A stretch of DNA of 64,000 nucleotides from Isurus oxyrinchus (Eukaryota): positions 1 through 64,000 of the forward strand of contig JANJGN010000301.1 of assembly GCA_026770705.1 (NCBI GenBank), written 5' to 3'. Positions 1-64,000 of the stretch are shown here, piece after piece; the stretch's first letter is position 1, and the number at the start of each line of letters is the position of its first letter. The notes beneath the pieces were generated by a model. The model searched no databases, had not been told where the DNA came from, and saw only the letters and a list, made by a program, of their open reading frames with translations. The position numbers and the translations under genes were made by a program.

Positions 1-91
1 ACAGAAATGATTGAGACAGTGTGCGTGGCTCATATCGTGTCAGTCTTCACTGTTTCACTGCCATCCACTGGACAGACTCTGCTACTGTTGA

Positions 92-2209
92 AAACAAAAA
101 CAAAATTGCCTGGAAAAACTCAGCAGGTCTGGCGCAGAAGATAAGAGTTGACGTTTCGAGTCCTCATGATCCTTCGACAGAACTAGGTGAATCCCAGGAA
201 GGGTTGAAATATAAGTTTGTTTAAGGTGGTGGGGGGACGGGGGGGTTGGGTGGGGGGAGAGAAGTGGAGGGGGTGGTGTGGTTGTACGCAAAAGCAGTGA
301 TAGAAGCAGATCATCAAAAGATGTCACAGACAGCAGAACAAAAGAACACATAGGTGTCGAAGTTGGTGATATTATCTAAACGAATGTACTAATTAAGAAT
401 GGATGGTAGGGCACTCAAGGTATAGCTCTAGTGGGGGTGGGGGGGAGCATAAAAGATTTAAAAATATTTAAAAATAATGGAAATAGGCGGGAAAAAGAAA
501 AATCTATATAATTTATTGGAAAAAAACAAAAGGAAGGGGGAAGAAACAGAAGGGGGTGGGGATGGAGGAGGGAGGTCAAGACCTAAAGTTGTTGAATTCA
601 ATATTCAGTCCGGAAGGCTGTAAGGTGCCTAGTCGGAAGAAGAGGTGCTGTTCCTCCAGTTTGCGTTGGGCTTCACTGGAACAATGCAGCAAGCCAAGGA
701 CAGACATGTGTGCAAGAGAGCAGGGTGGAGTGTTGAAATGGCAAGTGACAGGGAGGTTTGGGTCATTCTTGCGGACAGACCGCAGGTGTTCTGCAAAGCA
801 GTCGCCCAGTTCACGTTTGGTCTCTCCAATGTAGAAGAGACCACATTGGGAGCAACGAATGCAGTAGACTAAGTTGGGGGAAATGCAAGTGAAATGTTGC
901 TTCACTTGAAAGGAGTGTTTGGGCCCTTGGACGGTGAGGAGAGAGGAAGTGAACGGGCAGGTGTTACATCTTTTGCGTGGGCATGGGGTGGTGCCATAGG
1001 TGGGAGTTGGGGAGTAGGGGGTGATGGAGGAGTGGACCAGGGTGTCCCAGAGGGAATGATCCTTACGGAATGCCGACAGTGGGGGTGAAGGGAAGATGTG
1101 TTTGATATCATGCTGGAGTTGGCGGAAATGGCGGAGGATGATCCTTTGAATGCAGAGGCTGGTGGGGTGATAAGTGAGGACAAGGGGGACCCTATCATGT
1201 TTCTGGGAGGGAGGAGAAGGCGTGAGGGCAGATGCGTGGGAGATAGGCCGGACACGGTTGAGGGCCCTCTGAACGACCATGGGTGGAAAACCTCGGTTAA
1301 GGAAGAAGGAGGACATGTCAGAGGAACTGTTTTTGAAGGTAGCATCATCGGAACAGATGCGACATTTCACTTGCATTTCCCCCAACTTAGTCTACTGCAT
1401 TCGTTGCTCCCAATGTGGTCTCCTCTACATTGGAGAGACCAAACGTAAACTGGGCGACCGCTTTGCAGAACACCTGTGGTCTGTCTGCAAGAATGACCCA
1501 AACCTCCCTGTCGCTTGCCATTTTAACACTCCACCCTGCTCTCTTGCACACATGTCTGTCCTTGGCTTGCTGCATTGTTCCAGTGAAGCCCAATGCAAAC
1601 CGGAGGAACAACACCTCATCTTCCGACTAGGCACCTTACAGCCTTCCGGACTGAATATTGAATTCAACAACTTTAGGTCTTGACCTCCCTCCTCCATCCC
1701 CACCCTTTTCTGTTTCTTCCCCCTTCCTTTTGTTTTTTTCCAATAAATTATATAGATTTTTCTTTTCCTTCCTATTTCCATTATTTTTAAATATTTTTAA
1801 ATCTTTTATGCTCCCCCCACCCCCACTAGAGCTATACCTTGAGTGCCCTACCATCCATTCTTAATTAGTACATTCATTTAGATAATATCACCAACTTTGA
1901 CACCTATGTGTTCTTTTGTTCTGCTGTCTGTGACATCTTTTGATGATCTGCTTCTATCACTGCTTTTGCGTACAACCACACCACCCCCCTCCACTTCTCT
2001 CCCCCCCACCCAACCTTCCCTCACCCCACCACCTTAAACCAGCTTATATTTCAACCCTTCCTGGGATTCAGCTAGTTCTGTCGAAGGGTCATGAGGACTC
2101 GAAACTTCAACTCTTTTCTTCTCCGCCGGTGCTGCCAGACCTGCTGAGTTTTTCGAGGTAATTCTGTTTTTGTTTTGGATTTCCAGCATCCGCAGTTTTT
2201 TGTTTTTAT
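92..2209. mobile_element. Penelope-like retroelement (GIY-YIG endonuclease 3' part) arranged as an inverted duplication
   Basis: ORF 576-1385(-) and ORF 1279-1683(+) both encode 'FTCISPNLVYCIRCSQCGL.YIGETKR.LGD.FAEHL...LNIEF', a GIY-YIG motif typical of PLEs. Arms ~92-897 and ~1362-2209 are reverse complements. Flanked by the direct repeat CTCTGCTACTGTTGA at 77-91 and 2210-2224 (TSD). Confidence 0.9.
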
Positions 2210-2269
2210 CTCTGCTACTGTTGATGCAGTGAAAATGTCGATTTCAATTGCTGCTTCTGATATTAATGA

Positions 2270-3530
2270 TAGAGTCATTGAATTCTTACAGCACAGAAGG
2301 ATGCCTTTCCGCTAGTCCTGTCCGTGCTGAACCTCTGAAGGAGCAATTTTCCTAGTGGCACTTATTTCCTGTACTCCAGCGTTTTTTCCCCTTTTCAGGT
2401 AATGTTACAATTTCCTTTTGAAAACATCAAATGTCCCTCAGTACACCACACTGTCTGGCAATGCATTCCAGATCCTTACCACTCACTGCGTGAAGATGGT
2501 TTTTCCCTTGCTTCTCCACTGCTTCTTCTCCAGGTTATTGTAAACCTGTGCCCACTGGTTTTTGATCCTTCCACCAATGGGAACAATCCCTCCTATCTAG
2601 CCTGTCCAGACCACTCATGGTTTTTAGTACCCCATATCAAATCTCCTCTACACTTTCTTTTTAGCAAGGAGATTAAAGCCAATTTCTCCACTCTTTATAC
2701 ATAACTGGAGCTCCTTATCCCTGGAACATTTTCCATAAATCTGTGCCCTCTCTCATGCCTTCAAATTCTTCCTAAATCTCACAATTGGATGCAATTCTCC
2801 AGTTGAGGCCTAACCAGTGTGCCACACAAGTTTAACATAACCTCCGTGCTTTTACACTCTTTTCCCCTACTGATAAAATCCAGGATGATGTATGCTTTAT
2901 TAACCCCTCTCTCTACTTGTCCTGCCACCTTCAATGATTTATACATATAAACAGCCTCTGCTCCTGCAGCCTTTTTGGATTCGTACTCTTTCTTTTATAT
3001 TGTCTCTCTGCGTTTTTCCCACCAAAATGAACCACTTCTCATATTCTCTGCCTTAAATTTCATCTGTTACTTGTCCGCCCTCTTCACCAACCTCTCTATG
3101 TTTTTTGAGATCCTCCACTATCCTCCTCATGGCTTGCAATGCTTCCACATCGTCTGTATATTTTGAAGTTGTGTCCTGTACACCAAGGCCCAGTTCATAA
3201 ATAAATATCATGAAAAGCAGGTGTCCTAGCACTGATCCCTGGGGTACTTCATTGTAATCCTTCCCCAAGTCCGAATATCAACCGTTCAAAACTAGTCATT
3301 GTTCCCTGGCACTCAGCTAATTCCCTATCCATGATGCTACCGTCCATTTTATTACAGTGAGCCCCAATTTTACTTACAAGCCTGTTGTGTGGCACTCCAT
3401 CAAATTACATTTGGAAGTCCATATAAACCACGTCAACAGCATTGGACTCATCCACCATCGCTGCTGTGTCAAGAAAAAACTCAAGCAAGTTAGTTAAACA
3501 TGATTTGACCTTTACCAGTCCATGCTGGCT
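2270..3530 (-). mobile_element. Degraded CR1-type LINE, RT and 3' portion
   Basis: Minus ORF 3053-3268 'EVPQGSVLGHLLFMIFIYEL...SKYTDD' matches the RT motifs GVPQGSVLGP and FADD; multiple stops. Confidence 0.8.
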
Positions 3531-4829
3531 TAATGTGTCAAGAAACCACTTCTACTGATGTATCAGCTCATTAACTCCTGTGGAAAGTTCCAATATTTAA
3601 GGTGCAACTATTGCTGATTAACGTGGCTGATTTACGCACTCTTAGGTCAGGAAAAGAGCAAAGTGTCTCAATCCTATTAATTAATTCTTGATGGTCTTGG
3701 TGGAAGCGAGCAATGTGGACCAGAGCACAGTGTTGGGGCCATGGGCGTTTTAATGTCCAACTCAACATATGCGACGTGGGTAGATATTATTGGATCATTG
3801 TACCACCTGAAATATGATGTTGGTGATTTTTGCAGATTCTTCAGATGCTACAGAGCCTCCGAGGGAGCCAAGGTAGGGTCTCAAGTTGAAATGTATGTTT
3901 GTATGTGCATGTGTCTACGTGTCTGTGTGCGCGTGTCTGTTTGTGTGTGTCTGCATATTGGCGTGCGTACATGTGTATCAACAAATCATGCTGTTTACAA
4001 ATTATATCCACCAAGATAAATAATTATTTTCACACATTATGTTCAAGAATTTATTTTATGCGAAATGTAATTGCTGTTCATTTAATGTCGTTAACATTGA
4101 TTGAGAAGACATTGAGCATTCCATCAGAAGAAAGCACCCATGTCCCCAATATTCAGTTTGAACTGGGGCTAAATTATTCGAATTATTCTTTGCGTTTCGT
4201 TGTTATGCGATTAGCTCAGCATTAAACAGAAACTCCTGATATAAACATCAAGAGTGTGATAATTCGGGCAACTGATTGCAAAAAATAAATCTACCTACAT
4301 CTGACCTGAACTTACTTCATCTTAAAATCCTGATGTATTATTCCCCTTGCTTGGAAAGGAATGAAACACCTGCTGATCTCCAGCAAGTTTCCCCCTATTT
4401 ATGTTGCCACGTTATTCCTTTTTACCCTCTTACATTCATCATTTCCGTCCTAACCTCTTTCAGCATCCTCGGGTATCACCTTTTGAAGTAGTAGTTGAAA
4501 AACAGTTTTACATAATTTAAACGGTGCCATGCTCTAGAGTAATGTAAGTGGGGCAACTGGACAGGATGTAATCCATTATCAGCAGAGACATGGTCTCTAA
4601 TGAAATAAAATGCAGGGCTATGGAGGAACAGCATGGGGTGGGTGGGGGGGTGGGGGTGAGAGAGCATGAGACAAATTCGATAGTTTCTTTTAATGCTGGT
4701 ACAGTCCTGAGTGGCTGAATGACCTCTTTCCCAGCCTGGTGTGTAGGTGCATCCTAGAAGGCTATGATTCCCTGCCTCAATCCAACACTTTACATTCTAC
4801 ACCTAGAGTTCAAAAAAGGGGAAAAAGGA

Positions 4830-5160
4830 AAAATGTATTATAGCGCTTTTCACCATCACCGGATGTCTCTGAGTGTTTTACAGCCAAAAACGCACTTCCA
4901 AAATGTATTCACTGTTGTCTTGTCGGAAGGGCAGCAGCCAATTTGCGCACAGCAAGCTCCCAAAAGCAGCAGTGCAATAATGACCAGTTAGTATTTTGTC
5001 AAGTTTATTTGTTGCTAAATATTTGCTAAGAAACCTGGGACAACTCCCCTGCACTTCCAGCCAGGATAGTACTATGGGATCTTTTACATCGACTTGAGAG
5101 GGCAGACAGCCTCAATTTAATGTAAAAGGGGGAAGTGTTACCAACTGAACCAAAGTTGAC
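4830..5160 (-). mobile_element. DeuSINE-like SINE remnant
   Basis: 'gcagccaatttgcgcacagcaagctccc' and 'tatagcgctttcacc...ttttacagccaa' resemble the reverse complement of the Deu-domain/3' tail of shark SINEs (recognised from memory). Confidence 0.55.
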
Positions 5161-6019
5161 AGCCAGGGTTCATTGTGAATGAATATATAGATCAAGAGGA
5201 CACCAATATATAGAAATCCAGACATTCAATGGCTCAGCCTTCAATATAGATACATTGTTAAACTAGACTGAATCCGGGCCTCTCCTGTACCCCAAAACCT
5301 ATTGTAAAGTCCCACCGGGAGCAGAGGCACTGACGGTGGGTGTGACCTTGAACCTGACAACAGAATAGCTCAGCTATTGTGTGAATTGTACTCTAAGAAC
5401 CAAGGTTAGCCTGAACTTCACAGTCATTGAGAGGATTTCTGAACAAATTGGGTCATTTCCTTAAACAGAAGAATACTCATTGGACTTTGAATCATTTTAC
5501 AATAGGCGATCATTGACAGATTGTGAAACATCAGTTGCTTAGGAGTGGTGAAAGGGTTGAGAGTCTTTCATAGGGTAGGAGACATCATTTGGTTGCAAGC
5601 AATTGGTTGTATGGGAAAGTTGAAGGTATGGAACTATCGATGCATCAAAACATTATTGGAATGAGACACATCTAAAGTTTCTTAAAAACGATCAAAGGCA
5701 GAAAATGTTGATAAATATCATTTGTTTTGCAATATGACAGCCTGGGAATACCTATGTATCTGTAACTGTCTCTCCATTCATCTGCCACCGTTTCAGTTAG
5801 CTATAGCACAGAGGATTACTCCTGATAGTGGTGCATTGAACATGAATGGCAGCGTGCAGCGACCAGCTTAATAGTCGTGGATAGTGGGAGAGATCCTATT
5901 GCACGATAAGGAAAGATCAATCATGTATCCAGTAACTCAGCGCTGTTTACCGAAAAATGTTTCACCAATGTAATGTTAATAGTTATATTAATGACAATAT
6001 TAATAATTCATTTTGCTGC

Positions 6020-6505
6020 AATTGTTGGTGCAGCTCCAACAACACACAAGAAGCTTGATACCATCCAGGACAAAGCAGTCCGCTTGATTGGCACCCATCC
6101 ACAAACATTCACTCCCTCCACCACCGATGCACAGCAACAGCAGTGTGTACAATCTACAAGATATACTGCAGGGATTCACCAAGGCTCCTCAGACAGCACC
6201 TTCCAAACCTACGACGACTGCCATCTAGAAGGACAGGGACCGCGGATAGATGGGAACACCACCAGCTGGATGTTCCCCTCCAAGCCACTCACCATCCTGA
6301 CTTGGAAATATGTCGCCGCTCCTTCAATGTTGCAGGGTCAAAATCCTGGTACTCCCTCTCTAACAACGCTGTGGATGTAACTACATGACATGCAATGCAG
6401 CAGTTCAAGAAGACAGCTCACCACTGCCTTCGAAGAGCAACTAGGGGTGCGCAATAAATTCTGGCCTATCCAGCGACGCCCACATCCCAGGAATGACTGC
6501 AAAAA
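6020..6505 (+). mobile_element. 3' end of a non-LTR retrotransposon (related tails at ~13435-13670, ~48940-49410, ~59570-59910)
   Basis: 'AAPTTHKKLDTIQDKAVRLIG' is like an RT C-terminus. The tail 'cagttcaagaaggcagctcaccaccaccttctcaagggcaactagggatgggcaataaatgctggcc' recurs several times in the window. Confidence 0.7.
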
Positions 6506-6874
6506 CCCTTCAAACATTCGGAAGTGGGGTCGAGGTATAAATTCAGAGCAGAAATTTGTGTGGAAAGGTATTTACTGAATATTCCCACATTGACTTCTTG
6601 TTGGAGACTTTACATCATCACATCAGATCTCCCCCTCCCTAAACAAGTCTCATAGCCCAAGTGCAACCATGTGAAAAGGAGAAGTTTGGATTAGTATTAT
6701 TCCAAAGAACATTGACCAGGTATTGATGTTGGAAACTATGATTCAAATCACTTAAGTTACTTCAACGGCTCAGCTCTGTCCGGCTGATGTCCACTGTAAC
6801 CAGAAATCTCCAGCACGGTAACCCTGAGCACATCTCATTGAAGCACTGACCTTACCCATCCAACATGTGAAGAT

Positions 6875-7012
6875 AAAAACAAAGAAAACTGCGGATGCTG
6901 GAAATCCAAAACAAAAACAGAATTACCTGGAAAAACTCAGCAGGTCTGGCAGCATCGGCGGAGAAGAAAAGAGTTGACGTTTCGAGTCCTCATGACCCTT
7001 CGACAGAACTTG
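6875..7012 (-). mobile_element. Short Penelope terminal-repeat insertion with TSD (similar copies ~20165-20276, ~28385-28485, ~51029-51165)
   Basis: Near-identical to the ends of the 92-2209 element. TSD ACATGTGAAGAT at 6863-6874 and 7013-7024; the 28.4 kb copy has TSD TCGGTATTTCGT. Confidence 0.8.
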
Positions 7013-7687
7013 ACATGTGAAGATTCGATTGCCTGCATGAATGCACTGAAAGGAAAGCTTCTGGGGAGTGTGTTTGAAGGAGTTAAAAGCTTTTGAACTT
7101 GAGACAACGGTGTGCAATATCCATCGGATATAGTCCATTGTGACAACGATTTTCAATGAATATATTGCCGGAAAATGTCACATTTCATGCACACCCACTA
7201 CCCCCACCCCGCCACCCCATCCCCACGCCGTGCTGTTTAGAATGGTGGGACTTCACCAGTGTCACAGTGACAATAAATTACCATACAGCTGGGGGGAAAT
7301 ACTATCCAATGATCTGCTACTTTTCTGTTGTGATTGAAGTAATTTGGCCGAGGATCTGTCGTGTGGTTTGTTGCACCTGAAACAATTGCACGTTGCAAAT
7401 ATTACAATCCTCCTTTCTCATCCCAGTCATGAAAATGTGTTTTATATATCAGATCAAGATTCACCATCTCTGCAGAAGGATCATGAGTACCACAGGGATA
7501 CCTCCAGATTGCACTTGGTGACCTTCAGCTCACCAGTTCTCGACAGCCAAGGGATTGAAATGATCCAGGAAATCAGGAAGGGCTGAAAGTGCCAGACCGA
7601 TACAAATTGAATAAAGGGCCTCCTACAAGTTATGAAGTAATCAATCGTAAAGCTGAAAATGTGGAACAGCATTTTTCAGATCGGCCC

Positions 7688-7890
7688 ATCCATCCGTCCG
7701 TCGATCCATCCATCCATCCATCTATCCAATCACTGGTCCTTAGAAAAAACATTAATTTATCCAACTATCCATTCATTCTATCATTGCTCCATCCAAGCAA
7801 ACATGAATATCTATCTATCTATCTATCTATCTAGCTATCTATCTATATATCTATCAATTTATCGATCTATCTATATTTCTATCTATCTAT
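7688..7890. repeat. (CCAT)n/(TCTA)n microsatellite running into an assembly gap
   Basis: Directly visible tetranucleotide repeats before the N run at 7891-8057. Confidence 0.9.
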
Positions 7891-8074
7891 NNNNNNNNNN
7901 NNNNNNNNNNNNNNNNNNNNNNNNNNNNNNNNNNNNNNNNNNNNNNNNNNNNNNNNNNNNNNNNNNNNNNNNNNNNNNNNNNNNNNNNNNNNNNNNNNNN
8001 NNNNNNNNNNNNNNNNNNNNNNNNNNNNNNNNNNNNNNNNNNNNNNNNNNNNNNNNNTTCCTGTTGTTCATTCT

Positions 8075-8221
8075 GTTTCCACGGTTAACTGGAAAATTCT
8101 CGAAACACCAAATAATATAGCTGATTTCGCCTTGACTGTGCTGCAGCTCCCTGACAGCGCCATGTATAACTGTGTGCTGAGTCCTAGTGAGAATGGCGTC
8201 TGCATAACTTGTACCATGACC
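8075..8221 (+). pseudogene. TCR V pseudogene, 3' remnant with degenerate 23-RSS
   Basis: 'ILETPNNIADFALTVLQLPDSAMYNCVLS' resembles FR3 LQLSDSAVYYC. Followed by CCTAGTG (8183-8189), a 23-bp spacer and ACCATGACC. Frameshift upstream; the 5' part is in or beyond the gap. Confidence 0.65.
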
Positions 8222-9074
8222 GTATTCTCTGAAATCAGTTAAAATGAGAGTCATTAAACTAACTACCAGGTAGCTCATCAGGCAGTGGATTCCCAGCGCC
8301 TGTTACATTTCAATACTGATAGACAATTTTCTGAATGTTACTTCAGGTGAAATGCTTTTGGTCTCACATGCTCATTACTGTAACTCTTCCTAACAGACCC
8401 ATCATTGAGAAGGTTAGTTCAGTGTTAAAGAACAGTTTGGCTCCAGTACATTGGGATGGGTTGCCCAGTTTTGTGTTCCCCACTGAGAGGTTCAGCTTCC
8501 TGCATTGAGCGACATAAACTATGAAGTTATTGGTAACTATAAATTAATCCGTATATCTAATTCATGTCGCTAGTCTGTTTGCCATAGATTTGAAATAAAT
8601 GTGAAGGTAACGCAGTCCGTACAGAGAGGGAAAGGTAAATAATTTCTGGTGGGCGAATTATCATTGCCTTGCCCACAAATTCCGTTTGTTCCTCTCGCTC
8701 TGACCTTCCTTTTATTTCCTGTTTTATTGGAGAGATGGTTGGCGCTGTTCCCTGTTTGGCGTTGATTGGATCAGAAGCACAGGGGCTGGAATCTACATTT
8801 CAGTTCCGACAGAGGATTTGACGGACTGCAGAGTTACAGACTCAGACATCCTCAAGAGGAATTGCATCATACCGTTCGTTTCCATTATATCATTTCTTAG
8901 TAAGTATTTCCTTCCCAGAAAAATGTCCGTTCTCCCCCTGACTGCTGGAACCCAGACGTTATTAACTGTGAAATGCTGCTGTTGATGATTATGCTGCTTG
9001 ACATGATGGTGATGACGATCCCGATAATAGTGACATCTATCCCAGCTACTTTACGTTATATTTATGCGCGACAA

Positions 9075-9396
9075 GGCACAGAGGCCGAGTCGGGAGCTGA
9101 AACTTTGGTCAAAGAGTGAAAAGCCATCACAATAACCTGCATCTTGAAAACAAATCTTCTGAACCATTATATGTTCTGGTATAGTCAGAAACCCGGACAA
9201 CATCCACAACTGCTGATTCACCATTATCTGTATAAATATAAACAAGGAGACCGACATCATTGTCTGATTCTTTTCTACATTTGATAGAAACCATCAGTAC
9301 ATTGGAGCTGAGGCCCTGATCTGCCACACTTCCGAGTATTTCTGTGACATGAATCCCACCCTGCGGCAGAGATGCAGTGAATCCCGGACAATATTC
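9075..9396 (+). pseudogene. TCR V pseudogene
   Basis: 'ETLVKE*KAITITCILKTNLLNHYMFWYSQKPGQHPQLLI', then a frameshift, then 'SEYFCDMN'. Degenerate RSS CACCCTG (9357-9363) ... ACAATATTC. Confidence 0.75.
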
Positions 9397-11289
9397 CACA
9401 TTGTGATGTTCAGTTAATTCTCAGCAGAGGGCGCTCCCGTTGCCAAAAAAAGACAAGTTATCACCCTCCTTTGCAAGATTCAGAGGGAGCATGCTTAAAG
9501 GAGCAAAAATTCAAGACAACACTTGAGTTTAACATGCGTAATTATATTTGTGGATGATTTGAATTCGCATTAACAATAAAAAAGCGTCCCAAGTTCAACT
9601 CTGGCGCCTTAACTTCCGCTTTGACTTTGATCCCTTTTCTGTGCACCTTTGTCCCTTCTCACCCCCTGTCCCCAATATTAACACATAAATGTATGCATTT
9701 AGGTCTTCCGGCCTTTTAGATAACTGATGTAAATCATTTACTCCTGTTCTATATAATAATTCCCAACTGCCCATATCCGGCTCCTCATGAAGTCCAGCCA
9801 TGTTCGTGAATGCATGCAGAATTTCCCACACACTGGCAATAGGGGAGCTGTAGATTGTAAAGGGGATAGTGGAGACGGAGAAAAAAAGCAGAAATAAAAG
9901 CAGAAAAGATGTCGATAAATATAGATTAAAAAACCCAGGCAGGAAACAAAAAGGGGAACAGTGAGTTTAAATTATTGAATTCTGCAAAGAGGTTATTGTA
10001 AGGAAGACCTGAATAATGTACTTGTGCAAGCGAGTGATTTCTTCCTCACGGCGGGTCAGTCATACCCCTGTATGTACTCAATGATTAAAACCTCAACAAT
10101 ATTCCTATGGTAGTGAGTGAGCTGTTTCCTTACGCCACTGCCGCCGAGTCCAGAATCACTGACTTCGATACAGCAGCTTAGTGCCTATCTGGTCTCAATA
10201 GTTAAAGACCTGAGATCCTTGCCTGTATGGAAGAGTGAGACTCTGCTCACTGAATCAGTCATTTTCCTGTCTGGTCTCAATGATTAAAGACCCGAGTAAT
10301 TTGCCTGTGAAGCTGGGTGAAAGAGGCCCTCACGGTGAATACATTCATTGCCATCTACTCTCACAATTATGGATTGGATCAAAGGAGCTGTGGTATGTGA
10401 ATTAGTATCTCGTCCATGTATTGTCTCAGTTTCTGTCTGGACACTTTGAGACAGCTACATAATGTAGAATGTAGATAAAGTTGAGAATAAGTGCGAGACA
10501 GAGAGACACCAACATAGGGAGTTTGATAAAGATGAGATTCCGTACTCAGTATGCAGAGAGGCACTAACAGACGGACATAGATAAAGGTGATATTGAATGC
10601 ACTCAGTGTTGAGAAAGGCATAAAGAGTGAAATAGATAAATCTGAGACTGAGGATAGTTAGTGTTATAGAGGGAGAACAGCAAAAGGCTATTGATGTCTA
10701 TAAATATAAAGACACAGAAAGTGGACAGTTCATCTTGGCTATTCTCCCATTGGAATGACCCTTGGAGCGTGAAGTGCGGTAAAGAGATCAGTACTGCTCT
10801 GTGTAAAAAGAATGCAGAAAACAGACAAACACTGAGTGAAGTTGAGCGGCGCACATACAGACTGTGGACTGCTCGGTGTCACCAGTGAACATGTGAATTG
10901 GCAAATCCTATGGATTTTAATGCAGAAAAGGATGATGAACGCTGGGAAAATAATGGGAAACAGGTAAAAATGAACAGTGTGATAACTTAAAAACATACAG
11001 CAGGTCAAAATAAAGCAAATACACTTATGGTGCAGGAAAATGGATGTGATTGAATGAGAGGATAATCTAAGCAACTTTACTGTACAGGTGAGTGACGCCC
11101 CCCTTGGTGCATCAACCCAGTGCCTGGCTGTACCCAGTGATTCATGAATTAAGCAATACTGATTTATTGCTGCATTGTGTAATTCCTCGACTTATATTAA
11201 ACCAGAGCTTGCCTCACTTGTGACTATATCCAATGTCTTGGAGAGTCGTATAACCAGGGTGACAGAGAGGAATTTACACTAAATACTGG

Positions 11290-12870
11290 GGGAAAGGGGT
11301 CATGTGAGGAGAGATGTAGCAAATCAAAAGGCAACAAAGAGATAATAGGGCAGAATAACTATTTGAGTAATGAAAACCAGCCTGTGGCAGGAAGGGTCAG
11401 AGAGTACACATTTAAGGCTGCACCAGCAGGTAAGGCCAGAAAGAGTAAAAAGATAGAGTTTGAGTATCTGAATGCGCGCAGCATTCCTAACAAAATGGAT
11501 AGAAATAACTATGAACGACCCGAGAGCCACTACAGAGACATTGTTGCAGGGTGACCAAGGCTGGGACCTAAACATTGAAGGGTTTTTGCCATTTGGAAAA
11601 GACAGGAAGCTGGGAACAGGTGGTAGAGTAGCTCGGTTAATTCAAGGTCTCCTTGGTACAGTGGTGAAGGATGACCTGGGCTCAAAAAAAAAGCAACACG
11701 TAGAATCAGGAATCAGAATTATTATCACAGTTAGACAGAAGGACTCTTTGAGATGGATACATCATCTATGGCTGAATAAGGGGGTTAAGGATAGCATCAA
11801 TTTGAAAGAAACACTGTAGAAATCTGGAAAGATTAGTGTTAGGTCAGAAGAATATTGAAATTTTAGGAACCGGGAAAAAATGAAAAAAAGAGGAAGAAGG
11901 CATGAGAGAAATAGTGAAGGGAAGTGGTCACATGTGGGAGTAGTCTATAGGCATCCTAAGAGTAGTTACATGATAGAGCAGGGTACATATGAAGAATGGG
12001 ACGCTTAAGAAAGGTACAGCAATGCTCATAGGTGACTTTAATCCGCACGCAGTTTGGGTGAACCAGATTCGCAGAGGAAGCCTGGAGCATTAGCTCATAG
12101 AGTGTATTCAGGACATTATCGTAGTGCAGTACATTCTAGAGCCAACCATGAAGAAGGCTATTTTGGACCTGGTAATGAGCAATGAGACAGGATTAATCAA
12201 TAACCTCATTGTAAAGGAGACTCTAAGTGATAGCGATCACAGCACAATAGAATTTTATGGTCAGTTTAATGGGTAGAAAAGTGGATCGAAGGCTAAGGTT
12301 GTAAACCTGAATAAAAGTAATTATAAGGGTATGAAAGCAGATGTAGAGGAAGTGAATTTGGAACTAGGTTAAAAGTTAGGACAGTTGAGTTTCAGTGGCA
12401 GGCTTTTAAGGATACATTTAATAACTCCCAGGGAATATTTATCTCCGTGAGAAGGAAGGACCCTTTGAGATGGATGCATCAACCGTGGCTGAATAAGAAA
12501 TTTAAGGACAGTATCAAATTAAAGAAACACTGCACAAATATACAAAGATTAGTGGTAGGTCAGGAGATTGGACAAATCTTAAGAACTAGAAAAGAATTAC
12601 TAAAAAAGAGAAAAAGTCGTGTGAGAAAGCTAGCTGGTAAAATAAAAAGAGATGGCAAGAGTTTCTACTAGTATTTAAAGGATAAAATAGTGATTAAAGC
12701 TAATGTTGGTCTTCTGGGTAGTGTACCTGGGGAATTGATAAGAGAAAACAAGGAAGTGGCAGAGGCGTTAAACAGGTATTTTGTGTCTATCTTCACTGCT
12801 GAACACTTAGAAAACTTTCCAAAGATACTTGAAAATCAAGAGGTGAACTGGAAGGAGGAACTTAAAACGT
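11290..12870 (+). mobile_element. Degraded CR1-type LINE ORF2 (endonuclease region)
   Basis: 'YLNARSIPNKMD', 'TETLLQGDQGWDLNIEGF', 'KEVAEALNRYFVSIFT' are CR1 ORF2 signatures; stops and frameshifts. Confidence 0.8.
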
Positions 12871-14379
12871 CACTCTTGAGTTAGTTTAGATTTCAATAGA
12901 TCCTGTCTTTGTTCTGACTACTCTAAACCAGGTCCTTTTTGCACTCGACTCCATCTCTAGTTGCTTTAATCCAGGCCTTGCCTCAGTGATTACTAAAATA
13001 TCCCCTGTCTCTATTTATATCACACCAGGCCATGTTTTTGTTACTACTATTCCAGGCCATATCCCTATTTATATTAAATAAACTTACACTGCACCACACA
13101 TGTATATGTTTATTTTTAATTCTTTAGTAGCCTCAAAGCTGCATTTTTGATTTACGTTAAAAACACTGTCAGGAATTGGACGATCATGCAGACAAAATGT
13201 GCTTTTCTCCACTGTGGGCCAAATCATCGCCATGTCTATGTGACGTGCTGTAGGCCATATTTCTGTGATGTGCTGCTGTTTCAATGTCCCTTACGCCTTT
13301 TAATGGTCTTTTCGTCCCTGCCCGCAATGCTGCGCAGTTTTTCCCCTAACTCTGTTGTCAGGTTTGTGAAAACTTTGACCTCCTCCTTGTCACAGGGTTC
13401 ATTTGGACGTTGCTGGGTAAGAGATAATTCTGAACACCTCCAAGTCACTCACTGTCGTGACTTGGAAATATATCGTCGTTCCTTCACTGTCGCTGGATCA
13501 ATATCTTGGAACTCCCTCCCTAACAGCACCGTGGGCGTACCTACACCACATGGACTGCAGCGGTTCAAGAAGGCAGCTCACCACCACCTTCTCAAGGGCA
13601 ACTAGGGATGGGCAATAAATGCTGGCCCAGCCAACAAAGCCCACATCCCGTGAACGAATGAAAAAAAAAACATTTTTCAGAACAGAAAGCGGTGACTGTG
13701 AATTTTAAAGCAAGCTCCAAGCACAATGTTTCCTCAAAGTCCATTGCCCGTCCGAGTGTCGATTCAATCTGTGTCCGTTCAAACGGAAATTCTGAATATT
13801 CCCAGCCTGGAAATCAAACATGGCTGAAATGGAACATCATTTTCTATGTACCCCAAAGCAGGACTGGTGCGGGAATCATTTGTTAAATGAAGAAGGGAGT
13901 TTGTTCCTTGTATTTATTCAGGTGTGCCCTGCCGATGGCCGATTTTCTGCAGTTGCTTCGACCTGAGCTGTTTTCTTGGTAGCTTTGTTTGTGGTGCTTT
14001 ACCATCGTCTTCCACGCGCAGGCGCAGGCAGGTCACCAGCCTATCTCAGCCACAACGCAATAGAACCCGTACTGTTGGCATTATTCCGAACCACAAGCTC
14101 GCAATCCAGCGAATTGAACTAATCAGCCTTAACTCGTTTATGTGCATGTTGTGCAGACCTGCCAGGATATTGGTAATGCCACTGGGCTACTTCATATTAT
14201 AACCTGTCCCCAGTTGCTGCTCCGGGGTAGGTGCCGAACCTGAGGCGCCGACCTTCAGGTCAGAAGTCTAACTGAGGTCCCGCCAGCCCGTTCAGAGCGA
14301 TGTTAAACAATCTCCGGAATATTGGGAAAAGAGCGGGGCCGGGGGATTCTAGGTGTCCTGGGCCCACATTCCACCTTAA

Positions 14380-14780
14380 ACAAACACCACCCAATACAAA
14401 CACATGCACCGACCGCCCAGCTCATCACTGCGGGGAAAAGAAGGCGGCAGCACAACTGGCAGTAAGAACAGCGCCCCTCCCCCACCCCTGTACACCAGAG
14501 TATTGTGGGAGGGGCTTTCACATCCGGATCACAATTCAAATGTGGAGTCAGAAAATTGCAGCCTCCTTTTATAAACCTGACGCTTATACAAACAACACTT
14601 AGCCAGCGACCCGGGAATCGTGCGGCAAATCAATGATTTCAGCGGAACTGCCCTGTGCAAATCAACTCAATCCCCCTAAAGTACTTCAGTCCAGCTCTGA
14701 GGTCCGGTCTCCCAGTGCAGTCCAGGTTTGCAGTCTCCAGCTCCCCGTCATATAAACCCTCAGCTCCAGGTAGCAGAACG
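14380..14780 (+). promoter_or_regulatory. Putative promoter of NAR-TCR V1 (paralogous to ~33805-34203)
   Basis: TATA-like CATATAAA ~30 bp before the ATG, GTGCAAAT at 14655-14662, ETS-type ACATCCGG at ~14520. All retained in the second cassette. Confidence 0.55.
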
Positions 14781-15258
14781 ATGGGAATCCTCCTTATTTT
14801 CACCCTGTGTGTCTGTTTACCTCGTGAGTACCGATCAAACAAACCGACATTATGTGGATTTAATATAAAGCTGCCCGAGTCCATGCCGATTACAGACACT
14901 GCCTGGGGTTTAACCCCGTTCTGTGGTTCGGCTCTGATGGTCCATTAAACTATCTCTGTTTAATTTCCAGACTCTTTCAGTCAGTCAGTGGTACAGACCC
15001 CGGCAGCGGTGACCAGGAAGGAGTGTCAGTCTCTCACCATCAACTGTGTTTTCTATGGTGGTTTTTTCGCTCATCCTTTGACCGGCGGGGATTTCTTCAG
15101 ACAAACCCAGACCGGGACAGAGTGGGAGCGGATCTCCAGCGGGGGGAGGTTTATTGTGTCGGTGAATAAAGCAGAAAAGACATTTTCGCTGGAAATTCGG
15201 GATGTGAGAGTTGAAGACACCGCCACCTATTACTGTAAAGCTCAATACCAGTACGACA
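14781..15258 (+). CDS. NAR-TCR V segment 1 (IgNAR-like V): leader exon 14781-14823 + V exon 14971-15258
   Basis: Leader MGILLIFTLCVCLP with phase-1 GTGAGT donor; AG acceptor at 14969-14970. Open V 'HSFSQSVVQTPAAVTRKECQSLTINCVFYGGFFAHPLTGGDFFRQTQTGTEWERISSGGRFIVSVNKAEKTFSLEIRDVRVEDTATYYCKAQYQY'. VNAR hallmarks: SLTINC, ISxGGR, no CDR2, KxFSL.I.D..VED. Confidence 0.93.
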
Positions 15259-15296
15259 CACAGCGATGGGCCTCGGCATCCCGCGATACAAAAACT
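15259..15296 (+). other. V-RSS, 22-bp spacer
   Basis: CACAGCG (15259-15265), 22 bp, ACAAAAACT (15288-15296). Confidence 0.9.
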
Positions 15297-15618
15297 CACT
15301 GCAGATTATCACAGAAACAAATGAAATAGCGGAGTTAATCTGCAGTTTAACCCCCAAAGTTCCGCCTCACACCGTCTGCCTCACAGTCTAGTTTATAAGG
15401 CGATTGGATTATTGCTGTTAGCATCTTGACTTTTATAAATGCCGAGTGTGAGCGGATGATGTCTTTCCTGGGACTGGTGTCAGTGAATGGGGATTGGGAA
15501 TGTTTGATCCCAGTTACAAACCCCTAACACCAGATGTGATCCTGGTCCAACACCTGGAACCGGGAACCGTAGCACCCGCTGTTTAACTGATGTCCCCAAA
15601 TCTCAACAAACGCCCGGG

Positions 15619-15692
15619 GGATCTTATACTGAATTGTAGCACAGTGCATGGGGTAAGGGGAAGTCACAGTGGCAGAGACCTGAGCAAATACC
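15619..15692 (+). other. NAR-TCR D segment 1 (core 15647-15664) with 12/12 RSS
   Basis: GGATCTTAT-12-CACAGTG | CATGGGGTAAGGGGAAGT | CACAGTG-12-GCAAATACC. The paralogue at 35042-35114 has the same layout. Confidence 0.85.
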
Positions 15693-16007
15693 TCTGTACG
15701 ATCACAATATAAATACTCCTGGTCCGGATAGTGAATTATCGGGCTGATGTTATTATTGCTGTAATCTGGTGACATTTAATTGCAATTTCCAACATTCAGT
15801 TATCTTTCTTTCATATTTTTCCCGGTTTATATAAAGCGAGCATCTCGTTTCCGGGACTATTTACTCAGAGCTCAGGGCCTCACAAAGAACAGTTTGAATT
15901 GACAGAGACTTTGAAAGATTGAATATTGTTTGCTTATATAAATCCACTGAATAATTGGACAGTTTCTACTGTCTGATGATGATTTCCCGGCAGGCTGAGG
16001 TGTCGGT

Positions 16008-16104
16008 AGTTGTTGTACCTGGGAGACTGAGAGCGGTGTCACTGTGGTGGTTTATAAATATGATCATGCGGATGGATCCGGGACAGTGGTGGCTGTCACA
16101 GCCG
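16008..16104 (+). other. NAR-TCR J segment 1 (coding 16047-16104) with 23-RSS
   Basis: AGTTGTTGT-23-CACTGTG (16040-16046); encodes VVYKYDHADGSGTVVAVTA; phase-1 donor GTAAGT at 16105. Confidence 0.9.
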
Positions 16105-17004
16105 GTAAGTAACAGCCTGTCGCGGGTAATGTTCATCGTCAGTTTATTATTGATATTAGTGGAGTTTGGGTGGGATGTGGGAGTTGAAGGAATGTGGACC
16201 ATTGTTTGTTCAATGGGGACAACATCAACATCACGGACTCTCACACTCTGAATCGCTTTTAATGAGCGCAGGTTGTCCACAATCTGGACTCCACTCCCGG
16301 TGTTAACTGTGATCGAGGGAGATCTGTCTGTCCCTTAGAACCCGGAAGCGGGGTCACAGAGCTCTCTCCTGGGCAGCAGATTGCAGTCCGAGCCGCGCAA
16401 TTTGAATGGGGTACCGGGTGAATAAACTCAACACAAGTGCGGCCAGTTCGGATACCTGCAGCGGCTTGTTCCAGACCTGACCCGGGAGAAAAACGGGGGA
16501 GTGACACAACGGACTCCAGACAGAAGAGATCCTGATGTGGGTCCAGATAGAATTTTCTTATTGGACAATCAGTGACTGAAATTAGTGACATTGTCACCCC
16601 CCCCCCCCCCCCCACCAATTTCTTTCAATTGTCTTCAACCAATCACTTTCCTCGTTTCCCGCCCTCAGACCGAAATGTGAAAGTTTGGAACTGCAGACAC
16701 TTCTCTATATTGAATGTAAATGTTTGAGGGATGGGATTGCTGTAATTTATCTGTATATCTGATTGCTGTGAAGTAAGCAACACAGTGCAGTGAGACAGTG
16801 AGGATGATGCATTAATCTTATAAGGAGAATAGGAACAAAAGGAAACAATTATAAACTAGGAGAATGCTCATTTACAACCAGCAAGAAAAAAATTAATCGA
16901 AAGGGAGAGAAGTATTGCATGATTTCTGGGCGCCTTTCAAAGTACAATCCGACCCCGGGATGCGTGAGGTTTCTGGAGGGAAGGACTGAAATGGACTCCA
17001 GTCT

Positions 17005-17545
17005 GGAATGCTGTGTAAAGTTTTCGTCTCCTTACTGAATTGAGATCAATCTGCATTGGAAGGAGTGCAGCAAATGTTCATCAGACTGATTCCCGAGATG
17101 AAGAGATTGTCCAATGGGAAGAGATTTAGTCGTCTTGGTCTATATTTCCTCGAGTTTAGGAGAATGAGAGGTGATCTCATTAAAACATATAATATACTGA
17201 AGGGCTTTGACAGGGCAGATTCTGGGTCGGAGTTTCCCCAGACTGAGGAGTATAGAACTCGGGGTCACAGCTTCAGAATAAAGAGTCTTCCATTAGAACT
17301 GAGAAGGAAAAAAATATCTTCAGTAGAACCATTGTTGTGAATCTGTGGCTGTAACTCAGAGAGTGGTGTGTGTTCATAATCCGTGTGCATTCAAGACAAT
17401 ATTCGATAGGTTTTCAGACACTAAACGGAACAGGGGATATGGGGGCAGTGCAGGAATGTGACGTTGAAGTTGTAAATCAGCCAGGATATTACTGAATGGC
17501 TGAGCAGGTTTGAAAGGTGATCTGGCGGCTCCTTCTTCTGTTGAT
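17005..17545 (+). mobile_element. CR1 LINE 3' fragment in the J-Vdelta intron (paralogous copy ~36440-36970)
   Basis: 'LEGVQQMFIRLIPEMKRLS...RLGLYFLEFRRMRGDLIKTYNILKGFDR' is a CR1 ORF2 C-terminus; present in both cassettes. Confidence 0.85.
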
Positions 17546-19008
17546 TCCATTCTCTATTTGATGAAACAAGAAATCAGCAACAATCCACATCTCTCTGGGA
17601 AGATTGAACAGGCTGGGTGTCTTTTTTCTGGAAAAAAGAACCACAAAGAGAATCCATAGAAATTCTTTCAATACTGAACGGTTTTAATGTGGATAAATTG
17701 GTCATTTGTGGTTGAGCCCAAAGCAATAGCCGTCAACATATGACAGTAACTAACAGAACAAATAAAACATTTTAAGACAAATGAATTTAAACAAAGGCAG
17801 ATCAGAATGTGGAACTTGCTGCCTCAGGGAGTGTATGGAGAAAGTATTGATATATTTATTGGAACACTTGAAAACACAGGAGGGAGAACGGAAAAGACCA
17901 GCACAGGGAACTGGATGTAAATGGCCAATTAGATTTTTGGTGGGGTGCGGCTGGAATTGATTATGTTCACAGGCTGAATGGCCCATTCCTCTTCCGCATT
18001 CTTCTTCCCCGATAATGTAAAATTGAGAGAAAACTCCACCCAGTGAACCCGTGAGAGAATCAGTTAACGTGCGGAAAGAATTGAAATTGTCAGAGAGCCG
18101 GAAGAGGCAGTTCCCAGTGAGTAACAGTAAAACCACTGCGGAAACTAAGCAGACTGAACCCAACCGACAACTGAGAGACTTTGGGGCAAGTTCCCACGAT
18201 TGCAATAAGCGCAAACAGCACAAAGAAAATGTGAAATAAAGGGAATGTGAAATTAAAGAAATAAGATTAAATTAATTGCACATATTTGAAATTAAGCTGA
18301 ACTGGAGAAAATACGACCCTACTGATAGAACAGAGAAATACAGCAAAAGGCAGAGAGAAATCCCGGAGTAGTTAAAAGCGCAGTAAATGATTGACCTTTG
18401 ACCACTGGTTCTCACTCTTTGTTTTGCCAAATCGGTGCTGATGATGCCCATCAGTTTGTGTTGGATCTTGCTGTGCTCAGTGATGCCACACAGCTGTGTT
18501 TCTCTGCAACAAACATTTTTTTTTGGAAACTGGTTGCCTCGCTGAGCATAAAATGCTCCCTCGTGTTTGTGTCTCACCAAGGAAAATAGAAACGGGAATG
18601 TAATATAATTCATAGAATTATCTACGGAATGATGACATTCGGCCCCTTGTGTAGGTGCTGACCCTTTAAAAGTGCAATCCAATTTTTCCCACTGTCCATG
18701 AATTTTCTCCATCGCTCTATATTTGTATTTACATTTCCAGCACAGACCCATTACCCGTTTGAAAGTTACTATGGAAGCTGTTCCCACCACCAATTCAGAC
18801 AGTGCAGTCCCCTTCGCAAGATTTCGCCATGTAAACTAAAATATCACCTCATTCCCTATTTGATCATATTTCAATAACAGTGAACACGGTTCAAACAGGC
18901 TTCTAGCAAATAAAATTACTGCAAAAAGCAGAGCTATTCACGCGATTGAATTCACCTGGACAAACAGAGGCTTAACAAAAATAAAATGTTCATTTTTCTA
19001 TCCTCCAG

Positions 19009-19314
19009 ATTCCAGTTCCGTAATTTCCCGGGATCCGCCTCTACAAACCGCTCCTGCCGGTGACACCGTTACTTTAAACTGTGAATACTCAGGTATCTGT
19101 CAGTACACAGTACACTGGTACCGTCAGTCCCCCGGACAGGCTCCGGAATATCTGCTTCAGAGGCACACTTCAGGAGAGGAGAATAAAGAAAACGCTGCAG
19201 GGGGAAGAATTTCTGCTTCTATCGATTCTGCCGAGAAAATCAGCCAGTTAGATATCCCCAAACTCCAACTGAGCGACTCCGCTGTGTATTACTGTGCACT
19301 GAGTCGGCGCACAG
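19009..19314 (+). CDS. TRDV: Leaderless supporting TCR-delta V segment 1 (not in the ORF track: no start codon)
   Basis: Acceptor TCCTCCAG (AG 19007-19008), phase 1. Open exon 'DSSSVISRDPPLQTAPAGDTVTLNCEYSGICQYTVHWYRQSPGQAPEYLLQRHTSGEENKENAAGGRISASIDSAEKISQLDIPKLQLSDSAVYYCALSRRT'. No leader exon seen upstream; extra Cys in CDR1. Confidence 0.92.
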
Positions 19315-19466
19315 CACAGTGATACAGAGCACGGATAGAGCTATACAAAAACCTGAACATGGTGGGAATACAGACACAGTGATACAGAGCACGGAGAGAG
19401 CCGTACAAAAACTTGAACATAATGGGATTACAGACACACCGTGATACAAGGCACGGAAAGAGTCCA
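19315..19466 (+). other. Tandem RSS array: two complete 23-RSS and a third partial one
   Basis: CACAGTG(19315)-23-ACAAAAACC(19345-19353); CACAGTG(19375)-23-ACAAAAACT(19405-19413); CACCGTG(19437) with a similar spacer but no nonamer. Period 60-62 bp. Confidence 0.92.
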
Positions 19467-19829
19467 AATTGTTCATTTTCGGGATTAAGTTGAAAGGAGC
19501 ACACACATACACACAAACACAGGTATACACACAAATACATATACACAAACACATATATACACACAGGCACACACATAGAAGGGAGTGGGGGGAGGGTGGG
19601 GTGGGGGGAATCACCTAATCTCCACGAATGTATTTACAATTGAGTTTATAATGTTCTAGCACAGCAAAAAGCCATTAAACCCATCAAGTTCGCACATTCC
19701 TTCTGGCTCCTTAGAGCCTTAAGTATTTTTATAAATCGAGTCGCCTACAATACTCCTGCTAAAATAATTCATTCAATTATCCATTCTTCACAAACGATAT
19801 GCTCTATTTGGGCATAAATGGTTGAAGGT

Positions 19830-20370
19830 GGCCTGACAGCCTGAGAAAGTGGCGCTTAAACATCCGGGATCATCGGTTTCAGCGGCATGGAGTCCAAAGG
19901 AAAGGAAATGCTACTGATCCTCTTAGGAAAGCACTGGTTCCCCCTCAACTGGAGCATTGTGTCCACTTCCGGGAATCGCACTTTAGGAAGGATGTGAAGG
20001 GTTTAGAAAAGTGGCAGGGAAGTTGACCAGAATCGTCCCAGGGATGCAGAACTTCAGTTAATTAGATAGATTGGGGAAACTGGGTTTGTTCTCCATAGAG
20101 AATGGAAGGTTCAGGGTAGATCTGATCGAGTGTTCAAAACCATGTGTCTCTGAGCCAAGTAGATCAAAACAAAAAATAAAAACAGAATTACCTGGAAAAA
20201 CTCAGCAGGTCTGGCAGCATCGGTGGAGAAGAAAAGAGTTGACGTTTCCAGTCCTCATGACCCTTCAACAGAACTGGATTATTAGATTTATTTTAGAGCA
20301 AAATAAACTGTTTCCATTTGGTAGAAGGGTAGAGAGGAAGAACAGGAGGTTGAGTTTCGATTCGCTTCCT
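19830..20370 (+). mobile_element. CR1 fragment interrupted by a short Penelope terminal repeat
   Basis: 'LGKLGLFSIENGRFRVDLIECSK' is CR1 C-terminal sequence; Penelope end at ~20165-20276. Confidence 0.7.
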
Positions 20371-20604
20371 TGGTGAATGGGTCGTGGAAGGCAGAGGCTC
20401 CAACAGTTCACTGCGGCTGGGAAAGCTCACTATATATGACACAGGGAGTGTGGGCGGCACTCTGCAAGAATTTTCCGCACATTGGCGCCTGTACAAATCC
20501 ATCGCTTTTGTCCATTAAGACCGAATGTTTATTTTTGAAGTCACTTTTCGTATAAATCGAGTCTTCGTACCCGCATACAAATCAAATATGCACAGCCTGC
20601 TATG

Positions 20605-20644
<40 letters not shown>

Positions 20645-21334
20645 AGGGCCGACAGTGGGTCACAGAAACCTGGCCGCCGGAACTCAATGGCTCAGGACAA
20701 ACAGCACCATGATTGGCTCTTTCTCCTATTGATTCGGGGTCAGGAGGTTACGGAGTATCTTCAGAGTCCGCCCAGCATTAAAACACCCAGCTGTAAATCG
20801 TGTAACTCTTCACCCGGACCTTGGAAAAAGGGTCAAACCGCAGTTCTTAAAGGGGCCCTGTACCTCTCCAGCTGTTTCGCTAAGTTTTAATATTTAAGAG
20901 GAGTGATTAGTGGTTGAAACATGGATCGGAAGAAAGTGACATTTTTTGATACATTTGATTCAGCAAGGTGGCTAAACATCAATTGTTTAATTTCAATATC
21001 TAAAAATGATTTCGTACAGTCAATGCGTAAAGTAGAAACAACAGTTTCCTAGGAGTACATGCCATTAATTCAATGTAATCTTGTAGTAGTAAACACAATC
21101 CGGATCTTGCTTATCCCTGTATCCTCATAAAGCAAAACACGTGGACTTGGGACTACAATAATAATTAGGGCCTGGTAAATGCTAACAGAGACAGAGCCTA
21201 GTGTAATAACCAAGGTGTAATTGGCTAATAATGGGAATCCATTAAAACATTCACAGAGAAAGAGCTTAACGTCATAATCAAGGAGCCTAGGGCTGGTACA
21301 AAAACATCTTAATATTTTCTATTGTGACATATGG

Positions 21335-22262
21335 CTTATGTGGGAGGTATGATTAGTAAGATGCGGATGACACAAAGATTGGCCGGGTGGTTAACAGTGA
21401 GGTTGAGTGTCTTGGGCTACAGGAAGATATAGACGGGATGGTCAAATGGGCAGATAAGTGGCAGATGGAATTTAACCATGAAAAGTGTGAAGTGATGCAC
21501 TTTGGAAGGAGTAACTTGACAAGGAAGTATTCAATGAACGGCATGACACTAGGAATTTCTGAGGATCAAAGGGACATTGGCGTGTGTGTCCACAGATCTC
21601 TGAAGGTGGAGCGGCATGTTAGTTGGATGGCGAAAAAGGCATATGGGACACTTGCCTTTATCAATCGAGGGACAGATTCTGGAGGTAGGGAGGTCATGTT
21701 GGAGTTCTATAGAACCTTGGTGAGGCCACAACTGGAGTACTGTGTGCAGTTAGGAAGGATGTGATTGCACCGGAGGGGGTGCAGAGGATATTCACCAGGA
21801 TGCTGCCTGTGATGAAACATTTAAGTTATGAAGAGAGGTTGGATAGAGTTGGGTTGTATTCGTTGGAGCAGAGAAGACAGAGGGGCGACCTGATCGAGGT
21901 GTACAAGATTATGAGGGGCATGGACAGATTGGATAGGGAGCAGCTATTCCCTTTAGTTGAAGGGTTAGTCACGAGGGGACATAAGTTCAAGGTGAGGGGC
22001 AGGAGGTTTAGGGGGATGTGAGGAAAAACCTTTTTACCTGGAGGGTGGTGGCGGTCTGGAATGCGCTGCCTGGAAGGGTGGTGGATGCGGGTTGCCTCAC
22101 ATCCTTTAAAAAGTACCTGTATGAGCACTTGGCACGTCTTAACATTCAAGGCTATGGGCCAAGTGCTGGTAAATGGTATTAGGTAGGTAGGTCAGGTGTT
22201 TCTCACGTGTCGGTGCAGACTCGATGGGCCGAAGGGCCTCTTCTGCGCTCTGTGATTCTGTG
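21335..22262 (+). mobile_element. CR1 LINE 3' end
   Basis: 'WADKWQMEFNHEKCEVMHFGRSN...LVRPQLEYCVQ', 'LSYEERLDRVGLYSLEQRRQRGDLIEVYKIMRG'; typical tail 'atgggccgaagggcct...tgtgattctgtga'. Confidence 0.92.
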
Positions 22263-25200
22263 ACTTTATCTCAATTTTGTTTTACAGCCCCCGTGTGAGG
22301 CGTTTTGTAACATATAAAAATTTTAAAAATGTTATGAACATATGTTAAACGTGGTTGTTGTGAGATTACACTTTCTGTTGTGTAGATATTCGTTGGCTAA
22401 TGCTGGCATAACTTGTATTGTGTGGGTATGACTTGCATTGTATGGGTGTAACTTGCACTTTGTGGGGACCCTATGTGTTGTCTCTAAGTTTAACTTCCAT
22501 CATGTCAGTACATTCGGCAGCATTTGACACTCACTGTCATTCTGATTCTCGCCTGGTCTCATGTCACTGAGCTATGTTGGCTTCGGTCTAATGGCTAGAA
22601 ATGTTTCTTGTAGTGTCTCCCATAAATGAACGTTCCACATGACTAAGGCTGCTTTAGATCTGCCCAAATATTAACAAATCACATTCAAAACGACATTGGG
22701 CTGCATGAGACTTCAAGACTCGATAGTCGTCTCCCAAGTGTGTACCAACATTCTACCACCTCCCAAAAAGAACTTGGGAAATAATTGCTGAATCTATTTC
22801 TTCAAGTAACTGTAAATAATTATAGAAGCTAATTGTCTCTCTGTAGAATTCCTATAGTACAAATGAGGGTCTGTTTGAGCTTGTAACATAGAATCTCTGT
22901 GACCAAATGTCACCAGCAGAGACCATCGCTTCTCATAGAAAATGCACTGCCGAATATCTGGCGTAGTTTATGCTATTTACTGTCCAATGTTTGCTGCTAT
23001 TGGAGTTCCGTGTAAATCTTTGGACTAAATCATCAATTGGACAAATCACTGTTTTATGAAGCTGGTTCTGTCATTGATAATTAACAATGTGACATAGTCA
23101 TTTCCAGGTATTTGTTTGAACTCATTTGCTTAGGGGTACACTAACTTTCCATCGTTTAAATATTTCTTTCTTTTCAACTCAAGCATTCATAATTAAGTCT
23201 CTGAAACACCCAATACTCTCCATATATTCCTTTACACCATACCCATGCTCAGGTCGCTAGATTGATTTCTAAAAAGTAATATTCTGGTAACTTTTACGAA
23301 ACCTTTCATTCACTGTTATTCTTCTACTAGTGAGAATTTGAGAATACATTTCCAACGATACCAACTTTGGGTAGATTTTTAATTTTATGTTAGTCTAAAA
23401 ATGCGAGTGTAATAGCCAGTGTTATACCTGCTTTGAATAATGGTTCCATTGTTTTCAGGTGAAATACAATACTGGGGGGATGTGGAATGAGCTGCATTAT
23501 CATTATCTTCTGCTTGAAATGGTTGAGGGGTGAAATTGGCCTTGCGCTGTTAAGCAAGCTGGCTGCCAGTTTTATACTCGATCCAGTTCTCTGTCCCATT
23601 GACATCAGAGGAGTAGAAATCGGACCGAGTGTAAAACAGGCCATTCAATGGATGCGGCCCAAAAACGGTTCCTGCCCCATGGGAGTCAAAGGATATCGGG
23701 GGCAGGTGGGAATGTGGAATTGAGGCCATAGTCAGATCAACCATGATCTTATTGAATGGTGAAGCAGGCTCGAGGGGCCGGAAAACCTAACTGCTCCTGA
23801 CTTTTATGTTTGATGTCCCTGAAACATTTGCCCAGGCTACTGAATTAATAGTTTAGTGGCATAGCCACAATAGTAATCTTCCCTTTGAGTTTGCCTCCCT
23901 TACATTACGCCCGTCAATTATTATTTCCCATTCAGCGTTAAAATTGTCCTTTCATTTGTCTCATTGTGGGTTTGCCATCATAATGGAAGCCATGAAGTTA
24001 TGAACTAAATGCAGTCTAAAAATCAATGTGGAGATCTGATGAGAAGAATCACTGGTGTCAAATGTTTTTAATTACAAGGTCAATCATTATATTTACCGAA
24101 TAAGATAACAGAATTAATTATGTTTCAGTTCTTTGTCACTTTCATGAGAAAACCAGGTTAATATTTACTTCTGGAGTGAGTCTTACTGAGGCGCCATTAC
24201 TTTGTTCTAATGGACGGTTTTGCTACGCTGTGTTCTGAAACATTTTATCTGGCCAGAGCTGCTTGAAGGAAGAAGGAAACGTTCTTTTGTTTCATACGTG
24301 ACAAAAACCCCTGTAGATAACTGAGGTCAGACGTGTTTGCAGAAAAATCGTTGAGGCTGAGCAAAGGAATGTACAGTTTAACATAGAACTTTCATGGGAA
24401 CCAGGTTATGTTCTTCTAACGGAATCTCATGCTTATGTCACTGGGTTAAAGATCCAGAGGCCTGAGCCAATGACCCAGGGATATGAGTTCCAATTCTACT
24501 AATTAATTTAAATGGAGATAATAAATAACTTTGGAATAAAGTTATAGTATTGTAGGAATAGTGATCAGGATCATCGCAATAAACTCTAACCGGTTTAGTA
24601 ACGTCCTTCAGGGAAGGAAATCTACTCCGGCCCATGTATGATTCCAAATCCACAGCAATGTGGTTGAACATTAACCGCCTTCTTAAATGACCCAGAAAAC
24701 CACTCAGTCGGTAAGTGGCGGCTCGCCACCCCATCTGAAAGGAAATTAGTGATGGACAATAAATGCTGTTGCTCCAATGTCGCCTAAATCCAGTGAACGA
24801 ATGAATAAAAAGGATCTGCGTGTAGGAGGGGCTGGAGTGCCAACCCTACATCCGGGAAGCTGGATGATAAGTTGAAACCGCTGTTGACTTGAGAGTCAGG
24901 CACTGTGCCGAGCCGTAATCCTACCTGTCCAGCGGTGAACTGAAGGCTCTGTCAGCTGTCGACACAGAAAAGGACTTGAACCACTATCTAGTGGAATCTT
25001 ATCCGTGAAACAACAATTCTCAATTTATTCTTGAATATTGCTGCATGATATTGCTGGATAATTATTATGGCATATTATTATGTTTTTTTGCTCAGATTTT
25101 ATTATTACTGCATCTGATTCTATTTTTCATTGTTTTACTTTTGCTACGTTTGCTATTTCTCATTAGTTGCAGGATTATTTGTCTCGGTTTTCTGGCATCC

Positions 25201-25525
25201 CTACATCATTAGTACAGTACATGTAATTTGCACGCACAGATGAACTTCTCATTAATAAATTTATAAATCCACAACCGATGAGGTTGGATTGTCAATCTCT
25301 AATGAGTGGCTTCAGAGCTCCCTAATCATAAAATAAGAATGTCAACCAAATTTCAATAAGCGAATGTGTCAGAGTATTTTTCTACGAGTAGAAATAATAA
25401 AATATATTTTTATGGCAGTAATTTATTCGCATGATGAACTTTGCATTTTTAAAGCGGGTTTCCTTCGATCACACTCACTTCCAAAGCCAATGGACTTGTT
25501 GTCTCCTAAGTCCCCATGTCGAGCG

Positions 25526-25845
25526 AGTTATTGTACAGGCTCTTTGTCTCTTTGCTTCACCGTGCCTCACCATACTGTAATACATCGCAGCATCTGACAG
25601 CTCAGCCGTGTTAACAGTGAGACTGGTGGAGCTTTTCTCACGGTCCACAAATATTTTAAACCTTCCCTTAACGCTTTGATCTCTGTATGTGGAAACGAGA
25701 TACTAGGGAGCTTGATTGGAGAATTGCTGGTACCAGAATACAAGATCATTTACAGCGAATGTAGCACGGTGATGAAGCGAAATAGTTTGTCCGACAGTTC
25801 CCCGATACATCGATATCTGAAATGTCTTCCAGTGACAAGGAACAA
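25526..25845 (-). pseudogene. TCR V pseudogene (inverted) with 23-RSS
   Basis: Minus exon 25845-25565: 'VPCHWKTFQISMYRGTVGQTISLHHRATFAVNDLVFWYQQFSNQAP*YLVSTYRDQSVKGRFKIFVDREKSSTSLTVNTAELSDAAMYYSMVR'. Both Cys lost, one stop. RSS CACGGTG-23-ACAATAACT. Confidence 0.85.
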
Positions 25846-26370
25846 CTGTGAAAACATTAGTAACATCAGCTTAGTTATACATGCAAGGATAAAGCGTTTG
25901 CCGATNNNNNNNNNNNNNNNNNNNNNNNNNNNNNNNNNNNNNNNNNNNNNNNNNNNNNNNNNNNNNNNNNNNNNNNNNNNNNNNNNNNNNNNNNNNNNNN
26001 NNNNNNNNNNNNNNNNNNNNNNNNNNNNNNNNNNNNNNNNNNNNNNNNNNNNNNNNCCACATTCCTCTCTATTTATTTGTCTATTTTTCTCATCATTTAT
26101 CAATCTTTCTCTCGCATATCTACTGTCCATGTATCTGAGAGGCGGTGTTATTTTTTCTGTGTATCTCTTTACGTTGAACAAACGAACATCGGAAATTTTA
26201 TTTAGTACTTTTCGATGCTCTGTATCTGTAGTAGGAGCGGTAGGATGTTATAACTTCATCCAGATAAAAATTAAAACATGGGAAAGTAGTGTTTCTGAAC
26301 ATCGCCGGCATTTCTAAAGGTCCTTGTTTGGGGAAAGATTAAAGCTGCAGCGGAGACACAGCAGTGAACA

Positions 26371-26772
26371 AGATATTGTACAGCCAGATCCGCTCTTTGT
26401 CCCACTGTGTCTTCTTCCAGTAGTGATAAATTCCAGCGTCCTGGTCCACGGTATCATCTATAGAGATGGTATTGGACCTCTTTGCTCGGTCAAAGGTTAG
26501 TGTGTAGCGTCCTTTGGTCACATTCTCCTGGATAATGGAGGTGATAAATGTCGCAGACCCTGTCAGTGTTTGTCGGTACCAGGCTACGGTATAACCTGAG
26601 CCAACGGAGAGCCGACAGCCTTGATCCTCACACTGAATGGCTCTGAACAAAAGAAAAACCACTGAGCCACCACGGGGTACTGAGAGATTAGTAAAAAAGA
26701 ATGCATCTGATGATGTAAATAAACTCACACAATGTCAACAGCAACAGGGCTCCAACTGGAATCAGGTCTTTG
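26371..26772 (-). pseudogene. TCR/Ig-type V pseudogene (inverted) with leader remnant and 23-RSS
   Basis: Leader-like 'DLIPVGALLLLTL' + GTGAGT, no ATG. V 'AIQCEDQGCRLSVGSGYTVAWYRQ...KGRYTLTFDRAKRSNTISIDDTVDQDAGIYHYW' has a truncated FR1 and no second Cys. RSS CACAGTG (26409-26403)-23-ACAATATCT. Confidence 0.85.
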
Positions 26773-28644
26773 CTGAAGTTTCTGTTTATGACGATGAAAC
26801 TTGACAAAAGGCGAAGCAATCAGGGCCTGATTTGTAGACTGGGACTTGCTGCCGAGTCCAGGATGGTGGGGAAGTGGAGAGGAGACGGGAGAGCTTTACA
26901 TTCTCCTCTTGAATGTGAGACTGATGGGCGACATTCTCATCGATTGGGCAATTATGGGATGTTGTCATATGAAATTACTCATGGTGCCAGTTAGTGATTG
27001 GAGGTTTCTCAAAACTTAGACCACTTGAATTGTCACTGTTTCCGAACCTCTCTGCTTCCTTTATGTAGCACCATGTTATATTGTTTCATAATGTCTGTGC
27101 TCTGTTCTCTTTATAACTGAAAAGAGCCAGTCGTCAGCTCACAACACAAAGAGAGGAAGTTCGGGCCATTACCCATGTGTGCTGGTTGGCATATAGAGTT
27201 ATACACTTATTCTGAATCATCTGTCCACCATTCGTATATTTTGACTTCTTAAAAATTCATTTTACTGGTCAAACAATGAACTATTCGTCTTTTAAAAATA
27301 CTTAATATTTTGTTTTCATCTCTGTTTCTCATGGGCCATAACATCCTCTAACAGTCCAGTGCTCAAAACACAAAAACATCTTCAAATCTCTCCATCCACT
27401 ACAATAGTGGGAAACTTCAATGATGCCATCCAGTTACCCACTGATTCACTCTCTTTTTAACCTTTTCCAAACCTTCCATGATTGGGTACAAGTCAGTCAG
27501 TCCACTTCTTAATATTCTGTGCTCTGGTGGAAAGATCTTCAGTTGCTCAAGTTTCTGCTCAGGACTATCCCCTCTCATCCCGGTGATATCGTTCACAATC
27601 CATCCTACACACTGACTTCCAGGTTAACACCAAACGAAAGAAGGGTCACAAAAACGACCCAAGAGTTTAAACTGTGCCCTCAGCAATGATGTGTGCAGCT
27701 TTATTCTTGTTTCTGAGCTTAATAATCCGCGTCCCACTCAATTAAACGCGATTCTTTAACTCTTTATCAGCAGCACGCTCCACACTTTCTGCATCTGAAT
27801 TCTGAACTCTTTCTCCCCCTTTACCCAGTTCAATTAATATTTATTTCTCAGTACCCCGTAACCATTCACACCCTTGTTAATCAAGAATCTATCTAGCTCT
27901 GCCTTTAAAATATTCAAAGACTCTTTTTCCACCGGCTGTTGTGGAACTTTCTTCCTCAAAAGGCGCTGAAAGCGGAGCCTTTGAATATTTTTAAGGCAGA
28001 ACTAGATATATTCTTGATAACCAAGGATGTGAAACGGAGGTAGGCGGGAATGTGGGGTTCAGATTATAGTCAGATCATCCATGAATTTATTAAATGGCAG
28101 AGCAGGCTCGAAGGGCCGTGTGGCCTACTCCTGCTCCTATTTCGTATGTTAGCATGTTAGTTCTTTTCGGGATTCGTCTAGTTTGCATTTTGTTTTTTTA
28201 TGAGGCATACAGACACGACAACTTTAGGTTTTCCTTCAGGTGATTAAGTGGATCGTTCTTCTGATGGTCACTGAGTATTATTCCTCTCCGCTGCCTGTGC
28301 GGGTATTTCTAATGGGGCGAGACCGCCACCTGCCGGTATATTTGGGTAAAATTGCTTTGTCGCATTTATCAAACTCGGTATTTCGTTCTGTCGAAGGGTC
28401 ATGAAGACTCGAAACGTCAACTCTTTTCTTCTCCGCCGATGCTGCCAGACCTGCTGAGTTTTTCCAGGTAATTCTGTTTTTGTTTTCGGTATTTCGTCCC
28501 TGGAATAGTTTATTTTTCATTTATCTTACTGTGGAGAGACGTTACCCGAACACAATTGTAAAGATTGTGGACATTGCATTTTTATATATTTCATTTAAAG
28601 TGACACTAAATCATAAAAATAAAGCATTATTAACAAACAAATAA

Positions 28645-28712
28645 AGATGTGTGAGCGTGTGTATGTGTGATTATGACAGTATCCAGCAGACGGTAGATTG
28701 CTAAAGATATGT

Positions 28713-28750
<38 letters not shown>

Positions 28751-29230
28751 TTGTGACACTGTCCAGCAGAGGGCAGATTGCTAAAGTTGCGTGCGTGTGT
28801 GTGTGTGTTGGTGTTTGTGTGTGTGTGTGTGTGTGTGTGTTTGTATGTGATTATGACAGTTTCCTGCAGAGGGTCGATTGTGAAGCTGTGTGTGTGTTTG
28901 TGCCTATGTGTGTGATTCCGGCAATATCCAGCAGGGGGTAGGTTACTAAAAGTGTGTGCGTGCGCAAGTGTGTGCATGTGAAATTATGGCAGTGTCCAGC
29001 AAGTCGCTGAAGGTGTGTGTGTGCGTGTGCGGGTGTATGTGTGATTCCGGCAGTGTCCAGCAGGGGGTAGGCTGCTGCAGAAAAGTGTGTGTACATGTGT
29101 GTGTGGTTCTCACCGTGTGTGCGTTTGTGTGTTTATCTGTGTGTGTGTGCGCGCGCGCGTGTGTGCCTGTCTGTCTGTGTGTACGTGTCTGTGTTGTGCG
29201 GGGTGTGTGTGTGTGTGGGGGTGCGCGTTC
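28645..29230. repeat. Compound minisatellite: (GT)n alternating with a ~40-bp unit
   Basis: About 6 copies of 'gtgattatgacagtgtccagcagrgggtagattgctaaag' separated by GT tracts. Confidence 0.85.
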
Positions 29231-31559
29231 AATCTAATGGGGGGATTACCAGCACTCGATCACAGGAACTGTAACATATGAAGTGCCTGGGGTAAATGGT
29301 GTGGGTCTATGTCAGGAAGGGATAGATAAACACAGGCGGGAGAAAATAATAATTGTATAGTGAGGTAAAAGTCGTGAAACGACTGTGCACTATGACTAGA
29401 TAACAGGAAGTAGACACGCCAAAGGGAATGGCATAATTACTAATTGCTTCCGTGACTTAATTCATTTATTCCAATCACTTTAGCAAGGTACGAACAAGAC
29501 CGAGTGTCGCAGACTGGCACATTCCAATATCCAGGATTACGTGCTGAGGGATGCACTAAAGATTTTGGGAGTCGCCGTTGAGGCGCAATGGGGAAAGGTC
29601 AATGTCTAAGTTCTTTCAGCCATAGTGCACGGAGGGGCCTGGAATTGCATTGGCCCGTCGGGCTGTATGACTCACACTGAATGTATGCAGTGAACACTAC
29701 TTGCATCACAATTGCATTGAAGAACCTCAGAGTGCAATGCGACATGTGTCGATAACTTAAATTCCATTCCGCTGTCTGACTGCCTGTATTGACCATGCTG
29801 AAACGTCTGTAATGCTCATTGATTGTATTGAAGCACTTCATGATCTATGTGGAAAACTGAAATATGGTTGCACTTTTTGTGAAGCCCATTTTGAAATGTT
29901 TTGCACTACTCCTTCAGAAATATTATGATTAAAGTATATTTTGGCAAAAAAAAAGCTAGATCACAGGAGGCAGGCTCAGTAAATGGAATGACATAATTAC
30001 TAACTGCTACAATGACGTAGTTCATTTATTAATATCACCTTAGTAGGATGCGAAGAAGACAATAACTGATACACAGATAAAAGGTTAAAAATCCTGGAAA
30101 ACTCTATCTGGAATGTGCAGGGAGAAGAATTGAACTCTGCTCCCAGTGGGAGAGGGTACTGTCACTGATACTGTATCTATTCTTTTAGCTGGGAGACCTC
30201 CTGGAAATCTGACCTGTACACTGCACTTTGCCTTGTACTACATGCGACTACTGAATTGCCACCACAGCCGTTTCGGGGCAATGCCCATCTGAATGGTTTT
30301 GAAGAGCAACTCCCGCCTTCTGAATTGAAGGAGAAATTGCTGGGGTGAAATTCTGATTTCCTCCACCAGGTGGCAGAGGAAACTTAGAAATCGCCCTTCT
30401 CCCTGCCTGGAGCCGGCCTCTCCCAATGACCAGCCTTGGAATTGTCTGTCATCCAATCTGTGCTTCCAAATCCCATTTCGCTCCTTGAATCCACTCGGAC
30501 TCAATGGGTGTATTCACCCGCCTGCAGGGAAACAACAGTCGCTGTCCCACTCGCTGGTCCTTTGGAAAATAGGTAGAAGGTTCATCCACATTATCGACTC
30601 TCACATCCATACTGGCAATGCTTCCACAATCTGTTCTAAGGGGAGACTGGTGAGATTTGGGGTCAAGTCCATTTGCCTCATGAGCAGTTTTTTTTGCCCA
30701 AATACGTTTGCCCTTTGGTCAGTCTCAGTTTTAAATGCAATAGCTAGATCTTTGTTTGTTTCCTGCCAGTCAGTTATTGCTGAACGACACCATTCTTTTG
30801 CCTCTGTAACACTGAAGTCTGTCTAAGTTGTTGCTGTTCTGAATTATGTCACTTTACTTCATTTTCCTGTTCCGTCTCACTCATTACTGCACTGCCTGCC
30901 TCTGTTACATGACTGCAGGTTCTGTCGTTGGTTTGAAGATACGAGACTGTTTCTCTGTTTAGGATCCACTGGATCCTGCCTCATTGACGACTGCATTCGG
31001 TATATTAATATGACATATTCTTGGAGACCCATAATTGGGAAGTTTAGTTCAGTGTTAATCAGTAGCCCAGTTCCAGTACATTGGGATGGGATGCCGATTT
31101 GTTCTGTCCCCCACTGACAGATGCGGTCCTCTGTTTGAACCAATTTCAACTATGAAGGCATCAGTAACTATAGAATAATATAACAATTCTCTAATTCCTG
31201 TCGCGAGCCTGTTTGTCCAAGATTTGAAATGAAGATGAACATAACGCAGTCCATACAGAAAGACAGAATTATATAATTTCTGTTTGCGCATTAGCCTTGA
31301 ATTCAGCTCATTATAGACAGATTGTACGTGAGAGAATGGTGCGTGCGGCCGCCTCCCCATAGTTCGTTTGTTTCTATTCCTCTGATCTTACTTACCTTTC
31401 CTGTGCTTTGGAAAAGTGCTTGCTGCTGTTCCCGCTTTGACGTTGGTTGGATCAGCGGTCGAGTGGGATGGGGTTTGCATTTCTGCCCTGACAGAAGAAT
31501 TGGGGATTGTAGAAAAACAAGCCAGTTAGCTTAGTATCTGTCCTTGGGAAAATATTGGT

Positions 31560-31995
31560 GTCTATTATAAATCATGCAATAGCAGAGCCTTTAGAAATAC
31601 ATAGTCTAATGAAGCAGAGTCAGTATGCTTGACAAATTAATTCTAATTCTTTGGTGAGGTAACAAGTAGAATTGAAAAAGGAGAACCAGTAGATGCAATG
31701 TATTTGAATTTCCAAAATGCGTTCGGTAAGGTACTACACATATGGCTACTTAACAAGATAAGAGCCCACCGTGTTGGGGGTAGTATATGAGCATGGATAA
31801 AGGATTGGCTAACTAATAGAAGACAGAGAGATGAGTTAAGGGGGCATTTTCAGGATGGCAACCTGTAACTAGTGGGGTGCCACAGGGAGCAGTGTTGGGG
31901 CCTCAATTATTTACAACATATATTGATGCCTTAGATGAGGGAAGTGAATGTACAATCGTCAAGATTGCAGATGACACAAAATAGGTGCGAAAACA
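31560..31995 (+). mobile_element. CR1 LINE RT fragment
   Basis: 'agtggggtgccacagggagcagtgttggggcctcaa' ([12 protein letters not shown]) and 'gcagatgacacaaaa' (ADDTK). Confidence 0.85.
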
Positions 31996-32029
31996 AATGA
32001 CATGAGCTCAGTACCTGGTTGTACACAAT

Positions 32030-33010
32030 TATTCCAGAATTAAGCAATAATCATTTATTGCTGCACTGTACAATGCATTTGCTTATATTAAACCAGAGCT
32101 CACCTCATTTATTACTGCACTGGACTGTCACACTAAATGATGTCTTTGCTATTACTGCATTAGATTTGCCTCTACTTATGTTACACCAGGCACAATTTTT
32201 GTTATTACTGACTACAATATCTTAATGTTTATATTTATATTACACCAGGCACTACCTCAGTCGAACTACACTAGACCACACCTCACTTTATGTTGCATTC
32301 GTCCCTTTTTCCATTAATTTGCAATAGGGTGCATATCCTTCTATGTTTCCCTAGGCCAAATCTCAGTTATTATTGCAATAGATGAACTCTGTTAGTGTTC
32401 AGCAATATCCTGTCTCGGTATTACACCAGTGAATCTCACTCTTTATATTACATTAACCTGTGTCTCTGTTTATGGTACATGAGACACCATCTCCTTTATT
32501 GCGGCATTTGACATGTCTCTGCTTGTATGACGCTAGGCCTTGCCTGAATTACGACTGAGTGAGACTCCGTCTCGGTTTATATTACACTGGCCATTTTCTA
32601 TGCTCTTTTGCACTAGGACATGATTGAGTTTACATTGCACTAGGCCATAATCCTGCTGATTTTGCACTACGACAGTACTATAATAGCCTATGCCCCTGTG
32701 TAAATTACATTAAACCATGTCATGTTATCTAGAGACCTGTCTGAACTATTATCTCATAACCCTTGATCTTGTTTATATTTCGGTAGGCCCTATCTTTGTT
32801 ATTTCGGGTCTAAACCAAACTCTTGTTTACATTACACTAGACCCAATTTCTAGTTGCCTTACTCCTGGCCTTTTTTCCGTTAATACTGAAATAGACTCAG
32901 CTTCTATTTATGTTACACGAGGCCGTGCCTTTGTTAATGCCATTCTTGGCCATATATTATCTATGCTTATTTGCACTACACATTTATATGTTTACCTTAA
33001 CAGTGATTTA
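32030..33010 (+). repeat. Degenerate ~27-bp tandem repeat (also ~12880-13090; inverted at ~43590-44500 and ~48060-48760)
   Basis: Recurring 'ccatgtctctatttatattacaccagg' / 'tctcagttattactgcactaga'-like units. Confidence 0.6.
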
Positions 33011-33120
33011 CACTAATTATTATTCTCAAAGCAGCACTTTATCACGTTAACAAAGCTGACAGCAATTGGCCGGACGTGCAGAAAAAAATGTGGGTTTTAT
33101 ACATTGCATCTCAAATCATC

Positions 33121-33347
33121 GGCCATGTTTGTGAGACGTACTGTCGATCGTGTTTGTGTGACGCACAGCTGGCCATGTTTGTATGAAGTACTATTGGCCA
33201 TGTTTGCGTTACGTACTGTCGGCAATGTTGTTGTGACAAAGCTGTCGGCCAGGTTTGTGTGATGTAATGTCGATCATCTTTGTGTGACGAAACTGTCGAT
33301 CATGTTTGTGTGACGAAACTGTCGGCCCGGTTTGTGCGACGTGCTGC
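33121..33347 (+). repeat. 25-26-bp minisatellite, 9 copies
   Basis: Unit 'ggccatgtttgtgtgacgtactgtc'; only about 2 units at the paralogous site 13229-13277. Confidence 0.9.
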
Positions 33348-34203
33348 GGTTCTTAATTTCCGTTTCGGCCTTTAATGGCCTTTCCGTCCCTGTACGCAAT
33401 GTTGAGCAGCATTTTCCCGAACTCCGCTGTCAGCTTTGTGAAGCCTCGAACATCGGCCTTGTCACGGGGTTTATTAGACTGAGTGTTGCTGTTGCTGGTT
33501 GAGAGATAATTATACACCATATACAGATTTCAGAACAGAAGGTAGTGACTGTGATCTTTAAAGACACCCCCCGAATGTCTATTGTCCTCCCGAGTGTCGT
33601 TTCATTCATTCTCAGTGACTGCAAACAGAAATTCTGAATATTCCCAATTTGGAAGTCAAACGTGGCTGAAATTAAGCACCATTTAACATGTAACCCACCG
33701 CAGGGCTAGTGCAGGAACCATTTGGCTAAATGACAGGGGAAATCTCCGGAATATTACAATAAGAGCGAGTCGGGGGTTTCTCTCGGTGTCCTGGGCTCAC
33801 AGGCAAACACCACCCAATACAAACACATGCTCCGACCTCCCAGTTCAGCACTGTGGGGAAAGGAAGGCGGCAGCACAACTGGCGGAAAGAAAAGCTCCCA
33901 TCCCCCACCTCTGTACACCAGAGTGTTGTGGGAGGGGCTTTCACATCCGGATCACAGCCCAAATGAATAGTCAGAAAATCGCAGCCTCCTTTTAAAAACC
34001 TGTCTCTTATTCACGCAACACTTAGACAGCGACCCGGGAATCGTGCGACCCATCAATGATCTCAGCGAAACTGTCCCGTGCAAATAAACTCGATCCCGCT
34101 AAAGTATTTCAGTCCAGCTCTGAGGTCCGGTCTCCCAGTGCAGTCCAGGGCTGCAGTCTCCAGCTCCCTGTCATATAAACCCTTAGCTCCAGGCAGCAGA
34201 ACG

Positions 34204-34677
34204 ATGGGAATCCTCCTTGCTTTCATCCTGTGTGTCTGCGTACCCCGTGAGTACCGATCAACAAACCGACATTGTGTGGAGTTAATATAAAGCCGCCCGA
34301 GTCCATCCCAATTACCGACACTGTCCGGGGTTTTAACCCCGTTCTGAGGTTCGGCTCTGATGGTCCATTAAACTATCTCTGTTTAATTTCCAGGCTCTTT
34401 CAGTCAGTCAGTGACACAGACCCCGGCAGCGGTGACCAGGAAGGAGTGTCAGTCTCTCAGCATCACCTGTGTTTTAAATGGTTACTATTATTATTTAGAA
34501 AATGGATATTTCTTCAGGCAAAACCAGACCGGGACAGAGCGGAAGCGGATCTCCAGCGGGGGGAGATTTGTTGTGTCGGTGAATAAAGCAGAAAAGACAT
34601 TTTCGCTGGAAATTCGGGAATTGAGAGTCGAAGACACCGCCACCTATTACTGTCAAGCTCAGTACGAGTACAAAGAA
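34204..34677 (+). CDS. NAR-TCR V segment 2 (IgNAR-like V): leader exon 34204-34246 + V exon 34394-34677
   Basis: Leader MGILLAFILCVCVP + GTGAGT. Open V 'SFQSVTQTPAAVTRKECQSLSITCVLNGYYYYLENGYFFRQNQTGTERKRISSGGRFVVSVNKAEKTFSLEIRELRVEDTATYYCQAQYEYKE'. Confidence 0.93.
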
Positions 34678-34715
34678 CACAGTGATGGGTCTTGGCTTCA
34701 CACGGTACAAAAACT
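34678..34715 (+). other. V-RSS, 22-bp spacer
   Basis: CACAGTG (34678-34684), 22 bp, ACAAAAACT (34707-34715). Confidence 0.92.
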
Positions 34716-35041
34716 CACTGCAGATTATCACAGAAACAAATGAGAAATCGGAGTTAATTCTGCAGTTAAACGCCCCACAGTTCCGCCTCACACCGTCTGC
34801 CTCACAGACTAGTTTATAATAAGATTGGATTATTGCCGTTAATAGCTTGAGCTTTTTAAATGCCGAATGTGAGCGGATGGTGATGTCTTTCCTGGGATTG
34901 GTGTCAGTAAGTGGGGATTGGGAATGACTGATCCCATTTGCAAACTCCTGACACCAGATGTGATCCTGGTCTAACTGCTGCAACCGGGAACCGCAGTGCC
35001 CGCTGTTTAACTAATGTCCCCAAATTTCACCAAGAACCCGG

Positions 35042-35114
35042 GGGATTTTTACTGACTTGTAACACTGTGTGGATGGATGGGAAAGTCACAGTAGAAGACA
35101 CCTGAGCAAATACC
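35042..35114 (+). other. NAR-TCR D segment 2 (core 35070-35086) with 12/12 RSS
   Basis: GGGATTTTT-12-CACTGTG | TGGATGGATGGGAAAGT | CACAGTA-12-GCAAATACC. Open in all three frames (WMDGK, GWMGK, DGWES). Confidence 0.88.
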
Positions 35115-35428
35115 TCTCCACGATCGCAATATAAATTCTCTGGGCCCGGATAGTGAATTGTCGGGTTGATGTTATTTTCGCTGTAATCTGGTTACATTTC
35201 ATTGTAATTACCACCATTCATTTATATTTCTTTGATATTTTTCTCAGTTTATATCAAGCGAACATCTCGTTCCAGGGACCATTTACTCGGAGCTCAGGAC
35301 CTCACAAAGAACAGTTTGAAACGACAGAGACTTTGAAAGGTTGAATATTGTTAATTTATATAAATCCACTGAATAATTGGGCAGTTTCTACTGTCGGATG
35401 ATGATTTTCCGGCAGGGTGAGAAGTCCT

Positions 35429-35520
35429 GGTTGTTGTACAGGGGAGACTGAGAGCGGTGTCACTGTGGTGGGTTACTGACTATCGGGATGGATCGGGGAC
35501 AGTGGTGACTGTCACAGCCG
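35429..35520 (+). other. NAR-TCR J segment 2 (coding 35468-35520) with 23-RSS
   Basis: GGTTGTTGT-23-CACTGTG (35461-35467); encodes WVTDYRDGSGTVVTVTA; phase-1 donor GTAAGT at 35521. Confidence 0.9.
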
Positions 35521-38403
35521 GTAAGTAACACCAAACTCCGCCGACTTACAGCCTGTCCCGTGTAATGTTCACAGTCAGTTTATTATTGATATCAGTGGAG
35601 TTTGAGGGGATGTGGGAGTTGACGGAATGTGGACCATTATTGGTTTAACGGGCACATCGGGGACAACATCAACATCACGGACTCACACACTCTGAATCGC
35701 TTTTAACGAGCTGAGATTGTCGGCAATCCGGACTCCACTCCCGGTGTTAACTGTGACCGAGGAAGCTCTGTCTGTCCCTTAGAGCCCGGAAGCGGGGTCA
35801 CAGAGCTCTCCCCTGGGCAGCAGATTGCAGTCCGAGCCGCGCAATGTAAATGATGTACCCGGTGAATAAACTCAACACAACTGCGGCCATTCGGATAACT
35901 GCAGCGGCTCGTTCAATACCTGACCCGGGAAAGAAACGGGCGAGTGACACAATGGGCTTCAGTTATAAGAGACCCTGATATGAGTCTAGGTTGAATTTTA
36001 TTATTGGACAATCTGTGACTGCAATTAGTGACATTGTCCCCCCCCACTTCATTCAATTGTCTTCGCAGAACCAATCACTCTTCTCCTTTCCCGTCCTGAG
36101 TCCGAAATGTGAAAGTTTGAAACTGCAGACGCTTCTCTATATTGAATGGAAATATTTGAGAGATGGGATTGCTGTAATTTATCTGTATCACAGATTACTG
36201 TGAATTAAAGCAACGCAGTGCAGTGAGAGAATGAGGATGATGCATTAATCTTATGAAGGAGAACAGAAACATAAGGAAACAATTATAAATTAGGAGAATG
36301 CTCATTTAGAACCAGCAAGACAAAATTAATCGAAAGGGAGAGAGGGATTGGATGATTTCTGGGCGCCTTTCAAAGTACAATCCGACCCCCAGGTGGGTGA
36401 GGTTTATGGAGGGAAGGACTGAAATAGACTCCACTCCGGAATGCTGTGAAGGTTTGGTCCCCTTACAGAGATCAATCTGTAATAGAATTGGTGCAGCAAA
36501 TGTTTATCCGACTGATTCCTGATATGAAGGGATTGTCCAATGGGAAGAGATTTAGTCTTCTCGGTTGATATTTCCTAGAGTTTAGAAGAATGAGAGATGA
36601 TCTCATGGAAACATGTGATACACTGAAGGGCCTCGACAGGGCAAATTCTAGGTCGTAGTTTCCCCAGATTGAAGAATATAGAACTCGGGGACACCGCTTC
36701 AGAATAAAGAATCATCCATTAGAACTGAGAAGGAAAAAATATCTTCAGTAGAGCCATTGCTGTGAATCTGTGGCATTGTGTAACTCAGAGAGCGGTGGGT
36801 GTTCAAAACCTGTGTGCATTCAAGACAATATTCGATAAATTTTTGGACGCTAAAAGGATCAGGGATATGGGGAGAGTGCGGGAATGTGACGTTGAGGTTG
36901 TAAATCAGCCAGAATATTACTGAATGTCTGAGCAGCTTTGAATAGTGATATGGCGGCTCCTGTTTCTATTGATCGGATTCTCTGCTTTAATTTCTTACAC
37001 TCCTCAGAAAATAAATCAGCAACAATTCCCACATCTCTGTGGGAAGATTGAACAGGCTGGGTCTCTTTTTTCTGGAAAACAGAACCACAAGGAGAATCCA
37101 TAGAAATATTTTAAACAATAATCGGTTTTAGTGTGGATAAATTGCTCATTTATGGCTGAGTCTAAATCAATAGCCGTCACCATATGACATTCATGAACAA
37201 AACAAATAAATCATTTAAGACAAATGTATTTAAACAAAGGCAGGTCGGAGTGTGGAACTTGCTGCCTCAGGGAGTGGTTGGAGCAGTTGCTATTGATATA
37301 TTTATTTGAATACAGGAGGGAGAACGGAACAGACTGATACAGGGAGCTGGATGTAAATGGTCAATTAGATTTCTGGTGAGGTGCGGCTGGAATTGATCAT
37401 ATACACAGGCTGAATGGTCCATTCCTCTTCCGCATTCTTCTTCCTCGATAATTGAGAGAAAACTCCACCCAGTGAACCCGGGAGACAATCAGTTAACGTG
37501 CGGAAAGAATTGAAATTGTCAGAGAGCCGGAAGAGGCAGTTCCCAGTGAGTAACAGTAAAACCACTGCGGAAGCTGAACAGACTGAACCCAACCGACAAC
37601 TTAGAGACTTTGGGGCAAGTTCCCACGATTGCAATAAGCGCAAACAGCACAAAGAAAATGTGAAATAAAGGGAATGTGAAATTAAAGAAATAAAATGAAA
37701 TTAATTGCACATATTTGAAATTAAGCTGAACTGGAGAAAATAGGACACTATTAATAGAACATAGAGAAATAGAGCAAAAGGCAAATAGAAATTTCCGTGT
37801 ACTTCTAAACCGCAGGAAATGATTGGCCTTTGACCACTTGTGCTCACTCTCGGTTTTGCCCAATCGGTGCTGATGATACCCATCAGTTTGTGTTGGATCT
37901 GGCTGTGCACAGCTGTGTTCCTCTCGGACAAACATGTTTTCTTTTGGAAACTGGTTGCCTCGCTGAACGTCAAATGTTCCCTCGGGTTTGTCTCTCACCA
38001 GGGAAAATAGAAACGGGAATGTATTATAATTAATGGAATCATACGGCACGGAAGGAAGACATTCGGCCCATCGTGTAGGCGCTGACCCTTTAAAAGTGCA
38101 ATCCAATTGTTCCCACTGCCCATGAATTTTCTCCATTGCTCTATATTTTTATCAATATTTCCAGCAGAGATCCATTACCCGTTTGAAAGTTACAATAGAA
38201 TCTGTACCCAACACCAATTCAGACAGTGCAGTCCTAATTGGAAGAGTTCCCCACTTCATAATTTCGTAAGAATGAACACGGTTCAAACAGGCTTCCAGCA
38301 AATAAAATTACTGCAAAAAGCAGAGCTATTGACGTGATTGATATATTTAGCTGGACAAACAGTGGCAAAACTAAAAGATAATGTTCGGTTTTTTATCCTC
38401 CAG

Positions 38404-38712
38404 ATTCCAGTTCCATGATATCCCAGAATCCGCCTGTACAAACGTATCCTGCCGGTGACACCATTACTTTAAGATGTGAATATTCGGTCAGGTTCTGTCA
38501 GTACACAGTACACTGGTACCGTCAGTCTCCCGGCCAGGCTCCGGATTATCTGCTTCAGAGACACACTCCAGGAGAAGAAAATAAAGAAAACGCTGTGGGA
38601 GGGAGAATTTCTGCTTCGATTGATCCTGCTGAGAAAATCAGCCGGTTAACTGTCTCCAGACTACAACTGAGCGACTCCGTTGTGTATTACTGTGCACTGA
38701 GTCAACGCACAG
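38404..38712 (+). CDS. TRDV: Leaderless supporting TCR-delta V segment 2
   Basis: Acceptor AG 38402-38403, phase 1. Open 'DSSSMISQNPPVQTYPAGDTITLRCEYSVRFCQYTVHWYRQSPGQAPDYLL...LQLSDSVVYYCALSQRT'. CDR1 Cys; no leader seen. Confidence 0.92.
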
Positions 38713-38751
38713 CACAGTGATACAGAGCACGGAGACAGCTGTACAAAAACC
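38713..38751 (+). other. Consensus 23-RSS
   Basis: CACAGTG-23-ACAAAAACC. Confidence 0.95.
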
Positions 38752-38761
38752 TGAACGTGGT

Positions 38762-41190
38762 GCTTGCACATGAACACGTGAGTGATCTCATACTGAGTGA
38801 GGCACAGCCAGAGTGAATGTGGGCACTGGCAATTTGGTGCACAGTTGGAATTGAACTGGTAAGTCTTTCTCTTTAATTTCTCTTTAACTTTTGTAACTAC
38901 AGTATTCTAGTTGACAGGTTGGTAAGGGAGCTGATGCAACTGACTGTGTGACAGTTAACTGTTAATCACTTGAAGCCTGATTAGGGCCTTCATAGGCGTT
39001 GATTACTATTTGAAGCTTAACTAGTGTCAGTCATCTCAGCTCACCTCAGTTCTAATTAAGAAATTGACTATTTAGAAGCACACGACAGTGTGCTTGCACA
39101 CGAACAGGAGAGAGACATCATCTTGAGGGTGGCACAGCCAGAGTGAGTGTGGGTATTGGTATTGGCAATTTGGTACACAGTGGGGATTCGGTGCAGAGGG
39201 GAAGAGGTGGTCTTTGTATTTTAACTTTGCTATACAACTTCTTAAATCTTCAGAGAGTGGCCTTGCCCTGCTGCAGCAGTAGAGGCTACAAGGGAAAGGA
39301 ATGACTGGTAAGTAGTGGGTAAAGTCGGGTATGTATTTACTATCTTTATTGCTTACAGTTTAAGATCTTTTTGTGGTTTGTAGCTTGTATATTCTGTAAT
39401 AACAAGGATCAGGAAGAAGGACCCTAGAGTAACTGATTTAAAAAGTTTAATTCAAAGGGATATAACATGGCAGGAGAGCTCAAAGCCGGGATGTGCTCCT
39501 CGTTCTCCATGTGGGAAGCCGGGAACATTTCCAGTGCCCAGGGCTAGCATGTGTGTAGGAGTTGTGTCCAGCTGCAGCTCCTGGAATCTCGGGTTTCAGA
39601 GCTGGAACGGTGGCTGGGGACACTGTAGAGCATCTGCAAGTCATGGATAGCACGTTTGCAGAGGTGGTCACACAGCAACTGAAGGGACTTAATGGAGGAA
39701 GGGAATGGGTGACCATCAGGCAATCCAAGAGAAACAGGCAGGGAGTTCAGGAGTCCCCTAAGGCCCCGCTCATAAATTGGTATTCCATTTTCGAGGCTGA
39801 TGAGGGCGCCAGCTCCTCCAGGGAGCGCAGACAGAGACAAGCTTCTGGCACCACAAGCAGTCTGTCTGTAGAGGAGGAGAGGTAGGGAGAAAGAACAATA
39901 GTAACAGGTGATTCTATAGTCAGGGGAAAAGATAGGCGCTACAGTGGACGTCAACGTGACTCCATGATGATGTGTTGCCTCCCTGGTGCCAGGGTCCGGG
40001 ATGTCACTGAACAGCTGCAGGTCATCCTGAATGGGAAGGGGGATAAGGCACTGGTAATGGTGCATGTTGGTACCAGTGACGTAGGGAGAAAGAGTGATGA
40101 TGTCTTGCAGCAAGATTTCAGGGAGTTAGGCAATAGACTAAAAAGCAAGACCTCTTGGGTTGTAAACCCCGGATTACTCTCAGTGCCACGTGTTGCGAGC
40201 TCAGAAATAAGAGAATAGCGCAGATGAATATGTGGCTTAAGAGCTGATGCAGGAGGATGAGTTAGATTCCTGGATCACTGGGAACGTTTCTGGGGAAGGT
40301 GGGTCCTGTACAAGTGGGACAGCTTACACCTGCATCAGAGCAGGACTAACATCCTTGCGGGCGAGTTTTCTAGTGCTGTTGGGAGGAGTTTAAACTAATT
40401 CAGCAGGGGGAGGGGATACACAACTTTGGAAGAAGAGAGATGCATCATAATACAGTAAAACAATCAAGTCAGAGGGAGAACAGCTACATTAAGCTTCAAG
40501 GGACTAAGGCAAGGCTAGATGGCCTCGACTTTAATGCCAGGAGAATTACATGTCAAACGGCTGAGTTAAGGGTGAGGATTGACACTTGGAATTGTGATAT
40601 AATAGCCATCACTGAGACGTGGTTGAGGGAGGGGCAGGATTGGCAGCTGAACATTCCGGGATATAGAATCTTCAGGCGAGACAGGGAGGGGGTAAAAGAG
40701 GAGGAGGCATTGCATTATTAGTTAAGGAGTCAGTTACTTCAGTAAGGAGAGATGATATCTTGGTGGGGGGATCGAATGAAGATTTGTGGATAGAGTTTAG
40801 GAATAAAAAATGGGAAGCCACATTGTTAGGCGTTTATTATAGACCCCCAAATAGTCAGCGGGATATTGAGGAGCAAATTTGTACGCAAATTGTGGAGGTG
40901 TGTAAAAACAATAACAAAAGGGTAATTATATTAGGTGATTTCAACTTTCCCAAATTTAATGGGATAGACATAGTGTTAAGGGCTTGGATGGAGTGGATTT
41001 CTTGAAATGTGTACAGGAGAGCTTTGTAGGCCAATATGTAGAGGGCATAACAAGGGACGGCGCAGTGCTGGATCTAATTCTGGGAAATGAAGCCGGACAG
41101 GTGGCTGAGGTGGTGGTGGGGGAGCATTTTCGTGATAGCGACCACAACATGGTACAATCTAAGCTTGTTATGGATAAAGAAATAGAAATA
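38762..41190 (+). mobile_element. CR1 LINE 5' portion (5'UTR, ORF1 with zinc-finger/coiled-coil + SGNH esterase, ORF2 endonuclease), 3'-truncated
   Basis: ORF1 from ~39467 'MAGELKAGMCSSFSMW..CRSCVQLQLLESRVSELE', 'GDSIVRG', 'CCLPGARVRDV', 'VHVGTSDV'. ORF2 'FNARRI', 'IAITETWL', 'GVYYRPPNS', 'ILGDFNFP', 'SDHNMV'. Confidence 0.92.
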
Positions 41191-41534
41191 GTGTCGGGTT
41201 GGTCGCTTACGAGAGTGACTCTCATAAATAGACGTGCTTCCCTTCACTTCCATCCACCCGGAGCGGAAGAAGCTGCTGGTCTTCAGACAACTGATCGGTT
41301 CAGACTTGAACCGTAAGGGAAATGAGCAGCGGACCAACAACCCGCCTCCTTATATCCGGCGAACAATATCAATTTCCAGCCAATTAGGAGCGGGAAAAAT
41401 AAATACGTGACGTAGACATTCAGTATCCATCATTGACTTTAATTAGCCAACATTTTAATCTCTTGAAACGATTCCTTCCCTTCTGTTGTGAGTTATGTCC
41501 CGTTTTCGAATTGACATTCTCATAGCAACCGTGT

Positions 41535-42001
41535 TTTGTTGAAGTTAAAGATACTATCCGTCATCTTGGCGATGCGAACTGGTAGGCACAGGACAGTGAC
41601 CCAATGACCCAGAGTGAGTTTTTCATTATTGATCTCTCTGTTCTAGTGTTTCATGACCTGAATATTTTTCCAGGTCGATGTCTCTCGGACCGTTGCTTCA
41701 ATCTCCCGCTTCGAAAACAGTCCAGAGCAGGGATTCGGTGCAGATGGACTGCAGCTACGAGTTGTCCGAATTCTACGTGATGCATTGGTACAGACAGAAA
41801 TCCGGTCAGGGACTGGAGTGGATTATTAGGCAGATATCGAATAGCAAAGGGCGAAGTCGACGATTTGAACTGAATCTTTCCGAGTTGGAGAAACGCGGCC
41901 AATTGCTCATTGTAGACACGGGGAACGCCGATGCCGCGGTTTATTACTGTGCGGCTGAGCCTCACACTGAGACAAAATGCGGCAGTCATTGTACAAAAAC
42001 C
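41535..42001 (+). pseudogene. TCR V segment with open V domain and good 23-RSS but defective leader/splice phase (probable pseudogene or ORF)
   Basis: V 'LLQSPASKTVQSRDSVQMDCSYELSEFYVMHWYRQKSGQGLEWII...DAAVYYCAAEP'; RSS CACACTG (41963-41969)-23-ACAAAAACC. Leader-like 'LLKLKILSVILAMRT' (phase-1 donor at 41582) lacks an upstream ATG. The acceptor at 41673 read in phase 1 is out of frame with the V. Confidence 0.8.
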
Positions 42002-45000
42002 TCGCTCCTGGTTACTGTTCCGGGGGAGCGGCAGCAATCTCACTGATAGCACAAGGCGGGCCAGGAGGCTCAGAGCATGAACAGCTAACGGGAGAGACGG
42101 GCAGGGCTGCGGCGGGTTGTCTAGTGAATGCTAATAGGGAGGATCTTTCATTAGATATACTGATGGTCACAGCAGAGAGTGTCGGACTGATGAGGCAGTT
42201 AGTCAGTGCGGTCTTTGCTACGTGGGGAGCTTCATTGTCTGACTGTGTCGCAGGGAACCGAGAGAGATCCTGAGTGTTTATCTTATGGTGTTGTGTGACG
42301 ATTCTTAAAGAACTTTAGTATAATTATACAGTAAAATCCGCCCTTAAACTGAAGAATCCGAAATGTAGGCATATTTACTCTCATCCCAATTTGTGACCTA
42401 ATAGTTATCTAAAAGAATGCGCCTGCGATTGTCCTGCGGGTGATATTTCCCCACCTCTCTTGTGTCTCGCTGCAGAAAGTTAACCAAATTCGAAAGACAA
42501 ACAGAAAGTGCTGGAAATACAACCAGAAACAGAGTGAAGGTTTCAGTCTGTGACCTTTCGCCAGAAATCAGCAGCTCCTCAGACTGAGTTCAGGTGAAAT
42601 GTCGCGGATATGAAACTTTCACTGTGATTCGCTCTGCACCGCTGCTTCCCGGCCTGCCGAGTATGTCCAGAATTTTCTGTTTCTGTACCGCAAACTGGTA
42701 CTGCCGGCGAGAGGCGACTCGTTGTAAAGGTTTCCAAAGCCAGTTGAGAGGAAGCGGGTTATTTTCTTTTTTGGAAAAAAAGATACTTTATTCATAAAAT
42801 ATCTGAAAGAACATTACAAAACATTCCAAAATGGCCACCACAAAAAGTGCAATCATATTCCAGTTTTCCACAGAGATCATGAGGTGCTTCCATCCAATCA
42901 ATAGACACAACGTACATTTGAACATGGTTATTACAGACAGTCAAACAGTGCAATGGTATTCCATATGCTGATGTCTGATCTGGCTGTAACCTGCTTCCTA
43001 CCCCCGGTTACCTTTCACTCCCTTGTTTATCAAAAATCGATCTACCTCTGCCTTGAAAACATTCAAAGACCCTGTTTCCCCTGCCCTTTGAGGAAGGGAG
43101 TTTCAAAGACTTACTACTTTTTTGAGAGAAAAAATTCTTCTCATCTCTGTTTGAAATGGGAAACCGTTATTTTTGAACAGTGACTCCTAGTTCTAGATTC
43201 TCCCACAACAGGCAAGATCCTTTCCATGTGTGATTTATTTTTTTGCAGACGGTTAATCTGTATGTTATATTATTATGAAATAATAAAAAAATATTTTCAT
43301 TCAATTAAATTACTCGGATGATGAACTGCTTTTTTTGGCAAAATCGCTCTCATGAAACCATTGTCGATTGTTGTAATAACCCGTCTGGTTCAATACTGCC
43401 CCTTCCTTCCTTTAGGGATGGAAACCTGCTGTCCTCATCTGGACTGGCCTACATATGTCTCCTGACCCGCAGCATTGTGGCTGGCTCTTAAATGTCCTCT
43501 GAACAAGGGCAATTAGGGATGGGTAATAAATGCTGGCCTATCCAGCGACGCGTACGCCCCACAAATGAATAAAAAGAATATAATATACACATCAGCATCT
43601 AGTGTAACATATGCAGGGACGGGACCTTGTGTCGTATGAACAGCAACAGCTTCTACTATAGCAGTAACTAGGCATGGTTTCAAGTATTATAATGCCTGGC
43701 TTGATCCAGTCAAGTAATAACGAACACAGGGCCAAGAGTAATATACGAAGAGTCATGTCCTCGCATAATATAAACCGGAACAGCGTCTTCTTTAACATAA
43801 AATAAGAGATGGCCAACTGCATGAATAACTGAATCAGCCACTAGTATAATATGGCGGAAGCATAAATTAACGCCTTAATATCTAAGACATGGCCTACTGT
43901 AATGTCAACGGGTATATGTTCAGCTGCAGTAATAATTGACGCCGTTTTTCCTGTCATGCACACAGAGACATGGTTGAGTGGAGTAATAACTTAGAGAGGG
44001 CCTATCTGAATTTACATAGACACATGTTCTAGAGCAGAAAGAAATGACATGGACGCTAGTGCAAATAGGCCAGAGACGGGGTCCAGTGAAATATGCACTG
44101 ATATGTCATCCAGTGCAGTAATAACTGAACGAGGACCGAGTGCAATACAAAACTGAGACACCGTCTGTAGAAATAAAACAATGCCATATTGTCAAGAAAT
44201 ATAAATAGAAACGTGATCTAGCGTGATATGAGGTGAGACAAAGGCCTTGGGTAAAATGAACAGAGAGAGCATCCAGTGTAATAATAACTGAGACAAAGCT
44301 TGGAATAATGTGCAATGAGACATTCCTTTAGTTTACAACTAACAAAGGCAGGATGTAAATTAAACAGAGCTGTAACCTGGTGCAGTAGCAAATGAGGCCG
44401 GGCCCAGCGCGATATAAGTAGAAGCCTAGTCTCGTGTTGTAATACCAGAGGACTCAATGCAATATTACCAGAAACATGGCCTGTCCTGAAATTATCGGAG
44501 GCTTTAATAATAAATAAAGATAGAAAATAGTGGGAAAACTCTGCAGGTCTCGAAACTCTATGGATTCGAAACATTAACTCCGTTTCTCTCTCCACAGATG
44601 CTGACAGACCTGCAGAGTTATTCCAGCGTTTTCTGCCTTTATTTCAGATTTCTAGCGTTTGCAGTATTGTCCTTTTGATTGGAGTCATTATCTGGTACGG
44701 TAGAAACTGAGAAAGGACCTACTTTAAAAACGAGCGGCATGGTTTAGTGCACTTTAAAATAGAAAAGTCCTGCTGTAATAGAAACGGAAGTATTGCTGAA
44801 AAAGGCGACATGCTGTCGCAGCTTTACACCTAGAATTCATCAGGACAGATACGCAACAGGAATCTGACCTGCTAAATGTGAGACAAATAGCTTCGACAGC
44901 ATTTCCCTTTTTTCAGCAATGTTCAAGGCCTACTTAGATTTCCAAGGTACCTTCCTAACTCGCAGCAGTTAAAACCTGTGTTGCTAACTCTATGCTTGCA

Positions 45001-45119
45001 TTCTTTTCTTGTTGTTTGTACAACTGGACAGGATTCTCAAGTTCTGCACTAAGAAACAAAGGTATGGTCCACTGGCACCGGGTGGACGCAGATTACAACG
45101 AAACTGGTTAATTTATTTT

Positions 45120-45925
45120 ACAAGTTAGCTTGAAAAATAAGTAATGAGGAGGATGCTAAAATTTTGAGAAGAAACACAGACAGATTCCGTGAGTGGAAAA
45201 ACCACAGAAGATTGACCAATTGTGAAATGATACACTCTAGGAGGGAACATTTGAAAAAAAAACAAGACATTGCGAATTGTGAGAGACTGGCAAATGTTGG
45301 CAATCAGTGGGAGTTGTGTGCTCTGTAGGTCACAGGAAGTTAACATGCTGCCACAACAATAAATTAGGAAACCATATGGTGCGTTAGCCTTTCTTAACAT
45401 TGGATGATAGTTCAAATGTTAAGCAGTCTTTCTGCAATTATATTGGGCCTTGGTGAGATTACCTAGAGTACTGTGTACAGTTTTAGTCTCCTTTGCAAAG
45501 GAAGGATATGCTAGTCTTTGAGGGAGTGCGACAAAGGTTGACTGGACTGATTCCTGGCATGAGATATTTGTCCCATGAGGGGAGGTGAATCTGACTGTGC
45601 GCATATTCGATGGAAATTCTTAAGTGTATTGATAGAATAGATGCTGGGAGAAATTTACCCTGGCTGGGGAATCTAGAATTAAGGTTCACATTCCCAGAAT
45701 AATAGGTCGAACACTTAGGACAGAGGTTTCGGAAACTGAGTGAATGTTCAGTTTTTACATATATAAAAGGTAAAGATCGAAGAGTTTCGGATATAAAGAG
45801 AATGAAATGATACAGGGAAAGTACAGGATTGTGGAGTTGATATAGAAGATCAGCCATGTATTTATTGCTCAGTGGTGAAGACTTGAAAGATCGATAACCT
45901 AAGCTATTCCTTTTTCTTACGTTTT
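45120..45925 (+). mobile_element. Highly degraded CR1 3' fragment
   Basis: 'gggccttggtgagattacctagagtactgtgtacagttttagtctcc' (ALVR.LEYCVQF) plus tail motifs. Confidence 0.7.
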
Positions 45926-48900
45926 TATGTAGAACTGCCTCATTATTTCTCCATCAAATAGAAGGCACAGTTTGGTGTAGTAATTAATGTTACAATGTCT
46001 CGTACAACATAAAAGACATTATATGATGCAGTGCAACTGAAACAAACGGTGACATACTCCAGTGCAGTAATAACAGAAATAGATCCTCGTGGACTGTGAA
46101 CAGAACCTCCATTTAGCTGCCACTAGGTGTTTACAGATTTCCATAGCACCAGTAGAGATCTGCCTTGTCATTTCTACACGTGCGTTTATCGTCTGTCCTG
46201 ATCCGACGTTTGCCGCCCAACCATTGTGTAAATTATGATGAAAGCTATTGTTTGTCACGTTATCAGATCAACAAACACTGACCTACCACCCCATCACACT
46301 CTGTGGGAGGTCAAAATGGATTTAGAATGCAACTAATTGCAGATAAACGTTTCTGATTTGAGCACAGAAGTTTCAGCGGTGGAGCAAAGGGTCTCGCGTC
46401 AGAGTAATGTATCTTTGATTATTTTGGTTGAAGGAAGGAATATCGACCAGGACATAGTGCAGGCCCCACCTCAACAGTCAAGAGATGAAATGGGACTATT
46501 GTTTCATGATGTCTGGAAAAGATAATGACCTTTCGGTACCCTGATTACAAGTCTGGTAACTATGTTCAGATTTTGAAGTTGAGTTGCGATCCACCATCTG
46601 CTGATTTTGAAATCAGAGTCAATTCACTTTAGCTACTAAACTGCTGAAAGGGTTCATGTAAAACGTAATACCTACAATCTTACCATGACATTCGGTAATG
46701 CAGTTGCTCTAATAAGAAAAATAACAACGCCAAGGTCAATGGTTAATGCAATTTCAATGCATAAAATCATGGAAGCTTACAGCAAAGATAGAGACTGTTC
46801 ATTCCATCAGAACTGTGCCCGCTCTCCATGAAATGCTCTCCAATTAGCTCCGCTCTCCTACACTTTCTGTAAAGCCCTGCACATTTTTTTCAATTTCAAG
46901 TATATATAAGCTTCCCTTATAAAAGTTACAAATGAAAATGCTTCTATCTCCCTTTCCAGAAGTGCACTCTAGCTCATATCAATCGCTCCATGAAAAAATC
47001 TAATATCACTCTATATTCACTTATGAATTGTCCATAACTCTGGTTCTTCTGTCTACAGATCCTCCTGCCAGTGGAATGAATACCTCACCAAAAACTGATA
47101 GATAGGTTCTTGATTGGTAAGGGGATCAACGGTTACGGGGTGAAGGCGGGGGAATGGGGTTGAGAAACTTATCAGCCATGATTGAATGGTGGAGCAGATT
47201 CGATGGGCCGAATGGCTTAACTTCTGCTCCTATGCCTTATGGTCTTATGGTCTAACTCTGTCAAAAGCTTTCGTAAATTTAAACACCTCTATTATACCAC
47301 ACTTTGACAGTCTCTGCTCCAAGAAGGCCAATCCCAGTTTCACTAATCTCTTCATATAATTGAGGTCCCTCATCCCTGGTACAATTCCCGTAAATTTCTT
47401 CTCAACCTGTTCCAAGATTGTGACATTCTTTGGAAAGTGTTGATTTAAATCAGTTCAAAATGTATATCTCCTTCAGATAATTTTTGACGAAACGTACTCA
47501 GTTCAAATTAATTTGAGCAGTAGCAATATGATATCACGTTCTCCTGTGTGCTGAACAAATTGGTTTCTCTCCAATTCAAATGTCAGTAAGATCATTGTCG
47601 CCACCTGATGAACATCTTCTGCTACAGACCGCCGAATTTCTTGAAAATGTCTCAGAATTCTCTCCACAACCATGTCCACTTACCGAGTGAATTTCACTCA
47701 GAGGATTGTCTAGGAACAAACCACGAGAGGTAAGAAGTCAAGCAGAATTAAGTGCGGTAGAGCCAATATTAAGGTTAAAAATTCTGGGAAGCTTTCAATG
47801 GGAAATTGTTAACTTATTTAACAAGAAACTGGCAATAAAGAAAGAAACCAATATGCCTCTGCTGGTGGAGTGGGGTGAACACCTATATTGAAGTTTCTTG
47901 TGGCGGCGATTCACTTGCTGATGCCATATTAAGAACTGCTAAAATGAACGCTAAGCGAATCGAAACGGATCACATTTGACAGATATTTTTAATGCACGAT
48001 TGCAATGTGGCGACTTTCTTCGCCAAGAGACCCCTTTTACATATATTTCCATTGTACGAGACAGACATTTGTGTGATCGAATCAGAGAAATGGTCTGGTG
48101 TAATATAAGCATACGCAGGGACTAGTGTATTATAAATCTCGACACAGTATCTGATGTAATGTGAATAATGACATGTTTTTATGCAGTAAATCTGGCGTAG
48201 GGCCCCATGTAATATAAAATATTCTAAAGAAAATAAAGATACTCTTATATAATCAACAATCGTTCAACAGCCCATGTGCTGTGCCTCTGTGGCAATGGAC
48301 AGCGCATTGAGCGTCGAGTTTTTGATGCCTCAGGCATTCAAAGGTTGTGGGTTCGAATTACACCAGAATCGAATTTTACGGCAAAATTAAAGGCAAACTC
48401 GTCAATGATCTAAATCGAGAAATATCCTGCAGCAGAAATAACTCAGGCAGGATCTGGTGCCGCCGAAAGCGAAACGAGTCAATGCTGGAATAATTTAGAT
48501 CAGCTCTTCTGTGATGTAAACAAATGATTCATCCACCTCAGTAATAACGGAAGCCATGCTTCATATTATATTAACGGAAAAAGAGGCCCGTGTTGTATAC
48601 AGAGAGTAATGCAGAAATAACTGCGACAGGGAAATACGTATTATAAGCAGAGCTGGCCTAATGCATTAATAAGTGAGACAGAGTGTCATGAAATATAAAC
48701 AAAAGAATGGTGCAGTGTAGTGATAACAAATGGAGGGCCCAGGCGAGTATAAACTTAATTGCTAATTTAATCTAAAAACTAATCGGGAGCAATAAGTATA
48801 ACTCAGTATATTCGCTGGCCTAATTCCACCAGAATCTGGTCCGAGATAAGGATTCCATTTGCCTGACCTTTTGAATCACCCCATTTATCAACAATTTAGT

Positions 48901-51605
48901 AAAATACAATTATCTGAGGTGACATTGATTATCTCGATTAGGGGCAGCCCGTCACGTCCACTTGACATTCAATGGCCTGACCTACAGTGAATTCCCCACC
49001 ATTTACATCCTGAACTGAGCCTCCCACAATAGCACGCCACAGCTCGATGTTCTGCGTGGAGTAGCTCACCTCCAGCCTCCCAGTCGTGGTTGGAGTATGT
49101 GGAGCCTGGAGGATGGGCTGCAGGAACACAGAAAGCCTTCTTTGGAATGATCTCAACCACTCAGAAGGGCAGTGGGTGCCTGGGGAAACAACTGTTTTCC
49201 CCTCCAAACCAAATAACATTCTAACTTGTAAATATGTTGCTGGTCCTTCATTGTCCCTGGGGTCTAATTTTGTAACACCTGTGCTAAAGACGCTGTAGGT
49301 AGACCTTTAGCTGTTGTGAATCGTGAAGGCTGCTAACCACCACCTTCTCAGTGGCAACGAGAAATTTGCACTAAATGCCGGCCTTGTTCGCGATTCCCAC
49401 ATCCGAGAATGAATATGTAGTAATGCGAGAAACAGCGGGCACAGAATGACAAACACCAGGTGCTATCTTACTTGATTTCTGTCATTCGTTCTTTCGTTCA
49501 CTTATACTCCATATTTGTACTCTTCCCTTTCGTTTTTCTTCTTTCTCTATATCAGTCTTTCTCTTCTATCTCCCATTTTCTCTTGTGCACTCTCATACGT
49601 TAATTCTCTTTCTGATTTTGCAATATGAATGGTTTTCAACAGTTGTCTTGCATGACACGAGTATTATTGTTTGAGCAAGAGGGATGAGGCAGTGACGACG
49701 GGGTAAATTATCAAACACAAACCCCGCCCAGCGTAGTGGCCGTCATGGGAAGAGAGCTGTTTTGGTTAGCGATAGGACCCAAGTCGATATGTTCCATCAG
49801 CGGCTCCACTTGATGTAGACGCAAAGGCTAGTTTGTGGAGAGGGATCACCGCAGAATTTGCAGCCAGCTCCTCACCCAAGTGTCTAATGGCTTCATCCAT
49901 CTTGCTAATGTTACGAACAGGGGGCATAAAACTCGGTTAATCTGTTTGTTTACTGAACTGTAGCTACGGTGCATGTTGTAACTTATTGTCTCTCTGGAGA
50001 CTCTCATTCGGAATAAATGAGGGACGCTTTGAATGCCTCTCAGAACTAAAGTATACAGTGTCGGGAATCCATTTCTTTTCTGAGAGACGATGCACGGACC
50101 AGCGAAAAGCCTATTATTTGCCATTTGCTATCCCATTCTCGCTGTTATTGGTGCCCCTGGTAAGTGAAGGATCTGAAATAAACTATTTATTTTTGAAAAT
50201 CCCCAGAAAGATGGTCTCGTCCCGTTCAGGATCGGGATGATGTTTTCCCAAATTTTCAGTGCTGTCAGAATGTTTAGGGCCTCAACCGGGCTCCGATGCC
50301 TTATATGGGATAATACAGTGTTATGGTGAATTGTAGAGCATAACTTGTACTTGCTTTGTGCAGCATTACAAGGTAATATTCAATTGATTTAAAGGAATAC
50401 CGTTTATTGGATTGCTGAAATATGAATTGTAATGTGTGACATTGCATGGACATTAACCTGTTATATCGTTGAACACTTATTTTAAGGTATTCAAATACAA
50501 TCTAGTGTTTTAAGTGTTGTGCAGAATAATAGCATATCACAGTGTAGTAACATATATGTTCGTGCACGTATCTTACTACAGCATCAGAAAACGAATTACA
50601 GTGAAATAGTTATATTTGATGAATTGCAATATAAAAATAAGTTTAGTAATTACACTAAGGTACTTTTCAAGCTGTGAAAGACTGTAATAGTTACTGTACA
50701 GTGAGTTCCCACTAGACAGTCCCGATTGTTAATGTAGCCTTAGTAATTCATTATGGAAACTTCTGAAAGATGTTTGCGGAGATTCAAAATTGTTGATCTG
50801 TTATGTATTTTGCTTTTTGCTAGGTGGCTTTGCACATTTTGAGGAATGATATGTTTTAATCATCCGCGGGGTGTTGTTGTTACCGGCAAGGTCAACATGT
50901 ATTGCTCATCTTTATTTCTCACTTGAAAGGTGGAGTTGCGCTTGTTTCTTCAGTCACTGCAGTGCATATGGTGGGGATGCTTCACAGGAACCTGAACAAA
51001 TACATTTAATACTAGTTTGGATTCACTCAGTTCGGTCGAAGGGTCATGAAGACTCGAAACGTCAACTCTTTTCTTCTCCGCCGATGCTGCCAGACCTGCT
51101 GAGTTTTTCCAGGTAATTCTGTTTTTGTTTTGCATTTCCAGCATCCGCAGTTTTATTGTTTTTATAAACTGACAGTTCTTCAAGTTTTAGCCAAAGCTGA
51201 AGTACTGGAGCGCCATCCAGTGGTAACCTGCGGAAAACAATGATCCTTAATTCCTACCCGAATATTGCTGCATGATTTTGCTGAAGTATTATTACGTCAG
51301 ATTATTATGAATATTATTACTTTGATTTCATTATTAGCATAACGTGTCTGTTTCTTATTTTCCATTTTCTGCCGTTGCTCTTCTGCAAAAATTGCGAGAT
51401 TATTTGGCTCAGTCCTCACGTGGGCCTAATTGACTAACACAATGCATGCTCATTTGCAGTGACATTAATAATTCCACCATTATAAGGTTGGATTGCAAAT
51501 TCATAAATACGCATAAGTCTTCCTACTTCCCTAATCATTAAAGGTGGACACAAATCACAATTGAACAGGTCCACGAATGAAGGGTGATGGGTATTTTGCT
51601 ATTTA

Positions 51606-51661
<56 letters not shown>

Positions 51662-51666
51662 GTGTG

Positions 51667-51932
51667 TGTTTTTGTCTGTTGTGTGTGTGTATTTGTGTGC
51701 AGTGTAACACACCACAGAGTCTGACAGCTGAACAGTGTTAACAGTGAGCGTGGTGGAGCCTTTCTCACGGTCCTCAGGTACTTTAAATCTCCCTCAACTC
51801 TTTCATCCCTGTATGTGAAGGTAAGACACTCGGGAGCTTGATTGAAGAAATGTCAGTACAAGAGTCAAATTTCTGGCCTGAAAGTTCTCCGATACGTTGA
51901 TATCTGAAATCTCTCCGAGTGACAAGAAGCAG
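51667..51932 (-). pseudogene. TCR V pseudogene (inverted), paralogue of 25526-25845
   Basis: Minus 'FNQAPECLTFTYRDERVEG..FKVPEDREKGSTTLTVNTVQLSDSVVCY'; internal deletion and frameshifts; RSS region eroded into a (GT)n tract. Confidence 0.8.
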
Positions 51933-52174
51933 CTGCCAAAACAACAATAAAATCAACTTAATGATATTTGAAAGCAGAATTAAATTAAATGCCAGCGGAT
52001 TNNNNNNNNNNNNNNNNNNNNNNNNNNNNNNNNNNNNNNNNNNNNNNNNNNNNNNNNNNNNNNNNNNNNNNNNNNNNNNNNNNNNNNNNNNNNNNNNNNN
52101 NNNNNNNNNNNNNNNNNNNNNNNNNNNNNNNNNNNNNNNNNNNNNNNNNNNNNNNNNNNNNNNNNNNNNNNNNN

Positions 52175-53430
52175 CTCCTGGCATGCCCTCCTGCACTTTT
52201 CATTGAACAAGGGTTGATCCCCTGGCTTAATGGTAATGGTAGACTGGCGGATATGTCGGGCCATGGTGTACAAATTGTGCTCGAGTACAATTCTGCTGCT
52301 GCTGATAGCACACAGAGCCTTATGAATGCTCTGTCTTGACTTGCTAGATCTGTTCGCAATCTATCCCATTTAGCACGTGGTGGTAGTGCCACATAACACG
52401 ATGGAGGGCATCTTCAATGTGAAGGTGGGTCTTCGTCTCCATAATGACTGTGAGGTGGTCACTTCTACTGATACTGTCATGGCCAGATGCATCTGCGCCA
52501 GGCAGGGTGATGACGATGAGGTTAAGTCTGTTTTTCCCTCTTTTTGGCTCCCTCACCATCTGCCGCACACCCAGTCTAGCAGCTGCATCATTTAGGACTT
52601 GGCCAGCTGAAGCGGTAGTGATGCTACCGAGCCACTCTTGGTGATGGACATTGAAGTTACTCGCCCAGAGTACATTCTGTGCTCTTGCCACACTCAGTGC
52701 TTTCTCCAAATGATGTTCACCATGAAGGAGCACTGATTCATCAGCTGAGGGAGGGAGGTACGTGGTAACCAGCAGGAGGTTCCCTTGCCCATGTTTGACC
52801 TGATGTCACGAGACTTCGTGGGGCCCGGAGCCGATGTTATGGGCTCCCAGCGCAACTGACAACTGTATACAACTGTGCCACCACCTCTGCTGGGCCTGCC
52901 TTGTCGGTGGTTTTGGTGCCTGGGACATTATCTGTTATGTACGATTCTGTGAGGATTATCAGCCTATGTCAGGCTGATGCTTGACAAGACCATAAGACAG
53001 CTCTCTCAATTTTGGCACGAGCCCCCAGCTGTCCGTAAGGAGGAGTTTTCAGGATCGACAGGACTGAGATTGTGTTGTCATTTCCGGTACCTAGGTCGAT
53101 GACTGGTGGTTCGTCCAGTTTCATTCGTTTTTTTTGTGACGTTGTGACCTTGATTACAGCTGAGTGGCTTGCTCGGCCATTTTAGAGGGCATCTGAATCA
53201 ACCACATTGCTGTGGGTCTGGAGTCACATGCAGGTCAGAGCACGTAAGAATGACACAGTTCCTTCCTGAAAGGGCATTAGTGAACCAGGTTGGTTTTTAC
53301 AACAATCAGTAACGGATTCACTGTCATTATCAGACTTTTAATTCCAGATTTTTATTGAATTAAAATTCCATCATCTGCCTGGTGGGATTGGAACCTGGTT
53401 CGCTAGGGCATCGCCCTGGGTCTCTGGGTT
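52175..53430 (-). mobile_element. Non-LTR retrotransposon, AP-endonuclease region
   Basis: 'AQNVLWASNFNVHHQEWLGS...RQMVREPKRGKNRLNL...SRSDHLTV' contains the endonuclease GDFN/SDH motifs. Confidence 0.85.
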
Positions 53431-55071
53431 ACTCTGGATCAAAAATGACGAATGGGCCTCAAGTGATTATGTGAGGCAAATTGCGCTTCAGTGGTTTCTG
53501 CAATTTGACTAATATGGAAAAGCGACAACCTCTTGTGTAGTCATTTACTGTGGCTATCTGCCTGTCTACACTTGTCTATAAATGTGTGTTTATCTGTCTG
53601 CATCTGTCAGGGTTTCCCGGTGAGGCTTGTGCTGTCCAGGAGAGGGCGCTGTCTGATCACTTGATAATGATAATGATCAGGGACCCCAGCTGCAGGAAGT
53701 GCTTGTTCAGACAGATACAAATGGAGAAGACATCCCCGCTGAGCAACTCGAATCTCCGCGACGTTTTACTTTCTATTCCCTAATGATCAAAATTTCTGAT
53801 TCTGGAGTTCAGACTGGAACAATGGAGGTGAAACTTTGCCTGGCTTTAGTCAACGTCCTCATCACTGGTCAGTGACTTTACGACCTTCGTACAATATTCC
53901 CCCATCTATGTATAATTTCACAACTCTACCCCCAGTGTTGGTTCGCCAAACCCAACGTGTGCTGCCTGTTTATTATCAGAGAAGGGTAACGGGGATTCAG
54001 TGTCCCAGTCAGAACCAGAAGTCGGGTCAGAAGAATGCCCGGGAAATTTGAAAATAAAGGAAAAAATACATCCTGATCCGATCGGGATTCTCCAGCTGAA
54101 ATCTTTGCTTTCAGTCTTAGGAAAAGTGCAATTTCTCAATCATTTTAAGTTAAGGTCAAATTCAGACAGTTCAACCCGCAGTGTTCGCAGAAACCTGTCG
54201 ATTTCTGAATGAATACCAGAGTCAACTTCAGCACGAGTCAATTTTTGAGTCTGATGTAGAGAATTCAGTTCATGTTTTAAAGGTATCTGATCATTACACA
54301 GTCACGTTCATTTAATCGTGCCCCTCATCCCCTCCCGCTCTGGTTGGTAATGGATCTCATTGGTTGTGGCAGTGCGGACAGTGACTCAGAACGATTTCCA
54401 TTGTTTTCCGCTTGACAGGTCACCGAGAGGGCTGGGGCGGATATGGAAAGAGAGGGAAATAAAAACTGTGTGTTAAACAGGCAGTGTGAGACAGAGGTGA
54501 AAGGAGAAACATTGAAGGAAATATACCGATAGAGAGAAGGAGGGAAAAAGATAGCTAGCTAGGAAAAGAAAGTGACAGCATGACAGAAAGTCAGAGACAG
54601 GGATTGAGAGAGAAAACTGGAGAGAGGTAGAGATAAAGAGAGAGTGAGTGTCAGAGAGAAAGAGAGAGACGGGGTGGGGGGAGAACGGAAGGAAGGGTAG
54701 AGAGAGAGGGAGCTGCAAACATAAAGTTAAAGAGAGACAGAGGCAGAGTAAAAGAGATAGATTGATGTCGAAACATCGATAGAGACAGAGAGAGTGAGAG
54801 ACAAGCAGACAGTCAGAGAGTCTCACTCACACAGCTGGACAAGGAAATGGTTGGACTGGAGGCTGCAATAATTGGCCAGCAACTAGCACTAGCTGGCGTA
54901 CATTTACAGGCAGTTCTGAGAGATGAGCCAATCCTATAAAAAAGAAAAGTCCCGCATTCTCAGAATGAGCGGAATAAACACTTGCTCTGAATTTACTCTT
55001 TAATATCAGATCAGAAGAGTCAACATATTTAAACAATCTGTTATTCTCTAGCATTGTTTACACCAGACATC

Positions 55072-55549
55072 ATGTGCTCCCCATATCTCCTGCTGATTAG
55101 AATAGCCGTGCTGCCTGGTGAGCCTATGTTTAAATGACTAGTTTGTGTTCCACTGGTTATATTTTCTCGCAGATTTCTGACACATTTTGTGTTTTTGTTA
55201 CAGGAGCGAGTGGCCAAGATTTAATGCATAACGAACCGCCTAAATTAACGGTTCAAGAAGGGCAGACCCTGATCTTAACTGCAGATAATACACGTCCTGT
55301 AGTTATTCCTATCTCTACTCGTACATACAGTGTCCCGGGGAGATTGGCGATGCTTACTGAAGAGATTCGGCAAGGGACAGGGAGTTAAGCCTCCAGATTT
55401 CCTCGACCGGTTCGTTGCTGTTTTGGACAAAGACAAAAGGAAAATACAAACTGTTCTCTCAACAGTTCCCCGATCTCCAGTCTCTCACTGCCTATTACCG
55501 TGCGCTGAACCTCACTGTTACACAGGCGCTGTCAGGCCGAACAAAAACC
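55072..55549 (+). pseudogene. TCR V pseudogene: leader 55072-55117 + frameshifted V exon from 55204
   Basis: Leader MCSPYLLLIRIAVLP + GTGAGC. 'GASGQDLMHNEPPKLTVQEGQTLIL', frameshifts, 'PPDFLDRFVAVLDKDKRK', 'TAYYRALN'. RSS CTCACTG-23-ACAAAAACC. Confidence 0.88.
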
Positions 55550-56081
55550 GCAAAGGACTCTCGCTTTCTCTCACTGAATCAATTTTGGGACCTGAATTGT
55601 TAACTGGTAACTGAACAGAAACCAAACTAACGATTAGTTTGGTGAAATGGCACATTTCTGTGTTGCAGACTCCATTATTGTCATTCTGTTTAGTATTCCT
55701 CTTAATATCAGCTGTGCGATGTTCCCATGGTCAGTGAGCAGCTCTTTTAATGCGAGCCTCCGGCATTGGTGGACAACATTAAGGACAACATTAACCATTC
55801 CCCCTCACTGCTACCACGTCACACACTGACTCTACTGGAGACCCAACATTCAATTGAATCCTCTGCTCAGTCCCTTTGAAGGAACAACGACTTCACTGAT
55901 TTGCTGCGTCACGTTTTGATGCAATAAGTTGTAGAACAAAATATCGTGGGGCTGATTGGACGTCACTTGTGGAGACTTTCAGGAATTAACCAATGGCTGA
56001 AGAAAATTTTCCCAACCCTTTACTGAAACATATACAGATTCAACCCGTTTTGTTTCATTCCGCCATCAGCCCGCTGGAAAT

Positions 56082-56623
56082 ATGTTGGGTTTTACCTTTT
56101 ATTCATTTCTCACAGCTGCAGCTCTCTTACCCGGTAAGTCCGCACGTTACACAGTCTTCCTCTTGCAGGTATCATTCTTTCAATTCAATTTTATTTCTAT
56201 TCAGAATCCCTCACTCAACATGACAAACTGGGCTAAAGTAATATAACCTTTAAGCTCTTTATTTTTAATTTCTGCAGGTGTTAGTGGTGCAGACTCAGTC
56301 TCACAGGAACCAGAACCAGCAATGCAATTTGAAGGAGACTCGGTGACCATTTATTACAGCTATTCCACCACTGCTGGTACACCTTACTTACAGCTGTACC
56401 GTCATGACCGGGGTAAAGTCCCCACATTCTTGATGTACATCCCAAAATACGGAAATATTTTCAGAGCAGAGGGCGTGGGGGCTCGATTTTCTGCATCTCT
56501 CGACACTTTGAAAAGTGAGGGGAATTTCACCATCCGTGACCTGCAGCTGTCTGACAGCGCGGTGTATTACTGAGGGCTGGGAGACACAGTGACAGGAACC
56601 AGAGGGAGACTCGTACAAAAACA
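56082..56623 (+). pseudogene. TCR alpha/delta V pseudogene: leader 56082-56133 + V exon 56278-56584 + 23-RSS
   Basis: Leader MLGFTFYSFLTAAALLP + GTAAGT. In-frame V 'GVSGADSVSQEPEPAMQFEGDSVTIYYSYSTTAGTPYLQLYRH...LQLSDSAVYY*'. RSS CACAGTG (56585-56591)-23-ACAAAAACA. Confidence 0.92.
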
Positions 56624-58349
56624 CTGCCGCAATGTGACAAAGTGAATTGCGTAGCGCACTGTGTGGCGATATACAGGGAATGCAAGTTCTTCTCCAAGTA
56701 AATCCAACAGACAATGTGGCCACAAGACAACTCCCATCAACTCTGGGTAGGTGAGTCAGATAAACATTTATTCACTCTATTAATTCAGCAGGAGAAACCC
56801 TGCTCAGGTCTTTTTGATAACCCGGCCTGTTAATGTCTGATACATAGGCAGTTTCTCCTATTCATTGTTCGGGAATTTTGACACTCTCTTCCGTGTGCCA
56901 CTAACACAGAATTACAAGTTAAGATCTACTCGTTGTGTGAACGCAGTAGAATGTTGATCAAATCCGACTTCATCACAGTCAACAAGCTCAGTCTAATTTG
57001 TGATAATGAGTGAAATAACTGAAAATCTCCATCTACGTTCACACCCTGTATTTCTTTCTTTGGGAAGACATTCATGCCAGTTCATTGAAGTTCACACTGT
57101 CTCTCAGGTCAATTAGAGTTCAAGCTGTGTATACTTACCCATCTTTCTCTCTGATCAGCCGAATGCGATGTTAATGCCTCAGTTCTCTGTAATAAGAACT
57201 TTCCCAATGTGGTTACGGAAATTACATCAGGCCAATCAGATCCAGTGATCTCATCTTCTCTCATCGTATGTTCTGCAGAAAATGACATTGGACCAGCCTC
57301 AGGCAATGCTGTCAGATTATTCTTGTTCGATACTCTGCAGGATTCTGAGACACAAAAAGTCCCTTGAATTCCGGGAGCAGCAGCAATGCGGGACTCCGTC
57401 TCGCTGGCACCTGGGTTTCATTCACTATCTGTAAGAAGTTGAACACTTTTAAAAGGGCTTAATGTTCGGAGGAATGAATTTAAAAATAAGGGAGTTCATG
57501 TTAAAAATGCAGATCCTGGTTAGAACACACTTGAGCTATTGTGAGCAATTCTGGCCTCTTGCTTATAATAGGAATATAAAGCGGCATAGACACAATGCAA
57601 CAAGGCATTACAGTGATGATGCCAGATTTGAGAAGTAAAGAAAACACTGCACAGACTGTCCTTCTTTCCTATAGTAAAGAGAATACAGAGGGGTAACGAA
57701 ACAGAGTTCTTTTAATGATGTTGGAGTTTGAAGGGGTAGAGATGTTTCCACTTGTACTTAATTCAAAACTGTGGTATATATTTATGAGTGACCAAAAGAT
57801 CCGACATGGAACTCAGGAGAAATTTATTTATCCAGAGATGGGATAGAATATGCAAATCACTATCACCAGCAGAGGCTGAGGCGAACTGATACATTTAAGA
57901 GACAAGGAGGGTGAATGGAATAGAAGGAGATGCTGAGAGAGTGAGATAAAGAGGGATAGGGTCGTTGGAAGTGTAAACACCGAAATATTGAGTAAGGTGC
58001 AGTTTTCGGCGTAGTAGTTTGTATAACATTTTATGTAGCATTATTTGCGAAATTTCAGTTAGTTCATTTCAGTTGAACTTTTAATCGCTAATTTCTGATT
58101 TCTTTATCCGTGTGTTCAAGATCTGAGTGATGGAGATTCTGTTACTCAGCGGGAATCCTCAATCTGCAGTTTGTTCTCTCAGTCGCTGCTGGAAACCGTT
58201 GGGCGACAGTTTGATCCGAGGTGAATGTGGTTTCCTCTCGATGTGCGTTTGAGCGGCTGACAGCACCGCTGAACATGGTGGTTGCTTCTGCCCGAGATTC
58301 TACACATAAATCCAAATAGACAGGAGCTCCGAGTCACAGTCCAAAGACA

Positions 58350-58840
58350 GTTTGTACACAGGTGTGAGACTGTGTTTTATCGCTGAGTCTGAGAGAGCAG
58401 CAATACACGGCAGCGTCAGTCAGCTGCAGACCAGAGATATTTAAACTAATGAATTTCGTGGAGGTCTGGAGCTCGACTGAGAAACGGATTTGAGCAAAAT
58501 CTGTTTCTTCTTCATAGATTCATAGCTCGTAGATTTCAGCAATAAAAACTGGAGCTGGGCGCCTAGATGTTGCCTGTACCAGTATAGTGAATAGCTGCTT
58601 TGTGTCGGATGATAGCTGCAGGTTAAAGTCACCGCTTCTCCTTCTGCCCTGGCACCTGAGGACAGCGGCTCTTAAAGAATTTCCATGAATTAGATCTGAA
58701 CAACATACTGAAACAGAAAACAAAAATCACGCCATTTAAAAGGTGTGTGGGAAATTAGAAAAATAGAGACGAAATATGTGTCTTCCACAAATACCTGTCA
58801 GAAATGCTCCCCACACAACCCAGGTGCTGAGCAGCCGCAT
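58350..58840 (-). pseudogene. TCR alpha/delta V pseudogene (inverted): leader 58840-58795 + V exon from 58695
   Basis: Leader MRLLSTWVVWGAFLT + GT. 'EGEAVTLTCSYHPTQSSYSLYWYRQHLGAQLQFLL', frameshift, 'DFAQIRFSVELQTSTKFISLNISGLQLTDAAVYCCSLR'. Two frameshifts; degenerate RSS. Confidence 0.9.
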
Positions 58841-58984
58841 TGTCACTGTCCGCTCTGTGAAAGGGGAGTTGGATATTTGACGACAGCCGTTTTAAACCCA
58901 AACCTCAATAATCTGCTTTCGTGTCTCAGGATGTTCTCATCTCACTTCCTTCGGTCCACAGTCGTTCTGTGAGAGTGGTAGGTG

Positions 58985-59350
58985 GCGAGTTGGTCCTCAC
59001 TGGATGTAAAGACACCGACCTGGTCTATGGTAAGAGTCTTTATGGGGGGAATTGCTCAGCTTTAGGGACCAAGGGTGGTGTTCTGGCTGTCAGAGAATAT
59101 AAACACCCAGAGCTTGAATACGGTCAGGGTCCCTATAGGGGGAATGGTTCAGCTTTAGATACGGAGGGCGATGCTCTGGCTGTCAGTGAATGTAAACACC
59201 CTGAGCTGGACCACGGTCAGTGTGTTTATAGGGGAAATGGCTCAGCTTTAGAGACCAAGGGTGGCGTTCTGCCTTCCAGTGAAGTTAAACACCCAGAGCT
59301 GGGCGATATTTAGCGTCCTTATAGGGGGGTAGGTTCAGCTTTAGACACTG
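58985..59350 (+). repeat. 93-bp minisatellite, ~4 copies
   Basis: CAGCTTT anchors at 59057, 59150, 59243 and 59336 (period 93). Confidence 0.92.
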
Positions 59351-62300
59351 GCGAACCATGGCTTATTATTGTAACCGGGAAACACAAAACTGACCTGACA
59401 TGACAGTCGGAACAGTGACTCCACTGAGATTTCCCTCAAGCATCAGTTAACTATTGAGCTAAGGACGATTCTGCATTTTGCCTCAGTGATTTTGAAGTCC
59501 ATGATATTATAACGGTGATATTCATTGTTACTGAACAAGTATTTGAACACACCTAGAGAAACAAATCTAGAGGAATTCACCAAGGCTCCTTCGACAGCAA
59601 CTTCCAAACCCACGACCACTACCATCTAGAAGGACAAGGACATCAAATACATGGGAACACAGCCACCTTTAAGTTCCCCTCCCAGTAACTCACCAACTAG
59701 AATTGGAAATATATCGTTGTTCCTTCACCTGTCATTAGGTCAAAATTCTGGAACTCCCTTCCTAACAGCATTGTGGATGTGCCTACACCACGTGGACTGC
59801 AGCAGTTCAAGAAGGCAACTCACCACTACCTTCTCAAGGGCAACCAGGGGTGGATAATTAACGCTGACCCAGCCATCGAAGCCGGCATCCCATGACTGAA
59901 TAAAAAAACAGCTCTACCTCTAATTTAAAAACATTTTGAGCACTGACCCCTGCTGTAGTTTGTTTAAAATTTTGTTTAAAACTCAGTGGTGGATTCTGCC
60001 CTCTTTGTGCAAGTAAGGATATATTTAAAGAGCCATAACTTTCAGAGTTCGGGTTTGCAAATAGAGAGAAAAGAGATTGTGTCACATCGACTCTGTGCAA
60101 CCAGTTACAGAGGACAGAAAGCTCCGGGCGGGTCAAAGCTCCCAGGGTGAGGTGCAGGGGGAATATTCATTAACAAGAACTTAACACACACACTGCATGA
60201 AAAACTCTCCTTACAACTCTCAATAAGGTTAGAAAAAGATGTGGTGCAGAAAGAAGCAAAATGAAAGGGGTTTGAATTGAATTGTTCTTCGCTCCTTTAT
60301 CATCGATCCCCACCCTCGGTACAGTGAATGGCTTCAGAAATCACATCTCATCACATCTTTCCTTCATATTTTATTATCCCTTTCTCTGTCTTCAGAAATA
60401 TCATCTCAGCTTGTATTCATCCTTTTTTTAAATATCCATTTCCTCCTCTTCATAAATCCCAACTCAGGTGTATCTTTCCTTCATATTTTAACATCCTTTT
60501 GCCCATCTTCCACACCTTTCACCCACTTGCCTTGCCCAGTGAATAGCATCAGATTTTAATCCGTCGATATGACTTTCTGAGGATCATTAAGGAAGAGCTG
60601 CTGTTGAAGTACAAACAGAGATAGATTGCTGAATGTGATTGATGTACTTTGAAAATACATTGAGAATTCAACTCGGGGTATCCGGCCCCCACCATGGATC
60701 TGTCTTAATGCAAGATAAACATGCAAAACTTTCAATGGCTTCATTTGCCAACCCGGTCTACTTAAATCAGAATAGTCACATGAAGATAAAAAGCTGAATG
60801 CCCCAATTGGATACGTCATATTTCAAGATAGTGGTTAGAATCATAAAATGATGGCGAGGAAGACCTTTCGTCCCATCTTATCCGTGCTGACCATCTGTGA
60901 GAACAGCTAAGCCAGAATCACTGCCTTTCCCCCATAGCCCTGCAAATCATTTCCGAAATTCCAGCAAGATCAGTTATCTGGAAAATCTTTTTCATTATCG
61001 TTGATCGATTCACTTTTTGATGTTTTAATTTTGCAGAGATCGGCTAATGCGGCAGCCTCCTACCTATTTGTTCTCTGGCAATGAACCGAGTGGCTGACGT
61101 GTTTCTCACTGACACGTCCGATATTCGGGCTGGTTGCAGTTTGCAAAGTCAAAAGCAATTGGTGACAATTTAGTTTGGTGGGGTAGTCAGGTCCTGGCGA
61201 TCTGCCCGAAATCAACCTTCACCCACTGAGCCTCTATGTTGAAATCTGCACAGACAAAGTGGATCCAGACCTACCTTTTTAGAGGAAGGTGACTGGACTG
61301 AGTAGTGAGTCAGAAAGTTCATCTTTTAAGGCACTCAGGACTATCGAATTCAAGGGAGACGCCAGCATTATTGCTGCAGGTGAACAGATCCACCCAGCCG
61401 AGGGGGATCGGGATGGGGGAGGTTGGTGGGGTGGGGGAGGGGGGGTGGGGTTAGGAAATACAAACAATTGATACGGCTGTGACAAAATGTAAAATTGCCT
61501 TAATGATTGAACAGTAAGAAGGTAGAATGGAAAACATGCAGACCTGCTGGTGTTGCTATAATAACTGCAGATGAATGTAAAAGAGATCCGAGAGTCGAGT
61601 GGGTTCCTCTTTGCAGGGAATGCAGTCGAGAATGTCTTGGATACTGGCAGTAAGGGATATCTTTTCATGATACCTTGACATTGGCAGGGTCAAAGGGTAC
61701 CATATCTGTCGTCCCTGTTTAATTGCAGCATTTACCTGTGCAGCCCATGGTCAAAACAGGTGTGAGGAAGTTGCTGCAATAATAATATGGCCATTGGAAA
61801 TGATATAACTCCACCTCTCTAAGAGAACCATGTTAGTCCCAGGTTCGCGAAACGAATTCCAATGCTATCATTTAGCTGCAAATACCTTCACCATTGAGCT
61901 CCGGTTGAAGTGTGCGGGTGAAAGCAGATTTTGGATGACAGAAAAATCCCAACCCAATCGGAATTGCAATCCAATGTAATGGCAATGTACTTAATTCCAA
62001 ACTGTCAACTTGAGGTAACTAGCTTATTTGTAATCAAGTAAGGTATGAAATTTTAGCATTAGCAAAGATAGAATATTATGAATTCAAATCGAAGGGCTGA
62101 AAATAATTTTTTTGTGAATTTAGATGGAAGCAAATTCCAGTCAGCAGCATTCTTTGGGACAATATGACCTGTGGTAGACACAGCGACCCGGCAGCGTCAC
62201 CTGGTGGCCTGGTTTAAATTATCAACTTTGGAAGGATCACAGAGATCATTGCTCACGATTTGTATTCTCTCTGTTTCCATTATTCGTCTGATTCAGTACA

Positions 62301-63084
62301 ACGAACCGGACGCTCCTCCCACTTTCCACCAATGATGAACGGGAACCTCCCTCATACATCACTCTGTGAGGTGAAGTCCCAGAAGCCTGTTTCTAGCGGG
62401 TACAGTTTTCTGGTTTTCGTTAAGATTCATGCGCAACAGCACTGACTTCAGAAGCAGCTACCCTGACCTGGATCTCCCGACAATTAATTTACCGAAGTTG
62501 ATAGGACACGACATGAAGCTAAGCTTAATTGATGGCCTTTCCAGATTTTGCTCTCTATCCTCCACGTGATTGCGGCACACATCATTAGATACAATATGAG
62601 TATAACATCGTACATAGTGCAATATATACAGTATAATATATATTATTCGTTTATAGGGTGTGAGCGTCGCTGGTTGGGCCACCATTTATTACCCAGCCCT
62701 CCCTTGTTGACCTTGTTCAGAGGGCATTTAAGAGTCAACTACGTTGCTGTGGGTCTGGAGTCACATGTTGGCCAGGCCAAGTAAGGATGGTAGATTTCCT
62801 GCCCTATAGAGCATAAATGAACGAGATGGGTTTTTACGACAACCGACAGTGGTTTCATTTTTCCAGATTTGTATTGAATTCAAATTTCGCGATTTGCAGG
62901 GGTTCTAAATATATTTACGTATATATATGTACATATATATAAATATAATAATGCTATATTCTATTGGATTGCATTTTCCTGTATTCTATCAACTTGTATT
63001 TTGTTATTTTATATTTTATTGTTGTATGTTATAAGGAATTGCGTTATATTTTACTAATTATGCGACGTTATATCTAATTCAACT

Positions 63085-63366
63085 GGCAGTGATGGAACAT
63101 GACAGTCAACGGTTGTTGCAGAAGGGGACATTGTATCATTGACCTGTTTTATCACTGTAGCAGGGTGGATCCAACAATGGTACAGACGATATCCGGACTG
63201 AACAGTGCAGCACCTGGCGAGAAGTACCAGCGATCGGAAAAGGATCAAGGCTTGGCCTAATTTAGCATAGTGAAGTGCTCTGAATGTTAGCGACACTTCG
63301 GTGCCCACTTTTTCTGTTCGTTTCAGACACAAGGTGTTACCTCGCAATAAGGATCAAAGAAAAGCC
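63085..63366 (+). pseudogene. TCR V pseudogene
   Basis: 'STVVAEGDIVSLTCFITVAGWIQQWYRRYPD*TVQHLA...**SALNVSDT..HFFCSF'. RSS-like CACAAGG (63328-63334)-23-AGAAAAGCC. Confidence 0.75.
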
Positions 63367-63489
63367 TTCTGAGGGAGAGGGTGACAATTTGTAGTCTCTG
63401 CCCTCATCAAAGAACTAGGAGTTTGATAACAATCTCCATGGAAAAGGGCCCTCAGTCCCCTAATAAGTGAATGAGAGCAGGGTGGATAT

Positions 63490-64000
63490 ACATTTCAACA
63501 CACCACCCTGCTGTCATGCCCACTTGTCCATTCTTGGCTTGCTGCAATGTTCCAGTGAAGCTCAATGCAAACTGGAGGAACAGCACCTCATCTTCCGAAA
63601 AGGCACTTTACAGCCTTCTGGACTGAATATTGAGTTCAACAAGTTTAGATCATGAACTCTCTCCTCCATCCCCACCCCCTTGCCAATTCCCGTTTTTTCC
63701 AATAATTTATATAGGATTTTCTTTTCCCACCTATTTCCATTATTTTTAAATGTATTTCCATCCCTTGTTTTATCTCTACCTTGTAGTCTATTTCGATCCC
63801 TTCTCCACGCTCCACCCCCACTAGGGCTATCTGTATCTTGCTCGTCCTGTTTTCTACCTTTAATGTCACCTATTAGCACATTTCTTAGATAATACCACCA
63901 CCGTCAACATCTCTTTGTCCTTTTGTCTGTGACATCTTTTGGCAATGTCCACCTATCACTGGCCCTCTATCCAGCTCTACTTGTCCCACCTACCCGCCCA
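63490..64000 (+). mobile_element. Penelope-like element, 3' fragment
   Basis: 'HFNTPPCCHAHLSILGLLQCSSEAQCKLEEQHLIFRKGTLQPSGLNIEFNKFRS' plus a 3'UTR homologous to 1683-1950. Confidence 0.88.

Follow-up and report, generated by a model that had tools for sequence, protein, structure and literature searches.

Organisation of the cassette and its stacked signals

We analysed a window of 64,000 nucleotides from Isurus oxyrinchus (contig JANJGN010000301.1, positions 1 to 64,000, forward strand). It holds two cassettes of identical layout, the second of which (34.3-38.8 kb) is 85% identical to the first. The features of the first cassette, together with the supporting V gene of the second, which served as an internal comparison, are as follows (RSS, recombination signal).

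14781..14823, + strand: NAR-TCR V leader exon of cassette 1, with ATG and GT donor; matches the leader of shark homologs P0003 and P0020
14971..15258, + strand: NAR-TCR V exon of cassette 1; open frame, an additional a-b loop Cys, and a WYRK position lacking W
15259..15296, + strand: NAR V RSS, single, with 22-bp spacer; no repeat after it
15619..15692, + strand: NAR D (15647-15664), flanked on both sides by a 12-RSS
16008..16104, + strand: NAR J and its 23-RSS (minus strand, heptamer 16040-16046)
19009..19314, + strand: supporting V-delta1 exon, leaderless and open, starting at a splice acceptor (19009), with a Cys in CDR1
19315..19374, + strand: array unit 1, a perfect 23-RSS (19315-19353; heptamer, 23-bp spacer and nonamer all match) and a 21-bp linker
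19375..19436, + strand: array unit 2, a 23-RSS (19375-19413; perfect heptamer, one nonamer mismatch) and a 23-bp linker
19437..19465, + strand: terminal stub, a one-mismatch heptamer and spacer-like stretch lacking a nonamer (6 mismatches at its place)
38404..38751, + strand: supporting V-delta2 exon (to 38712) and a single perfect 23-RSS (38713-38751)

By all features testable here, the cassette is a predicted member of NAR-TCR, the doubly rearranging TCR-delta of cartilaginous fish reportedly described by Criscitiello in 2006. The NAR V has a leader, the a-b loop cysteine and no W at the WYRK position; its own D (12/12) and J (23) lie between it and the supporting V, which is leaderless and has a cysteine in a CDR1 reading GICQY. 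The cassette is linked to D/J/C-delta, with a C-delta-like exon at 29.90 Mb of contig C26, beside which one D (12/23) and at least five J-type 12-RSSs were found in 118 kb scanned. The V-delta1 exon is 85-91% identical to the second V domain in models from Cetorhinus and Carcharodon, and in homolog models the NAR J runs straight on into the supporting V. In the part of the NAR-TCR description available (PMC1845163), the a-b loop cysteine and missing WYRK tryptophan of the NAR V and the leaderless second V with its CDR1 cysteine are given as marks of this receptor.

Further elements were seen around the cassettes. A single D-delta (12/23) and at least five J segments precede C-delta at C26:29.911-29.929 Mb and again at 590-608 kb of the divergent contig C242, where the J sequences are markedly unlike those on C26 and a run of inverted NAR-TCR cassettes is present. 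A conventional V pseudogene with a near-perfect 23-RSS lies at 56279-56623 of the window; its first cysteine is replaced by Y and its second by TGA. The window has further tandem repeats at 33119-33346 (25 bp x 9) and 58997-59345 (93 bp x 3.4), and at least 14 perfect single 23-RSSs are clustered at C31:1.18-1.60 Mb, probably another antigen-receptor locus.

A preliminary description of the stretch at 19315-19466 had placed two 23-RSSs and a nonamer-less third unit behind V-delta1, and every coordinate that it gave is correct. It had also described a 60-62 bp unit present three times; the unit offsets are 60 and 62 bp, the third unit being a stub, and Tandem Repeats Finder agrees (19311-19462, period 60, 2.5 copies, 86% matches, score 209). 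The first 30 RSS nucleotides of V-delta1 find their best repeat match within 130 bp at 3 mismatches. For V-delta2, whose RSS begins at 38713 and had been described as single, the best match within the same distance has 14 mismatches, that is, no repeat. The V-delta1 frame runs YYCALSRRTAQ into a TGA at 19320-19322, within heptamer 1, so that a join at RSS2 would retain RSS1 together with an in-frame stop, as had been proposed. The retained RSS1 should still be joinable, since the downstream J-type 12-RSSs fit the 12/23 rule.

The stacked RSS array is real and family-wide. Misassembly, the main doubt raised beforehand, would require an assembly artefact to have produced units unlike one another, the same array on a second contig and separate arrays, each of its own units, in 42/53 paralogs; its probability is practically negligible. 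On C26, a 461-bp stretch matches at 100% within a cassette (39.23 Mb) that is 98.7% identical over 5.3 kb, with an identical array. Head-to-tail joints going back 58-62 bases were present in short-read contigs from 4/4 runs, labelled as three organisms, although none of the contigs examined spans the whole stretch and the best-matching sample may be the assembly's own. Genome-wide, the 23-RSS pattern had 162 matches read forwards vs 2 read backwards as a chance control, and the tandem 23-RSS pattern 74 vs 0.

Stacked signals across the supporting V-delta family

A V-end pattern found 88 genomic places, 48 of them on C26. The census comprised 53 C26 genes (these 48, with 4 and 1 from other searches) and 11 genes on C242; at least two more supporting V-delta genes on C26 lie outside the count. 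Two to ten units of about 62 bp follow 42 of the 53 C26 genes. Unit numbers were 1 in 11 genes, 2 in 12, 3 in six, 4 in eight, 5 in ten and 6 in two, with 7, 8, 9 and 10 in one gene each. At least two nonamer-bearing units were present in 40/53 genes and at least two canonical-looking RSSs in 39/53, and a nonamer-less stub, mostly of the same type as that of V-delta1, terminates 16/53. Among the 37 intact C26 genes, four have a single unit.

The repeat is confined to this family. A tandem hit was defined as a perfect 23-RSS followed by another heptamer within 32 bp, and all 74 such hits in the genome, including three outside the census, carry a supporting V-delta unit. Repeated signals were found in 0/57 of the NAR V and NAR J signals of the same cassettes and in 0/3 of the conventional V signals in the window. 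The textbook layout is one V with one RSS, and the stack behind V-delta1 had been called unusual. It is not special to V-delta1, the single-RSS genes being the minority (11/53). Stacked RSSs behind shark V genes were not found in the literature searched, which was covered mostly at title and abstract level and without the main NAR-TCR papers (Criscitiello 2006, Deiss 2019, Ott 2021); provisionally, they appear to be undescribed.

The in-frame stop in RSS1 is present in all 42 multi-unit genes on C26. On C242, two of five arrays are open to RSS2. In these two genes (L097 and L098), a G instead of A follows heptamer 1, hence there is no stop, and a join at RSS2, whose heptamer has two mismatches, would add about 20 CDR3 residues in frame. 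Four other C242 genes (L091-L094) were considered as germline-joined V-J and rejected as such: they are unjoined, with a V end 5 bp shorter and no stop on read-through. The shortening comes from a collapsed CACAG, which is otherwise repeated where V end and heptamer meet, and these genes have a single RSS.

Three damaged genes were also recorded. At L135:1250-1500 (C26:25.27 Mb), a hybrid pseudogene joins the 5' half of a V of the conventional, leader-bearing type to the linker of an array unit. L149 and L150 are supporting V-delta pseudogenes with a deletion from about codon 28 into the first spacer, and they keep a 4-5 unit array running into a long GATA microsatellite.

Turnover, selection and age of the units

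Array length is unstable. Of the 65 paralog pairs with ≥95% identity, 12 differed in unit number: V-delta1 has 3 and its 98% paralog 4, and other pairs have 5 vs 8, 6 vs 9 and 3 vs 10. Internal blocks occur within arrays, such as a repeated 123-bp dimer (L014/L049). Unit divergence was 0.154 within arrays vs 0.166 between arrays, and since the two are about equal, homogenisation is not strongly local. Unit number was not linked to V intactness (3.5 vs 3.25, P 0.50) or to distance to D-delta (rho -0.04, P 0.75), and compensation of distance by array length was rejected on the latter result. Deletionally oriented genes had more units (mean 4.3, n=22) than the others (2.8, n=30; P 0.028), but the 53 genes form only 24 clusters and nine 2-unit genes of one cluster drive much of this difference.

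Selection was measured on trees of distinct units from 64 genes (53 on C26 and 11 on C242) with stubs removed; earlier runs (ratio 1.05) had included the nonamer-less stubs, which inflated nonamer change, and were redone. In unit 1 (n=43), the rate of change of heptamer and nonamer together was 0.46 times that of the spacer (P 0.004). In the extra units (n=92), they changed at 0.98 of the spacer rate (P 0.50), on unit trees of 62 bp that are rough and poorly resolved and with a redundancy among units that could mask selection. The extra-unit ratio was 0.88 behind intact V genes (P 0.31) and 1.00 behind broken ones (P 0.55); with gaps counted, the ratios were 0.57 for unit 1 and 1.15 for the extra units. 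Strict RSSs numbered 50 among 86 extra units vs 50.3 expected under random scatter, and 29 among 38 first units vs 24.6 expected (P 0.07). Of the distinct extra units, 57/86 (11/22, 25/34 and 21/30) look canonical. Extra units thus can have heptamer, 23-bp spacer and nonamer, as RSS2 of V-delta1 does, with no conservation of the signal above that of the spacer. These observations indicate that selection acts on the first unit only.

Some measures point the other way. Pairwise divergence in the extra units was 0.108 for the heptamer, 0.185 for the spacer and 0.201 for the nonamer, vs 0.221 for the intron (most stubs included), and distance to consensus was 0.067 for the heptamer vs 0.093 for the spacer. 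Spacer length was steadier than linker length (23 bp in 91/107 vs 38/73), with 5 indel types in the spacer vs 19 in the linker class, the latter including nonamer slips and the CA run. Few parts of the unit change more slowly than the linker, whose pairwise divergence is 0.14-0.15 vs 0.18 for spacer and 0.22 for intron. The outermost unit, by contrast, showed no selection, with values of 0.062 for the heptamer, 0.075 for the nonamer and 0.09 for the spacer.

One cassette carries what looks like an inherited signal joint:

C26:29964813-29964826 (L117:4813-4826, L131); C242:380208-380231 (L132): signal joint

At C26:29964819/20, the 5' 12-RSS of a NAR D is fused bluntly, heptamer to heptamer, with an array 23-RSS. 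The cassette keeps a NAR leader and V, 330 bp upstream of the joint, and has lost D, J, intron and supporting V; aligned with the window cassettes, it passes directly from the D signal to that of V-delta. The copy on C242 is 87% identical and shares the junction, which is most simply explained by one inherited event. V(D)J signal joints are recognised by exact fusion of RSSs (PMC2193153), and sharks are known to have RAG activity in germ cells (PMC2193156), as far as the available parts of these reports go. RAG thus appears, from the junction, to have cut one such array; the nearest intact flanks are 78% identical, and the cut unit is unit 1 or a later one. The two copies have 3 and 6 full units, that is, the array kept changing without a V to serve. 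The joint also indicates that the NAR D and supporting V signals of one cassette can mis-pair, destroying the cassette.

The preliminary description had proposed a comparison with other sharks, and at the protein level the repeat was found in models of Hemiscyllium, Rhincodon and Pristiophorus. Tails of gene models were compared with translated arrays, a pass requiring a score above all 100 shuffles and above single-RSS flanks. Six of 18 tails passed for the repeat (P0022, P0027, P0032, P0046, P0047 and P0050), namely three from Hemiscyllium, one from Rhincodon, one from Pristiophorus and one from a further contig. Ten of the 18 did not pass, and P0015 and P0031 were dropped, having passed through a V-region match caused by tail parsing and not through the repeat. 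A Pristis (sawfish) model, P0054, shows two units by eye and scored 34 vs a shuffle maximum of 35; it was not counted. P0050 was not accepted as truly reading through five units and served solely as evidence of the repeat: three of its W residues fall where the family has TGA, so the gene call probably translated TGA as W. Its tail, used as query, matched only P0050 itself. Pristiophorus is a squalomorph and the others are galeomorphs, a split about 200 million years old or more. The repeat is therefore probably old in sharks, as judged from these translated models.

Interpretation of the extra signals

The reading that we favour, with some reserve, is that the V-delta1 stretch is one member of a family-wide RSS minisatellite with near-neutral turnover, in which selection holds only the first signal; the extra signals probably form a repeat that is tolerated and does not serve as a control device. 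The unit of roughly 62 bp consists of the supporting V-delta 23-RSS and its 3' flank. A founding duplication may have arisen in an early supporting V-delta gene through short CA-rich homology between the V end/heptamer and the linker end, and arrays would since have grown and shrunk by slippage, unequal crossing-over and conversion. Fresh copies of the protected unit 1 and exchange among some 55 paralogs could hold the outer units near consensus, and this copying and exchange may explain why the arrays have persisted from early shark evolution onwards.

RAG can probably cut the outer units. Because every C26 array has the in-frame RSS1 stop, the resulting join would be dead, leaving RSS1 no more than a few hundred bases from the joined D/J. 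The cost should be small, since RSS1 could rejoin a further J-delta or the cell could use another V. In mouse Igk, strong RSSs adjoining the recombination centre dominate secondary joins, according to the part of that report available (PMC13190342). The preliminary description had suggested a built-in second chance. Its premise holds in that RSS1 is retained and a later J join would be allowed, but no gain over a single RSS is expected, because a first join at an outer unit would never be productive and the later RSS1 join gets a single in-frame chance, as usual; rejoining would buffer the cost without adding benefit. Against a near-neutral minisatellite stands the combination of apparent great age and restriction to a single family; a purely neutral repeat could account for it only by way of turnover. 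Against neutrality stand also the lower divergence of extra heptamers than of spacers, the steadier spacer length and the longer deletional arrays.

Some of these observations lend support to a role in V usage, which we consider unlikely. The stack would then raise capture by the D/J-delta recombination centre, as a RAG-loading antenna, or lower it, as a decoy, and the proportion of delta chains that are NAR-TCR would depend on unit number, with redundancy relaxing selection per unit. The canonical appearance of most extra units, the age and family limitation of the arrays, the slightly lower heptamer divergence, the longer arrays in deletional orientation and the mouse Igk precedent are in keeping with this. 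The decoy or booster put forward in the preliminary description is nevertheless not borne out: the extra-unit signals are neither conserved nor purged, their canonical share equals the random expectation, intact and broken V genes give the same picture, unit number is not linked to distance from D-delta, and arrays were still changing in the V-less cassette. A broader proposal, that the stacks have been kept for some 200 million years as a length-variable, RAG-capturing device that docks the cassette at the D/J-delta centre through an initial dead join, with the retained RSS1 then rejoining a further J, and whose array length tunes both the frequency and the form of an antibody-like TCR, is likewise one that we regard as doubtful.

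It is quite improbable that the dead outer join is itself a useful step. Such a join would bring the cassette to the delta enhancer and D/J and open NAR V-D-J recombination, and a rejoin of RSS1 to a further J-delta would remove the D and give a short, D-less supporting CDR3. The RSS1 stop found throughout the C26 arrays and the one D with at least five J 12-RSSs downstream would suit this sequence of events, as would the two separate rearrangements required by NAR-TCR (PMC1845163, PMC5931798) and the platypus TCR-mu, in which the supporting V is without its former D and the CDR3 of that V is short (PMC3457774), all as given in the portions of these papers available. The step cannot be obligatory, however, because 11/53 genes, four of them intact, have one unit; in addition, the outermost unit shows no selection, and the 12/23 rule lets V join J directly without an extra RSS.

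To a role outside RAG cutting we give very little credence. The linker would be a candidate site for a transcription or chromatin factor, or the array would drive the unequal crossovers that multiply cassettes. The linker's slow change and its recognisability in other sharks speak for this, as do the two pseudogenes and one hybrid V broken into the array, whereas it is also the linker that has the most indels, being down to 11 bp in several arrays.

A V family with up to ten near-consensus signals on most members is unexpected, whether adaptive or not. It offers a natural series of 1 to 10 units, in both orientations and 0.03-10 Mb from D-delta, suited to finding out which strong RSS of a stack is chosen by RAG and whether the shark locus is scanned linearly, and it bears on the order of the two NAR-TCR rearrangements. 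If neutral, the arrays are a measure of the signal clutter that V(D)J recombination tolerates. They will also confuse RSS-based annotation and short-read assembly of shark TCR loci.

Comparison with known systems

VH replacement works by a cryptic heptamer. Secondary rearrangement and receptor editing, as outlined in the available part of the mouse Igk work (PMC13190342), share with the present arrays a usable RSS upstream of the first join that could rejoin a downstream J. Editing differs in that a first join may be productive before a new V takes its place; in the present arrays, with the RSS1 stop in 42/42 on C26, an outer-unit first join would always be dead and the same V would serve again, and the site does not qualify as an editing site.

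NAR-TCR, to the extent covered by the available portions of four descriptions (PMC1845163, PMC5931798, PMC3457774, PMC12227049), shares the leader and NAR V, D, J and leaderless supporting V-delta, as well as the supporting V-delta CDR1 cysteine, the 23-RSS and the place upstream of a common D/J/C-delta. Those portions do not mention stacked RSSs, whereas 2-10 units follow most supporting V-delta genes here.

The blunt heptamer-to-heptamer fusion and its diverged copy fit an inherited product of germline RAG activity in sharks. In the available parts of the reports, the documented shark cases (PMC2193156, PMC2193153) are coding or hybrid joints, whereas the present one is a signal joint retained on the chromosome and links, unlike those cases, a NAR D 12-RSS with the supporting V-delta array of one cassette.

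The arrays agree best with minisatellites or VNTRs. The tandem units fall within 10-100 bp and copy number changes quickly, as judged from paralogs of one assembly; shared features are head-to-tail units of 50-63 bp, copy number varying between close paralogs, higher-order blocks and a partial terminal unit. They differ from the usual minisatellite in that each full unit comprises a whole recombination signal and that selection acts on the first copy.
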